A DNA stretch of 64,000 nucleotides from a virus: the IMG/VR virus record IMGVR_UViG_3300032315_001186, positions 9,072-73,071 of that record; one strand, written 5' to 3'. Positions 1-64,000 of this stretch are shown piece by piece. The translations under genes were made by a program, and so were the position numbers. Every line of letters starts with the position of its first letter. Within the stretch, counting starts at the first letter, position 1. Below the pieces are notes generated by a model. That model was not told the origin of the DNA. It saw only the letters and a program-made list of their open reading frames with translations, and did no database searches.

Positions 1-140
1 TAACTGAACAAGAAATTGACTATTGGAATAGAAGAGGATTGAACCCAAACTACATCTATGAGTTAGCTGAAAGTGGGTGGGAGAATCATATCAATCACCA
101 AAGTTTAACTCCATCAGAGGAAAGTATGTACCAATTTTGA
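1..140 (+). CDS. 3' end of a gene entering the window (possibly a DNA polymerase C-terminus)
   Basis: Open frame from nt 3 (TEQEIDYWNRRGLNPNYIYELAESGWE...) to TGA 138-140, overlapping the convergent gene. Identity is a weak guess. Confidence 0.4.
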   Translation, partial: TEQEIDYWNRRGLNPNYIYELAESGWENHINHQSLTPSEESMYQF

Positions 141-430
141 TATACAAAAACTAGTTCTATACAGGCACCTGTCTCTATTTGGATTTCATCCCAATGTTCA
201 TCAATTCTGTTGATATCAGGAACAATTAAAACACTCGTCAAAGCTTTAATTTTAATTCTATCAGTAGAAACACTGTTGAGGGTAATTTTACAATTCCCAA
301 CTCCTTTTACAACAATAGCATATTCACCATTTGTGGTGTATGTTTCCTCTGAAACAACCGCTAATTCTGAAGTTTTAACTTGTATACCATTGATTATTTT
401 TTCACTAGGTATCGATCTTATGATGGCCAT
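95..430 (-). CDS. hypothetical protein, 111 aa (possible virion protein)
   Basis: ORF 3 nt downstream of the neck gene, beta-rich composition. Confidence 0.7.
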   Translation of the reverse strand: MAIIRSIPSEKIINGIQVKTSELAVVSEETYTTNGEYAIVVKGVGNCKITLNSVSTDRIKIKALTSVLIVPDINRIDEHWDEIQIETGACIELVFVYQNWYILSSDGVKLW

Positions 431-433
431 ATT

Positions 434-1549
434 TTAAACTGTCGTTATTGGTACTGGAAATGCCCTGTACTGCAATTGTTTATTTAGATTTTCTGCAATT
501 TTAGCCTCTCTTTCCATTATAAATTCAGGTCTTAACCTTTCTAATCTTTTTGTTAATTCTTCCAAAAGTACCGTTTTTTCATCTTTTGCTTCGGTAGAGA
601 GTGAGGTGTAGTCCATTTGTAGTTCACTATCGGGTGTTTTTAAGTTTCCACTAAATTTACCCCTCACTCTAGCTAAAGTTTCTTTTGCATAAGCAGTCAA
701 CCATCTTCTAACCCATTGTTGTGCAGGATCATTCAAATCTTGCCAAGAAAGTGCATCTAATGGAATATCTGATGGTAATTTAACAATGTCTGGATTATCT
801 TTCAGACACTGATCTCTATCAGCATCGTTTGTATCATAATACCAATACCACACTTTACCTCTCATCAACTCCGAATTCCCGAAGTCAAATTTTCCACCAG
901 GTGTGTTGTATAACATTACGGCTTTTTTACCACCAGGTAATGCTGTGACTCTGTATTGTACGTCAGGTTGTATGATCCTTCGTTTGAGGTTAATGTCTTG
1001 AAGTCTAGATAAAACATCGTAGGATGAAAAAAAGAAATACCCCCCACTTCCCCATCCAGGTTGAGCAAATCCACCAGGCCCACCAATACCAGGCCCCCCA
1101 AGTGATCCAAAAGACCATGGATCGAAAAATGCACTATTTTGTTCAGAGGGTGAAAACCAAAGTAATTCATTGAGTTCTCTTCCTGCTGGTATTTCATAGA
1201 TCTGTTGATTTTGTTGTAACTGAAAATAATCCTTTTTAAGTACCCAAGGTCCTGAGTTTTGAAGTCCAACAATTTTTGAGTAGGCATAGGTATATTGAGT
1301 TTCCCAATCTAATGATCTTCTCACTAGTGCATTTGCGACGGATTGAGTGTCTAAATTCAGACCATACAATGAAGTCCATTGTGACTCTATTAACCAATCT
1401 TGGACATATTGGGTATAATCTCCAATGGAAAGTTCCATTAGTGAATCCATCATTTCATCTGTCAATTCTACGGAACGTAACGGGGCACCTAAGAGATTAA
1501 AAATTCTCTTGTACATTTTACTTCTTTCTGGTTCTGCTATAATATTCAT
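434..1549 (-). CDS. neck/head-tail adaptor protein (T4 gp13-like)
   Basis: N-terminal LLGAPLRSVELTDEMMD resembles the gp13-type LGAP-x-x-x-VE motif; C-terminal WVRRW..AYAKETL.RVRGKF.G helix pattern. Confidence 0.7.
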   Translation of the reverse strand: MNIIAEPERSKMYKRIFNLLGAPLRSVELTDEMMDSLMELSIGDYTQYVQDWLIESQWTSLYGLNLDTQSVANALVRRSLDWETQYTYAYSKIVGLQNSGPWVLKKDYFQLQQNQQIYEIPAGRELNELLWFSPSEQNSAFFDPWSFGSLGGPGIGGPGGFAQPGWGSGGYFFFSSYDVLSRLQDINLKRRIIQPDVQYRVTALPGGKKAVMLYNTPGGKFDFGNSELMRGKVWYWYYDTNDADRDQCLKDNPDIVKLPSDIPLDALSWQDLNDPAQQWVRRWLTAYAKETLARVRGKFSGNLKTPDSELQMDYTSLSTEAKDEKTVLLEELTKRLERLRPEFIMEREAKIAENLNKQLQYRAFPVPITTV

Positions 1550-1559
1550 TTTTTTTCAA

Positions 1560-3680
1560 TTAACAAGGTACACCCCATTGAGGTTTCTCAGCCGTCGTCC
1601 AAGATATTGGTGTCCCAGTATCGAAGTTAGTCGGTTGAACAGGGATTATTTCGACACACCAAGAACTAATATCTTGGTCGAACGAACTTGCGTTTAAGAA
1701 CATAGAGAACATATTGTTGGCATTAGCGGTGTCCCAATAGGCTATTGATTGATTGAAATTTGAACAACCTGAAAACGTAGAACTGAAGTTTGATACACTA
1801 GTGGTATTCCAAGATACTAATGGTTGGTTAAATAACGAACATCCCGCAAACGTAGTTCCCAAATTAGTTACGTTAAAACCACTAAAAATAGGCGAATTAA
1901 ATGATGAACAACTTCTAAATGTGTTTGCTAATGATACACTACCAATATTCAACATATCCCAGCTAGAAAGATTTTGGTTGAAAGAAATACATCCGAAAAA
2001 CATACCACTCATAAGTGTACAACTAGACATGTCCCAATTCGTCATTGGAGCGTTGAACAATGTACAGTTTCGGAACATTTCTGTCGTGTTAGTTACGGCT
2101 GACATTGTCCAACCTGAAAGATAAGGGAATAAAGTTATACTATTACAATTCTCGAACCAACTGTCCATACTCGTTACACCTTGTGTGTTTAATGTGTCTG
2201 TAAGTGCGTTGAGTGTTAAACCAGTACAGTTGAAAAATGCTCCAGTAGATTGAAGTGACCCGTAATTAATTTTAAGTTGACCCCATTGACTAATAGTTTT
2301 AAAATTATTTTTACTTGTACTATTCCCACTAAATGACCATCCCTCAATTGTACCCGTAATAGATACTGTGTAAGTACCTGGAGACACATATGTATGTGAA
2401 TTTGATGAAAAAAATGTAATTGTGTCGTACTGACCATCGCCCCAACTAACGAAGAAATTATAATTACCAAAACTCAACAATGGTAATTGAATCTGTTCAT
2501 TTGATGTTGTGGTTTCCCATGTACTAACAAAAGATGTTGGAACTATTGGGTCGGTTTGCGTTGGAGTTGGTGTTGCGTTAAGTGTTTGTGTTGGTGTTAA
2601 AGTATTAGTTGGTGTTGGTGTTTGTGTTGAACTCGAGGTTGGTGTTAAAGTATTAGTTGGAGTCAAAGTACTTGTTGGGGTAACTGTGGGTGTTCGAGTT
2701 GGAGTTGTCGTGATAGTTGGAGTCACAGTTGCTGAGGGTGTATTTGAGGGTGTAACCGCTAGACAGGCACAAGCTGGTTGATTACATATATTTTCAATAA
2801 TAAGTGCAGGATCAACAATATATGTATCTGGAGTACCTATAGTACTGTTCCAAAAATAATAACAATCTCCTTCAAATTGAATTCCACTGTCTTGTGGTAT
2901 TTCTATACTGTTTGAAATTGCAACGATCACCGAATTACTTGGAGGACAACAATTAATATATTCAAAAATGTTAAAAACTGTAGTTGGTGTGTTTGTCGGA
3001 GTAAGTGTTGGGGATGATGTAACAGAAGGTGTTAAACCAATAGTTTGTGTTGGTGTGACTGTAGAAGATGGTGTTGGTGTTGGATTATTAGAAGTCGGTG
3101 TTACGGTTGGTGTGGGTGTATGTGTTGGGGTTACCGTACTTGTGGGAGTATTCGATGGGGTTGCAATAATGTTATTACAAGATGTAACACTTGTAATTGT
3201 AGACCCTGAATTTTGATAATATAAAACAAAACCAGTTGTTGAGTTATCTTGTGTTGACGTAAGTGCTCTGTATCTATCCGCTGACACTACAACTATGGGT
3301 TCATCAGTTGATACACTAAAAACTTGATCACCAGGTCCTAAGGATGAAAGAGGTTTGGTTGTATATCCAATCAACAAAAGTGGTGTAAAGGCTCCAGCCA
3401 AACGACTACACGCAACTAATGAACTCGTCCTTAGAATATTAGAATCTGAGTAGACGTAAAATTTAGTTATCGATGGTGTCGTACTCGGAAAGTCAATTGT
3501 GTTAGTGATATTTTGACCTTCACTTGCAGTAATCAAGGTATTTGTTATGTACCAAACATTGATAGTCTCATTAGGTAAAATTTGTTGATTATCTATTAAT
3601 AGATTGTCACCACATCTTCGATAAGTAATCGAACTGATTTGAGATAGTGTATTTTGTATTGTTGACTTTTTACAGAACAT
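1560..3680 (-). CDS. surface/virion protein with Pro/Thr repeats, PKD-like domain and DUF285/BspA-type repeats
   Basis: TPT repeats; VSWGDG...HTYVSPGTYTVSITG (PKD-like); repeated FNQ.L..W.TS.V..M..MF..C units. Confidence 0.8.
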   Translation of the reverse strand: MFCKKSTIQNTLSQISSITYRRCGDNLLIDNQQILPNETINVWYITNTLITASEGQNITNTIDFPSTTPSITKFYVYSDSNILRTSSLVACSRLAGAFTPLLLIGYTTKPLSSLGPGDQVFSVSTDEPIVVVSADRYRALTSTQDNSTTGFVLYYQNSGSTITSVTSCNNIIATPSNTPTSTVTPTHTPTPTVTPTSNNPTPTPSSTVTPTQTIGLTPSVTSSPTLTPTNTPTTVFNIFEYINCCPPSNSVIVAISNSIEIPQDSGIQFEGDCYYFWNSTIGTPDTYIVDPALIIENICNQPACACLAVTPSNTPSATVTPTITTTPTRTPTVTPTSTLTPTNTLTPTSSSTQTPTPTNTLTPTQTLNATPTPTQTDPIVPTSFVSTWETTTSNEQIQLPLLSFGNYNFFVSWGDGQYDTITFFSSNSHTYVSPGTYTVSITGTIEGWSFSGNSTSKNNFKTISQWGQLKINYGSLQSTGAFFNCTGLTLNALTDTLNTQGVTSMDSWFENCNSITLFPYLSGWTMSAVTNTTEMFRNCTLFNAPMTNWDMSSCTLMSGMFFGCISFNQNLSSWDMLNIGSVSLANTFRSCSSFNSPIFSGFNVTNLGTTFAGCSLFNQPLVSWNTTSVSNFSSTFSGCSNFNQSIAYWDTANANNMFSMFLNASSFDQDISSWCVEIIPVQPTNFDTGTPISWTTAEKPQWGVPC

Positions 3681-3712
3681 ATTTCTTTTTTTTCTATAAA
3701 TATATGTTCTTA

Positions 3713-4441
3713 CTATAATCTATCAGCAACATAGTCCCAATCTACAACTCTCCAAAAATTTTTTATGTATTCATCTCTTCTATTTTGATATTTGAGATAG
3801 TATGCATGTTCCCATACGTCCAAACCAAGAAGTGGTTTCCCCCCATCTTTAACAAAACTCATCATCGGATTATCTTGATTTTGTGTTGTTACAATTTTTA
3901 ATTTACCATTGTCTTTAAGTATTAACCAAACCCAACCAGAACCGAATACACTTTTTGCCGCTTCATCAAACTTTTTTTTGAATTCCTTTACAGTACCAAA
4001 ATTTGAGTTGATTCTTGATTCCAACTTCATAGGTATTTTTGGTAAATTTGGTGTTAACATATTCCAAAACAAGGAATGATTGTATGCACCACCAGCATTA
4101 TCACGAATGAGTTTTTCATTCTCCTTAACCGATGAAACAATTTCTTCTAAAGACATAGTTTCATATCGTTTACCTTTTGTTGCTAGATTCAATTTATCAA
4201 CGTATCCTTTGTAATGTTTCGTATAGTGAACATTCATCGTTGTTGGATCGATGAAAGCTTTTAATGATGTAAAAGAATACGGTAGTGGTTCAAAAATAAC
4301 ATTACCGTGTTTGATCTTGGATTTTTTTTGTTCTTCAATTACCCTTCTACGTTCCTCAATTTTCTGTTCAATTAAATCAATTCTATTTTCCAAATATTTC
4401 ATACCCACCAAGACTTTAGTGTCTTCAATAAGTATTTTCAA
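3713..4441 (-). CDS. sodA: Fe/Mn superoxide dismutase (Mn-type signature) with N-terminal coiled-coil extension
   Basis: HYTKH, GGAYNHSLFW, FGSGWVWL, NQD, DVWEHAYY ligand motifs. The start codon (TTG) is uncertain. Confidence 0.9.
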   Translation of the reverse strand: MKILIEDTKVLVGMKYLENRIDLIEQKIEERRRVIEEQKKSKIKHGNVIFEPLPYSFTSLKAFIDPTTMNVHYTKHYKGYVDKLNLATKGKRYETMSLEEIVSSVKENEKLIRDNAGGAYNHSLFWNMLTPNLPKIPMKLESRINSNFGTVKEFKKKFDEAAKSVFGSGWVWLILKDNGKLKIVTTQNQDNPMMSFVKDGGKPLLGLDVWEHAYYLKYQNRRDEYIKNFWRVVDWDYVADRL

Positions 4442-7302
4442 TTTCTCTTTTCGTTAATAGATTGAAGTATATTTTCAAGAGCATCCCCTTCAAACAACAT
4501 TGTATCACCCATCACTGTGTTGATAATTCTTTTTTTCTTATCTAGAATATCATAGATAATTCCTTCAATTGTATTTTCAAATAAAGGATAGTAAACCACA
4601 ACAGTATTTTTTTGTCCATATCGGTATGCTCTATCTTCAGCTTGAGAATGATCGGATGGTAAAAATGACAAGTCATTCATAATCACAGTTTCTGCTGCGG
4701 TCAAAGTTAAACCAACACCTGCGGCTTTGATGTTACCAACAAATACTTTTACTTTATCGTCGGTTTGGAATTTATCCACAGCGTCTTGTCTTTCTCCTTT
4801 TGGAGTCGATCCGTCAAGTTTTACCGCGACTTTTTTGAAGTGGTTGTAAATTGCATTCAGGGAATCTGTGAAGTTACAAAAAATAATAACTTTTTTATCT
4901 TGATCTAAAATGTTTTCACATAATTCTATCGTTTGAGCAACCTTTTCGTTTGCAATAATTTGTCTGACTTTTGCGATTTTGGAAAATTGCATAGTAAGAG
5001 AATTGGATTCTCCACCTTTGTCGTACCACTCGTAATACTCACCCATCACATCTTCATATTCTTTGGATCTTAATCTCATATAAACTGGTGTGATAATTTT
5101 TTCAGGTAGATCCAAAACATCATTTTTCAAACGACGTAGGACAAATGGCTTGGTTCTTTCATAGAGTTCTTCAAGATTAGAAGCCCCACTTACATTCCAA
5201 ATTTTTCGATTACCAGCACGGAATTGATATCCGTTACAATATCTTTTTACATAGGCCATCCAATTTTGCGCGACATTACAATCAACAAGATTGAGTAAAT
5301 TAAAATAATTAATAGGACGAGACGTGACAGGTGTTCCAGTCAACAACCAAACTTTGTCTGTTATCCTAGCGATATCATTTACAAGTTTTGTTCTTTGTGC
5401 TTGTGTATTACAAATTGCGTGAGCCTCATCAACAATAATTAAATCAAAACCCGAATTACGTATAATTGATTCTACGTCTTTTTCCAGACTATGAAAATTT
5501 TTAAGGATATCGTAGTTGATAATAACATAATCAGCGTCTTCCCATTTTTTACCCTCAACAATTGAAATGGTCTTATCAGAATAATTTTCAATTTCTCTTT
5601 TCCAATTTATTTTAAGAGATGCTGGACAAATTACAAGTATTTTTTTGGATTGTGACTCTACTGAAGCCACAACAGCAGAAGTTGTGTTGTGTGTAACAAT
5701 ACAATGTTCTGCTACATATAATTTGTCTGGAGCATCTACAGAAATACATGTACAATAATCTTCACCTTGTTTTTCAATTTTACTGATGTATCTACCCGTT
5801 TGATATTTTTGTGGTTCGTTGTATCTCTCTGATTTCCTTTTTAATCTGAACGGGTTCATACCCTTAGGTAGTTTTACATTCACTCTATATGATGGTCTAC
5901 ATTCAACCCGTCTACCATCTTTTTTATAAAAACTTCTCCTCCATTTTTTTCTTACAATCCCACCTAGTGTGTGAACAATCTCACATAGATCATCACAAAG
6001 TTTTTCAGATACTGTTGAGAATTCGGTTCCACAAAACTTTCCATTTTCTGATAACATACAATGTCCATCGGTATCCATTAGCCCTTGGAGTATAGCCAAA
6101 CGATCCTCCACAGAAGAATATTTGTAGATGTCAGGTATAAATTTATTATGAGAACGAGTATTAGCTAGTGATAAATTTTTTAGGACATCACCAATAAAAA
6201 TAGAACAATTACGTTTATTACCTTCTGATCTATTCTCATTAATAGAAATGTTATTGAATAATTCATCAAAATCATCTTTATGTATTTGAAATCTACATAA
6301 ACTATTAATGATGTGACCATCACCCAACATTAAACCCAAAAGGTATGGTTCTATTGGTAATTGATGATTATTTTGAAATTCAATTGGTTTCACAATTGGT
6401 ATTTGCCATTTGTTTGCACCATTTGATCCTTTATAGTGAGTATTGATTGAGTATGTTCTGAAATGATTGTATCCACGTCCTTTGTCCTCTATTGTCTGAT
6501 TTTCGTACATTTGTTTTGTAGACAATATCAAAGATTTTTTAAGTCTACTATTGTTTGAATTTTTTCCGTGATTTGAGGAAGATACTGACCAGAGATGTTC
6601 ATCGTCCGTAAATATTGAGTATCCATCGTTGAACGTAATTTTATACGTTTCTTTTTTTCCCTGTGGGAAAACCCCAATTACATTATATGGTTTTCCATCC
6701 GAACCGATTACTTTATCTCCAATAACAATTTCACCCATTTTCTTAGTACCAGTTGGTGTGTAAATCAAAGTATTATTGATCATTGCTTTACCAAGTCCCA
6801 AATCATCAGCTAAAATGTATTTTTTATTCTCACATAAAGTTTTAACCGCTTCTTTTTGGTGTTCGAGTAAAGGTCTATAACTGTATTTTTCAAAATCTAT
6901 TTCTACATTTTTGACTTTGTTGTCTTTAATGATCGCAACTTTTGGAATCCAAAAATCGTGAAGTCCTTGTTTCTCAAAATAATAACCCCAAATATGATAA
7001 GCGGTTTCTTTTTCAACCAAGAGTTTTTCAATCCAAATTTGATTTGGAACTTCTGTAAACATTTTTTCATCCGCAATTTTGTTTGCAAAATATGAATCTA
7101 ATGTTACCCACTTTTTAGCAACCTTTGGTTCTTTTTTGTGAAACTTAATTATGTACTCCGTTTGAGTGGCATTTGGAAAAAACTTAGAGTTCGTCAATTT
7201 TTTTTGACGAAGTTTTAAAATATAGTTATTCGCCCCCGAATAATTATCCAATATATCGAGCGCTTGATTCTCCCTTGCGTTTAGTTGATTTTCCAAAAAC
7301 AA
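4438..7302 (-). CDS. SNF2/SWI2-family helicase (HARP-like) containing an intein
   Basis: LADDLGLGK|T Walker A, ICPASLK, DEAH, LTGTP, GVGLTLT, QAEDRAYRYGQ motifs. Confidence 0.92.
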   Translation of the reverse strand: MFLENQLNARENQALDILDNYSGANNYILKLRQKKLTNSKFFPNATQTEYIIKFHKKEPKVAKKWVTLDSYFANKIADEKMFTEVPNQIWIEKLLVEKETAYHIWGYYFEKQGLHDFWIPKVAIIKDNKVKNVEIDFEKYSYRPLLEHQKEAVKTLCENKKYILADDLGLGKAMINNTLIYTPTGTKKMGEIVIGDKVIGSDGKPYNVIGVFPQGKKETYKITFNDGYSIFTDDEHLWSVSSSNHGKNSNNSRLKKSLILSTKQMYENQTIEDKGRGYNHFRTYSINTHYKGSNGANKWQIPIVKPIEFQNNHQLPIEPYLLGLMLGDGHIINSLCRFQIHKDDFDELFNNISINENRSEGNKRNCSIFIGDVLKNLSLANTRSHNKFIPDIYKYSSVEDRLAILQGLMDTDGHCMLSENGKFCGTEFSTVSEKLCDDLCEIVHTLGGIVRKKWRRSFYKKDGRRVECRPSYRVNVKLPKGMNPFRLKRKSERYNEPQKYQTGRYISKIEKQGEDYCTCISVDAPDKLYVAEHCIVTHNTTSAVVASVESQSKKILVICPASLKINWKREIENYSDKTISIVEGKKWEDADYVIINYDILKNFHSLEKDVESIIRNSGFDLIIVDEAHAICNTQAQRTKLVNDIARITDKVWLLTGTPVTSRPINYFNLLNLVDCNVAQNWMAYVKRYCNGYQFRAGNRKIWNVSGASNLEELYERTKPFVLRRLKNDVLDLPEKIITPVYMRLRSKEYEDVMGEYYEWYDKGGESNSLTMQFSKIAKVRQIIANEKVAQTIELCENILDQDKKVIIFCNFTDSLNAIYNHFKKVAVKLDGSTPKGERQDAVDKFQTDDKVKVFVGNIKAAGVGLTLTAAETVIMNDLSFLPSDHSQAEDRAYRYGQKNTVVVYYPLFENTIEGIIYDILDKKKRIINTVMGDTMLFEGDALENILQSINEKRN
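5686..6786 (-). mobile_element. class 3 intein (367 aa) with LAGLIDADG homing endonuclease, in helicase Walker A
   Basis: GLGK|AMINNT...HLW...CISVD...VTHN|T; LLGLMLGDG and LQGLMDTDG motifs. Confidence 0.88.
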
Positions 7303-7329
7303 ATAAATTAAATATAATAATGAAATAGA

Positions 7330-7336
7330 TATTTAT
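7330..7336 (+). promoter_or_regulatory. TATTTAT putative phage (late) promoter motif, representative copy
   Basis: Same heptamer on the sense strand shortly upstream of many gene starts (also 11625, 17376, 19868, 21898, 33700, 38739, 45245, 47842, 56803, 63931; minus strand 3696-3702, 11580-11586, 17407-17413). Confidence 0.65.
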
Positions 7337-7341
7337 CAAGT

Positions 7342-7857
7342 ATGACACAAAATCAAGTTCCAATAACAAGGTTAGGTAAGTTTTTCGGTCAAGAAGATTT
7401 TGATTTGGATATAAATATGGGTAGAGAATGGCTCGATGGTGATATGAATTTCACCATTGTTGTATATCGTGTAAACAAACAAAAAACAAATCAAGATGAT
7501 GTGTATGGTGAGGCTTTACCTCAGTCCATAGAGTTCTTACCACCAATTTCTGTAAATGCGTATTTACAAATTCTACAACCAGACAATTCGTTTTTGGGTA
7601 ATTCTAAAATACTACAAAATGAACCAGGTAATATAAAATTTGCAATCTACCAAAAAGATTTGGACGATTTACAAATATCTATCAGTTTGGGTGACTACAT
7701 AGGTTATTGGATCACAGAAAATCAAGTGAGATATTATTCTGTTGTTGATAAAGGTATTCCAAACTACGACAACAAACATACCTATGGTGGGTATAAACCT
7801 TTCTATGTAAGTTACATTGCAACCCCAGTGACTGCTAATGAATTTATGGGGATTTAA
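7342..7857 (+). CDS. head closure/neck protein (T4 gp14-like)
   Basis: DDVYGEA motif, size and position among neck genes. Confidence 0.55.
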   Translation: MTQNQVPITRLGKFFGQEDFDLDINMGREWLDGDMNFTIVVYRVNKQKTNQDDVYGEALPQSIEFLPPISVNAYLQILQPDNSFLGNSKILQNEPGNIKFAIYQKDLDDLQISISLGDYIGYWITENQVRYYSVVDKGIPNYDNKHTYGGYKPFYVSYIATPVTANEFMGI

Positions 7858-7863
7858 GTTTAA

Positions 7864-9783
7864 ATGATGAAAACTCAAATTATTAGAGAATTAATTCAGA
7901 AATTAAGATCTGAAAACAAAGACGATAATGTTACTGGAATATCATATAGTAATAAGATTATCAATGGGAAATTTACGAACCACTTAAGTGTTACATTTTA
8001 TGTTCAACGTAAAATTAATAAAGATGAGATAAATCCTCAATTTTTAATACCTGATAAAATTGAATATTCAGGATATGAATTTTTAACGGATGTTAGTACG
8101 GTTGAAGTTGATTATTCTTCAGCTGAATGTCCCGATAGTTTTTATGATTGGCAAACTAATCCAATCCCATTCGAGAAAGTATCTAAACTCTCGGGTGGTA
8201 CTAATATTTTATTTTGTACATTAGGGGGGTTAGTCATTGATAACACCACCAACTCTCTCGCGGGATTGACTAATGCTCATTGTGGTTGGTGGAAAAACAT
8301 AAATTCAGATGTAAATCCTTTTTTTCCTTTGAATTATGGAACAACACAAATATATTACAATGGTACAAACAACGATGCTCAAATTGTTGGTATCCAAAAA
8401 AGATATAGTCCAGGTTTTAGACCACCAACAACAACTAAAGTTGATGCTGCTTTATTAACAGTACCATATGATTTAATAGATTTTACAACATCTTATCGAC
8501 AGGTAGGACTTACAGGTTGGACACAACCTATGGATTTTGCCACAACAGAAGAAATAGATAATTTGATTTTTACAAAAGGAAATTTATACAGTACAGGAAT
8601 AACCACAGGTGCTAAGGGTGAGGGTGAAATGAAGTTGGTGTGTGTAGCAACACACTTTTATCATGAATTCCGAGGTATTCCACAAGTTGAGGATATGGTT
8701 GTTTATGTTGCTAGTGCTACAACAACACCCAATGGTACCGCGTGTCCTTACCCGATTTATTATGGTGATAGTGGATCAATTGTTTCGGCAGACATAAATG
8801 GTGTACGTAAAATAATTGGATTGGGAAGTTTGATGGTTACATATCGTACACCTTCAGGTGATCCTCTTTATGGTGCTGGGGTAGTAAGAATTGATAACAT
8901 TGTCGAAAGTCTTGATATTTCACCTTGGACAGGTCAAACAGATATTTCTTTTTCGAGCACTGCGAACACAGAAACGTATTATACAGAATCAAATTACAAT
9001 AACAAAACCATACAATTATCTGGTAAAACTTTTTGGCAATGGGGACAAATTGTAACCACACCCACACCATCTGTCACTGTCACCCCAACTTTATCCTATA
9101 ATTCAACACCATATCCAACAGTTACTCCGACAATCACACAAACAGTCACTCGTACCCCAGATCCCAATTGTTCACCATTTACGAATGTTATTTGTTATAC
9201 TTATCGAATTGATTTTCTACCCCTTGGAATTTCAAATTCCTTTTATCCCACACTATCTATTTGGGTAACATACAAAGATTGTTTTGACCCAAATATTATT
9301 AAGTTGGTAGAAGTCCCATTAAATATTCCAAAATTTATATGTTCATCAGAAGTACCAATTGTGGTTAATAGTAAAGAAAATACAGCTACAGATGGATGTC
9401 CTGACATTGAGGACTTCACATCAATCACAAAACTTGAGGTTTGTGGTTCACATTGTCCACCACCTAATCCAACCCCATCCGCAACTCCTACAAATTATTT
9501 ATTGTATAGTAATTTACTACCAGCACAAGGATCTACGACTTTTGAATTAGCATGTTCTAGACTCACCTCGGAAACTGCAATTTTATGGGGTTATAGTACA
9601 AAACCCTTGAGTGAGATGGGGTTAGCGGATGTGATTTATGATATAAACACAAATCTACCAAAACAAACATTTGGTCTTAGATTTAGAGCATTTAGTGCGA
9701 CCCCAGATGTCTCGACTCAAAAATATGTTATTTATTGGCAGAATAGTGGTAGTTCGATAACATCTGTTGAACCTTGTATTTAA
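7864..9783 (+). CDS. trypsin-like (Nal1-like) serine protease fused to Pro/Thr linker, Cys-rich module and a C-terminal domain
   Basis: Catalytic triad motifs LTNAHC, VDAAL, GDSGS. Confidence 0.75.
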   Translation: MMKTQIIRELIQKLRSENKDDNVTGISYSNKIINGKFTNHLSVTFYVQRKINKDEINPQFLIPDKIEYSGYEFLTDVSTVEVDYSSAECPDSFYDWQTNPIPFEKVSKLSGGTNILFCTLGGLVIDNTTNSLAGLTNAHCGWWKNINSDVNPFFPLNYGTTQIYYNGTNNDAQIVGIQKRYSPGFRPPTTTKVDAALLTVPYDLIDFTTSYRQVGLTGWTQPMDFATTEEIDNLIFTKGNLYSTGITTGAKGEGEMKLVCVATHFYHEFRGIPQVEDMVVYVASATTTPNGTACPYPIYYGDSGSIVSADINGVRKIIGLGSLMVTYRTPSGDPLYGAGVVRIDNIVESLDISPWTGQTDISFSSTANTETYYTESNYNNKTIQLSGKTFWQWGQIVTTPTPSVTVTPTLSYNSTPYPTVTPTITQTVTRTPDPNCSPFTNVICYTYRIDFLPLGISNSFYPTLSIWVTYKDCFDPNIIKLVEVPLNIPKFICSSEVPIVVNSKENTATDGCPDIEDFTSITKLEVCGSHCPPPNPTPSATPTNYLLYSNLLPAQGSTTFELACSRLTSETAILWGYSTKPLSEMGLADVIYDINTNLPKQTFGLRFRAFSATPDVSTQKYVIYWQNSGSSITSVEPCI

Positions 9784-9850
9784 TACTCAGTCTTTACCTA
9801 TTCGATCATTTAATATCAATATAATATCTTCTGATTAATATTTACCATAA

Positions 9851-11389
9851 ATGGCTCTACCTAAAAAAGTAATACCAAATATTAATTTAGTCCCTCCAAA
9901 AATTTTACTTGAGAGGAGAGAACAATTATTACAGGATATTACAGAAGACGGAACATATCTTCCAAAGAATTTGGGTTATGCCGAAATGGATAGAGGATTT
10001 TTAGATTTTGTTAAAAATGAACTTAAAACAGTTGTTGAGGGAAAAGTAATTCCAACAATTGACATTCTTATAACAACACAAAACTGGGCACAATTTACTC
10101 AAACTTGGTCTTTTCAAGATTTGAACGGCAACACCGAACCACCCTTTATTACGGTGGTGAGAGTTCCTGAAGTAAAATATGGTACAAATCCTGCGACTCT
10201 TTATAATATCCCAAACCAAAAAGAATTTTTCTATGCAGCTGTACCTACTTGGAATGGTAATGTAAAGGGGCTTGACATTTATAAAATACCACAACCAGTA
10301 CCTGTTGATATCTCGTTTAGTGTAAAAATTGTTTGTAATCGAATGAGAGAACTCAACGAGTTTAACAAAAATGTTCTTCAGACATTCGCATCACGTCAAG
10401 CGTACACTAAAGTTAATGGGCACTTTATCCCAATTGTAAACACAAACATAAGTGATGAATCTGTCACACAGGTTGATAAAAGAAGATTTTACATCCAAAA
10501 TTATGATTTCACACTTTTGGGATTCCTATTAGATCAAGATAAGTTCGAGGTAGCACCTGCGGTCTCTAGAGTTCTTAATGTTTTTGAGACCAATATGAAA
10601 CCCATAAATCGTAAAAGAAAAAGATTCCCTGTGAATGAAGGTGTCTTTGATCTTACGATTCAAGCGGTAAGAAACTCCCCTGTTATTAGGACAATCAGTG
10701 TTGATTATACAGGTACTTTTACAATTTTATCAACCCAAAATGTGAGTACCTATGATTTGTTTGTTAGGTTAAACACCAGTACAGAGTTTGACTATTATGG
10801 GACAAATGTTGTCAATTTTGAGGTGAATACTGGTGACCAGTTACGATTTGAAATTACTCAAGAAAATGCCGACCCAACTTCTACCATAACATATGGGGTA
10901 TCTTTTTTAGGTTCACCACAAAATTTAACTTTCGATTTACCAACCCCGTCAATTACCCCAACAAACACAATAACCCCTTCTATTACACCAACGAGTAGTT
11001 TGACACCAACACCATCAATAACCCCAACAAAGTCAACAACACCAACGAATAGTTTGACACCAACACCTACTATCACTCCGACAAAAACTTCTAGTTTATG
11101 TCAATCTTTGGAATTAATTTGTAATAATTATGAAATAACCAATACAACGTCTTCAGCACAACCACTTTTATTAGTATATTCAGCATGTACAAATCAACCG
11201 ACAGTATCATCAATTACTTTGAGTTCTGGACAAACCACTAACTTTTGTGCAGTAGCATACACAATAGCTTATTCTGGTGGTCATATAATTAATCAAACGG
11301 GAACTTGTGGAAAATTCTGTTCTTCATTTACAAACATTTTCCTACATATACCAAATTTGACTCCAACACCTACTCCAAGTCTATCGTAA
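9851..11389 (+). CDS. tail terminator/sheath stabiliser (T4 gp15-like) with appended Pro/Thr and Cys-rich tail
   Basis: PQPVPVDISFSVKI motif; position just upstream of the sheath gene. Confidence 0.55.
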   Translation: MALPKKVIPNINLVPPKILLERREQLLQDITEDGTYLPKNLGYAEMDRGFLDFVKNELKTVVEGKVIPTIDILITTQNWAQFTQTWSFQDLNGNTEPPFITVVRVPEVKYGTNPATLYNIPNQKEFFYAAVPTWNGNVKGLDIYKIPQPVPVDISFSVKIVCNRMRELNEFNKNVLQTFASRQAYTKVNGHFIPIVNTNISDESVTQVDKRRFYIQNYDFTLLGFLLDQDKFEVAPAVSRVLNVFETNMKPINRKRKRFPVNEGVFDLTIQAVRNSPVIRTISVDYTGTFTILSTQNVSTYDLFVRLNTSTEFDYYGTNVVNFEVNTGDQLRFEITQENADPTSTITYGVSFLGSPQNLTFDLPTPSITPTNTITPSITPTSSLTPTPSITPTKSTTPTNSLTPTPTITPTKTSSLCQSLELICNNYEITNTTSSAQPLLLVYSACTNQPTVSSITLSSGQTTNFCAVAYTIAYSGGHIINQTGTCGKFCSSFTNIFLHIPNLTPTPTPSLS

Positions 11390-11545
11390 TCAGTCCTCAC
11401 CATAGATATCTTTTTTCTTAGTACAGTTTTGATCTATAAGTTTTTCTAAGAACTTATAGATTTTTATTCCGTTGTCATCACAATATTTTTTCAATTTATT
11501 GTGGGAATCCACCGAAATTTTAATGTTTTTGGTTGATTTTTTCAT
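11390..11545 (-). CDS. small ribbon-helix-helix-like DNA-binding protein, 51 aa (not in ORF track)
   Basis: MKKSTKNIKISVDSHNKLKKYCDDNGIKIYKFLEKLIDQNCTKKKDIYGED*; strand-helix-G-helix pattern; own TATTTAT motif at 11580-11586 (minus). Confidence 0.65.
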   Translation of the reverse strand: MKKSTKNIKISVDSHNKLKKYCDDNGIKIYKFLEKLIDQNCTKKKDIYGED

Positions 11546-11666
11546 TAAGGATAAAAAAAGATAATTTTTTCCTCCTAATATAAATAAGTTTTTATAAAAA
11601 AAAATACTTTATCGATTAAGATAATATTTATATCAATAAAACCTAAAAAAATAAAAAAATCATCAT

Positions 11667-14600
11667 ATGGCGACTACCAATAAAATATTCGTATCCCCTG
11701 GTGTTTACACATCGGAAAGGGATTTAAGTTTTGTAGCACAAAGTGTAGGTGTTACAACCCTAGGGTTGGTTGGCGAAACCTTAACAGGTCCCGCTTTCGA
11801 ACCTATTTTCATAACTAATTACGACGAATTTGAGGCGTTTTTCGGTGGGACTATTCCCGAAAAATTTGTCAACACTCAGATACCTAAGTATGAATTAGCT
11901 TATATCGCTAAATCTTATCTACAACAATCCAATCAGTTGTTTGTAACACGTGTTTTGGGTCTTTCAGGTTATGATGCGGGGCCAGGTTGGTCTTTATCAA
12001 TTCAAGCAAATGTGGACGGAACCACTGTAGGTTTGAATGGTTCTTCTTCCAACTATACAATTAGTTTCGTTGCCACTACTGGTGGTACCGTCACTCTCAC
12101 ACCTGTAGGTACGACATTAGTTGGTACAAACTTGAATAACCCTTTTACTCTTTTAAATGGAAATCAATCATCTTTCAATACTGAATTGAGTACTCAACTT
12201 ACAGGTATTGTAAATGCTTCTGGTAATACTAGTGGTACTTCAGTTTATTATTTTGGTACAATTACAGACGCGGCTTACAGTGCTTTGAGTTCTTATACAG
12301 GTGAAACCAATGTGTTTGGTATGTCTGGTCTTACTAACTCTACCGCAGAATACACTTCTCCAAACAATGATGCTTGGTATTACTCTAATTTTAACGAAAG
12401 TACCAATGGTAATTATACAGGATACTCTTTCTTTAGTGTGGTAACTTCATTAACAGATGCGGGTGGTGGAACTTATAATGGAACTATATCTGGTACTGTA
12501 TTTAATTTTTCAGGTGTTTCGTATTTGGATTATAACAATGTGGTAGTAGCTACTTTACGTTCAAGAGGTATTTCAAATTATGGTTCTGGTGGAACAGGTC
12601 CAAGATACCAAGTAACTGGACTTACAAGTGTTGTATTAAACACTACGGGGTCATACTCTGCTATTACAGAAAATCCATTCTCTCGTTTTGCTATTTCAGG
12701 TGTTACAGATGGCGCCGCTTCTCCTGAGAATTTCTCTTTCGTTGTTTCCTTATCACAAACAGACCAAAACTACCTACCATCTGTGTTGGGTCGATCTAAC
12801 TTTGGAAAAAGTAGAACTGAGGTTCCAATAATGGTCGAGGAAGTTTACCCAACCTTATTAACGTATGGGTATAATAAAGGTTTTATCAGGGGTCTTAAAA
12901 CTGACTTGATTGCCACCCCCGGTTTAAGGTATAATCCTACTACTGATTCTATTGCCAATTATTTGGAAAGATATAGGGCTGCTGAATCTCCTTGGGTTGT
13001 ATCACAACTTCGTGGTAGTACCGTTGAAAGATTATTTAAAATTTTAACGATATCTGATGGTGATTCGGCCAACACTCAAATCAAAATTTCTATACAAAAT
13101 ATTTCATTTAATAATGTGTCCTTTGATTTAGGTGTTCGTGACTTTTTCGATACAGATACCAATCCAGTTTATTTGGAGAAGTTTACTAATTGTAATATGG
13201 ACCCTTCATCGAATAATTACATCGGTGTTAAGATCGGTACTTCTGACGGAGAATATGCTTTGAATTCTAAATATATTATGTTAGAATTGGATTCGGATGC
13301 ACCTATCGATTCATTACCTTGTGGTTTCGAAGGATATGTTATGAGGGAGTATCCCAATGCAATCCCTCCTTTCCCAATTTACAAAACCGCTTACTATTTC
13401 CCTGGTGAAGTTATTTACAACCCCCCATTTGGAACTACGACAGGACCTGTTTCTTCTCGTGGTATGTCAAATGCGGTTCAGAGTTCAGGAGACAGAGTAA
13501 GAACAACCTTCTTAGGTATCTCAAGTCAAATTGGTTATGATGTTGATTTTTATCAGTATAAAGGAGCTCAGTATCCCGTAAGTATTTGTGATTCTGAAGT
13601 GGCTGAACCATGGGATTACATTACTCAAGGTTTCCATATGGACTCAGGGGCTACTGTTGTTCAAATTGCAGTAGGACCAACTTCGGGAACTCCTGCATTC
13701 CAGTGTGGTGATGCATCATTCCAATCGGATCCCGAAACTTCGGAAAACCCTTACTATCAGATTCAAGCTCGTAAGTTTACGTTCTTAGTTCAGAAAGGTT
13801 TTGATGGTTGGGATGTTTATCGTGAATATCGTACAAATGGAGATAGTTTTATACTCGGTGGTGCTGGATATCAGAGAGGTGCTTGTTCAACAACAAGATA
13901 TCCGAATGCCACAGGGTGGGGAGCATTTAAACCTATTAGTGTTTCAAACTTCACAGATTACACTAATACTGACTACTATGCATATTTGTTGGGTATTAGT
14001 ACATTCAATAACCCTGAATCCACAAACATCAATGTGTTCGCAACCCCTGGTATTGACTATGTTAATAACTCAAATCTTGTAGAAGACGCAATTTCGATGA
14101 TTACTTATCAGAGGGCTGACTCGATTTATATCGTCACCACACCTGATTGTAATGTGTTTTTACCAACTAGTAACGATAATTTCATTTATCCGACCGAAGC
14201 GGTTGATAACTTGGATAATACAGGTATCGATTCTAACTATACGGCTACCTACTATCCTTGGATACTTGTAAGGGATACTGTAAATAACACTCAAATTTAT
14301 ATTCCACCAACCAACGAGGTTTGTAGAAACTTAGCATTAACTGATAACATCGCATTCCCTTGGTTTGCAACTGCGGGTTACACACGTGGTTTGGTCAATG
14401 CTATCAAAGCTCGTAAGAAGTTGACACAAGAAGATAGAGACACTTTGTATCAAGGTCGTATCAATCCTATCGCAACTTTCTCGGATGTTGGTACTGTTAT
14501 TTGGGGTAATAAAACACTTCAAATATCCGACACAGCATTGAACAGAATTAATGTGAGAAGATTGTTACTACAAGCTAGAAAACTTATTTCTGCTGTTGCA

Positions 14601-14852
14601 GTAAGATTGTTGTTCGAACAAAACGACGCTAAGGTTCGTCAGGATTTCTTGGATAGTGTTAATCCGATCTTGGATGCTATCAGAAGAGATAGAGGTCTTT
14701 ATGACTTCAGAGTAACCGTAAGTAGCTCTCCTGAGGATTTGGATAGAAACACCCTTTCAGGAAAAATTTATTTAAAACCAACTAAGGCACTTGAATTTAT
14801 TGATATTGAGTTCTTGATAACTCCAACTGGAGCATCATTTGAAAATATCTAA
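11667..14852 (+). CDS. contractile tail sheath protein
   Basis: SPGVYTSERD N-terminus; PWFATAGYTRG, RINPI, WGNKT, RINVRRLL, FEQND C-terminal sheath motifs. Confidence 0.95.
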   Translation: MATTNKIFVSPGVYTSERDLSFVAQSVGVTTLGLVGETLTGPAFEPIFITNYDEFEAFFGGTIPEKFVNTQIPKYELAYIAKSYLQQSNQLFVTRVLGLSGYDAGPGWSLSIQANVDGTTVGLNGSSSNYTISFVATTGGTVTLTPVGTTLVGTNLNNPFTLLNGNQSSFNTELSTQLTGIVNASGNTSGTSVYYFGTITDAAYSALSSYTGETNVFGMSGLTNSTAEYTSPNNDAWYYSNFNESTNGNYTGYSFFSVVTSLTDAGGGTYNGTISGTVFNFSGVSYLDYNNVVVATLRSRGISNYGSGGTGPRYQVTGLTSVVLNTTGSYSAITENPFSRFAISGVTDGAASPENFSFVVSLSQTDQNYLPSVLGRSNFGKSRTEVPIMVEEVYPTLLTYGYNKGFIRGLKTDLIATPGLRYNPTTDSIANYLERYRAAESPWVVSQLRGSTVERLFKILTISDGDSANTQIKISIQNISFNNVSFDLGVRDFFDTDTNPVYLEKFTNCNMDPSSNNYIGVKIGTSDGEYALNSKYIMLELDSDAPIDSLPCGFEGYVMREYPNAIPPFPIYKTAYYFPGEVIYNPPFGTTTGPVSSRGMSNAVQSSGDRVRTTFLGISSQIGYDVDFYQYKGAQYPVSICDSEVAEPWDYITQGFHMDSGATVVQIAVGPTSGTPAFQCGDASFQSDPETSENPYYQIQARKFTFLVQKGFDGWDVYREYRTNGDSFILGGAGYQRGACSTTRYPNATGWGAFKPISVSNFTDYTNTDYYAYLLGISTFNNPESTNINVFATPGIDYVNNSNLVEDAISMITYQRADSIYIVTTPDCNVFLPTSNDNFIYPTEAVDNLDNTGIDSNYTATYYPWILVRDTVNNTQIYIPPTNEVCRNLALTDNIAFPWFATAGYTRGLVNAIKARKKLTQEDRDTLYQGRINPIATFSDVGTVIWGNKTLQISDTALNRINVRRLLLQARKLISAVAVRLLFEQNDAKVRQDFLDSVNPILDAIRRDRGLYDFRVTVSSSPEDLDRNTLSGKIYLKPTKALEFIDIEFLITPTGASFENI

Positions 14853-14858
14853 TAGTTA

Positions 14859-15683
14859 ATGATTTCACACACCAAACAGGCTTTAATTTCGGAGGGTTTC
14901 GATGCTTTCGGAACCCCCGAATTAAAGTATTATGCATTTGATTGGGATGATAACATAATGCATATGCCGACCAAGATTATGGTTCTTGATGATAAAGGAT
15001 CTGAAGTTGGAATGTCCACCGAAGATTTTGCTAAGTATCGTGGAATTATAGGTAAGGAAAATTTCCCGTATGAGGGGACCACCATTGTGGACTATGCTCA
15101 AAACCCCTTTCGTAATTTTAGAACGGAAGGAGACAGACAATTTATCATTGATAGTATGAAGGGAAAACCTGGACCAGTATGGTCCGACTTTGTGGAGGCA
15201 ATTAATAATGGTTCTATTTTTTCAATTATTACGGCTAGAGGACATAACCCAAACACTATAAAGCAAGCCATATACAATATGATTGTGACTAATTACAATG
15301 GAATTAATAAAGATTTATTACTTAAAAACCTAAAAAAATATAGAAAGGTATCAGGAAATAGAATCAACACAAGAGACTTGATAAATTATTATATGGATTT
15401 GAATAAGTATTATCCTGTGTCTTATGGAAGTGAGAATAGTGCAGCTAGTCCTGAAGAACTCAAAGTAAAAGCACTACAAGAATTTATTGATTATGTAAAA
15501 AGACATGCAAAAAAATTGAAGAAAAAACTTTATTTGAAAGACAATGTCAAAGGAACATTTACACCTACAATTGGATTTTCAGATGATGATATAAGAAACT
15601 TAGAAAAAATTAAACAAGAATTTATTAAAGAACCTATATTAAAGACATATTCAACCGCGAGCGGGAAAAAAACCAGATTCTAA
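14859..15683 (+). CDS. HAD-superfamily-like protein
   Basis: FDWDDNI (DxD), ITARG, K, FSDDD motifs. Confidence 0.6.
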   Translation: MISHTKQALISEGFDAFGTPELKYYAFDWDDNIMHMPTKIMVLDDKGSEVGMSTEDFAKYRGIIGKENFPYEGTTIVDYAQNPFRNFRTEGDRQFIIDSMKGKPGPVWSDFVEAINNGSIFSIITARGHNPNTIKQAIYNMIVTNYNGINKDLLLKNLKKYRKVSGNRINTRDLINYYMDLNKYYPVSYGSENSAASPEELKVKALQEFIDYVKRHAKKLKKKLYLKDNVKGTFTPTIGFSDDDIRNLEKIKQEFIKEPILKTYSTASGKKTRF

Positions 15684-15726
15684 TAGAGAATATCCGAAAA
15701 AAAAACAAAGTAAATAGATAAATTTT

Positions 15727-17370
15727 TCAACGCTCAAATTTCTTCAAAAACACAATTGTACCACAATCAAAAATTCTTTCAATATTTCGAGAAACCATAA
15801 TTTGTTTTTCGGTTAACTTAATATCAAAACCTTCTTTTTTCAATTTTTCTTTTCTAAAATTCATTCTATGTACTCTTTTTTTTCCAATGATATACCAATA
15901 ATTTGGTTTATTAATATTGGTCTGAGTAAACCCTAGTTTACGATACAAATGCCCCTGACTCCAACGACGATCTGCATAACTAATTATTTGAGTTGGGTGA
16001 TAGTTTTTTATGAAGTGATTAAGTAATTTGTCAGCCCCCCCTACAACTATCGTATCTGTTTTATTACAAAACCTACTTAATTCATATCCACTATGATGTG
16101 AACCGATACCTAGTCTTGGTTTTGTAAAGGTCATCAAAGATACTAATTCTTGATTATAGTATAAACCTAAATTAATTTTTGAATTTATTTTTCCTTGTAA
16201 ATGGTGTGTGTCCAAAAAACTAGACGATGTTTGGGGGTCTACAATTTTAATAACACACTTTCTTGCAAACACTCTGTCCAAGGTAAGACCTAACAAATTT
16301 TTTAATTTGGACTTAATAATGTTTTTTTTGAATAACCATTCGTCTTCAAAGATGTGAATTAGTCGTATATTATTTTGTTCACAAATTTGGGTTTTATTCA
16401 AATGATAATTCTTTCCAACCTTATTTTCAGAATGCCAATACAGACCATTAAACTCAATTGCCAGATTATGTGAAGGTATAAAAATATCGATTTGATATGG
16501 AGGAATTATGGATAGCGATGATGTGATTGTCTGAACACCACAAGAAAGTAAAAATTGATTGATTTCTTTTTCTATGTTGGATACACTAGATGAACAGTTT
16601 GGACACCCATGCTTGGATAAATGATCGTAGGGGAGTTGATCGAATATCCCGTGTGTTGGACAAATTATTTTAATCTTTGTGTGTGAGTTATGATATTCCA
16701 CAAGAGAATAATCATATTTGTCAGAATGAATTTTTTCAGATCTTTCGATAAATTCAGATTCATTTAAACTAAACTTTTCTTTCTTTCGGTCAATTGAACA
16801 TTTTTTACAACCTTGCCCGCACAAGTGTTTCGAAGGGGTTTGTTCAAAAACACCATGTTTTGGACACAAGATTTTTACATTTTTTGTAGATTTGATAAGA
16901 TGCACCAATGAATAATCATAATAAGTTCCGTGTTTTTCAATTGCTTTATTAACAAAAGTTTCAGTGTTAGAACGGGGTTTACTCCTACTACAAGAAGGAC
17001 AACCCTGACCAATCATATGTTGAGAAGGAAGTTTTTCAAAAATCCCATGAACAGGACATATAATTTTTACCTTGGTTTCTGAATTATCATAATTAGTTAA
17101 TGAGTAGTCATATAGATCCCCAAACCTATTTTTTACTTTGGTTAAAAACTCTTGGGTATTTGTAACCCTGTCTAAACAAAACTTACAACCATTTTTACCA
17201 CGTAAATGTTCACTAGGTAATTGCATAAAACTGTAATTGTGTAAATTACAAATTAATTTCACTTTAATAGTGGATTTTACATAATCAACAAATTCATAAT
17301 TGAATTTATCAGAATATAATTTTTTTGATTTTTCAATAAATTTTGATCTGTCGTAAAATATTTTAGGCAT
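15727..17370 (-). CDS. free-standing homing endonuclease (DUF723-like Zn repeats + PD-(D/E)xK/Vsr-like nuclease + Hef-like C-terminus)
   Basis: Four YDYS..Y....KV.I.CP.HG.F.Q.P..HL.G.GC..C repeats; DIFIPSHNLAIEFNGLYWH; inverted relative to its neighbours. Confidence 0.8.
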   Translation of the reverse strand: MPKIFYDRSKFIEKSKKLYSDKFNYEFVDYVKSTIKVKLICNLHNYSFMQLPSEHLRGKNGCKFCLDRVTNTQEFLTKVKNRFGDLYDYSLTNYDNSETKVKIICPVHGIFEKLPSQHMIGQGCPSCSRSKPRSNTETFVNKAIEKHGTYYDYSLVHLIKSTKNVKILCPKHGVFEQTPSKHLCGQGCKKCSIDRKKEKFSLNESEFIERSEKIHSDKYDYSLVEYHNSHTKIKIICPTHGIFDQLPYDHLSKHGCPNCSSSVSNIEKEINQFLLSCGVQTITSSLSIIPPYQIDIFIPSHNLAIEFNGLYWHSENKVGKNYHLNKTQICEQNNIRLIHIFEDEWLFKKNIIKSKLKNLLGLTLDRVFARKCVIKIVDPQTSSSFLDTHHLQGKINSKINLGLYYNQELVSLMTFTKPRLGIGSHHSGYELSRFCNKTDTIVVGGADKLLNHFIKNYHPTQIISYADRRWSQGHLYRKLGFTQTNINKPNYWYIIGKKRVHRMNFRKEKLKKEGFDIKLTEKQIMVSRNIERIFDCGTIVFLKKFER

Positions 17371-17431
17371 GGATATATTTATTAAGTGTATTTAAAAAGT
17401 ACGACTATAAATATAATCAAAAAAAAATAAA

Positions 17432-17920
17432 ATGGCAGATTTACTGATGAAAATGCCGGTTCCATACGAACCGAAAAGAGTAAATAGATTTATATTAAGA
17501 TTTGACTCTACCCTTGGGATTAACGAATGGTTTGTTGAATCGACGGATAGACCTTCGATTGATATCACATCTGTGGCAATCCCTTTCCTAAACACAGAAA
17601 CCTATGTAGCTGGTAGGTTTAAATGGAACGCTATGAACGTAGTATTCAGAGACCCAATTGGACCTTCGGCAACACAAGCCCTTATGGAGTGGGTACGATT
17701 ACATGCGGAATCTGTCACAGGTCGTATGGGATACGCCGCAGGATATAAAAAGAATGTGGATCTAGAAATGTTAGACCCAACGGGTGTAGTGGTTGAAAAA
17801 TGGATATTGGACTCTTGTATGATTACGAAGTCAGCTTGGAATCAAGCACAATATGGTCAAGATGGTTTGGCAACATTGTCTGTCACTTTACAACCTGATC
17901 GTTGTATTCTTGTTTACTAA
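17432..17920 (+). CDS. tail tube protein (T4 gp19-like)
   Basis: EPKRVNRF, YVAGRFKW, LDPTGVVVEKW; size and position after the sheath gene. Confidence 0.85.
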   Translation: MADLLMKMPVPYEPKRVNRFILRFDSTLGINEWFVESTDRPSIDITSVAIPFLNTETYVAGRFKWNAMNVVFRDPIGPSATQALMEWVRLHAESVTGRMGYAAGYKKNVDLEMLDPTGVVVEKWILDSCMITKSAWNQAQYGQDGLATLSVTLQPDRCILVY

Positions 17921-17937
17921 AAAAATCTACAATACTT

Positions 17938-17973
17938 AAAAATCTCGTGTAGCAATATACGAGATTTTTTTTT
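17938..17973 (+). terminator. Rho-independent terminator
   Basis: AAAAATCTCGT-loop-ACGAGATTTTT hairpin plus T run after the tube gene. Confidence 0.8.
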
Positions 17974-18022
17974 GTATTTATTTTTCTTTGGTTGCGTCTT
18001 ACATTAAAAAAAAAGAAATAAT

Positions 18023-18568
18023 ATGCCATCATTACAAATTAAAGATTTAGAGGATATCATATCTATGTGTGATTCGAATATGTCGACATATAAGTATTTT
18101 ATTGAGACTGGTACATATCACGGGGAGACAACTCTTAGAATGGAGGGTTTCTTTGAAAGAATATTTACCATAGAACTTAGTACATATCTTTATCAACTTT
18201 TCACATCTAGGAATTACGATAAAAATAAAATTACTGCTTTACTTGGTGATAGTGGAGAGGAACTTTCTAAAGTTATCCCACATCTAGACGGGGATGCTAT
18301 TTTTTTCTTAGATGGTCACTATTCATCTGGTGAAACCGCACAGGGAGTTAAGGATTGTCCACTTTTAGAAGAACTTGAAGTAATTAACAGGAATCTCCAG
18401 CACGGTGCAATTGTTATCATCGACGATCTTAGACTTTTTGGAACCAAGATGAATGAGGATTGGACTTACATAACCAAGGAATCATTGTTAGAAAAGATTG
18501 AAAAAAGAGTGGAGAAATCATTTGATATCAACGACAGATTTGTCATTTTACTATCTAAAAAGAAATAA
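18023..18568 (+). CDS. class I SAM-dependent methyltransferase-like protein
   Basis: FIETGTYHG, TIELS, LGDS, FFLDGH, IIDD motifs. Confidence 0.75.
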   Translation: MPSLQIKDLEDIISMCDSNMSTYKYFIETGTYHGETTLRMEGFFERIFTIELSTYLYQLFTSRNYDKNKITALLGDSGEELSKVIPHLDGDAIFFLDGHYSSGETAQGVKDCPLLEELEVINRNLQHGAIVIIDDLRLFGTKMNEDWTYITKESLLEKIEKRVEKSFDINDRFVILLSKKK

Positions 18569-18570
18569 TT

Positions 18571-18933
18571 ATGATAGAGATTCCAAATCCGATAGAACCA
18601 TTAATGGCGAACAGGTACGCGATAGAAGTCGTAGGAACCGAGATTCCTAGTTATTTGTTTAGAGAATTCAAAATTTTCAATGAGGGGGACGAACTTATTT
18701 TTACGACAGAATTTTATGAAACAGTCAATTTTTGTTTTAACCCAAATGAGTTCTTCAAAATTACAGCAGTAAAAATATTATATCTAGATCCTATAGGTAG
18801 TGTTGTCAATGAATTATTGTTTGAAACAAAATCTATGAATTATGAAAAAACCGCATCATATGGTAGTGACGACCTACTGACTAATAAAATGAGGTTTGTA
18901 ATTGGAAAAACACACAACTTCATTACTTTGTGA
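18571..18933 (+). CDS. short tail-tube paralog
   Basis: PIEPLMANRY / YLDPIGSVV / YGSDDL align with the tube protein's PYEPKRVNRF / MLDPTGVVV / YGQDGL. Confidence 0.6.
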   Translation: MIEIPNPIEPLMANRYAIEVVGTEIPSYLFREFKIFNEGDELIFTTEFYETVNFCFNPNEFFKITAVKILYLDPIGSVVNELLFETKSMNYEKTASYGSDDLLTNKMRFVIGKTHNFITL

Positions 18934-18967
18934 AAACAAAAATTAAAACAAAATTATATTTTAAGCC

Positions 18968-19717
18968 ATGGACGAAAATTTAAAAAAATACGGACAAGAA
19001 AATTTTTCATTACCACATGACGTTGTAAAACTACCAAGTGGTGGTAAATTCTACCCAAATAAAAAAAAGTCGGTTAAAGTTGGATATCTAACAGCAAGTG
19101 ATGAAAATTTATTAATGGCGAGTAATACAGATGACTTAATTATCAACCTATTAAGGTCAAAGGTGTACGAACCGGATTTGAGACCTGATGATATGATAAA
19201 CGGAGATTTAGAAGCTATTCTAATTTTTCTCCGAAACACATCTTTTGGTCACGAATACAACCTTCAATCTGTAGACCCAACTACGGGGAAATCATTCTCA
19301 GTTGTAATACCTTTGGATGAACTAGAATTCAGAAAACCAAACGTAGAACCAGATGAAAACGGAACTTGGACTATTACATTACCCAAGTCACAATCTACTG
19401 TGACTCTTCGTCCTTTAATTTATAAAGAAATAACCGATATAAACCGACAAGTTGAATCTTATCCCCAAGGTAGAGTAGCACCAAGAGTTACTTGGAGATT
19501 ACACAAACAAATCTTGTCGGTAAATGGGGACAACCAACCTCAAACAATTCACAAATTCGTGGACTCTATGCCGATAATGGATTCCAAATACATTAAAAAC
19601 TTTTTGGAAGAAAACGAACCCAAAATAGATTTAAAACGCACAGTTATAGCCCCGTCAGGAAACAAGGTAGATGTAGAAATCACCTTTGGGGCGGAGTTTT
19701 TTCGTGTTTTCTTCTGA
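18968..19717 (+). CDS. baseplate hub/tail assembly chaperone (T4 gp26-like)
   Basis: VKLPSGGKFY, YLTASDENLL, AILIFLRNTSFG, terminal EFF motif; upstream of the tape measure gene. Confidence 0.7.
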   Translation: MDENLKKYGQENFSLPHDVVKLPSGGKFYPNKKKSVKVGYLTASDENLLMASNTDDLIINLLRSKVYEPDLRPDDMINGDLEAILIFLRNTSFGHEYNLQSVDPTTGKSFSVVIPLDELEFRKPNVEPDENGTWTITLPKSQSTVTLRPLIYKEITDINRQVESYPQGRVAPRVTWRLHKQILSVNGDNQPQTIHKFVDSMPIMDSKYIKNFLEENEPKIDLKRTVIAPSGNKVDVEITFGAEFFRVFF

Positions 19718-19850
19718 TTATAGAGGCTATCAAATAGACGAGTTTTTTTTATTAAATCAGAGATTAAACGTTTCGTACTCTGATTATTTGAGTATGCCTA
19801 TTTTTTGGAGAAGGAAATTATTAGAAAAAATCAACAATCAATCTATCTAA
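19704..19850 (+). CDS. T4 gp51-like chaperone extension ORF in the +1 frame (not in ORF track), possibly reached by frameshift
   Basis: VFSSDYRGYQIDEFFLLNQRLNVSYSDYLSMPIFWRRKLLEKINNQSI*; overlaps the end of the upstream gene after GAG TTT TTT CGT. Confidence 0.6.
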   Translation: MFSSDYRGYQIDEFFLLNQRLNVSYSDYLSMPIFWRRKLLEKINNQSI

Positions 19851-19878
19851 GAAATTGTTGTAGTGGCTATTTATTGAT

Positions 19879-21879
19879 ATGGATGAAAACGGACAAATTG
19901 GGGGATTTTTTGAAGAGTTAAAAAAATTTTCACAACAAGCCCTTGCTAGTTTGAGTAATTTGAGTGGAGAGGCTTATGAATTAAATAAACAGATCCTAGA
20001 GGCAAATGCTTCACTAGCAGGTACTTTTGGACGAACCCAAAGTTCAGTACAAGGTCTTCGAAAAGAATTAGTTATTGCACTACCCGAGGTGGTTCGTTTG
20101 GGTGGAAACCTATCTGATGTAGTTAACATACAAGATAAAATATCTAAAAATTTAGGAACAAACAGGATATTACTAGGCGAAACTACGTCCGATTTGTTTG
20201 TCGCGATGAAAGCTCTAGGACAGGCAGATTATGGAGCCGTAGTTGCATCATTTCAAGATGCTGGAATTCAAGTTAGTTTAATAAAAGATCGAATGCAAGA
20301 AACTGCGAATATAGCTCGATTGGTTGGTCAAAATAGTTCGGCGATATTCGAGTTAGTTCAACAAAATTTGAGTAAACTAAACGAGTTTGGATTCAAAAAT
20401 GGAGTAGAGGGACTCTCAAGAATGGCAGCTAAAGCGGCAGTTATGAGGTTTGACATGTATCAAGTTTTTACGTTTGCTGAAAAAGTATTCTCTCCTGAAG
20501 GAGCTATCGAAGCGGTGTCGGCCTTTCAAAGATTAGGGGTTGCTGTTGGTGATTTAGCGGACCCATTTAGGTTAATGTATTTGGCGTCCGAAGATGTTGA
20601 AGGATTGACAGACCAAGTCGTTCAAATGACAAGTAAATTCACGTTCTTTGATGAGAAAAGTAAGGAATTCAAAGTGTTCCCCTATGCTAAAAGAGATCTA
20701 CAAGATATTGCCAAGACTATGGGTATATCGTATGAAAACCTAGTCAAAATGTCTATGGCACAAACTAAACTTAATCAGATCTCTTCAGAATTTAAGTTTT
20801 CTGGTTTTGATAAAGATGATCAACAATTAATTGCCAATTTTGCACAATTTAGTAAAGAGAAAAACGCTTTCATAGTGAAGGTCGATGGTAAAGAGAAATT
20901 AATTGCTGAATTGGGTAAGAAAGATGTTGAAGCACTTAGAGGAAGACCTGAAACTTTGGAGGAAATCGGACAAGCCCCACAGTCGGAACAAAAATTACTA
21001 AAAACTACAATTGATAGTTTAGTAAGTTTATTGGCAGGCATACCAGTAGGTAGTAAAATGACTCAAGATTTAACACAAGCTGTAAGAGCAAGTATTGAAG
21101 CGACGAACGTAGCGCCAAGAACTTTAACGACAGGAATGAGAGGGGGACTTGAAAGGGTTGACACTACATATGAAAATTTCCCTAAACTTATCAAAGAAAT
21201 GTATCAAGATTTGTCTAGTGGAAATTTTGATTTAACTAAATATACAAAAAAACTTACTGACGCTTCTGAGGGATATGTGAACGATTTAGAGAAACTCGGA
21301 AAAAAAATTCAATCTTTTGATTTTACTGGTGAAATATCAAAAAGAATCAGTGGAGATAATTTGATTGCCAAAGGAGTTGATTTTGGTGTAAATCTTACTG
21401 AAGTTTTAATTGGAAAGGTGGATAATATATTTGTAGACCCTTTAAGACAGAGTGTATCCAATGCAACTACTCAATTAAGTAATATCAATACGACAACAGT
21501 AAATAATAATTTAAATAATTTAGGTACACAATCGAGTAAGACAGCGGCAGAGTTAGGAAATTTACAATCGACAATTAAAAATAAGTCCACAGTTATATCA
21601 CAACCTACTAACATTAGCAGTGCACCTCCTATAATCCCCCAAAATATACAGACTATGGTGGTCACAACACCTCCAGGATCTACGAATCAAAATGTATCAT
21701 TTTCGCCAATAACGGGGGGGATCGAGTTGAAGGTCGTAACCCAAGACGGACGAAGTTTGGATGTAACTAATCAAATCGTGAATAGTTCCGAATTTCAAAG
21801 AAAAGTTGTTGAATTAATTTCAGAAAGAATGAATCAACCAACATACAGTAATTTACCAAATTCGACAAGAACTACGTAG
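19879..21879 (+). CDS. tape-measure-like protein
   Basis: Ala/Gly/Gln-rich helical sequence directly after the chaperone pair. Confidence 0.6.
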   Translation: MDENGQIGGFFEELKKFSQQALASLSNLSGEAYELNKQILEANASLAGTFGRTQSSVQGLRKELVIALPEVVRLGGNLSDVVNIQDKISKNLGTNRILLGETTSDLFVAMKALGQADYGAVVASFQDAGIQVSLIKDRMQETANIARLVGQNSSAIFELVQQNLSKLNEFGFKNGVEGLSRMAAKAAVMRFDMYQVFTFAEKVFSPEGAIEAVSAFQRLGVAVGDLADPFRLMYLASEDVEGLTDQVVQMTSKFTFFDEKSKEFKVFPYAKRDLQDIAKTMGISYENLVKMSMAQTKLNQISSEFKFSGFDKDDQQLIANFAQFSKEKNAFIVKVDGKEKLIAELGKKDVEALRGRPETLEEIGQAPQSEQKLLKTTIDSLVSLLAGIPVGSKMTQDLTQAVRASIEATNVAPRTLTTGMRGGLERVDTTYENFPKLIKEMYQDLSSGNFDLTKYTKKLTDASEGYVNDLEKLGKKIQSFDFTGEISKRISGDNLIAKGVDFGVNLTEVLIGKVDNIFVDPLRQSVSNATTQLSNINTTTVNNNLNNLGTQSSKTAAELGNLQSTIKNKSTVISQPTNISSAPPIIPQNIQTMVVTTPPGSTNQNVSFSPITGGIELKVVTQDGRSLDVTNQIVNSSEFQRKVVELISERMNQPTYSNLPNSTRTT

Positions 21880-21917
21880 AAAAAAATCAAGGATGGGTAT
21901 TTATTTGTAAATAATAT

Positions 21918-24900
21918 ATGCCATCTAGATTAACATTTGATGCCACTTCAGCGGTAAGAAACAGTTTGTTAGTTAGGAATTTAAAACCATACTACAAACC
22001 AGGCGCTTTTGGATATTCAGTATCAAACCAACCAAATCAGTACGAACCGAGTCAATATTCCGTTATTGATTCTCCTGATCAGTTAATTGATTTAGCACCA
22101 TTTGCTGATGGCTTATACTTAACAAATGAATTCGGACCTTATGGGGGATATAATAAGGATATTTCAGGATTAATATCTGTATCTCAAAATCCAACAAATA
22201 GAGGTCCTTATGGTCCATTCCCCCCCTATACAGACGCACTTAAGGTATTTTCGGAAAGTTTTCAAAAAAAAGGTCAAATAAAAAATGAATATTCACCGAG
22301 AGATGGTTTTATAAGATACTATGATATTGGTGATATCGTTAAGGTACAAAAAAATGCAACCTATTGGGATCCACCAAGTTTCAGACCTTCTTCCTACTCA
22401 CCTTTCAGTGTTTTATTACAAGAAATACCTGAAGGGTCTAACGGGCCTGTAACGGACGACTCGAGGCTGGCACAATTGAGTGTTGAGTTTCTTAAAAACG
22501 CATATCAACAAAGAGTAGATCAAAACGTTCGAACTGAAACTCTCGGTAGGGTTAACATATTAAATGGTCTCCAAGATCCAATCAACTTATCATTAATTGT
22601 TGCGGGTAAGAGACCGTTAATTTTTAGAGATTATAAAATCACATCGGGTGGTGGAAATATTTTATCACAAGGACAAGATATTGTCCAAAGAATCGCAGGA
22701 TTTACTTTACCATTGTCACCTATCCCAGGTGATTATTTTACAGTAGATAATGAACAAAGAACTATAAATTCAACACAATCTTTAGCAAGAGCTAGTGAGG
22801 GTGGAACTAGAGGTGGCGTATTTGGATTATTTGGAAGTAGACCAACGTCTCCTTCACAACTTTTTTTAGATTACACAGGTGAAGGCCAAAGAGCACAACT
22901 AACAAACAACTTAGATTACAACAGATACAGACCAAGGTATAACACTGGTGGAAGAGGGATCGTATCGGCAATTGGACAGGCAATTTTTGGGTCTCAAGCT
23001 CAAGATTTAGGTCAAGGATTATACTATGTAGGTTCACCAGATAGAGAACCAATTTACTTAAATTCACCCCCCGGTGCAGTTCCAATCAACGAGTTTGGAC
23101 AAGAAGTTTTAGCTCCTGTTTATGGACCACAAGTATTGGGTAAAGAATATGAAGGTCAAGAACTTTCAGAACAATTAAACTTTGGTTTTGTTGGAGCAAC
23201 ATATCAGAGTCAAGGAGATATAACGGGAGGGTTTTCTTGGGTTAATAGTCGAGTAGCTCCAGATGCGGGAAAACGAGTTGGTCCTGATGGGACAGCTTTA
23301 ACCGAAGATCCTGACTATTCTGTAATAGCCAATCAGTTTGTTGCAAGTGAGTCATCAAACACAAGATATGAATTTAAACCTGGATCTATTCTTGATGATA
23401 CACAAAGGTTAGTTGAGTCAATGCCTTTGGACGGCAATAGATACTCACATGTTGGGAATGCTATAAATCAGACAAGTAAAATTTTTAGCGACGGATACAA
23501 ATTGATTACCAAAGGGTCAAGAGTTTTGAGTTTCACACCAGGTCAACTCAATATCCCTTTGGAATATTGCCGAGTTTTTACTAAAGATACTCCGTACATT
23601 TCATATGGGGATTTACAAAAATCGGATGGAAACATTCGAAAAGCTTCGTATTCAATATTGGATAAGACTTATCAACTTAACATTGCGCCCGAAAAAGGGG
23701 GTGACTCGATATTACGCGGAGAAGGTGGTGTCAAAAAGTATATGTTTTCTATTGAAAATTTGGCTTGGAGAACCTCGTCAAGACCTGGACTTAGATACCA
23801 AGATTTACCGAAATGTGAACAAGGACCGAATGGGGGAAGAATTATGTGGTTTCCTCCGTATGATTTGGATTTTAGTGAGGACACGAGACCACAATTTAAC
23901 GAAACAACATTTTTGGGTAGACCTGAACCAATATACACCTACAGAAATACGACAAGAACTGGTACGTTAAAATGGAAAATCTTAGTAGACCATCCATCGG
24001 TATTGGATTTGGTCGCTCAAAAAGTTTTGGCAAATGAGGGTTCAAGAGAAATAGCCGATCAGGTAATTAATTCATTTTTTGCTGGTTGTAAAAAATATGA
24101 TTTGTATGAGTTAGCGACATTTTATAATAATGTCCCATTAACAGAACTTCAAGCGTGGCAAGAAGTTGTAAACAATCCAAATGTTACGCAGGAACAATTC
24201 CAAGATGCCATCAATAATAATCAACCAGACCCACAAAGTGTTAGTATAACAACAGTCGAGCAACCACAAATTCCTAATTTACAAGAATATCTAAATTTTG
24301 GATTTTATTTTGATAATGATATACCAAAATCTAACGATGCAAACTACGAACCATTATACTCGGCATATACATCAGTTGCAACCAAAAATAACTATCGGGC
24401 AAACACTAAACCACAAAACCAAGTCCAACCTGTTCAAGAATTTTTTACCTCAGTAGTTCAAGGTAATTTCGAAAAAATGAAAGAGTTGTGTCAGAAAATG
24501 TACGATATTCTTTCACAGAACTCAGACGTAAAGATTAAAATTAATTTGTTCTCATCGGCATCTGAACCTGGAAGAATCTCATACAATCAGAGTCTTTCAG
24601 AAAGAAGAAATCAATCCGCACTAACTTTCTTTAAAAACTACAAATTCAGTGGGGGTAAAAGTTTATCGGAATATATCAATAACAGTAGATTAACTTTTCA
24701 ATTAAATGCGGTCGGTGAAACAACCACCGTAAACCCCAAGAGGGGGGATGGTCAATGTGGTAATTCAGTAAATTGTGGAAGTGTTTTGACAGGTAATAGC
24801 AAAATATATTCTACTGCGGCTATGGCGTGTAGACAGGCAAACATCCAAGGTATTCAGGTAATCTCCGATCCGAGGAATCCAACACCAGCAAATGTAGGTT

Positions 24901-26843
24901 CTAACATTGTATTGACACAAGATGGTCGAGAAAACCAAGCATCAGCAAGACCGACACCAGTATCAGTTAATCAACCTACCAAAGACTTATACAAGGGTGC
25001 GTCTAAAAAACTTTTGAGACTATTGTTAAATGAATGTGATTATTTTGAAGTACTCAAAGAAACAGATTTCTTTGCATACGACTCAATTAAGAATAAATTA
25101 AAACATTTCAATCCATCATTTCATTCAATGACCCCCGAAGGATTAAATTCACGACTTACTTTCATTCAACAATGTTCAAGACCTGGTGATACCATTCCGA
25201 CAATAGGGCCGGATGGACAACCAATATACAATGACGCTTTAAACACATCTTTTGGAGCCCCACCAGTATTAGTGTTAAGAGTTGGGGATTTTTACAATAC
25301 CAAGATAATTCCAACTTCATTTGGTATTACTTACGAGAAAACTTACGATATGAACCCTGAGGGTATAGGGTTTCAACCTATGATTGCAAACATCACTATG
25401 AACTTTAATTTTATTGGTGGATCAGGTCTTGCTAAACCGATAGAAACACTCCAAAATGCTCTATCGTTTAACTACTATGCGAATACTGAAGTTTACGATG
25501 AGAGAGCAGAAACAACCGACACGTCGTTTAATGCTCTCGATAAACAAATTATTGAAAAACTACAGAACACTTTACCAGGTGTAGGTGTAGCAAATAACAT
25601 TTATACCCTACAAAACGCTGGTGGAGACACTATTGGACTTTTTGTTAGAACAGGTGAAAATATTTCAGGGGTTACAGGTAATTTGAACTACAAAACATTT
25701 GTCAACACTTTTGTGGAGGCAACAAAATTTTATTATACAACTACGATTAGTTTTTTTGATAATATTTTGAAAAAGTATGGGTATGGTCTTTTATCTTTAA
25801 TGAATACAACGAGCGGAAATAATAGAGGATATTCTGAAGGAGTTTTGGGGACTTTACCAACTTACTTATACGGAAAACCACTTTTGTATCAAAGAAATGT
25901 CGACTCCGTTTTTAGAATATTACAATCTTATGTTGAATCAAAGGCTTTGAATATATTTAGTGCGGCAACACTAAATAGTTCAGGAGTTGTAACGTTCAGT
26001 ATTGGAGAATTCAGTGATCCGTCAGTCACAGAAACGGACAAAGAAATATTCAAAGGAAATTATCAAAGATTTTTAGACACCTATAGATCAAGTTTTATAA
26101 ACGAGGCGACTGAAATGGTGTCTAACTTGGTAGAGTTCGAACAAAATTATGTTTTTCAAATAGATAGATCCAATTATATTATTGCAGAACAGGTAGATGG
26201 AAAAATTGATTCTAAGGGTATTGCTGTAATTTATAAATTCTCAGGGTCAACATCTCAAAGAACACAACTTGGACTTGATATAGATAGTATATCAACAAAC
26301 AATACTTCTTTTTTGAGTTCTTTGGAAACAGGAGGGTTATATTTAGATAACTTTCAATCTAATTTGAACCAACCTTTAACAAATCCTTATAATTCTTATA
26401 TTTTCAGTATTGATATGTTAGCAACTACATCTTTTAGTTCGTCTAATGCTTTAATAAGTGCTCCACAACAAGCAGAGTTTTTGATTTTAAATAAAATTTA
26501 TAGAGACAACACGGCACTACAAAATTTTGTGGCAGATTTGGTGGTTGGTTTATCTGAATATTCTAAGAGTGTAATTACCCAATACTATGGAACTTTTTTA
26601 AAAGTTACCTATGATGGTCTTACAAAAGCTGGAGTTGATCTTCTAGAAAACTATAAATTAACACTTGGTAAAAATTTTGTGAACTACACACCATCATTTT
26701 CCTTGACCGAAGAAAGAGTAATTAATTTCCAACAAGATTTGACAAACGATATTGGTTATACATCTAATTTACAACAATTGTACTCACCGAATAATCCAAA
26801 TACAAGTCCTATCAATTTTAATCTCAAAAAGAAATTCAACTAA
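21918..26843 (+). CDS. large baseplate/tail-tube initiator protein with OmpA-like insertion
   Basis: FPPYDLDFSE...FLGRPEPIYTY and GAPPVLVLRVGDFY tube-initiator-like blocks; YNQSLSERR OmpA-like motif. Confidence 0.6.
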   Translation: MPSRLTFDATSAVRNSLLVRNLKPYYKPGAFGYSVSNQPNQYEPSQYSVIDSPDQLIDLAPFADGLYLTNEFGPYGGYNKDISGLISVSQNPTNRGPYGPFPPYTDALKVFSESFQKKGQIKNEYSPRDGFIRYYDIGDIVKVQKNATYWDPPSFRPSSYSPFSVLLQEIPEGSNGPVTDDSRLAQLSVEFLKNAYQQRVDQNVRTETLGRVNILNGLQDPINLSLIVAGKRPLIFRDYKITSGGGNILSQGQDIVQRIAGFTLPLSPIPGDYFTVDNEQRTINSTQSLARASEGGTRGGVFGLFGSRPTSPSQLFLDYTGEGQRAQLTNNLDYNRYRPRYNTGGRGIVSAIGQAIFGSQAQDLGQGLYYVGSPDREPIYLNSPPGAVPINEFGQEVLAPVYGPQVLGKEYEGQELSEQLNFGFVGATYQSQGDITGGFSWVNSRVAPDAGKRVGPDGTALTEDPDYSVIANQFVASESSNTRYEFKPGSILDDTQRLVESMPLDGNRYSHVGNAINQTSKIFSDGYKLITKGSRVLSFTPGQLNIPLEYCRVFTKDTPYISYGDLQKSDGNIRKASYSILDKTYQLNIAPEKGGDSILRGEGGVKKYMFSIENLAWRTSSRPGLRYQDLPKCEQGPNGGRIMWFPPYDLDFSEDTRPQFNETTFLGRPEPIYTYRNTTRTGTLKWKILVDHPSVLDLVAQKVLANEGSREIADQVINSFFAGCKKYDLYELATFYNNVPLTELQAWQEVVNNPNVTQEQFQDAINNNQPDPQSVSITTVEQPQIPNLQEYLNFGFYFDNDIPKSNDANYEPLYSAYTSVATKNNYRANTKPQNQVQPVQEFFTSVVQGNFEKMKELCQKMYDILSQNSDVKIKINLFSSASEPGRISYNQSLSERRNQSALTFFKNYKFSGGKSLSEYINNSRLTFQLNAVGETTTVNPKRGDGQCGNSVNCGSVLTGNSKIYSTAAMACRQANIQGIQVISDPRNPTPANVGSNIVLTQDGRENQASARPTPVSVNQPTKDLYKGASKKLLRLLLNECDYFEVLKETDFFAYDSIKNKLKHFNPSFHSMTPEGLNSRLTFIQQCSRPGDTIPTIGPDGQPIYNDALNTSFGAPPVLVLRVGDFYNTKIIPTSFGITYEKTYDMNPEGIGFQPMIANITMNFNFIGGSGLAKPIETLQNALSFNYYANTEVYDERAETTDTSFNALDKQIIEKLQNTLPGVGVANNIYTLQNAGGDTIGLFVRTGENISGVTGNLNYKTFVNTFVEATKFYYTTTISFFDNILKKYGYGLLSLMNTTSGNNRGYSEGVLGTLPTYLYGKPLLYQRNVDSVFRILQSYVESKALNIFSAATLNSSGVVTFSIGEFSDPSVTETDKEIFKGNYQRFLDTYRSSFINEATEMVSNLVEFEQNYVFQIDRSNYIIAEQVDGKIDSKGIAVIYKFSGSTSQRTQLGLDIDSISTNNTSFLSSLETGGLYLDNFQSNLNQPLTNPYNSYIFSIDMLATTSFSSSNALISAPQQAEFLILNKIYRDNTALQNFVADLVVGLSEYSKSVITQYYGTFLKVTYDGLTKAGVDLLENYKLTLGKNFVNYTPSFSLTEERVINFQQDLTNDIGYTSNLQQLYSPNNPNTSPINFNLKKKFN

Positions 26844-27163
26844 TGGAACAATATTACAACAGATACAAAGAGTTTTTAATCAACGGAGAACAGACCGTTG
26901 TACCATTTGTTCCATTACCATCTAAAGGGACCGATCAAAGATATATTTATAAAACCGCTGTGAGTAGATTGGATAAAATATCACAACAATATTATAACAC
27001 CCCCTTCTTCGGTTGGTTAATTTTACAAGCTAATCCACAATTTGGAGGGTTAGAATGGAATATTCCTGACAATTCAATAATAACCATTCCGTTCCCTTTG
27101 GTATCATCTCTTCAAGATTACCAAAACGCTTTAAACAACTACTTCTTATATTATGGCAGATAA
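26843..27163 (+). CDS. LysM-like baseplate wedge protein (T4 gp53/P2 gpX-like)
   Basis: RLDKISQQYY...WLILQANP motif. Confidence 0.75.
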   Translation: MEQYYNRYKEFLINGEQTVVPFVPLPSKGTDQRYIYKTAVSRLDKISQQYYNTPFFGWLILQANPQFGGLEWNIPDNSIITIPFPLVSSLQDYQNALNNYFLYYGR

Positions 27164-30100
27164 TCTTTCAAGAGTAAATGAAGATGTATTCGTTGTTCAG
27201 AGTTACGACAATATCGTTTTGGTTGACCCAAACAAAGTAATTAACCAAGACGGACAAGTCAGAGAGAGAGGTATAAGACAAGAAGATTTTGTAATGTATG
27301 CGAATCTAGAAGCTCAAATGTTACCGAGAACCAAGCTTATCCAGGGGCAAGCACAAGATGATGGAATACAGACTCAAGTGTTAGCGTCTATAAATTTTTT
27401 GAGACCTGGAGGAAAGACCTTTTTAGACAACACTTATACAGATCAATTTACGGGGTTAAACTCTTTGACCGCTGAAGGCATCAATCAACCAAGTATTCAA
27501 CAAATAAGTAAACCAAACAAATCTTCTGAATTTTATTACACTCAAAACACAATAAATAAACAAGACACGGGTCTTTTGGGTATTGAAAGTATTGCGATAA
27601 AAAACACGAGATCATTTACGCCTACAGTGGATATGGTTTTGATAGACACACACGGAAGAGCTTTATTTGAAAAAGGTGAAAACTCAGAGTATGCTTTTTT
27701 CTTTAATTTACCATATCCGACGTTTTATTTAACAATCAAAGGGTATTATGGTAAAGCTATTAAATACCAATTGATTCTCACCAAGTTTTCAGCGGCATTT
27801 GAATCAGCGACAGGTAACTACAGAATAACATTACAATTTTATTCATACAAGTATACGGTTCTTGCAGAAACACAAATAGGTGCTTTGTTTGCAACACCAT
27901 TTATGTACGCTAGTGATTTCAAAATAACAACAGAACAATCACCATCAATCTCGGCATCTCAAGTTTCTGTTGGTGATGACAAAAAAACGGCAATAAACGT
28001 AAGAACTACTCGTGGTCGACAATTTATATCAGATGTGTATAAAAAATACAAGTCGCTAGGTTTATTAGATCCTGATTTCCCAGAAGTTTCTTTTCCTGAA
28101 TTTAGAGCACAACTCCAATCATTACAGAAAAATTTAGAAACAACTTTTGGACAATCAGATTTTACACCACTAACAAACGCGGATGAATATTTCGAAATAC
28201 TACAAACATTCAGAACGGCTATTACAGATCCCACAACAGAGTCTAGTTGGTTCAGAAAATACATTGACACCGATAAACTATTTATTCTTAACCAAGTTAA
28301 TAATAAACCCCAAACTCAAGTTTGGATTTTGAATCAACAAACAAGATCCAATAGTCAATTTGTCGAAAACGCACTTACTGAGTTACAACAAATTGTAACA
28401 AAATACAAAAGTGTTTTACAAAAAAACTCAACGTTTGGAGTTGGTGGAACTTTTACAGTAGAGAAGTTAAGATATACTAGTCAAATAAAGACAATAGAAC
28501 AAATAGATGCCTCGAAGAGTAAAGATAAGGCTCTAGTTCAAGAAAATAGTTTTGTTAAACTATTAAATGCAAATGATATTGACTGGATTGCAACTTACGA
28601 GGCGAGGTACAAAAGAAAACCGTTGAACGAGTTGGAATGGACAACACTTAGAAATGAAGAAACACAATTTTTTCAAACTATTTTGGATGAAGCATTAAAA
28701 GATGTCAAGTTCCCAAATTATACGTTTGTTTTTTCAGATGGTGTGGGACAATTTGAAGAAATAATCTATAAAACTTTCGGTGAGCTAGAAAAACAAAGAT
28801 CGATTGTAATTGAAAAACTATCTCTTTTTTTATCAAAAAAAATTGAAGGACCGAATGGTTTAGGATTCAAACCTACTATGAGAAATGTAATGGGTATTAT
28901 TTTTGCCTCTGTAGAGGCCTTTTATAGGTTATTGAATCTCGTACATAAGGATGCCTGGTCACAAAGAAATAACCCTTTAAAAAAATTGGCTTGTTATGGT
29001 CAAGGAAATGATGGGGTTTCACCTGATATCAAAAACAACAATAAAGATGTTAATCAAAACAACCTAGTTAATCAGGAGGTTTATCCATGGCCTTTGTATT
29101 TAACCAAACAGATAGAAAAAGATGGGAAACAGAATTATGTTGTAATGTATCCTGGCGAACAATCAGAGTTACAAAGGACAAGAGCGTCTGATTATCAGAT
29201 TTGGCCTGAAGTCCAATTCGTTGAAGAATATATCAGAGGGATAACCAAAAGTTATCAAAGCGAATCTCAACAATCGGGCAACTTAAGTGAAAATGATATC
29301 GGACGAATAATCAATAGGATTACAGTTAATGCGGTTGAATTTCCAACAAGTAATGCTATACTAAGTGACTTACAAGATGTAAAGTTCCTATATGAAATAT
29401 ATGAGAGAGTACTTTTACAAACCTTTTGGGATCGACTATCAAGACCTAATGCTGAGAAAGTTGGTATTATTGATAGTTTGTCTGAAATGGAACTGATAAA
29501 TATTCGAAATGCATTGAATTCATTTTCTAACCCATTAATTACAAAATTATTAAAGAACACGGCTTTTAGTTCTGCAAATTATTTACAAGTTTTGAGAAAC
29601 ATATCGAACGAGGGGGTTGGTATTTCATGGCAACAATTTATAAGAGGAATTTTTACATCTGATTATTTAAGAGCAAAAACACAAAAAGATTTTTCTATTT
29701 TATCTGTAGCAACAATTAGTTCAGGTGCACAGAATTCAAGCAAAGATACAAGTATATTGAAAAATGTCCAAGAGTTTATTAAGAGTAGTTCATCAAACAC
29801 AACTGATTTATTGGATTTGTACCCGTTTGTAGATAATTCTTGGGTACAACAAAATCTATCGAATGTAAATAATAATTCATCGTACAATAGTACTACACGG
29901 AGTTTGTTTTTGAACGATACTCTAAATTACATTACTAATTTTCAAACTATTGCAAACACCGAAAACAATATTAACAGACCATTTGTTAACAATTCTTATT
30001 TGTCCTTCACAGAACCTAATATTGTAATTTCTAATTTTCCACAACAAATCGGGTCTAATAATTTTGTGGACTTTAACACATACTACACAGAAAACAGAAC

Positions 30101-33100
30101 TTTATCTAAATTTGCAATCACAGAAGGTTCTTTAAGTTATAATGGAAATACAGGTAATCTCACACCAAATCAAACGGTATCTATGTTGAATACCCCGTAT
30201 TTTACAAACGCATTTATCGAAGGTGTACAAAACGATAGAAATGACATTCAGTATCCATATCTAAAAGCCGCATATCTATTCTTGAATAGTTTACCATTAT
30301 CCACTTTGAGGGAACCTCTCAAAGACATCGTAGACGTAACATCTAATGTTAACAATGTTTCTAAGGATTATTTATTTGCAACACTGACAAAGTTTGGTGC
30401 TATACATAGATTACCTTATGCATGGATCTTAAAATATGGTTCCATATGGCACCGATATAAAAAGTATGTTGAGTCTGGGGTCGACATTTTAGATTCTGTG
30501 TGGAAAAATGTGGATGTTGGACAAATATACTATCCAACAACAAACAGTTTACAACATCAATATGTTACAAAAGATTTGTATGGTAGTGGAATTACAATAT
30601 ACGCTCAAACAGAAATTTTGAATCCAGGTTCAATTGAATCCATTCAGAAAAAGTATGTTGGATTTTATCCATCCCTTGTAAATGATGTTTTATTCTTTTA
30701 TACTGGGTTGGATTTTTTAACAGGTTATACAAATAATGATTTAGATAAATTTGTTGATGAAGGTTTGAACATTGGAGCTACAGACGCAACAATGAGAGAG
30801 GGAATTGGGTTCGATCCTAATTTCACAAATCGTTACGCTTCTTTGGATTTTCAGGGTTGGTTTATGACCTTCAATACCAAAACATCCACAAAATTCAATA
30901 CCACTGCTCGAAACAAAACTATAGTTTTACCTAGTTTTGGTACTAATTACAATCAAGTAAAGTACGAGTGTTTCAAGAATAACGGAACAAGGTTGATTAT
31001 GTCACAACCAATTTTAAACAACACGGCAGTTAACGATGGGTCAATTAGATTTTTCTGGGGAGCTCCTAATTTTGGGTATTTCGACAATAGCAGTATTACA
31101 AAACCAGCATACAATGAATATGTCAATTTAATACAACCATCCAAAGATAATAGTAATGCGTTCGAAATGTCAAATAAGTATTCAAATATTGAAGAAATTT
31201 TTGGTGTTTTTAAGACAGAAATATTGGATGAATTTGAAACAGAATTTTTAAATTTTTCTAGATCTAGTCGACAATTTAATAGTCAAGAACTTTTGTCTGA
31301 TGATTTTGTGAACAGATCATTCCAACAAGTTTTTGCAAATTGTTTAGTTGTTGATGAAGTTTCTAAAGAACTGACACAAACAAATTATGTGAATACTTGT
31401 GTAACAAAACAAGGTAAGGTATTAACAGAGGCCATACAAAAATTCTTAAATTATAATATTGCTTTCAAATTTGGCAACCCAGGAAATTTTGATAGAAAGT
31501 TATTTGGAAGTGTCACTACAGACGATAGGTATAGAGTTTTTGATGGATACGATTTTTCTCCATATGTACTTGGATCTTTACCAGGGGATGGATCGGGAAT
31601 TAGTTTAGTTCAATCAGAATTAAACAATCCAGAGTCGTGGAAAACCTTGAAGACTTATGTTGGATTCGCAAGTGTAGATGGTATGAAGTATAGTGACAAT
31701 GGAAGTTATATTACAGATTTTTTTATCACTATGAATGTGGGGTTTACACCTGAGAACATACAAATAGTTGCACCACTCGTAAAAATATTTGCGACACAAA
31801 AACTAGGAGAACCGTTTAACAATTATACAAGAAGTGATTTCGTTACAGAAATAAATGATTTTTATACCACAAAAAATAATTTCTTGAATTTAGTTTTAAA
31901 TTCACTTTTCAACCTATTACAAAAACAATTACCCCAAGTAGAAGAATCAACAGTGAAACCTCTATTAACTGCAATCGACGGGGTTCAACCTAAAATTGAG
32001 TTATATCAAGCATTCAAGTCTTTTAATGACAAATGGATAGCTGGCGCTAATTTTGACGAAAAAACGATATTTGAGGAAGTTTTATTTTTAGACAGAGCAA
32101 ACAGAGATGTTGGAGATGTTCTTGTAGATCCATTTAAATTACTAGAATTCTTTAATTCTTATGCAAGTTTAGACGCACGTGTTATTGATTTTGTCAGTAA
32201 AATTTTAGTTGACAATAAATTTTTTATGATGCCAATACCTGCCTACATTAATTGGTGGGGTCAAGGTGAAGTCCGAAATGGTGTTGAACCAAAATCTCAA
32301 ACGGTTGAAGACATTGCAAATAATTTATTCGGGATATACAATAATGTAGATACACGTGATTCCAAACCAGCATTTTTGTGTTATTATGTTGGAAATCCAA
32401 GCGAACATTTAGATTTGAATCAGAACTCAAATTATGGATGGAGATCGGATGGTTTTGATTTTGCAAACCAATCTCAAAATAGTTTGGCAACCACAAACAC
32501 TAAACAAAATTGGGCAAACACAAATAGGGTGGTTGGTTTTAATGTGGATTTTGGAACTCGTAATCAAAGTATATTTAGTTCCATTAATTTGGATCAAAAT
32601 CTCGGGGCATCTACCACTGAAGCAAATAAGGTAATTACAGAAATGGCAGCACAAGCAGGTGGATTAAGAACAAGTTTAGGTAGTGTAAGTTTATACAATC
32701 TTTATAAGACAAGGAGTTATAACGTACGAGTTGAGGCTTTGGGATGTGCACTTATTCAACCTACCATGTATTTCAATTTACGATATGTACCCATGTTTAA
32801 TGGTGCATACCAAATACAATCAGTAGAACATAGAATAGAAGCGGGCTCTTTTAAAACATATTTCGAGGGAATAAGAATGCCTTTTTATTCATTAGCTAAA
32901 ATTGACACACAACTTTTATCAATCAATAACAACTTATTAAGCGAATTAGTTCAACAAGTTAGAAGATTGAAACAATCGAGTGCACCAACAACTGGAACTA
33001 CAAATAATATAAGTATAGTAAACTCAATTCAAACAAACCTTCGTTATACTACCGCTCAACCCATATTTTGTGATGCAAGTATACGAAGTTCAGAGTTACC

Positions 33101-33686
33101 ATATAAAAATTGGGAAGGTACTGAAGGTTTTGTATCTGGAATCACCTATGCTAATTTTAGTAACATTTTGAAACAAAAAACTACAGACCCGAGAGTAAGA
33201 GCAATGGTATTCTACACCGCATACAATAATGGACATGACGACAACCAATTTATTACGTTCAACTACGACCTAGGAGGTACCCCGTTAGGTGGATACCCAA
33301 TACCAAACATAAGTTATGGCGGATTGAATAGTTATATGTCAGATGTTTATACTTGTAAACAATTTCCAAATGGTGGTAGAGTTCCATTCGCTACCTTTGC
33401 AAGTTTTGAAAAATCAATTGAGTTTATCAAAAACTTGTATTTTACAACAAATAGTAACAATCTTTTAATACCTGATACTAAAATTGGTTATAATAATAAG
33501 TGGGTAACTGAAGCAGATTATGTTGAAAATATGTTAAACCTTTGGGCTTACTATTGGTCAAGAAAAAGATTCCAAACTTCAGAAGATTTCCAAAAATGGA
33601 AAACGAATAATACTGATCAGACAGAAACATTTGCAAAAGTAGGAAAGGAAGTTTATCAAAAACTTAAACAATTTAAGTTGATTTAA
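27153..33686 (+). CDS. very large baseplate hub protein (gp27/VgrG-like elements)
   Basis: VEALGCALIQPTMYF...NGAYQIQSVEHRI...FKTYFEGIR hub motif; position after the LysM gene. Confidence 0.55.
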   Translation: MADNLSRVNEDVFVVQSYDNIVLVDPNKVINQDGQVRERGIRQEDFVMYANLEAQMLPRTKLIQGQAQDDGIQTQVLASINFLRPGGKTFLDNTYTDQFTGLNSLTAEGINQPSIQQISKPNKSSEFYYTQNTINKQDTGLLGIESIAIKNTRSFTPTVDMVLIDTHGRALFEKGENSEYAFFFNLPYPTFYLTIKGYYGKAIKYQLILTKFSAAFESATGNYRITLQFYSYKYTVLAETQIGALFATPFMYASDFKITTEQSPSISASQVSVGDDKKTAINVRTTRGRQFISDVYKKYKSLGLLDPDFPEVSFPEFRAQLQSLQKNLETTFGQSDFTPLTNADEYFEILQTFRTAITDPTTESSWFRKYIDTDKLFILNQVNNKPQTQVWILNQQTRSNSQFVENALTELQQIVTKYKSVLQKNSTFGVGGTFTVEKLRYTSQIKTIEQIDASKSKDKALVQENSFVKLLNANDIDWIATYEARYKRKPLNELEWTTLRNEETQFFQTILDEALKDVKFPNYTFVFSDGVGQFEEIIYKTFGELEKQRSIVIEKLSLFLSKKIEGPNGLGFKPTMRNVMGIIFASVEAFYRLLNLVHKDAWSQRNNPLKKLACYGQGNDGVSPDIKNNNKDVNQNNLVNQEVYPWPLYLTKQIEKDGKQNYVVMYPGEQSELQRTRASDYQIWPEVQFVEEYIRGITKSYQSESQQSGNLSENDIGRIINRITVNAVEFPTSNAILSDLQDVKFLYEIYERVLLQTFWDRLSRPNAEKVGIIDSLSEMELINIRNALNSFSNPLITKLLKNTAFSSANYLQVLRNISNEGVGISWQQFIRGIFTSDYLRAKTQKDFSILSVATISSGAQNSSKDTSILKNVQEFIKSSSSNTTDLLDLYPFVDNSWVQQNLSNVNNNSSYNSTTRSLFLNDTLNYITNFQTIANTENNINRPFVNNSYLSFTEPNIVISNFPQQIGSNNFVDFNTYYTENRTLSKFAITEGSLSYNGNTGNLTPNQTVSMLNTPYFTNAFIEGVQNDRNDIQYPYLKAAYLFLNSLPLSTLREPLKDIVDVTSNVNNVSKDYLFATLTKFGAIHRLPYAWILKYGSIWHRYKKYVESGVDILDSVWKNVDVGQIYYPTTNSLQHQYVTKDLYGSGITIYAQTEILNPGSIESIQKKYVGFYPSLVNDVLFFYTGLDFLTGYTNNDLDKFVDEGLNIGATDATMREGIGFDPNFTNRYASLDFQGWFMTFNTKTSTKFNTTARNKTIVLPSFGTNYNQVKYECFKNNGTRLIMSQPILNNTAVNDGSIRFFWGAPNFGYFDNSSITKPAYNEYVNLIQPSKDNSNAFEMSNKYSNIEEIFGVFKTEILDEFETEFLNFSRSSRQFNSQELLSDDFVNRSFQQVFANCLVVDEVSKELTQTNYVNTCVTKQGKVLTEAIQKFLNYNIAFKFGNPGNFDRKLFGSVTTDDRYRVFDGYDFSPYVLGSLPGDGSGISLVQSELNNPESWKTLKTYVGFASVDGMKYSDNGSYITDFFITMNVGFTPENIQIVAPLVKIFATQKLGEPFNNYTRSDFVTEINDFYTTKNNFLNLVLNSLFNLLQKQLPQVEESTVKPLLTAIDGVQPKIELYQAFKSFNDKWIAGANFDEKTIFEEVLFLDRANRDVGDVLVDPFKLLEFFNSYASLDARVIDFVSKILVDNKFFMMPIPAYINWWGQGEVRNGVEPKSQTVEDIANNLFGIYNNVDTRDSKPAFLCYYVGNPSEHLDLNQNSNYGWRSDGFDFANQSQNSLATTNTKQNWANTNRVVGFNVDFGTRNQSIFSSINLDQNLGASTTEANKVITEMAAQAGGLRTSLGSVSLYNLYKTRSYNVRVEALGCALIQPTMYFNLRYVPMFNGAYQIQSVEHRIEAGSFKTYFEGIRMPFYSLAKIDTQLLSINNNLLSELVQQVRRLKQSSAPTTGTTNNISIVNSIQTNLRYTTAQPIFCDASIRSSELPYKNWEGTEGFVSGITYANFSNILKQKTTDPRVRAMVFYTAYNNGHDDNQFITFNYDLGGTPLGGYPIPNISYGGLNSYMSDVYTCKQFPNGGRVPFATFASFEKSIEFIKNLYFTTNSNNLLIPDTKIGYNNKWVTEADYVENMLNLWAYYWSRKRFQTSEDFQKWKTNNTDQTETFAKVGKEVYQKLKQFKLI

Positions 33687-33706
33687 TTCAATATCAATAT
33701 ATTTAT

Positions 33707-33946
33707 AATAAATCCACCGAAAAACCCATCGGTTTTCAGCCGATGGGATGGAAGGTGTGAATTGACTAAAAAAAACCAAATGAAAAACATCCAAATTAAA
33801 GGATATAAACAAACATCGTCAGGAACTGACGATTACAGACGTGGAGATGAAATAAGACCAACTATTGTTCACACAATCAATGAAGCGTCCAAAATTCTGA
33901 ACTTAGTTTCAGAAACCCAACCATCTTTAGTGGTTGGGTAGTTCAA
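33707..33946 (+). mobile_element. non-autonomous IS200/IS605-derived element A (left end + omega-RNA region + right end, tnpB deleted)
   Basis: Left hairpin CCCATCGGTT-TTC-AGCCGATGGG nearly identical to 63842-63864; right hairpin CCCAACCA-TCTTTAG-TGGTTGGG then TAGTTCAA; preceded by TTTAT. Confidence 0.8.
33810..33946 (+). ncRNA. putative TnpB omega-RNA (reRNA) scaffold
   Basis: TCGTCAG-GAA-CTGACGA hairpin, ...CGTGGAGAT block, TCTGAA...TTCAGA hairpin and right-end hairpin; same layout as the 3' region of the tnpB remnant at 63608-63710. The 5' limit is approximate. Confidence 0.6.
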
Positions 33947-33958
33947 TGAAAAAAGATT

Positions 33959-34183
33959 ATGGAACTACAAAATATTTTAGACAATTATTTGGGTAAAAGA
34001 ACGCGTTATACCCAAAAACAAGTAGCAAATGGCTTTAGTGAGGTTTGCGATTTAGATACAGGTGACTGTTATACTGTTAGAGAAAGAGACGGATTAATTG
34101 AGAGAGTTGACAATACAATGAGAACAAATAAAAAAATCCAAGTAGAAACATCTCACGGAATTAAACAATTATTAAATGGATAA
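33959..34183 (+). CDS. hypothetical protein, 74 aa
   Basis: ORF with EVCDLDTGDCYTV motif, tightly linked to the next gene. Confidence 0.7.
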   Translation: MELQNILDNYLGKRTRYTQKQVANGFSEVCDLDTGDCYTVRERDGLIERVDNTMRTNKKIQVETSHGIKQLLNG

Positions 34184-34186
34184 CAT

Positions 34187-34837
34187 ATGTCTATAGAAAA
34201 AAAAATTCTTCAAGAAATCAGACGCCATCACCAAATTAACAAATATGTGACGGAACAAGAAGTTGCACCTGATGCAGCACCACCAATTCTAGATCCCAAT
34301 GCTCCACCACTCGGTGCTACAGACCCTATGCTTCCACAAGAGGCACCAAAACCTGAAGTTATTGATGTATCTCAAGATGACGAAGTTGAAAAAATCGGTT
34401 CTGAAGGTCAGACTGACGAAACTGAATCAGGAACCGAGGAACTTGAGATTACGGATCTAGTAAATGCTCAAAAGGATATACAAAGTAAACAAGAAGAATA
34501 CTTCGATAAGATGTTTAAACAATTAGAGACACTTCAATCAAAAGTAGGTGAAATGGATCAGTTAATTGATAAAATCAATTCGTTAGAAACAAAAGTTGAA
34601 AAATACAGACCCAAAACCGCTCAAGAAAAATTAGAATTGAGAAGTTTGGATTCAGGCCCATTCAACCAAAAGTTGACAGATTTTTTTGATGAAAAAGAAG
34701 AAGACCTTGAAAAGTCGGGAAAAAATGAGTATATTCTGACATCAGACGAAGTAGAAAACATTGTACCATCAGAAGTTAAAAAAAGTTTTGATATTACTCT
34801 ACCTACACCTGATACAAATTTCAGATCCTATTATTGA
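34187..34837 (+). CDS. hypothetical acidic coiled-coil protein
   Basis: ORF with Pro-rich linker and heptad pattern. Confidence 0.75.
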   Translation: MSIEKKILQEIRRHHQINKYVTEQEVAPDAAPPILDPNAPPLGATDPMLPQEAPKPEVIDVSQDDEVEKIGSEGQTDETESGTEELEITDLVNAQKDIQSKQEEYFDKMFKQLETLQSKVGEMDQLIDKINSLETKVEKYRPKTAQEKLELRSLDSGPFNQKLTDFFDEKEEDLEKSGKNEYILTSDEVENIVPSEVKKSFDITLPTPDTNFRSYY

Positions 34838-34861
34838 TTTTTTTATATTTTATCGTATATT

Positions 34862-34889
34862 AAAAGGGTTATTAAACCCTTTTTTTTTT
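34862..34889 (+). terminator. Rho-independent terminator
   Basis: AAAAGGGTT-ATTA-AACCCTTTT plus T run. Confidence 0.7.
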
Positions 34890-34918
34890 ATTCACTATTT
34901 TAAATTTCTAAAAACAAC

Positions 34919-35749
34919 ATGATGAGTTCATTAGACGCCGTTTTGGCACAGTACGAGAAAAACCATTCAGGTGATGGTTTATCTCAAGAGGAAAAAATGA
35001 AGAAATACTTCGCTTGTATCCTCCCACAAAATTCCTCAACAGGACAAAAAAGAGTACGAATTCTCCCTACCAAAGATGGTTCGTCCCCATTCAAAGAAGT
35101 TTACTACCATGAACTTCAAGTCGGTGGAAAATGGGTAAAACTGTATGACCCAGGTAAAAATGATAATGAGAGGTCTCCTTTGAACGAGCTCTACGAAGAG
35201 TTGAGGTCTACAGGAAAAGAGTCAGACAAAGAGTTGGCGAAACAATATAATTCAAGAAAGTTTTATATTGTAAAAGTCATCGATCGTGATGCTGAAGAAG
35301 AGGGTGTAAAGTTTTGGAGGTTCAAACACAACTACAAAAATGATGGGATTCTTGATAAGATCATTCCTATTTGGAGACAAAAGGGTGATATCACAGACTC
35401 CGAAAAAGGTCGAGATTTAATTATTGAGATGGCAAAACAAAAAACACCCAAAGGTGCGGAGTATACCGCAATCCAAACCATCATGCATGATGACCCTAAC
35501 CCACTACACACTGATCCAAAAATCAAAGAAGAGTGGATTAAGGATGAACTAACGTGGAATGATGTATACTCTAAAAAACCAGTCGAGTATCTTGAAGCAA
35601 TTTCAAGAGGAGAAACACCACGTTGGGACTCTAATGCTAATAAGTACGTTTACGGAGATTCAACTGAATCACAAACAAGTATGGGCGGTGCGTCATCCTA
35701 TGAAGATCCACAAATCAACGCTGAACCAGATGAGGATCTTCCCTTCTAA
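34919..35749 (+). CDS. single-stranded DNA-binding protein (T4 gp32-like)
   Basis: VRILP, KVIDR, KGRDLII pattern and acidic DEDLPF C-terminus. Confidence 0.8.
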   Translation: MMSSLDAVLAQYEKNHSGDGLSQEEKMKKYFACILPQNSSTGQKRVRILPTKDGSSPFKEVYYHELQVGGKWVKLYDPGKNDNERSPLNELYEELRSTGKESDKELAKQYNSRKFYIVKVIDRDAEEEGVKFWRFKHNYKNDGILDKIIPIWRQKGDITDSEKGRDLIIEMAKQKTPKGAEYTAIQTIMHDDPNPLHTDPKIKEEWIKDELTWNDVYSKKPVEYLEAISRGETPRWDSNANKYVYGDSTESQTSMGGASSYEDPQINAEPDEDLPF

Positions 35750-35761
35750 GATTAGAAAAAA

Positions 35762-36208
35762 ATGAAAAAAGTATACATTGCTTCAGACCACGCAGGAGTA
35801 GATTTGAAAGAACTACTTGTGAAAAGATTACAGTCGGATGGTTTAGATGTTGAGGATCTAGGTCCTAACACCTATGATGCGGTCGACTACCCTGACTTCG
35901 CTCACAAAGTATCCAAGAAAATCTCAAATGAACCTGAGAATTTTGGAATACTCCTGTGTGGATCTGGTAATGGTGTATCAATTACATCCAACAAATGGGC
36001 AAATGTTAGAGCGGCAGTTTGTTGGAACTCTGAGACGGCATCTCTAGCAAGGTTACACAACAATGCAAACATATTGTGTATACCTGCTAGATTCGTCTCT
36101 GTAGAAGATGCTATCGATATTTTGGATTATTTTATGGAAACCAAATTCGAAGGTGGAAGACACGAAAGAAGAGTCAACAAAATTCACATACCAACACATT
36201 TAATTTAA
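35762..36208 (+). CDS. rpiB: ribose-5-phosphate isomerase B
   Basis: ASDHAG, VDYPD, LCGSGNG, ARLHNNAN, FEGGRHERRV. Confidence 0.95.
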   Translation: MKKVYIASDHAGVDLKELLVKRLQSDGLDVEDLGPNTYDAVDYPDFAHKVSKKISNEPENFGILLCGSGNGVSITSNKWANVRAAVCWNSETASLARLHNNANILCIPARFVSVEDAIDILDYFMETKFEGGRHERRVNKIHIPTHLI

Positions 36209-36211
36209 GTT

Positions 36212-37225
36212 ATGGCAATTAAGAAAAAAGATTTTACAGATATTAAGAAAAAGTTTTCCACATCCGCTAAATACAAGCCTCAAGAGTACTTTGATTTAGG
36301 CCGTGAATTTTTGGATGCCGTTGGCTTACCAGGCCCAGCGATTGGTCACATCAATATGTTACTCGGTCACTCTGACACGGGAAAAACCACCGCATTAATC
36401 AAAACAGCGATTGATGCTCAAAGGAGAAATATTCTACCCGTATTTATTATAACCGAACAGAAATGGGATTTTGGTCATGCAAAAATGATGGGTTTCGAAT
36501 GTGAAGAAATTGTTGATGAGTCGACAGGTGAAATAGATTGGGAGGGGTTCTTTTTATTCAACAATAATTTTTTGTACATAGAACAAATCACAGATTATAT
36601 CAATGAAATTTTGGATGCCCAGGAAAAAGGAGAAATTGATTATGATTTAGTTTTCCTTTGGGATAGTGTGGGATCGGTACCTTGTAAAATGACTTATGAC
36701 GGTAAAGGTGGTAAACAACACAATGCATCTGTTCTATCTGATAAAATTGGTATGGGCATCAATCAAAGAATTTCTGGAACAAGAAAATCTGAATCAAAAT
36801 TCCAAAACTCACTGGTAATTGTTGCCCAACCTTGGGTTGAGCTTCCTGATAATCCATTTGGACAACCCAAAATCAAGAGTAAAGGTGGTGAATCTATTTG
36901 GTTAAACTCATCGATCGTATTGTTGTTTGGGAATCAAAAGGGTGCTGGTACAACTAAAATTACGGCAACCAAGGACAAGAGAACTGTCAAATTTGCATCT
37001 CGTACCAAAATTTCAGTATTGAAAAACCACATTAATGGTTTGGGTTATGAGGATGGTAAAATCATTGTAACACCTCATGGGTTTATTTCGGGTAAAGATA
37101 GTACCGAAGAAAAAACTTCTGTTGAAAAATACAAAAAAGAATACGCCGATTATTGGAAAGAAATTCTCGGATTGGAAGGTGATTTTACATTGAAGGAAGA
37201 AACTGAGATAGATAATGAACAATAG
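36212..37225 (+). CDS. RecA/UvsX-like recombinase
   Basis: GHSDTGKTT Walker A, WDSVG Walker B, KGG and KNH motifs. Confidence 0.85.
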   Translation: MAIKKKDFTDIKKKFSTSAKYKPQEYFDLGREFLDAVGLPGPAIGHINMLLGHSDTGKTTALIKTAIDAQRRNILPVFIITEQKWDFGHAKMMGFECEEIVDESTGEIDWEGFFLFNNNFLYIEQITDYINEILDAQEKGEIDYDLVFLWDSVGSVPCKMTYDGKGGKQHNASVLSDKIGMGINQRISGTRKSESKFQNSLVIVAQPWVELPDNPFGQPKIKSKGGESIWLNSSIVLLFGNQKGAGTTKITATKDKRTVKFASRTKISVLKNHINGLGYEDGKIIVTPHGFISGKDSTEEKTSVEKYKKEYADYWKEILGLEGDFTLKEETEIDNEQ

Positions 37226-38232
37226 TGAAAACATTATTAATTGATGGAGATAATTTATTCAATCTCGGATTCTTTGGTGTCAGAGACTTCTTTGTTGACG
37301 GAACACACATCGGTGGATTATACCATTTCATCGACGCCATTCGTAAACAATTGGACGAACACGATTACGACAAAGTATTTGTCGTTTGGGATGACGAACA
37401 TAACTCAAGTAGGCGACGAGAAATATACCCTTACTATAAGTTAAATCGTAGAGAAAGACTGAATGAGTTCCAAAGAGAATCATTCAATATTCAAAAAAAC
37501 AAAGTCCAAAATTATCTAGAGGAGTTTTTTATAAGACAACTTAAAGTTCCTTACAATGAGGGTGATGATTTAATTTCCTACTATTGTCTACACGCAGAAA
37601 AAGAAACAATTACCATTTTTTCTTCAGATAAAGATTTACTTCAACTTTTAAATTCACGAATTAGTGTTTATTCTCCACTTCACAAAAAATATTTTTACGA
37701 AGGTGATAAAATAAAACTTGATGAAATAGAAGTTCCTCACGTTAACTTACTACTTGCTAAAATTTTATTAGGCGACAAATCTGATAATGTTTTTGGAATA
37801 TTAAACTTCGGTGAAAAAACTTTGGTTAAATTTTTTCCAGAGGTATTGGAACATCCAACAACACTTGAACATATTCTAAGTAAAACAACAGAAATATATC
37901 AAACTAAAAAATTGAAGGGTTTAGAGAATCTGATGAGTGGTAGATGTAAGAATTCGGAAGAGGGAATGGAGTTTTTCAATAAAAGAAGAATGATTATGGA
38001 TTTACACAACCCTATGATAACTGAAAATGCAAAAGAGTTGGTTCTAGAAAACATTCGAGATAATATAGACCCTGAAGGAAGAAGTTACAAAAATGTTATT
38101 CGAATGATGACACAAGATGGGTTTTTTAAGTATCTCCCTAAAACAGATGAAGGGTTTGTTGAGTTCCTTCGTCCGTTTATGAAGTTAACAAGAAAAGAAA
38201 AAAGAAAATTCAACAGAGAAGAAAAAAGTTAA
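37225..38232 (+). CDS. 5'-3' exonuclease/RNase H (flap endonuclease family)
   Basis: LLIDGDNL, YKLNR, EGDD, SSDKDLLQ, GDKSDNV. Confidence 0.9.
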   Translation: MKTLLIDGDNLFNLGFFGVRDFFVDGTHIGGLYHFIDAIRKQLDEHDYDKVFVVWDDEHNSSRRREIYPYYKLNRRERLNEFQRESFNIQKNKVQNYLEEFFIRQLKVPYNEGDDLISYYCLHAEKETITIFSSDKDLLQLLNSRISVYSPLHKKYFYEGDKIKLDEIEVPHVNLLLAKILLGDKSDNVFGILNFGEKTLVKFFPEVLEHPTTLEHILSKTTEIYQTKKLKGLENLMSGRCKNSEEGMEFFNKRRMIMDLHNPMITENAKELVLENIRDNIDPEGRSYKNVIRMMTQDGFFKYLPKTDEGFVEFLRPFMKLTRKEKRKFNREEKS

Positions 38233-38285
38233 AAAAATTTGAAAAACCCAAAAAAACCCTTATATTTTAATAAATTCAATAAATT

Positions 38286-38735
38286 ATGAAAGAACAAGAT
38301 TTAACTAAGTTAGAATTCCTTATCACATTGAATAACAATATTGTTATTCAAAGATATTTCAATGTGAAAAATTACAATCCCGTGGCTGAGAGATCACTCG
38401 AAGTTTATGATTACATGAGATATTTTGTCGAAGAGTTTCTTACGGAACAGAAAATGAGAACCACAGTTTATATGATGGATCTCGTGGATGAGATTATGGA
38501 GGATCCTACAATATTGGAGACCTCTATGACCGATGGACCTGAAATTTTTCACTTCAAAATAATGAAAGAAAATATGACAATTTGTCATAGATCACTAGAT
38601 GCAAAAATTTTTCCACCTAAAATAAGATACACCGTAGACATACGTCAGCAAGTAAAAAGTGTACTTAAGGACCTTACTGACATTTTTGCAGCGAAAGATT
38701 TTGAGACAAATTACCTTGACTATAGTCTAGTTTGA
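38286..38735 (+). CDS. hypothetical protein
   Basis: 149-aa ORF in the replication block. Confidence 0.75.
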   Translation: MKEQDLTKLEFLITLNNNIVIQRYFNVKNYNPVAERSLEVYDYMRYFVEEFLTEQKMRTTVYMMDLVDEIMEDPTILETSMTDGPEIFHFKIMKENMTICHRSLDAKIFPPKIRYTVDIRQQVKSVLKDLTDIFAAKDFETNYLDYSLV

Positions 38736-38766
38736 TTGTATTTATCAATACACAAAATAAAAAATT

Positions 38767-40149
38767 ATGTCGAGAAACTTTGAATATTTAGGAGAAACTT
38801 TCCAATTACAACTTATCAATCAACTTATTGTTGAGAAGGATTTTTCACACACTATTCTCGACGTATTAGAATCAACACACTTCGAAAACAAGTATTTCAA
38901 AACACTTGTTCAACTGATAAAAGAGTATTACATCAAGTATGAATGCTCACCCTCCTTTGAAACGCTTTATCAAATTGTTAAAAGTGAATTTCCACAAGAA
39001 CTGATGTTGAAGATATTGAATGACACAATATCAAAAATTCAAAAAGCCCCCATCGATGGTCTTGCCTTTGTACAAGAAAAAGCCCTGAAGTTCTGTAAAC
39101 AACAAGAATTACAGAAAGCCATTACCAAATCGCAAAAGATATTGGATAGTGGGGAGTTCGAAAACTACGACAAGTTAGAGGAATTGATTAAATCAGCTCT
39201 TCAGATTGGAGAAAACAACAAAAACATTGTAGATGTTTTCGATGATCTCGAGGACCTTCTTAAAGAAGATTTCAGACACCCAATTCCTATGGGTATACCT
39301 GGTATCGACAACCTATTAAAAGGTGGACTAGCAAAGGGAGAAATAGGTGTAATACTCGCTCCGACAGGGGTTGGTAAATCGACCATTCTTACTAAGATCG
39401 CAAACACAGCATTTAACTTAGGATTCAATGTACTTCAAATATTTTTTGAGGACAACTTGAAAGTAATCCAAAGAAAACACTTCACACTTTGGACTGGAAT
39501 TTCTCCCGATGACTTACCAAATCATAAAGATGATGTAATCGCTAAAGCTGAAGAAATCCGAAACACTTCTCAAAATAATTTATACCTTAAAAAACTAGCA
39601 TCAGATACATATACTATGACTCAAATCAAAAGTATGGTAAGAAAAATGATAGCGGACGGTAATCCAATTGATATGATTGTTTTGGATTATATTGATTGTG
39701 TCGTACCTGATAAAAACTTGGGAGATGAATGGAAAAGTGAAGGTTCTGTGATGAGGGGATATGAGGCGATGTGTCATGAAATTGGTGTTGCAGGTTGGAC
39801 TGCAACCCAAGGAAATAGGAGTAGTATATCCTCTGAGATCGTAACTACCGATCAAATGGGTGGATCTATTAAGAAAGCACAAGTTGGTCACGTAATTATT
39901 ACAGTTGCTAAGACCTTACAACAAAAAGAAGCGGGTCTTGCGACAATGGCCGTTACGAAGTCTAGAATAGGTAAGGATGGAGTAGTATTTGAAAATTGTA
40001 AATTTGATAATGAAATGCTCGTTATTGATACAGAAAATTCTGTAACTTTCTTAGGATTCGAAGAGAACAAAGAAGAAAGAAAAAGAGACAGAATTAAAGA
40101 ACTTATGGAACAAAGACAACAAAGATTGTCAGAAAAAACAAACAACTAA
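38767..40149 (+). CDS. replicative helicase (DnaB/T4 gp41-like)
   Basis: [23 protein letters not shown] motifs. Confidence 0.9.
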
Positions 40150-40165
40150 TTTAAATTTAATAACT

Positions 40166-41128
40166 ATGGAAAAGATTTTACAAGAAAATCCGAATCGTTT
40201 TGTCCTATTCCCAATCCAACATGAAGATTTGTGGAAACTCTACAAACAAGCCCAATCTTGTTTTTGGACAGCTGAAGAAATTGATCTACAACAAGATCTA
40301 ACTGATTGGGAAAAATTAAATGAGGGTGAAAAATATTTTGTCAAGAATGTATTGGCGTTTTTCGCCGCCTCAGACGGGATCGTAAATGAAAACCTTGCTG
40401 AAAACTTCGTAAAAGAAGTTCAGTATACTGAAGCAAAGTTTTTTTACGGGTTTCAAATCATGATGGAAAACGTTCACTCAGAAACTTACTCTCTGTTGAT
40501 TGACACCTATATCAAAGATAAAGAAGAACAAAATATATTGTTCAATGCAATAGAAACTATTCCTGCCGTTAAGAAGAAAGCGGACTGGGCACTTAAATGG
40601 ATTGGATCGTCCTCCTTTACGGAAAGGTTAATTGCCTTTGCGGCAGTAGAGGGTATATTCTTTTCTGGTTCATTTTGTTCAATCTTTTGGCTTAAAAGAC
40701 GTGGATTAATGCCTGGGTTGAGTTTTTCCAATGAATTAATATCTCGGGATGAGGGACTACATACCAATTTTGCGGTTCATTTGTATCGTCATCACATCCA
40801 AGACCAACTATCAAAAGAGAGAGTTTTAGAAATTCTAACCTCAGCACTTACGATTGAAAAAGAGTTTATTACCGAATCACTTCCAGTAGATTTAATCGGA
40901 ATGAACTCTAAACTAATGTGTCAGTACTTGGAGTATGTTACTGATAGACTGTTAGTTGATTTGGGTATTGGTAAAGTTTATAATTCAGAAAACCCATTTG
41001 ATTTTATGCAAAATATTGCATTAGAAAACAAAACAAACTTTTTTGAAAAACGAGTATCTGATTATTCTAAACGAGGGGTGGGGGATGTAATTGAAACCAA
41101 AGAAATAAATTTTGAAGAAGATTTTTAA
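40166..41128 (+). CDS. nrdB: ribonucleotide reductase class Ia beta subunit
   Basis: [47 protein letters not shown]. Confidence 0.97.
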
Positions 41129-41140
41129 AAATAAAAAGTA

Positions 41141-42331
41141 ATGGAAGTTGTAAAAAGAGACGGAACAAGAGAATATGTGAAATTTGAAAAAATTTCATCA
41201 AGAATCAAAAAGCAAACATATGGTTTGAATGAAGATTATGTTGATTACTTTGAAGTATCAAAAAAAGTAATTGCTGGTTTATATGACGGAGTGACAACGG
41301 AGGAACTAGATCGATTGGCTGCGGAAACATCAGCATCACTAGTAACTAATCATCCTGATTATTCTACCTTGGCGGCACGTATTGCGATTACGTCGTTGTA
41401 TAAAAGAGTTGATAAAAGGTTCACGGCTACAGCAGATAAGTTATATCATTACATCAATCCTAAAACAGGAGAGAAAGCGGGTATGATTTCAGATGAAGTG
41501 TACAAAGTAATTGTTCAACACGGAAAAGAATTGGATGCGATGGTTGTCCATGATCGTGATTTTAATTTTGATTACTTTGGTTTCAAAACCTTAGAAAAAA
41601 GTTATCTACTTAAAATGTTTGGTGAGGTTGCAGAAACCCCCCAACATTTATACATGAGGGTTGCTGTAGGTATTTGGCTTGATAATTTGGAAATGGTACA
41701 AAAAACCTATGATATGTTATCACAAGGGTTATTTACCCATGCAACACCTACGTTATTTAATTCTGGAACCAAACGACCACAATTGAGTTCTTGTTTCTTG
41801 TTAGATATTGATGATGATTCAATTCCTGGAATTTACAAGACATTATCAGATTGTGCGGTGATATCTCAAAATGCTGGAGGTATAGGTGTAAATATTCACA
41901 AAATAAGAGCTAAAGGTGCTTATATTAAAGGAACCAATGGATCTTCAAATGGTATTATCCCTATGTTGAAGGTGTTTAATGAAACTGCCCGGTATGTTGA
42001 TCAGTGTTTTGTTCCAGATACAAAAGTTAAAACAAATCTTGGTTATAAAAAAATTTCAGAGATTACTGTTGGTGATATGGTTTTGAATTCAAACGGTACT
42101 TACAATCCAGTATCAAATGTCAAGAAGTTCGAAAAGAATGAAAGAGATTTTATAACCATCAATTCTTCTATTGGTGAGAATACTGTAACACGAGGGCACC
42201 TATATCTTACAATAAAAAATGGTAAGAAAGATGAAAACTTAACATATAAAATTCAAAACAAGTTGGTAAAAGCGGAATGGGTTGAAGCTGAAAATTTGAC
42301 AACTGAAGATATTTTGATTAAAATGAAATAA
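41141..42331 (+). CDS. nrdA: ribonucleotide reductase alpha subunit, N-terminal part + N-intein
   Basis: ATP cone (VVKRDG), ATPTLFN, LSSCFL, ARYVDQ then intein block A CFVPDTKV. Confidence 0.93.
   Translation: MEVVKRDGTREYVKFEKISSRIKKQTYGLNEDYVDYFEVSKKVIAGLYDGVTTEELDRLAAETSASLVTNHPDYSTLAARIAITSLYKRVDKRFTATADKLYHYINPKTGEKAGMISDEVYKVIVQHGKELDAMVVHDRDFNFDYFGFKTLEKSYLLKMFGEVAETPQHLYMRVAVGIWLDNLEMVQKTYDMLSQGLFTHATPTLFNSGTKRPQLSSCFLLDIDDDSIPGIYKTLSDCAVISQNAGGIGVNIHKIRAKGAYIKGTNGSSNGIIPMLKVFNETARYVDQCFVPDTKVKTNLGYKKISEITVGDMVLNSNGTYNPVSNVKKFEKNERDFITINSSIGENTVTRGHLYLTIKNGKKDENLTYKIQNKLVKAEWVEAENLTTEDILIKMK
42005..42328 (+). mobile_element. split intein N-fragment (108 aa)
   Basis: C1 CFVPDTKVKT..G...I..I.VGD.V; block B TRGH; WVEAENL; ends at TAA. 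Confidence 0.85.
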
Positions 42332-42340
42332 TTTAAAACT

Positions 42341-42538
42341 ATGAAAAATACAAATATTCAATTAGACCATCAAATTTTAGATGGTGAAATCGAAAGTGAA
42401 ATTGTTAATCTAAATTTAGATGAGATTGAGTTAGTAACTATAGACTCCATTCAGGAAACAAAAATAGATACTGAAGTATATGATTTGGAAATCGAGCAAC
42501 TCCCAAATTATACTACAGATATAAGTTTAGTTCACAAT
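42341..42538 (+). mobile_element. split intein C-fragment (66 aa), +1 residue Gly
   Basis: Block F VYDLEIE, block G LVHN, followed by GGC GGG GGT. Confidence 0.85.
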
Positions 42539-45217
42539 GGCGGGGGTAGGAGAAAAGGTTCTATTGCGGTATATCTTGAACCTTGGCATGCAGATGTATT
42601 TGACTTTTTAGACCTTAGAAAAAACCATGGTAAGGAAGAAATGAGAGCTCGTGATTTGTTTTTAGCTATGTGGACACCAAACCTATTTATGGAAAGAGTT
42701 GAGAGTGATGGACTATGGTCTTTATTTTCACCTGAGGAAGTGCCTGGTTTGATTGATGCATATGATACACCTGATTCGAAAGCTTTCACTGAGCTTTATA
42801 CAAAATACGAACGGGAGGGTAGAGCCATCAAAACTATCAAAGCTCGTGAACTTTGGGAAAAGATTTTGGATTCACAAATCGAGACTGGTACTCCATATAT
42901 GTTGTACAAAGATGCGGCCAACTACAAGTCTAATCAAAAAAATTTGGGTACAATCAAATCGTCAAATTTGTGTATAGCAGGAGACCAAAGGGTTGTGACT
43001 TCCCTTGGGTATTTAACTGCAAAAGAACTCAATGAAATTGGTCAAAAGTTGGAATTGTTTAACAATAAAGAAATGGTTTTATCATCTGAAATGAAGTTAA
43101 GAGCAGAACAGGAAGATGTATACAAAATCATTTTAGAAAATGGGATGGAACATAAAGTGACACCATACCATGGTATTCCAGTTTTAAAATCTTCTCGTAA
43201 AATTGAAAGGGTTGAGTGTAAAGACTTGAGAGTAGGTGACGTGGTTATGGTACAAACGAAGAAAGGTTTATTTGGTACCAAAGAAATGATAGATGAGGCT
43301 TTTTTGTTGGGTATGTATCAATCAGATGGGACACAAAGTGAGGGATCAATTATGCTTGATTTGTGGGAAAATGATTTTGATTTAGTCGAGGATATAGAAA
43401 ATAGACTTCAAAAATTGTATTCTAAATATGAATACAAACCAAGATACTCGAACAAAGGAGGAAAATTCATAGATTGTACTGTTTCATTTTCACCTGTTAA
43501 GAAAAAGAGATTAACAACCGACTTTTTCAAAAAAACTTTCCCATTTAACAAAGGATATGTACCAAGTTGGATTTGGGAATCAAATGAAGAAACACAATGG
43601 TCATATCTAAAAGGTTTGTTCTATGCCGATGGTTCAGTATTCGTTAGTAAATCGCGAGGTAACCCAATTCAATTGTGTTATGCCGATATAAATTTAGATT
43701 TTCTCAAAGAGCTACAACTTATTTTCAATAATTTAGGACTTCAATCTTCCATTAGATTACTTACAAAGGGTGGGGATAGACTACTACCAAATGGTAAAGG
43801 AGGACAATCAATTTATAAAACCAAAGATTGTTATAGATTAATAATTGGAAATAAAAATGATGCTTTGATATTGAATACTAAGACTGGATTTTTAGACAGA
43901 AAAAATATTATCTTAGATGAAAAAGAATACAGAGATAACACCAAAAAAGGTCATAAAGTTAAATCTATTGAGTATGTAGGTAAAGAGGATGTCTATTGCC
44001 CAACAATCAATAACGATGAACACCTTTTTGTTTCACAAGGAATGTTAACATACAATTGCACTGAAATTCTAGAATATACAGACAAAAACGAGATTGCGGT
44101 TTGTAATTTAGCGTCAGTAGCACTTCCTAAATTTGTGGACATTCCATCAGGAAAAGTACGTGAGAAAAACAAAAAGTTGCGGACTTACAACTTCCAAAAG
44201 TTATATGAAGTTGTTTATCAAATGACAATTAACTTGAATCAAGTAATCGATATAAATTATTATCCTACAATAGAAACAAGAACTTCAAATTTCAAACATA
44301 GACCCATAGGACTAGGAGTGCAGGGTTTAGCGGATACTTTTGCAATGTTATCCCTACCTTTTGAAAGTCCTGAGGCTCAAAAATTGAATAGTGAAATATT
44401 TGAAACAATTTATTTTGCGGCGTTGTCAGCATCAAAAGATTTGGCAATAAAACATGGTCCATATGAAACATACGAAGGATCACCAGCATCATTTGGAAAG
44501 TTACAATTTGATTTGTGGGATGTCAGTATGGAGAATCTTTCTGGTTTATGGGATTGGAGTACATTAAAATCTCAAATTGAAAAACATGGACTTAGAAATT
44601 CCTTACTTGTAGCTCCGATGCCTACCGCGAGTACCGCACAAATTCTTGGTAATAACGAATGTTTTGAACCTTTTACAACTAACTTATACAAAAGAAATGT
44701 ATTAAGTGGTGAATTTGTAATCATCAATAAACATTTGGTTGAGGATTTGGTTAACCTTGGACTTTGGAACGATAGAATTCGATTGAAACTATTTGACGGA
44801 AATGGGTCAGTCCAAAAGATAGATGAAATACCATCTGAGATCAGAGAAGTTTACAAAACTGTTTGGGAAATGAAGGGTAAAACTATTTTGGATATGGCTC
44901 GAGACAGAGCAATTTTTATTGACCAATCACAATCTCTAAATATTTTTATGCAAGATGTAACACAGTCTAAGTTATCTTCGGCACATATGTATGGATGGAA
45001 ATTAGGATTGAAAACAGGAATGTATTATTTGAGAACTAAGGCTAAAGCTGCGGCGATCAAAGGATTGGGTGTTGATATGTCAGCGTTGAATACTCCAGAA
45101 ATACAAGAAAGTTTCAAACCCAAACCACTCGAAAACAATAATTTGACATTGACAGAAGATATGATAAACAAAGTTTGTTCTTTAGATGATCCAAATTGTT
45201 TGACATGTAGTTCATAG
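42341..45217 (+). CDS. nrdA: ribonucleotide reductase alpha subunit, C-terminal part with C-intein and a second, full intein
   Basis: VHN|GGGRRKGSIAVYLEPWHAD, SNL|C...N|CTEI, VCNLAS, PMPTASTAQ, KTGMYYLR, terminal CLTC. Confidence 0.93.
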   Translation: MKNTNIQLDHQILDGEIESEIVNLNLDEIELVTIDSIQETKIDTEVYDLEIEQLPNYTTDISLVHNGGGRRKGSIAVYLEPWHADVFDFLDLRKNHGKEEMRARDLFLAMWTPNLFMERVESDGLWSLFSPEEVPGLIDAYDTPDSKAFTELYTKYEREGRAIKTIKARELWEKILDSQIETGTPYMLYKDAANYKSNQKNLGTIKSSNLCIAGDQRVVTSLGYLTAKELNEIGQKLELFNNKEMVLSSEMKLRAEQEDVYKIILENGMEHKVTPYHGIPVLKSSRKIERVECKDLRVGDVVMVQTKKGLFGTKEMIDEAFLLGMYQSDGTQSEGSIMLDLWENDFDLVEDIENRLQKLYSKYEYKPRYSNKGGKFIDCTVSFSPVKKKRLTTDFFKKTFPFNKGYVPSWIWESNEETQWSYLKGLFYADGSVFVSKSRGNPIQLCYADINLDFLKELQLIFNNLGLQSSIRLLTKGGDRLLPNGKGGQSIYKTKDCYRLIIGNKNDALILNTKTGFLDRKNIILDEKEYRDNTKKGHKVKSIEYVGKEDVYCPTINNDEHLFVSQGMLTYNCTEILEYTDKNEIAVCNLASVALPKFVDIPSGKVREKNKKLRTYNFQKLYEVVYQMTINLNQVIDINYYPTIETRTSNFKHRPIGLGVQGLADTFAMLSLPFESPEAQKLNSEIFETIYFAALSASKDLAIKHGPYETYEGSPASFGKLQFDLWDVSMENLSGLWDWSTLKSQIEKHGLRNSLLVAPMPTASTAQILGNNECFEPFTTNLYKRNVLSGEFVIINKHLVEDLVNLGLWNDRIRLKLFDGNGSVQKIDEIPSEIREVYKTVWEMKGKTILDMARDRAIFIDQSQSLNIFMQDVTQSKLSSAHMYGWKLGLKTGMYYLRTKAKAAAIKGLGVDMSALNTPEIQESFKPKPLENNNLTLTEDMINKVCSLDDPNCLTCSS
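42971..44056 (+). mobile_element. intein (362 aa) with LAGLIDADG endonuclease at the NrdA catalytic Cys
   Basis: SNL|CIAGDQRV...TPYH...LLGMYQSDG...LKGLFYADG...VYCP...TYN|CTE. Confidence 0.92.
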
Positions 45218-45251
45218 AACTACATCACAAAATTCAAGGTGGTATATTTAT

Positions 45252-45481
45252 ATGAAACCCATCAGTCTTCAACCGATGGAATAAAAGATGGGAATTGATT
45301 GTAAAAAAAACCAAATGAAAAACATCCAAATTAAAGGATATAAACAAACATCGTCAGGAACTGACGATTACAGACGTGGAGATGAAATAAGACCAACTAT
45401 TGTTGGTACAATCAATGAAGCGTCCAAAATTCTGAACTTAGTTTCAGAATCCCAATCATCTTTAGTGGTTGGGTAGTTCAA
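45252..45481 (+). mobile_element. non-autonomous IS200/IS605-derived element B (degenerate left end + omega-RNA region + right end)
   Basis: About 175 bp nearly identical to element A; GAAT...TCAA right end; preceded by TTTAT. Confidence 0.78.
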
Positions 45482-45485
45482 ACGT

Positions 45486-45947
45486 ATGGCTCAAGGAAAG
45501 ACATATGGAATAAGTTTTCCATTCGTGGATAGTATGAAAGGTAAGTATTTGGAGTTAACTGAATATGTTGCTGAAGAAATCCGAACGAATCTTATTCATC
45601 TTTTACTCACAAGAAAAGGTAGTAGATATTTTCTACCGAATTTTGGGACTAGATTGTATGAATACATTTTTCAACCAATGGACGGACCTACCTTTTCTGA
45701 AATTGAATCTGAGATACGAGACTCTGTACAACAATTTTTACCCAACTTACAAATCACAAATATAGTCATACAGGCAGCTTCTGATGAAGCTGCTGGTATG
45801 ACAGTGACAACTGCGGGAAATGTGGTTAATCCTGAGTTATCAATACCAAATCAAAATGTCTCAGAATATACAGCTAAAGTTAGAATTGATTACGCAATTT
45901 CTAACGATGTCTTTAATTCTAAAGATTTTGTAATTATTAATATCTAA
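45486..45947 (+). CDS. baseplate wedge protein (T4 gp25/P2 gpW-like)
   Basis: LLLTRKGSRYFLPNFGTRL..FQP motif. Confidence 0.9.
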   Translation: MAQGKTYGISFPFVDSMKGKYLELTEYVAEEIRTNLIHLLLTRKGSRYFLPNFGTRLYEYIFQPMDGPTFSEIESEIRDSVQQFLPNLQITNIVIQAASDEAAGMTVTTAGNVVNPELSIPNQNVSEYTAKVRIDYAISNDVFNSKDFVIINI

Positions 45948-45948
45948 T

Positions 45949-47790
45949 ATGGCTGAAAGAAAAATATCATACACTGCGAGAGATTTTGTAACTATAAGAC
46001 AGGAACTCATCAATTATACAAGGACATATTATCCTGAGTTAATTGACAACTTTAACGACGCTGCCGTATTTTCGGTATTTCTAGATCTTAACGCTGCGGT
46101 TGCGGACAATCTTCACTATAATATAGACAGAAGTATTCAGGAGACCGTACTTCAATTTGCACAACAAAGATCATCAATTTACAACATAGCAAGGACATAT
46201 GGATTAAAAATTCCAGGTCAAAGACCTTCAGTTGCTTTGGTTGATTTTTCGATAACGGTACCTGCGTTTGGGGACAAAGAAGATGAACGGTACTTAGGTA
46301 TTCTAAGAAGGGGAAGTCAAGTAATTGGCGCAGGTCAAATATTTGAAACGGTATATGACGTTAATTTTGCATCACCTTTCAATATTGATGGGATTCCAAA
46401 TAGGTTGAAAATACCTAATTTCGACGTAAATAATAATTTAATTAATTACACAATAACCAAAAGAGAAACTGTAGTTAATGGAATTACAAAGGTCTTCAAA
46501 AGAACCATTCTTCCAAATGATGTAACACCCTTCTTTAGTTTTTTCTTACCTGAAAAAAATGTCTTAGGAATTACATCGATGATACAAAAGCCTGGAACTG
46601 CCTATTCGAATATTCCATCGGATCAAGAATTTTTAGGTGCTCAAGGTAGATGGTATGAAGTCCCAGCGTTGGCTGAGAGTCGCATATTTGTTGAGGATCC
46701 ATCAAAACCATCCGATGATCCAGCAATCAAAGTAGGTGTATACATTGAAACTCAAAACAGGTTTATCACAGAATACACACCCGAAGGTTTTTATAAAATT
46801 ACTTTTGGTGGAGGTACTAACACTGCGGATGACCAACTTAGAGAATTTACCGCTTTAGATGTACCACTCAAGGTACAACGATATCAAAATAACTCACTAG
46901 CGTTGGGGGCTATACCACAAGCAAATTCGACGTTATTTATTCAATATAGAATCGGTGGTGGACTTGGTACAAATTTAGGGGTCAATGTAATTAATCAAAT
47001 TGGGTCTGTAAATTTCTTTGTAAATGGTCCATCTGAGACAATTAATACCCAAGTAATTAATTCTTTGGTTTGTAATAACCCAACTGCCGCTATTGGAGGT
47101 GCAGGATACCCATCGACTGAGGAGATTAGAAATTACGTAACATACAATTTTAGTGCTCAAAATAGAGCGGTAACAATCCAGGATTATGAAGCTGTCTTAA
47201 GAAATATGCCACCACAATTTGGTGCACCTGCAAAAGTTTCAATAACGGAAAATAATAATAAAATAAATGTTAGTGTTTTGTCTTATGATCAAAATGGTAA
47301 ATTAATTCCTGAGGTATCTCAAACTTTGAAAAATAACATTGCGGAGTATCTTTCAAACTATAGAATGATAAATGATTATGTTACAATTGGCAGTGCTCAG
47401 GTTATTGACATTGCAATAGATACTTCAGTGGTCTTAGATGCGTCACAAAATCAAGGAGTTGTTATCACTAATATAATTGATAAGATCTCTACATTTTTCA
47501 GTCCCGCCATTAGAGGTATGGGACAAAATATAGTACTATCGGAACTTTATAGAATCATACAAAATGAAAATGGAGTATTGAGTATAAACGACATTTCAGT
47601 TTTTGGAAGAGTTGGTGGACAATATTCATCCGCACAAACTTCAATGCCATACTCAAATTCTGAAACTAAAAAAATATCTTTGGTTGATAATACAATTTTC
47701 GCAGAACCAAATCAAATTTATCAAATCAGATTCCCAAATAGAGATATTACTGTAAGAACCAAAAACTACCAGTCAATTATTTTGACGTAA
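45949..47790 (+). CDS. baseplate wedge protein (T4 gp6/baseplate J-like)
   Basis: YTARDF..IR, ITFGGG, YRIGGG, AQNRAVTIQDY. Confidence 0.88.
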   Translation: MAERKISYTARDFVTIRQELINYTRTYYPELIDNFNDAAVFSVFLDLNAAVADNLHYNIDRSIQETVLQFAQQRSSIYNIARTYGLKIPGQRPSVALVDFSITVPAFGDKEDERYLGILRRGSQVIGAGQIFETVYDVNFASPFNIDGIPNRLKIPNFDVNNNLINYTITKRETVVNGITKVFKRTILPNDVTPFFSFFLPEKNVLGITSMIQKPGTAYSNIPSDQEFLGAQGRWYEVPALAESRIFVEDPSKPSDDPAIKVGVYIETQNRFITEYTPEGFYKITFGGGTNTADDQLREFTALDVPLKVQRYQNNSLALGAIPQANSTLFIQYRIGGGLGTNLGVNVINQIGSVNFFVNGPSETINTQVINSLVCNNPTAAIGGAGYPSTEEIRNYVTYNFSAQNRAVTIQDYEAVLRNMPPQFGAPAKVSITENNNKINVSVLSYDQNGKLIPEVSQTLKNNIAEYLSNYRMINDYVTIGSAQVIDIAIDTSVVLDASQNQGVVITNIIDKISTFFSPAIRGMGQNIVLSELYRIIQNENGVLSINDISVFGRVGGQYSSAQTSMPYSNSETKKISLVDNTIFAEPNQIYQIRFPNRDITVRTKNYQSIILT

Positions 47791-47865
47791 GAATTCACTT
47801 ATCGATTCGTAGAATTACATTTTGAAAAATAGTAGTATTACTATTTATCAAAAAAAGACATTTTT

Positions 47866-50800
47866 ATGTCCAATAGTTACAGAATCAGAACCCAAGTAGG
47901 GGTAGACAAACAAATCAATATTCAATTGGATCAAGATTTTGACCAATTAGAAATTTTATCTTTGAAGATTCGACAAGAAGAGGCATATCCACGTTTTTGT
48001 GCGGACTACGGAGTTGTTGCAGGGAGAGTTATTGTAAATGATGGATTTGGTGTTCCAAATGTTAAGATAAGTATATTTGTCCCTATAGATCAAGTTGACT
48101 TACAAAATCCAATAATATCAACTTTATATCCGTATAGAGATGTAACAGATGTTAATGATGATGGTTATAGATACAATCTTTTACCCTATGATAAACAACA
48201 TGGTGGTCACACACCAACAGGTACTTTTCCCTCGAAACAAGACATCATTACCAATCCAGCACTGATAGAAATATACGATAAATATTACAAATATACTGTT
48301 AAAACCAACGCTAGTGGGGATTTTCTAATAATGGGGGTACCACTTGGTGAACAAAAATTGGTCATGGATTGTGATTTATCTGACATCGGACCGTTCTCAT
48401 TAGCACCACAAGATTTAGTTGACATAGGACTTGCAACACCTGAAGAGATAGACGGTAACAAATTTCCATCATCTAACAATCTAGACTTACTACCACAGAT
48501 AATCAATCAAGTAAAAACAATTCAAGTTCAACCTTTTTGGGGTGATCCTGAAACCTGTCAAATAAGGATTACACGAGAAGATTTTAACTTACTTGATTCA
48601 GGAGTTAAAATTATACCTTCAGCCATTTTTATGGGATCTTTGTTTTCCAATGTAGATGAACAAAGCTTAAGTAAAAGATGTAGACCTAAAAATGGAATTG
48701 GTAAACTTTGTAATCTAACGAGTGGTCCTGGTGAAATAGTTGCGGTTCGTCAAACAATTTTCAATGATGAAAATGGGTATCCTATTCTAGAACAAGCTGA
48801 ACTACCAAATGGTGGTAAAGTTATCGATGTTGATGGTACATTTGTTTTTAATGTTCCTATGAATATGGATTACGTAACAACTAACGAGTTTGGAGAACAA
48901 ATCATTAGTTTGGATCCATCTGTCGGTATTCCAACATCAGGAAAATATCGGTTCAAAATTAAGTATGATCAACCACCAACTTTTCAAAAAAGAGAAATAC
49001 GAAGAGGTTATTATTTGGTACCAAATATAAAAGAGTATGGATGGTCTGTATCACAAACCGATCCTGCCTACAATATTAGTACTAACTCAACGGAGTATAA
49101 AAAATTCCAAAGTTCGTATTATTTTGGACTAGATTGGAGTGGTTATACAAACGGATTTACAATAACTAACAATGAATTTATAGATAGGATGACCGAGATG
49201 GTAAATTGTCAAGACACATTTTATCAACTCAAATATAGAAAAGTTTACACAACTGCAGCCTTAATAGATAATTTTAAAAGTGGTGATTTTGTAAATAGAT
49301 TTGTAGCCATCAAAGATATTACTGATGAAACTTGTGAAGGTACAATCAATAAATTTCCATCGACCGATGCAAATTATAAATTTGATTTTATTTTTTTTGT
49401 TGCAAATATCTTATTAACTATTTTAGGTCCGATATTACTTGTCCTTATTGTTCAACTACATGTACTTTCATTATTACTAACATTCATCAGAGAATTTTTT
49501 ATAGTTGTGTTGTTACCAGTACTTAAACTAGTTTACAGGTTATGTAATTGGGCAAACAAAATCGGGTTCAAGGTAAAATGTAAAAAACCACCATCACCAT
49601 CAGAAATTAGGAAAAGATTTCCAGATTTGAAAAAACTTAAAATACCGATGTTAACTTATCCTGATTGTCAAGCTTGTGATTGTTCTAGTGATGATATATT
49701 AGGTGGTGGTGGATTTGATGATACAAGTTGTAATGCTGATTTGAACATTGCTGAAAATTGGACACAACCATACAATGCTGGACCAAATGGTGAAAGTATA
49801 GAATTCGATAAGATTCAATATATGTTTGCAGGATGGGGTTGGGATGAAGTAGAACCAAGAGGACATCCTTATGAACAGAGAATCCCAAAAGCAGAGATGG
49901 GAGGAAATTCATACAGAAATTGGTATTATTATGTAAATTCGTTACCCCCATGGGAAACTATCAATATGTTTTCACTAAAAGGAAACTATTTTAATCACCC
50001 TAATGTGGGGGCTACGAGTGGAGGTATTAGTAGAATAGGTGTAACATTCAATCCAGATTTCAATGTTGGAAAACAACATTACGACAACGCAATTGCTCTA
50101 ATAGTAGATGAACAATGTTTCACATCACTTTCAGGACAAACATTATTAACATTCCAAAACCCGAATTTATCTAAGGATATTAACGCAGTTAATGTTATAT
50201 CAGGTGTAACTTATACAAATATAGATATAGAAGTAAATTATGCCAATTTTTCAAACACTAATTTACAAAACAGTTCAGTTAATTATAGGATTGGAGGAAA
50301 TGCCCCATTACAAACGACAGATTCGAAGTACTTTTTTCCTTCAGACTTGGAATACTTTCAGGTAATAACTGGAATGTCTTACAATCAGTTTGTTTCGTTA
50401 AACGTAACAAACAGCTCTTCTGGAGGTATTAATTTTCTATGTTTTAATGTGACTTTTGATTTATTACCAGACCCAAATATTAATGTAAATGCACAAAATT
50501 ACCAAACATTAAATGAACACACGATTGAATATACGGATTGTTTTGGAGTTCAACAAATTGAAAGTTTAGTACCAGGACAATACTCAAGATGTGTCAGAAC
50601 CCAACAAGGACAACAACCTCAAATAACAAATCAATGGACTGATCCGGCTAATCACACACAACCAGGTAGTGCAATACCAATTTCACCGCAAATACTATTC
50701 ACTACAAACTGTTCTAATCAACCCACTCCACCACCTCAGAACGTATATGTACTGTCAGATAGTTTATACAAAAGATTGTCAAAACAATTTACTTTATATT

Positions 50801-53142
50801 GGGATCCTCAAGGGTTCCAAACAGGTGCACCTTTTTCAGCCCCGAACTTGAGTGATTATTTGAGTTATTATAAAGGAGAACAACTTTACATAATTTTTAT
50901 GGTAAGAGGGGTTGATCCATACAGTGGGAAACATAAAGTAAAATATGATTTATCTAGGTTATTTGGGTATGATACAAGTTTTAACCCAAACACAATAACT
51001 GTTGAGGGAAATTATTATTTAAATGTCCCAATACAGGCGGGGGGTCGTTGTGTTAGACACGACCAATTGGTAACCAATTCAGATACACAACCAGACGGAA
51101 ATAATTCAAACGCGACTTTAAAACTTTACTTTGATTCATACCTATTCCAGCCTGGTATAAATTGGAATTCTTACAATTCAGATTTACATTTATATTATTC
51201 CTCATTGGATGGTACACAAATAGACAAGTTCCAAGCACCTGGTTATTTCAATAACCAATTCAGTTTAGGACCCACTCTGTCAATAACTGATGTTGATCAA
51301 ACTACAACATCGTTAAAATTGGAAGTAAAAGTACAGGGGACGAATGCATATAGTCAGGAGGAGTATATTGAAGGCGGTTCATACATTAGATATGGACCTT
51401 CAGGGGTCAATTCTTTTCCAGGTAATATAAAACCTACTGTATATTTTGGTCCATCCTATATCAATGGTTCGTATTCTACATCAACACCACCGCCAAACAG
51501 ACCTATTTTACAAATGACCGATCAATTTAAATTGGTAATGAGAACGGACAGATTACCTACAGGTACTGATTTGGATACATTGGGTACCAATACATTTTCA
51601 TTTCAGTGTAGCACAAGTTTAGGTTTTTACTTTATTTCAGAATCTGGTGCAACAAATGTTATTTTGGGTGACTTGGTACCAGACCCACCTTTAGACGATT
51701 TGAATGATGATATTGTAACGGGTAACACAACTCAAAAAATTTTGGAAAGTTTAACTTGTCAAGGATTGGTTGATTTGGATTGTTATGTGGGTTATGGTTC
51801 TAATTTAATCATTAAACCTTCTACAGACCCATGTAACACGAATACGAATAGGAATTTACCAGTAATCAAAGATGGGTGTTATGTACTTTTGAATGAACCT
51901 TTTGGTAGTTTGTTTGGGAGAAATAACGATTTCACAATATTAAGTGAATGGAAACTTAGGTTTCGTACAACACTTGCACTATGTCGTGGTGTTGTTTCAC
52001 AAAGTTTTAATAATTCTTGGGTTAATGGAGGTCTATTTGCATTTCCGTTCAGTAGTAATGTTTTTTTCGATTCTAATAACAAACCATTTGTTAGGAGAGT
52101 AGGACCTAATGTCCAAGGACAATCTGTTGAGTATAGTTTTTGTGGATTACAATTAGCATTTGAAGAACAATCAAATAACTTTTATTACAGATCTAGTCCT
52201 TACAGTTTAACTTCAGGATTTATTGGTGCGTCGTATAGTCCAAACTTTTACAGAAGACAGTCAAATTCGAAATACTTGAAATACCCGACCACTATGGTAG
52301 ATTTGGGTCCCCAATTTTTTTGGACAAAAGATGTGTACTATTCGAATGATTACTACGGGTATAATATGGACAATTTGGATCCAACCTCATATGGCCCAAC
52401 AGAAAATTTAACGTCTGTATTTGCCCTGTCACGTATTCTCAATACTAACGAATTTTTCTCGGCAGGTGTTGTAAGAGGTTTATTTTCTAGATCTAACTTA
52501 AGAGTTGATGGTGATTACGCTCAAATGTTACAAATAAATTCTCAATACGGTATAAATCCATTTAATGCTGAAAATTATCCCGACGATGGAACAACTTCAT
52601 CTTCAATATATTTTGGACTAACTCCGTCCAATTTTATAGGTTTAAGGCCCAAACCAGTATTTGGTATTTTTTATTCTGGTGAAACTACGGATAGAGATTT
52701 GATTTCACCCAAAAGGATCGACTACACCCTAACAGGATCGGTTGTAGATTTTGTTGCCGACAGTTTGCCTGTTATAAACCAGACAGTTCCATTTTACCCA
52801 TGGAAAAATAATGGTTTTTCGAATATAGCCAACAATGGTGTTTTCTCCATATTCGGAAGTGAATCAAATAGTTGGATTACAGATAAAACCACGTTTTCAC
52901 CCTTCACTTATCAAAGATTGGACAGATTTTATTTTCCTTTCTTTGTTGGTGGAAACCAACAGGTTCAAAATTCTTTGGGATATATCTATCAAACAGATCC
53001 TACAGGTTTGAATTTACCTAGTGTTGTGCCTGGAACAACAAATTTAGAAACATTAACTTCAGGGCCTTTCTACTTTTATTTTGGTATTAAAAATGGTGCT
53101 ACAGCGATAGATAAATTTAGACAAAAATATATTCCGAACTAA
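47866..53142 (+). CDS. large putative virion/baseplate protein with an internal hydrophobic segment
   Basis: GRV....G.PNVKISIF prealbumin-like start; structural context. Confidence 0.6.
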   Translation: MSNSYRIRTQVGVDKQINIQLDQDFDQLEILSLKIRQEEAYPRFCADYGVVAGRVIVNDGFGVPNVKISIFVPIDQVDLQNPIISTLYPYRDVTDVNDDGYRYNLLPYDKQHGGHTPTGTFPSKQDIITNPALIEIYDKYYKYTVKTNASGDFLIMGVPLGEQKLVMDCDLSDIGPFSLAPQDLVDIGLATPEEIDGNKFPSSNNLDLLPQIINQVKTIQVQPFWGDPETCQIRITREDFNLLDSGVKIIPSAIFMGSLFSNVDEQSLSKRCRPKNGIGKLCNLTSGPGEIVAVRQTIFNDENGYPILEQAELPNGGKVIDVDGTFVFNVPMNMDYVTTNEFGEQIISLDPSVGIPTSGKYRFKIKYDQPPTFQKREIRRGYYLVPNIKEYGWSVSQTDPAYNISTNSTEYKKFQSSYYFGLDWSGYTNGFTITNNEFIDRMTEMVNCQDTFYQLKYRKVYTTAALIDNFKSGDFVNRFVAIKDITDETCEGTINKFPSTDANYKFDFIFFVANILLTILGPILLVLIVQLHVLSLLLTFIREFFIVVLLPVLKLVYRLCNWANKIGFKVKCKKPPSPSEIRKRFPDLKKLKIPMLTYPDCQACDCSSDDILGGGGFDDTSCNADLNIAENWTQPYNAGPNGESIEFDKIQYMFAGWGWDEVEPRGHPYEQRIPKAEMGGNSYRNWYYYVNSLPPWETINMFSLKGNYFNHPNVGATSGGISRIGVTFNPDFNVGKQHYDNAIALIVDEQCFTSLSGQTLLTFQNPNLSKDINAVNVISGVTYTNIDIEVNYANFSNTNLQNSSVNYRIGGNAPLQTTDSKYFFPSDLEYFQVITGMSYNQFVSLNVTNSSSGGINFLCFNVTFDLLPDPNINVNAQNYQTLNEHTIEYTDCFGVQQIESLVPGQYSRCVRTQQGQQPQITNQWTDPANHTQPGSAIPISPQILFTTNCSNQPTPPPQNVYVLSDSLYKRLSKQFTLYWDPQGFQTGAPFSAPNLSDYLSYYKGEQLYIIFMVRGVDPYSGKHKVKYDLSRLFGYDTSFNPNTITVEGNYYLNVPIQAGGRCVRHDQLVTNSDTQPDGNNSNATLKLYFDSYLFQPGINWNSYNSDLHLYYSSLDGTQIDKFQAPGYFNNQFSLGPTLSITDVDQTTTSLKLEVKVQGTNAYSQEEYIEGGSYIRYGPSGVNSFPGNIKPTVYFGPSYINGSYSTSTPPPNRPILQMTDQFKLVMRTDRLPTGTDLDTLGTNTFSFQCSTSLGFYFISESGATNVILGDLVPDPPLDDLNDDIVTGNTTQKILESLTCQGLVDLDCYVGYGSNLIIKPSTDPCNTNTNRNLPVIKDGCYVLLNEPFGSLFGRNNDFTILSEWKLRFRTTLALCRGVVSQSFNNSWVNGGLFAFPFSSNVFFDSNNKPFVRRVGPNVQGQSVEYSFCGLQLAFEEQSNNFYYRSSPYSLTSGFIGASYSPNFYRRQSNSKYLKYPTTMVDLGPQFFWTKDVYYSNDYYGYNMDNLDPTSYGPTENLTSVFALSRILNTNEFFSAGVVRGLFSRSNLRVDGDYAQMLQINSQYGINPFNAENYPDDGTTSSSIYFGLTPSNFIGLRPKPVFGIFYSGETTDRDLISPKRIDYTLTGSVVDFVADSLPVINQTVPFYPWKNNGFSNIANNGVFSIFGSESNSWITDKTTFSPFTYQRLDRFYFPFFVGGNQQVQNSLGYIYQTDPTGLNLPSVVPGTTNLETLTSGPFYFYFGIKNGATAIDKFRQKYIPN

Positions 53143-53146
53143 AATT

Positions 53147-54892
53147 ATGGATGTACAAAATTATCTAGTTGTAAAACCTGACTTGCTAAATGCCGCAGCA
53201 CCTCAGACGGATATAAATATTAATACACAACTCAATGAAACTCAATCACAACTTATTGAGTATGAACAAACGTCTAACGTAAGTCTGATTACTGTATTTG
53301 ATAATGAAAGACAAGATTCTAATATTTTTAGACCGACATATAAAATAAATTATATTTACGAAAATAATATAGTAGGTTACTGTCCAAACCCATCTTGGGA
53401 AAATTATTTGAATAATTTACACTATGTTGACCCTATAACATCTTTAGTTTCACAACAATGGAGTGGACTTCCATCTTATCAAGAATTTGAGTTTATACGA
53501 ACAGATGTAACGAATACACAACTTAATATACCTGGACTTTTTGATGGATTTATAACAAAAAGTGCATCTTCTTATAATTGGGCGGTAAGATTATCATATC
53601 CTTTTGAAAACCTTACGGGAGTGACTATGTCATATAATTTTGGACCAAACAACTCATTCACATGGAAATCGGATGATGGGGTACCTTTTATAATATCTAC
53701 AGGATCTGATAATGGGTTACAAATACTTCAGTTTAATTGTCCTGTTAAACATGGTTTGTCTATTGGGGAATATGTTCAATTACTGTCTGGATTTACGTAC
53801 AACAATATTGATACATATCAAGTTTATAGTTTGGGTAATAACACTTACGGTTCGGACGAATATATTTTCAACCTTTATAATGTTGGATACACGGGTAATA
53901 CTTTTTTTTCAAGTAAAACTGGAACTTTCAAAAGAATAATTGACATTTATAATTCAGGAGAAACCAAGTCTAGGTATTATGTAAGAAATCATAAAATTAT
54001 ATCTAATGCTCAGGATACCATTACTACTCGAAGTGCTTTTGAAGAAAATTCTTATGCAAACAAATCTTCCTACCAACTGTCGGCATTAACACCAAATAAG
54101 ATCGCTAAGATATTTCAGTATCAAAGTTCATATACATATAACGTAACATTTGAGCGTGATTTAGATTTAACAAATTTATTAGACAACAACAAACGACCTG
54201 TTTCAGAAATATTTGCGTCGTTCCAATGGGTAGGATATTTTGGATGGCATAATCGATTACAGAGGGGTTGGCAATTTAATTTAACAAGCGGTGCGACAAA
54301 TACATGGTTCGATTTCACCAATTCGGACTCAATAGAAGATGTTAGAACATCCCAATATTCAAGAGTTTCTAGAGGATTATTCAACACAACTCCAAATTAT
54401 TTCAATTTTACAATCAATTTACCAAAACAAAGTGGTGATACAGTTCTTGGAGATTTTTGTGAGTTTAACGACACAGAACAATTGGAAAGGGTCATATCTC
54501 CGTATATGAATAAATTTACTTACAATCAATCGTTATTTACAACTGATGTCACCGCAAATCAAACAAATCCGAATGGGTTTTATTATCAAGTTCATTTTCC
54601 TGTAAGAATTAAAACTTTTTCTAATTATGTAGAAACTGCACCCCCCAATTTGGTGGATGTAGTTCCTAGTTACGCTTTTTTTTCAGAAAATCAAAATCTT
54701 TGGTTGTGGAGAGATCTCTACACTTATGGGTTTATCGATGATGAAGGAAGAGGAGTTGACTTTCCATTTCTAAATGAAGCACATTACCCATTTGGAAACA
54801 TAACATTCAGATTGTTCTCTGATGAATCATCTTTCAATCCAATTGATTATTATCAAATAACAATACAACCTTTAATAGATCCGTGTGAATAA
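53147..54892 (+). CDS. putative structural protein
   Basis: 581-aa ORF coupled within the baseplate operon. Confidence 0.65.
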   Translation: MDVQNYLVVKPDLLNAAAPQTDININTQLNETQSQLIEYEQTSNVSLITVFDNERQDSNIFRPTYKINYIYENNIVGYCPNPSWENYLNNLHYVDPITSLVSQQWSGLPSYQEFEFIRTDVTNTQLNIPGLFDGFITKSASSYNWAVRLSYPFENLTGVTMSYNFGPNNSFTWKSDDGVPFIISTGSDNGLQILQFNCPVKHGLSIGEYVQLLSGFTYNNIDTYQVYSLGNNTYGSDEYIFNLYNVGYTGNTFFSSKTGTFKRIIDIYNSGETKSRYYVRNHKIISNAQDTITTRSAFEENSYANKSSYQLSALTPNKIAKIFQYQSSYTYNVTFERDLDLTNLLDNNKRPVSEIFASFQWVGYFGWHNRLQRGWQFNLTSGATNTWFDFTNSDSIEDVRTSQYSRVSRGLFNTTPNYFNFTINLPKQSGDTVLGDFCEFNDTEQLERVISPYMNKFTYNQSLFTTDVTANQTNPNGFYYQVHFPVRIKTFSNYVETAPPNLVDVVPSYAFFSENQNLWLWRDLYTYGFIDDEGRGVDFPFLNEAHYPFGNITFRLFSDESSFNPIDYYQITIQPLIDPCE

Positions 54893-55706
54893 AATCGAAG
54901 TTATATTTAATAACCAATCAAAAGATTTGGTAATTCCACTAGAATCCTCATGGGATTTCTATGGTCAACAGGAGGGTGTTGAAAAATTTGAACAGAGTGT
55001 CTTGGAGCAAATTATTAACAAAGACCAAGATTTCGAAGTTTCAAGATTTGAACATAAATCCTACTACACAAATGTTAAAGAACAAACATCAATAAACTAT
55101 GAGTTTTGGTTGTACAATCCTAACGTTATTAACACAACTACGACGATACCTGCATTATCAGGTACTTGGGAAAACTCATATACATCCAAGTTTTCTAACT
55201 TGGACATTTATTATCAAAGGCCTAATTTCAATAAATCTTTTTGGAAATTAGATTTGTACGATACACCAAATAATATTAATCAGAAAGTCTATATTACTAT
55301 TATTTTACCCACACATCAAGGTTTAACACAACCCTCACAGTTAGGATTTTTCCAAAATGTGTTGATAAAAAAACCAAAATACGTTTTGGATTATTTAGGG
55401 GATAAAGAAGGGTTTTTTATTTATTGGTTAAAAAAAAGAAATTATTTGGATATTAATACTTTTTATATGTCTGCTAAATTTTTTAATGGAAATACTGGAC
55501 AATTCATAAGAATGTTGAATAAACCTCAATATCAATTGGTGAATACATCAAATCCATTCTCTTTTAGTCAAGAAGATTATTTCTATTATCGAGTGAACTT
55601 AGATTATACGATCCAAAAGTATGAAGTATTTAAGTATCCGAATATAGTTAGAGTAGGGACTGAACTTGAACCCATAAAGTGGTATGAATATGTAAACCCG
55701 ACATAG
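54885..55706 (+). CDS. putative structural protein
   Basis: 273-aa ORF (GTG start) overlapping the upstream stop. Confidence 0.65.
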   Translation: MNKIEVIFNNQSKDLVIPLESSWDFYGQQEGVEKFEQSVLEQIINKDQDFEVSRFEHKSYYTNVKEQTSINYEFWLYNPNVINTTTTIPALSGTWENSYTSKFSNLDIYYQRPNFNKSFWKLDLYDTPNNINQKVYITIILPTHQGLTQPSQLGFFQNVLIKKPKYVLDYLGDKEGFFIYWLKKRNYLDINTFYMSAKFFNGNTGQFIRMLNKPQYQLVNTSNPFSFSQEDYFYYRVNLDYTIQKYEVFKYPNIVRVGTELEPIKWYEYVNPT

Positions 55707-56789
55707 ATGGAATCCGAAATAATAAGAGTCAAAATATCACCTGAATTTTTATTAACCAATAAATCAGAAATTCAAGTTTCAGGTGAAACATATGGAGTTT
55801 ACTCAGGAGTTACTCAAATGCTCAAAAGTGGACCCAACGGGTCTTCTTTGTTTACAGGATTTACCATTCCAATCTTACTTACCCAAACAACCATTGATGT
55901 AGGTTATTTTTCTGTTTTTGATGGGGCATTATCTCAACTCAATGTTGTAACTAATTTTATATTTTCTTCTACAACAGGTAACCCATATACTTGGTACATT
56001 TACAATACATCCGACAATGAATTCAAATCATTTCTTGATTTATCATCCTACCGAGTGGATTGGGGTGATGGATCGCCTTTAGAAACAATCACAGCGTATA
56101 CACCAAATTCTATTGTTCACAACTATCCAAACTCACCTAGTGGTTATACAATAACACTACAACAAGTAAATCCTTGGGGAAACACAACAGTCTTCAAACA
56201 AATCAAAACCCCATACCAACTAGTTCCAATATTGGACCCAACTGGTGAGGCATATTTCACACCGATGGTCGGTAGTTGGACAGGAACTCCAATTTCTTAT
56301 AATTTTATTTTCAGTGGTGATGCTGTGAACAATGTATCAGCTCAAATAAGTTCAGCATACATTACAGTTCCTTTTACTGTAAGTGGTATTACAACATCAA
56401 GACTAAGAGAATTATACATTTATGGACCTCCACCAAATTACATTATCAATGTACCAGTCATACAAAACGGGGATATATTCGGAATTATTACAGATATCAA
56501 TCCCGTATTTACCGCATATACTATTCAAAATATAGACTTTTTTGATTATAGTGATGGTACTTCAATTTATTTTTTAAACTCTAGTGGATTAACAGAGAAT
56601 CATTTAGTTGCTGATCCGTTGGTTAAAGAAGAATTCTTATTAGGAGTCGTTTCAGAACCTGAAGTACAATCTGACATATTCATTGATCGTGGTAAAAATT
56701 CAACATTAGAAAGAATTCAGAGGCTTGGTGAAATTGATAGTTTTAGGGATTTAACTACTTATGGTTATGGATTTTTTGATGTTAGCTAA
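55707..56789 (+). CDS. putative structural protein with PKD-like domain
   Basis: YRVDWGDGS...VHNY...YTITL. Confidence 0.65.
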   Translation: MESEIIRVKISPEFLLTNKSEIQVSGETYGVYSGVTQMLKSGPNGSSLFTGFTIPILLTQTTIDVGYFSVFDGALSQLNVVTNFIFSSTTGNPYTWYIYNTSDNEFKSFLDLSSYRVDWGDGSPLETITAYTPNSIVHNYPNSPSGYTITLQQVNPWGNTTVFKQIKTPYQLVPILDPTGEAYFTPMVGSWTGTPISYNFIFSGDAVNNVSAQISSAYITVPFTVSGITTSRLRELYIYGPPPNYIINVPVIQNGDIFGIITDINPVFTAYTIQNIDFFDYSDGTSIYFLNSSGLTENHLVADPLVKEEFLLGVVSEPEVQSDIFIDRGKNSTLERIQRLGEIDSFRDLTTYGYGFFDVS

Positions 56790-56831
56790 AATGAAATTTC
56801 GATATTTATAAATAAAGTAAACTAAAAAAAA

Positions 56832-57740
56832 ATGGCAATAGGTACATACGGAACAATAAGACCTGCGGACTGTTCACCTGAAGATGTAGAAATTTTAATG
56901 AACTACACACCTTCTAGGGACGTAACAAATGATTTTGTACTTACAAAATTAGATGCAACACAAATTTTAAGACCCTACTTTAACAACGCACAAACTGGGG
57001 GTAATGATAATGAAATTTTGGGGGGTCTTTATAATCTGAGACTACCAGCGGAAACGTTTACTCAACTTGGAATTTATACATTATACATTCGTCCAGCTCA
57101 GATAAGAACATCAATCACTGACTGTAATGTGCTTTCTGCTCTACCAAATGTTAAAGGTATAATAATTGATTTATCTAATGTACCAAGTCAATATGTAAAT
57201 AAATTCCAAGCTCAAGGGTTAGTTGGTTTCAGGGTGGAATATCTCGATAGTAATGGAAGTAAAATTCCAAATTTTTTCAGAATAATAACATCTAACTTTT
57301 TTTGTGAAGCAATTGTTCAAAATCTTACAAACACATCACAAAAATCAATTAGATACCGATATAGTGAAGGTCAAACTAATTTAGTTTTTTGTACAGTATC
57401 ACCTAGTAGTTCACCAAGCAATAATCCAGCGGCAACACCTTATATTGGTCAACCTGGACAAAATATTATCATTTCGAATACGTTTTTCAATCCTGTAACG
57501 GTAGAGGTTCAGGTAACCCAATATGATTTGGAAACACTGAATATTGCATTTTACGGTAATCAGACCAAGTCTATGGAGGATGGTATCTATACAATATACG
57601 ATCCACAAAATAACATATATCAACAATTCAATCTTTATGAAATCAAAGATGAGTTCGATAACCTATTGTTTGAGGTTAAACAAAATAGAGGTGAAAATAT
57701 CGATTTCAGTAAATCTTTTCAATTAATAACACAACAATAA
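56832..57740 (+). CDS. putative structural protein
   Basis: 302-aa ORF after a TATTTAT motif. Confidence 0.7.
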   Translation: MAIGTYGTIRPADCSPEDVEILMNYTPSRDVTNDFVLTKLDATQILRPYFNNAQTGGNDNEILGGLYNLRLPAETFTQLGIYTLYIRPAQIRTSITDCNVLSALPNVKGIIIDLSNVPSQYVNKFQAQGLVGFRVEYLDSNGSKIPNFFRIITSNFFCEAIVQNLTNTSQKSIRYRYSEGQTNLVFCTVSPSSSPSNNPAATPYIGQPGQNIIISNTFFNPVTVEVQVTQYDLETLNIAFYGNQTKSMEDGIYTIYDPQNNIYQQFNLYEIKDEFDNLLFEVKQNRGENIDFSKSFQLITQQ

Positions 57741-57744
57741 GTGA

Positions 57745-60700
57745 ATGGAAAGAAGGTTTTTTCGAACTAACGGAGCATCAGGAGCCGATACACCATTTGA
57801 CAATATTGTTGGCTTACAAACGGTAACTGGTGGAGGGTTAACTCAAGGTAATTTTGAGTTCGATATTTCTTTGTCCGAAAAAAACAATAGAACCTTCAAC
57901 ATCGGAGTTTTTGGAGATCCAATATCATTGGATGTTTTAGGATTGACCTCGGTAAACGAGTCACGAGAATTACAATCAAAAGAATACAGAGTTTTTCCGA
58001 ATATTGACTTATCGTTAGTAACCAATTTCACTCTTTATGGTTCGCTGAGAAAACGTCTAGAAGTCTCAGTTCAACGAATACTTGGTTTTTTCCCTGCAGG
58101 GCTACAAATAGATTTTTTAGATTTAGATTATTCTACAGGAAATACCGCTTACAATATTTCTTACAATCAGATATCAGATTTGACAACATTAACAATAAAT
58201 GTTAGTAAAATCCAGAATCCTTTTTCAATCGATTATAGTTCTAAATCAAGAATTAATTTACAAAATAGAGAGTCGGAATTTTCACCAATACGAGATTTAA
58301 CTAATCGTTTCAGGGATTACGTCTTGGTGGTTGATGGGGTTAATTATACTATTATAGATTTTAGACCATCAGATAGTTTAACTTCAGGAACTATCACATT
58401 AAAAATTACAGGTAGACCTTTTGACACGAGTGTCACAAATTCAAATCTTTTAATAAGACCGAGTGATTTTTATGTTGAAAAAATATTTTCTGAAGATTTT
58501 GACGAAGTAGTTCAATTTTTATTGAACAGATTAGTTACACCAAAATATACTGCAACTTTTGCAGTACCTGTCGAGGGGGACAATGGAATAGTTGCAATAC
58601 AAGCTAAATCGATTACCTTTCCTCTAGATGGTATTTGGAATCTAGACATTAGGACTAACAATTTCGAAAACTATTTGAGTAAACTTAACGAAATCGGCCA
58701 ACAATTTGATGAGTTTAAAACCAACTTAGTTACAAGGTTTTTGACAACAAACTCTTTTTTAGAATTTGACACCCAAGACCAAAAAGTGTTCAAAGTACTT
58801 CAAATTTATGGTAGGAGTTTTGACCAAATAAAATTATACATTACCGCACTTGCGAATATGACAAGTGTACAATACCAACTAGGTGACACCATACCAGATG
58901 AGTTGTTAAAATATTTAGCACAAACGTTGGGTTGGAACATAAATGTTTCACCAATTGTTCAACAAGGTTATTTACAATCAACTTTATCAACATCAGGAGT
59001 AACTCAATATGAAGGTTACTCTCGAGAATTAACAGAAAATGAAATTAATTACAACTTTTATCAAAACTTAATTTTAAATTCAGCCTATTTGTATAAATCA
59101 AAAGGAACGAGAAAAGCAATCGAGTTTTTACTTAGATTTTTGGGTATACCCGAAGCTGTTACCGAGTTTAACGAATTTGTATATGTTGCAGATCAAAGAA
59201 TTGATATGCAAAAATTTTATGACCAATTGTTTCAACTTACAGGTGGAACATATGTTAATGAGGTTACCGAATACGATTCTGAAATAACTTTTTCGATTTA
59301 CGGAATAACCTATACAGGTTTCAGTTCTTCAACAATCGTACAATCAGTGAGTGTTAATTTCGACGACTACCCTGTTGATGAATTGGGATATCCATATGCT
59401 CCTATCGAAACTGACAACTATTTTTTCGAAAAAGGTGCGGGGTGGTTCGAATCAACTCCACAACATAGAAGTCCTGAAGTTGTTGTTCCAACATTTTCTG
59501 TCTTTACAGGTTCAAGTCCATTCGTACAAACAGAATTACAACCATTTACTTACGGTCAAGAATATTTTGAGAGGTGGAGATCATTCCCTTATATGAATTT
59601 GGGTTTCAATCTAAAATTAGTTAGAGACAACAAAAAATCGTGGCAACCACCTATTTTAAGAAAAAGTTCTAATGGTGGACTTAACGCTTACTATATTGTA
59701 GGAGATGATCGATTAGCAATTAATGCTAAGAATACCGAAATATATTTAAATCCAGGTCAGGGTTTATTATATGACGTGTGGTATATGTCTAGAAATTTTA
59801 ACTATCCTATACCAAATTCAGGTATGACACCTGCTTACCCTAGTTTAGGGAGTTATAATTGGAGTTTCATTAACCCAGAAGCGGATAAGAAAACTTTTTT
59901 CGAATTTCAAATAGATTTTATTAGATCGACAATAAATGCTAGAGACAGATGGTTTAGTACTGACGGGAAAACGAGTGGTTATTCATCACTTTTAGATATT
60001 TTTTATAATTTCTTACAGTCCGTTCAAAATGCTGATGTACCTAACTATAATTTTACTTATAAAAAATTAATAGAATATGTTGATGGTTTGGGTACAAATT
60101 GGATACGATTGATAGAACAATTTGTTCCAGCAACAACTATATGGCAAACTGGTATAAGATATGAGAACTCTCCAATGCAGAGGCAAAAGTATGTTTGGAA
60201 AAAACAAGAACCATGTTACTTGGTTTCATTACAAGTTGCTAGAGTTCCTGTTACTCCAAGTCCAACAGTCTCAGTCACGGCAACTCTGAATCAAACACCG
60301 ACAGCTACTCCTACTAATACAATAACACCATCTATTACACCAACTATAACCCCTACAAATACGTTGACACCAACTGTAACTCCTACTGTTACACCGACTA
60401 AATCAGTTACACCGACACCTAGTATAACAATTGGGTTGACTCCGAGTGTGACCCCAACGAACACTAATACTAAAACCCCAACAGTTTCCACAACCGTAAC
60501 AAAGACACCTTCGAACACTGCAACAAATACGGTAACACCAACTAATACTGTAACACCGACGAACACACGTACGGTTACACCAACGACCACACCAACGAGA
60601 ACACAGACACCCACACCATCAGTAACATGTTCTGGTAGTACAGTTACTTGTTATGAGTTCTTACTTGATAACACGGGTATTGGTGCAACAACATATGGGT

Positions 60701-60894
60701 ATACCGATTGTACTAACACAAGTCAAACAATTACTGTTGAAGCCAATAATTATGACGTAGTTTGTGCAATTACAACTCCTTCTAGAATTTCAGGAGCAGT
60801 AGGTCCTGTACCAGAACAATTAGATCCTTGTGGTTCGGTATGTATTCCTCTTACACCAACACCTACACCTACTAGAACCCCAACACCAAGTTAG
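57745..60894 (+). CDS. baseplate wedge protein (P2 gpI/T4 gp7-like) with Pro/Thr and Cys-rich C-terminal tail
   Basis: LKYLAQTLGW and YLYKSKGTRKAIEFLLRFLG motifs. Confidence 0.7.
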   Translation: MERRFFRTNGASGADTPFDNIVGLQTVTGGGLTQGNFEFDISLSEKNNRTFNIGVFGDPISLDVLGLTSVNESRELQSKEYRVFPNIDLSLVTNFTLYGSLRKRLEVSVQRILGFFPAGLQIDFLDLDYSTGNTAYNISYNQISDLTTLTINVSKIQNPFSIDYSSKSRINLQNRESEFSPIRDLTNRFRDYVLVVDGVNYTIIDFRPSDSLTSGTITLKITGRPFDTSVTNSNLLIRPSDFYVEKIFSEDFDEVVQFLLNRLVTPKYTATFAVPVEGDNGIVAIQAKSITFPLDGIWNLDIRTNNFENYLSKLNEIGQQFDEFKTNLVTRFLTTNSFLEFDTQDQKVFKVLQIYGRSFDQIKLYITALANMTSVQYQLGDTIPDELLKYLAQTLGWNINVSPIVQQGYLQSTLSTSGVTQYEGYSRELTENEINYNFYQNLILNSAYLYKSKGTRKAIEFLLRFLGIPEAVTEFNEFVYVADQRIDMQKFYDQLFQLTGGTYVNEVTEYDSEITFSIYGITYTGFSSSTIVQSVSVNFDDYPVDELGYPYAPIETDNYFFEKGAGWFESTPQHRSPEVVVPTFSVFTGSSPFVQTELQPFTYGQEYFERWRSFPYMNLGFNLKLVRDNKKSWQPPILRKSSNGGLNAYYIVGDDRLAINAKNTEIYLNPGQGLLYDVWYMSRNFNYPIPNSGMTPAYPSLGSYNWSFINPEADKKTFFEFQIDFIRSTINARDRWFSTDGKTSGYSSLLDIFYNFLQSVQNADVPNYNFTYKKLIEYVDGLGTNWIRLIEQFVPATTIWQTGIRYENSPMQRQKYVWKKQEPCYLVSLQVARVPVTPSPTVSVTATLNQTPTATPTNTITPSITPTITPTNTLTPTVTPTVTPTKSVTPTPSITIGLTPSVTPTNTNTKTPTVSTTVTKTPSNTATNTVTPTNTVTPTNTRTVTPTTTPTRTQTPTPSVTCSGSTVTCYEFLLDNTGIGATTYGYTDCTNTSQTITVEANNYDVVCAITTPSRISGAVGPVPEQLDPCGSVCIPLTPTPTPTRTPTPS
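60250..60627 (+). repeat. Pro/Thr (TPT.T.) coding repeat
   Basis: Degenerate ~6-aa TPTxTx periodicity; similar tracts at 2545-2760, 2975-3165, 9055-9160, 10940-11090, 63505-63603. Confidence 0.85.
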
Positions 60895-60909
60895 TTAAAA
60901 TATAAGTTT

Positions 60910-61410
60910 ATGAGAATTGTCAATCCTAATAACCGAGTTTTTATACTTAACTACAATAGTGTAGCAAACGGACAATTATTTTCTTATGATTGTAACTACC
61001 AATATGTGACTACCAATATATTTCCTTGGGCATCAGAGTCTTCAGGTGTTTCTTCATTTTCGGATGTTTTGTATAACGTTTTGAATACCTATTTGAATAG
61101 TCAAAACATACTACTGAGTGATTGTTTATCGAATAGTTTGAATTCGTTTTGGTCTGTAGAAATAAAAATTAATGGTGTGGTCTTAGTTACACTACCCTTT
61201 TTCAGTGGAGTTGGAACTACACAAGTACCTAATAATAGTCAATGGAGAAGTGCAGTCAATTTGGCACTTTCACAATTACTTGGATTTAGTTATTATTACT
61301 TTTTTGTTGGCGAAGTTGTAACAATTTATAACCTATTGTGTCCACCAACTCAAAATTTAGTAGCAGTTGACATAAATGTAGGAATAAATTTCATAATTGA
61401 ATGTAATTAA
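60910..61410 (+). CDS. putative structural protein
   Basis: 166-aa ORF; its FFSG.G...P....W..AV block resembles the C-terminal domain of the next gene. Confidence 0.65.
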   Translation: MRIVNPNNRVFILNYNSVANGQLFSYDCNYQYVTTNIFPWASESSGVSSFSDVLYNVLNTYLNSQNILLSDCLSNSLNSFWSVEIKINGVVLVTLPFFSGVGTTQVPNNSQWRSAVNLALSQLLGFSYYYFFVGEVVTIYNLLCPPTQNLVAVDINVGINFIIECN

Positions 61411-61413
61411 AAT

Positions 61414-63606
61414 ATGGCTGGTACTTTTAACGCAATTTATTCAGTAACAGGATCATGTCAAAATATTAATGCTGGTTCTATTACAATTTCTGCTTTCGGT
61501 GGAATAGAACCTTATTTTTATACTTGGTTAGACCCTTTATCATTTACAGGATCACAAATTTCAGGATTGGGTCCTGGGATTTATAATGTATTCATCAACG
61601 ATAGTGCTGCACCTGTCAATAACTATCTTTATTTAAATATTTCAGTATCAAGTGGATTATGTTTGAATCTCATAACTTCAGCGAATACCACTTGTGGTGA
61701 CTCAAATGGTAGTATTATTGTTTCAGCAATTACTGATTACAACGAAATAACCTACTCATTACTTGATAGTAACAACAACTTACTAAGTCAAATAGGTAAT
61801 AATCAATTGAGTTGCCAGTTTACTAATTTAAGTGCTGGAACATATTCAATATTAGCGAATAGTTTAGCTGGTTGTTCTGCGCGAACCGAAACAATAATCA
61901 TAAATTCGGGTCAGACATTAGACTTTGGTTTTTATATTGTGAATGACACCGAATGCGATGTAAATCCGACTGGTAAAATTTTTGTAACAGGTGTCACAGG
62001 TAATGGACCATTTTTATATGAATGGACAAATGGTTTCACAGGAACATCAATAACAGGGTTAACTCAAGGTGTTTATGGTTGTACTGTTAGAAGTTCTGAT
62101 AATTGTGTTTTGAGTAAAGCCGCTTCGGTAGATTTTGTTCCTAGTTTAGGTTTAGGTTCTTGGAGTGCAGCAACAATACCTACTTGTTTCAACAATGATG
62201 GATCTTTAATTCTGAACATTACAGGTGGAACAGGCCCATACTACTATTCTGGTTCCAATAGTTACATTACAGTTTCTTATTCTCAAACACAAACATTCAC
62301 AAATTTACCAGAAGGAATATTCACGGTTGATGTGACAGATGCTACTTTTTGCAAACAAACTTTTTCGACAAATTTAGATATTGTAAATACAATAAATAAT
62401 GTCACATTTACGGTTAATGATTCTTTTTGTAGTGTTTCAGGTGGTTCAATTAATATACAAGTATTTGGTGGTTTACCACCTTTCATTTATAGTTTATCAG
62501 GATCTAGTGAATCTAAAAATGCAACAACTAACACTTACGAATATAGTTTTGAAAATTTAAGTCCTGGAGAATATAACATTACCGTTTCGAATATTGGACA
62601 GTGTACATACACACAAAATTTTACGGTATTAGCTCAAAATAAATTCACACATTCAATTTCAACATCAGGTACAACTTGTGGAAATAACAATGGTGTCTTA
62701 TCAATAGAAATTTCGACAGGTGGTACCGCACCTTACATATATGTATTATCTAATGGTTTTAGTTTTCAGACCGATGCATTGTCATATTCGTTCTTGAATT
62801 TACCATCGGGGTCATATACCTATCAAGTCACAGACGTAGATGGTTGTCGTCAAGAAGGTACAACTTTCATTTTGGGTTCACAATCAGTAAACTTTGAACT
62901 GTACCCAATACCTTGTATTTCAGGTGGAAATGGATCCATTACCACCCTCATCAGTAGTGGTACTCCACCATTTACCTTCGATTGGTCAAGTAACGTATCA
63001 GGTAATCCTCAAGAAATATACATAACAGGTTTGACCGCGGACACTTATACACTTCTTATTGTCGATGCAAACGGATGTAGTTATTCCGCCTCAACCATAG
63101 TCAGTTGTTTAGATATCATTTCAACTTATCAGGTATATGGAATGAGTCAAAATAACTTCTCTTATATTTCAGGTTCACGAAGAGGTATGTTAGAAATGTT
63201 GAATCAAGGTTATGCTAACTTGACTTCAGGATTGGGAAATTGTTTATTGAGTGCAACTACGTTTACTGTAGAATCCCAAATACAAGGTGTGACCATCAGT
63301 AGTTTGTTTTTTACAGGTTCAACACTACTTCAAATACCTTCAGATGAACAATGGTATAGTGCGGTTTATTCATTATTATCACCCTACGCACAAGTACTAA
63401 CAATTGATAATCAAAATAGTGAACTCACTATTGAAGTACCAAATAACCCACCTAATCCTGTTTTCACAGTCAATTTATTAATTGATTATGTAATAAATTG
63501 TTTATCTACACCGACTCCTACGGTTACACCTACTGTAACACCAACTAGTTCAGTTACCCCAACATTCACACCAACAAATTCAGCCACACCAACACCTTCA
63601 ATCTAA
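61414..63606 (+). CDS. SprB-repeat (beta-sandwich) adhesin-like/tail fibre protein
   Basis: Repeated C...NGSI......GG..PY.Y.W....L..G.Y...V.D..GC units. Confidence 0.75.
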   Translation: MAGTFNAIYSVTGSCQNINAGSITISAFGGIEPYFYTWLDPLSFTGSQISGLGPGIYNVFINDSAAPVNNYLYLNISVSSGLCLNLITSANTTCGDSNGSIIVSAITDYNEITYSLLDSNNNLLSQIGNNQLSCQFTNLSAGTYSILANSLAGCSARTETIIINSGQTLDFGFYIVNDTECDVNPTGKIFVTGVTGNGPFLYEWTNGFTGTSITGLTQGVYGCTVRSSDNCVLSKAASVDFVPSLGLGSWSAATIPTCFNNDGSLILNITGGTGPYYYSGSNSYITVSYSQTQTFTNLPEGIFTVDVTDATFCKQTFSTNLDIVNTINNVTFTVNDSFCSVSGGSINIQVFGGLPPFIYSLSGSSESKNATTNTYEYSFENLSPGEYNITVSNIGQCTYTQNFTVLAQNKFTHSISTSGTTCGNNNGVLSIEISTGGTAPYIYVLSNGFSFQTDALSYSFLNLPSGSYTYQVTDVDGCRQEGTTFILGSQSVNFELYPIPCISGGNGSITTLISSGTPPFTFDWSSNVSGNPQEIYITGLTADTYTLLIVDANGCSYSASTIVSCLDIISTYQVYGMSQNNFSYISGSRRGMLEMLNQGYANLTSGLGNCLLSATTFTVESQIQGVTISSLFFTGSTLLQIPSDEQWYSAVYSLLSPYAQVLTIDNQNSELTIEVPNNPPNPVFTVNLLIDYVINCLSTPTPTVTPTVTPTSSVTPTFTPTNSATPTPSI

Positions 63607-63607
63607 G

Positions 63608-63825
63608 ATGAACTACCAAACCACTAAAGATGGTTTGGTTTCTTGGGCTGATTGACTAACGTCCATCATATCTCCACAAGCGTGAATTTATGCCGTTCCA
63701 GCAGTATTATTTTTTGTAAAGGCAAAGTGTTTAATGTTATTCGCAGCAAGAACATCTCTATCGTGAGTTGTTCCGCAGGAACTACAAGTCCAAACCCTAT
63801 CACTTAACTTTAATTGTTTATTTAT
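63608..63825 (-). pseudogene. tnpB: tnpB 3' fragment + omega-RNA/right end of IS200/IS605 element C, interrupted by element D
   Basis: Minus frame INKQLKLSDRVWTCSSCGTTHDRDVLAANNIKHFAFTKNNTAGTA* (Zn ribbon + RuvC-III), then GAAACCAAACCATCTTTAGTGGTTTGGTAGTTCAT. Confidence 0.88.
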
Positions 63826-64000
63826 TAAATCCACCGAAAAACCCATCGGTCTTTAGCCGATGGGATGGAAGGTGGTGTTTGAATTATAACTATTTTTTTT
63901 TAAAAAACAAGTTTTTCCACTTTTTGTAGATATTTATACGTATAAATTTTTTAAAGTATAAATGTTAAAATCATACAAATATAAACTTAAACCAAATGCG
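63826..64000 (+). mobile_element. left end of IS200/IS605 (tnpB-type) element D, running out of the window
   Basis: TAAATCCACCGAAAAACCCATCGGTCTTTAGCCGATGGGATGGAAGG, shared with element A. Confidence 0.82.
63962..64000 (+). CDS. tnpB: start of TnpB (partial)
   Basis: MLKSYKYKLKPNA matches the typical IS605 OrfB N-terminus, downstream of an IS left end. Confidence 0.75.
   Translation, partial: MLKSYKYKLKPNA

Follow-up and report, generated by a model that had tools for sequence, protein, structure and literature searches.

Elements A and B, two short stretches of a viral genome, carry the hairpin ends of a TnpB transposable element and no nuclease gene. The question they raise is whether such remnants still supply guide RNAs to a TnpB made from another element, or whether they are transposon debris. 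An earlier note on this DNA took the former position, with dispersed guides by which a TnpB acting in trans would cut co-infecting relatives. The window, i.e., the whole stretch of DNA that was analysed (64,000 nt), comes from a viral record of 73,071 nt, of which it forms the final 64 kb; CheckV puts the completeness of this record at 24%. The features needed at the outset are as follows.

33707 to 33946, plus strand: element A, very probably a TnpB-less PATE/MITE-like derivative of 240 nt with an intact, parent-like left end; the site is seamless in 13/13 empty relatives
33725 to 33747, plus strand: left-end hairpin of A, CCCATCGG, a 7-nt loop and CCGATGGG, by direct reading
33785 to 33946, plus strand: predicted scaffold region of A, a homologue of the parent element's final 162 nt that takes in the right-end hairpin (33916-33938) and the tail TAGTTCAA
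45252 to 45481, plus strand: element B, very probably a derivative of 230 nt that shares the deletion junction of A and has a shortened, diverged left end
45320 to 45481, plus strand: predicted scaffold region of B, 91% identical to the last 162 nt of the parent

Elements A and B and their parent

Both elements start directly after TTTAT and end in a hairpin with the stem CCCAACCA/TGGTTGGG, followed by TAGTTCAA; the ends are subterminal hairpins and not terminal inverted repeats. A and B are 97% identical across 180 nt (33767-33946 and 45302-45481), with 5 substitutions in 171 aligned columns, and the junction of the internal deletion is the same in both (alignment A2). The common deletion and about 175 bp of near-identity reported in the earlier note are thereby borne out, and the coordinates given there prove exact when read against the empty alleles. 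The left end of B lacks 12 nt and is strongly diverged from the parent-type end.

Neither A nor B has a nuclease or transposase gene. The sole frame in them, of 59-63 aa, is what remains of the TnpB C-terminus; it has no Pfam match and was rejected as a gene, being the frame of the TnpB tail. The loss of the nuclease, with hairpins and right end kept, agrees with the earlier description, and the right part is homologous to that of a parent. A tRNA/tmRNA search found none.

The parent is a 1359-nt, TnpB-only IS200/IS605 element with an open frame of 402 aa, present in loci L029, L032 and L043. Nucleotides 3-51 of A match nt 3-51 of the L029 element at 96%, and nt 79-240 match nt 1198-1359 at 91%; taken together, A and B match L029 on the left at nt 3-51 or 16-52 and on the right at nt 1198-1359 (about 91%). 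A and B match both ends of the element only, and they are therefore internal-deletion derivatives. The parent TnpB has OrfB_IS605, TNB and HTH domains (Pfam) and is similar to ISDra2 TnpB over residues 3-381 (E 1e-79). Thus we hold with high confidence, from the sequence comparison, that A and B are non-autonomous PATE/MITE-like internal-deletion derivatives of an ISDra2-related, TnpB-only IS200/IS605 element. The 91% match to the last 162 nt of the parent also upholds the reading of A and B as TnpB-element derivatives that keep the right part predicted to encode an omega-RNA. The alignments show that one ancestral deletion took about 1140 nt, which comprised the tnpB promoter and all except the last ~50 codons, and left the left-end hairpin and a 162-nt right part. 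They show in addition that this derivative reached at least three sites, namely A, B and the site of L046.

A 24-nt pattern from the right end was found at 51 loci in IMG/VR; among 185,579 species genomes it was found in 2 stretches only, both on short MAG contigs. The home of the parent element family is almost only phage genomes. TnpB homologues were found in 427 of 50,697 phage records, and the B stretch is present in lake-water metagenomes of 14 studies, which may include the source sample itself. The region around the elements codes for gp25-like, Baseplate_J-like and gp32-like proteins, an intein-bearing ribonucleotide reductase and a SprB-repeat protein, and among isolates Flavobacterium phages come closest, at 25% identity. 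The large subunit of the ribonucleotide reductase (42341-45217; Pfam Ribonuc_red_lgC 8e-170, Intein_splicing and LAGLIDADG_3) lies directly upstream of B and is split by an intein whose homing-endonuclease domain is of the LAGLIDADG type, so that two kinds of selfish element are found side by side here. Several large proteins of the window, among them the SprB-repeat protein (61414-63606), share Thr/Pro-rich repeat linkers of the TPTxTPT type (10942-11058, 60294-60584 and 63513-63593, and 2545-3150 on the opposite strand).

Target motif, empty alleles and predicted guides

The motif ATATTTAT, which ends in TTTAT, lies immediately upstream of both elements. Its positions and those of the predicted guides are listed here.

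33699 to 33706, plus strand: promoter-like motif ATATTTAT at A, present in 13/13 site-A relatives; its last 5 nt are the TTTAT target at 33702-33706, directly 5′ of the left end
45244 to 45251, plus strand: the same motif at B; its TTTAT (45247-45251) serves B as target-adjacent motif
7329, 11624, 17375, 33699, 45244, 56802 and 63930 (plus strand), 3703 and 17414 (minus strand): copies of ATATTTAT upstream of gene starts
33947 to 33962, plus strand: predicted 16-nt guide of A, TGAAAAAAGATTATGG, overlapping the start of a 74-aa gene (33959-34183)
45482 to 45497, plus strand: predicted guide of B, ACGTATGGCTCAAGGA, covering the start codon of the gp25-like gene (45486-45947)

TTTAT was found directly 5′ of the left end in 14/14 new loci, as was to be expected if it is the target motif that it had been taken for, and it precedes the left end also at A, B, D, L046, L007, L029, L006 and L012. 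L168 has TTCAT instead.

Coding sequence takes up 93% of the window, yet 7 of the 8 plus-strand copies of ATATTTAT lie between genes (binomial 7e-8). TATTTAT stands a few nt upstream of the ATG of the gp25-like gene in 66/66 empty relatives, and the motif before this gene is kept in phages down to 57% protein identity. ATATTTAT is also found upstream of tnpB in each subfamily compared. The motif is thus probably a phage promoter, judging from its placement and conservation, and the target motif of the transposon is probably its last 5 nt; we presume that ATATTTAT resembles the T4 late promoter. Since TTTAT ends a promoter-like motif that lies just upstream of genes, an inserted element would be transcribed into the leader of the downstream gene. 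Expression of the elements would rest on this putative phage promoter, because the deletion removed the element's own.

Two contigs from RNA libraries bear on site B. One of 258 nt (depth 2.1) covers 45241-45498, i.e., the whole of B and both junctions, with carry-over of DNA possible; the other bridges the empty B allele and, like the first, is no proof of transcription. These libraries were available as assembled contigs, in which starts, ends, strand and level of RNA are not readable. Uncovered parts in libraries X15-X20 are uninformative, and the shares of 0.23-0.35 in RNA runs come from four runs only.

Empty sites were looked for in related phages, as the earlier note had proposed, and were found at both positions. 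A search for relatives of site A returned 17 loci, 13 of which were examined (L056-L068), with L069-L072 left out as partial matches of 32-41% identity. The site is empty in all 13 and reads ...ATATATTTAT|TGAAAAAAGATTATGG. A is a precise 240-nt insertion after TTTAT, with no duplication of the target, since the relatives have nothing between TTTAT and the flank. For site B 76 loci were returned and 74 examined, L142 and L145 being without upstream sequence; 8 are occupied and 66 empty. Both states are found among the 15 loci with 99% gp25 identity (8 occupied, 7 empty). The downstream genes work without the element, because most alleles are empty and the empty state is ancestral.

The guide of A is present exactly after TTTAT in two empty alleles, L056 and L062; six close relatives differ from it at guide position 2 or 3, and five distant relatives differ more. 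No exact match to the guide of B was found in the 66 empty B sites. The nearest of these read TTTAT|ACATATGGCT or TTTAT|AAATATGGCT, as against ACGTATGGCT in B, and differ at guide position 2 or 3. Thus the claim that the guides match the empty alleles next to TTTAT holds for A and fails for B as far as exact matches go. B does lie before the gp25-like gene, as stated earlier, and its predicted guide covers the start codon of this gene (Pfam GPW_gp25 4.8e-12). L007 is a further occupied copy, with another left end and the flank ACATATGG; natural flank variants are ACATATGG and AAATATGG.

Among the close empty alleles (L056-L068 and L073-L101) variation clusters at the second and third base after TTTAT, the variants being TG, TGG, TT and TA at site A and ACA, AAA, TCA and TCG at site B. 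The variation at these bases could reflect an unconstrained spacer or escape from guide matching.

The retained right part and its possible partners

The length of right end retained was scored by BLAST over 35 distinct sites (loci L005-L055). Twelve of them have the element at full length, 7 run into the end of the sequence, 9 retain 120-182 nt (six independent deletions) and 7 retain 25-71 nt; none retains 183-1212 nt. L045, scored at 46 nt, appears by eye to be a PATE from a different family, whose body of ~190 nt resembles a scaffold, and the low score arose because the reference set did not have its own family. A scan with the left end found three further elements with left and right ends and without tnpB. 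Three independent junctions (A/B, L011 and L028) lie at one conserved AAAACATCC stretch. There is also a 105-nt mini-element, at one site in eight contigs (L009, L010, L019, L022, L023, L027, L034 and L049), which has a left-end hairpin and, of the right-end hairpins, just the last two, and is too short for the full scaffold.

The two parts of the derivative have diverged unequally. Copies of the A/B derivative differ from one another by 7-25% in the left part and by 1-5% in the right (Fisher p 0.02 to 3e-7). B and L007 differ at 14 of 57 left-end positions as against 5 of 162 in the right part (Fisher 7e-6), with flanks 97.4% identical. The very different left ends of these two may represent independent insertions at one hot spot or decay of the left end. 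In alignment A2 (A, B, L007, L046 and L050) the left-end part was seen to diverge 5-10 times faster than the right.

In ISDra2 the omega-RNA consists of 116 nt of scaffold and 16 nt of guide, and the 5′ portion from -231 to -117 can be dispensed with (Karvelis 2021; Nakagawa 2023); A and B retain 162 nt as against the 116 nt required there. A common fold (z between -4.8 and -3.4) is predicted for A, B, L029 and L006, and between parent and copies loops vary and stems are kept. Across an alignment of seven sequences pairing is kept in 94.9% of cells, and 4 pairs have changed on both sides, a number reached by 1 of 500 shuffles; all four changes come from the divergent L006. The scaffold of B has six of six predicted helices intact (z = -4.75), and its right-end stem shows one C>T that gives a G-U pair. 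In A a GGT>CAC change weakens the helix at 33858-33872 and breaks 2 pairs that are kept in the other 5 distinct sequences. By sequence reading, GAG at 33844-33846 of A (-103 to -101) could pair with UUC at -5 to -3, a candidate for a pseudoknot like that of ISDra2. The copy at L007 has a 9-nt deletion within a conserved stretch; therefore copies of the A/B type do decay.

An alignment of 16 right ends across subfamilies supported the terminal hairpin alone. Rfam 15 gave no family at gathering score in the window (Rfam may hold no model for TnpB omega-RNA), and a permissive Rfam scan of 33600-34050 gave chance-level matches only, with E up to 10. A group I intron (IStron) was considered and rejected, with no intron model matching the window.

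Genes for a cognate nuclease were placed by the earlier note at 63.6-64 kb, where two further elements are found.

63608 to 63825, minus strand: element C, a dead 3′ remnant with the last 74 codons and the right end of another TnpB subfamily (Pfam TNB 2.5e-8)
63826 to 64000, plus strand: element D, a cognate-type left end and the first 13 tnpB codons (ATG at 63962), cut by the end of the contig

The matching ends are thus confirmed for D, which has only 13 codons, and not for C, which is dead and non-cognate, its subfamily being 43% identical to the parent TnpB of A and B. C has a premature TAA. It is 97% identical over 239 nt to L016, in which the same site is intact and a 407-aa frame is open. 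D sits inside C, with its TTTAT target at 63821-63825 within C and an internal ATATTTAT at 63930-63937. A metagenome contig, L168, has a left end near-identical to that of D, followed by an intact D-type TnpB of 402 aa. A metagenome scan for the C-D junction gave no match, and the D-type element that a further scan brought up lies at a different site. G011, another contig with an A-like copy, has a cognate element (94% identity) that is likewise cut at the contig end. On contigs with B only, the TnpB seen is of the non-cognate C type, with 5-18% of the genome available.

D is nested in the tnpB of C (63608-64000), and both this record (G000) and G011 (41760-42178) end inside a D-type element. 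That two contigs end in this way suggests a multi-copy or polymorphic element at which assemblies break.

The search suggested earlier for more copies and an intact tnpB or tnpA covered the full 73,071-nt record. Beyond A, B, C and D it found no related place; tnpB is present there as the remnant in C and as the 13 codons of D before the contig end, and there is no Y1 transposase. TnpA was found in 1 of 10 other phage records, G007, which has a 136-aa TnpA (Pfam Y1_Tnp 2e-32) and a 382-aa TnpB; its element follows TTTAT and has a left-end hairpin identical to that of A, and a right end with the same loop and a TAGTTCA tail. L153 and L154 are like G007. Two relatives rated 98-100% complete, G008 and G009, have neither TnpB nor TnpA. 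G002 (257,166 nt, rated 100% complete) has a 145-nt orphan right-end remnant at locus L021, and its whole record has neither a TnpB domain nor a Y1 transposase. The recent precise insertion of A would have been the work of a Y1 TnpA of this type, supplied in trans. The left end of B is probably too decayed for TnpA and B is probably fixed in place, because this end is without 12 nt and much diverged.

Possible guides in trans, decay and known systems

Our best overall explanation, in which our confidence is evenly balanced, is that A and B are PATE/MITE-like derivatives with a guide RNA used in trans and with element-first homing. The retained right part would fold as an omega-RNA scaffold, with the adjoining 16-nt flank as guide, and a D-type TnpB made in the same cell would load the RNA of A or B. 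The loaded TnpB would then cut TTTAT and flank in sister or co-infecting genomes without the insertion, and recombinational repair would copy the element into the cut genome. Homing of this type would serve the element first and any benefit to the phage second. That RNA of A and B is used in trans as guides today we rate a little short of an even chance. Such use is plausible because six independent TnpB-less derivatives keep 120-182 nt and the right part diverges far less; the orphan remnant in the TnpB-less, complete G002 and the lack of TnpA on the own contig are points against it. The reading given in the earlier note therefore stands in its account of the derivatives, of TTTAT and of guides in empty alleles, and is weakened by the guide of B, mismatched in 66/66, and by the broken helix of A. 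The term "CRISPR-like" used there overstates the case, because each guide is fixed by its insertion site with no adaptive acquisition; there are two dispersed copies and no repeat-spacer array.

A substantial minority of our confidence goes to inert relics, non-autonomous remnants with no present RNA function that are carried passively, A being occasionally moved by a TnpA. Conservation of the right part would then be due to recent origin and to the needs of the TnpA ends and not to guide function. Decay is indeed seen in the helix of A, the 9-nt deletion of L007 and the truncated left end of B; seven sites have 25-71 nt only by BLAST, the orphan remnant persists in complete G002 without TnpB, the guide of B is matched by no empty B site, and the own promoter is gone with no Rfam match. 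However, TnpA requires the terminal hairpin region only, whereas six independent deletions have left 120-182 nt in place and retained lengths of 183-1212 nt are absent, the right part is 5-10 times less diverged than the left end, and stems are kept while loops vary. Another reading has the elements influence the next gene in cis and give no guide RNA, be it by forming a structured 5′ leader, by acting as terminator or insulator, or by encoding the 59-63-aa peptide. It would suit elements that lie between a promoter-like motif and the next start codon, fold strongly and have a persistent open frame. It is nevertheless very improbable, as the same module is found at unrelated sites and the frame is the C-terminal tail of TnpB, without a Pfam match here and, in ISDra2, disordered and dispensable (Karvelis 2021; Nakagawa 2023).

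Selection by the phage itself is the further alternative. Fixed guides selected by the phage would let one TnpB cut relatives at several conserved genes in co-infection, a matter of marker exclusion and competition rather than mere selfishness of the element. The targets do lie at conserved gene starts, with real empty alleles in co-occurring lake phages; B has no usable left end and yet an intact scaffold; and the right-end 24-mer is in 51 viral loci as against 2 stretches in 185,579 species genomes. The free-standing homing endonucleases of phages offer an analogy (review PMC13565253). Such a weapon is nonetheless improbable, with two cassettes only in 73 kb, a guide of B that mismatches every empty allele seen, neither TnpB nor TnpA in G008 and G009 (98-100% complete), and a phage benefit that is inseparable from element drive by sequence alone. 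A wider proposal, which we regard as unlikely and offer tentatively, is that lytic lake phages may selectively keep TnpB-less omega-RNA modules as dispersed fixed guides, expressed because TTTAT would be the tail of a phage promoter, with which one unlinked TnpB gene could drive or defend several loci during co-infection. The signs that would speak for selective keeping are the bimodal retained length and the decay of the left end while the scaffold stays.

If the dispersed-guide reading is true, it would amount to RNA-guided, multi-locus homing and exclusion between phages, a step between the guides of selfish transposons and a guide array. Active cassettes would be a natural case of TnpB homing between co-infecting lake-phage genomes with the guide unlinked from the nuclease, and TnpB could then be tested as an RNA-guided homing endonuclease in phages. 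The coexisting occupied and empty alleles, intact targets and motif-adjacent variation would in that case make the borrowing of TnpB by PATEs testable. If the cassettes are inert, they are ordinary transposon decay in a phage genome.

Palindrome-associated transposable elements (PATEs) of IS200/IS605 are described by Meers et al. 2023, e.g., in Geobacillus stearothermophilus, and the Discussion of that paper states that PATEs often encode omega-RNAs, which would need TnpB in trans from another element. A and B are thus a phage example of a kind of element already described in bacteria, since the core idea of PATEs and trans-acting TnpB is in print there. The literature search found no description of such cassettes in phages; Extended Data of Meers et al. 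may detail omega-RNA PATEs further. Like A and B, the PATEs of that paper have both ends and no protein gene, and they are mobilised in trans by TnpA. Unlike them, A and B are in a lytic T4-like lake phage and not a bacterial chromosome, their target motif is within a conserved promoter-like motif, occupied and empty alleles are found together in natural phage populations, and the left end of B is decayed.

ISDra2 (Karvelis 2021; Nakagawa 2023) shares with the A/B family an RNA from the 3′ end of tnpB and the right end, a guide taken from the flank and, as a candidate in A and B, a pseudoknot partner ~103 nt upstream of the end. The motif is TTTAT in A and B as against TTGAT in ISDra2, A and B are without tnpB, and their family is known from sequence alone; unlike in ISDra2, the tnpB frame of the A/B family ends 5 nt before the right end. 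Working in trans has an engineered precedent in the preprint of Zedaveinyte et al. on the mini-IStron, where TnpB was equally active with omega-RNA from a separate construct, and activity of TnpB with RNA from separate plasmids is likewise on record in the literature. A PATE with IStron ends is also shown in that preprint; A and B are without a group I intron (Rfam).

Homing of transposons between co-infecting phages is listed in Table 1 of the review PMC13565253 as "transposon non-restorative homing". The free-standing homing endonucleases of T-even phages (Seg and Mob) covered in that review have the same outcome as proposed here, whereby the allele without the element is cut in a co-infecting phage and the element is copied in. 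In A and B, by contrast, recognition would be by an RNA guide and TTTAT, and the spreading cassette would have no linkage to the gene for the nuclease.
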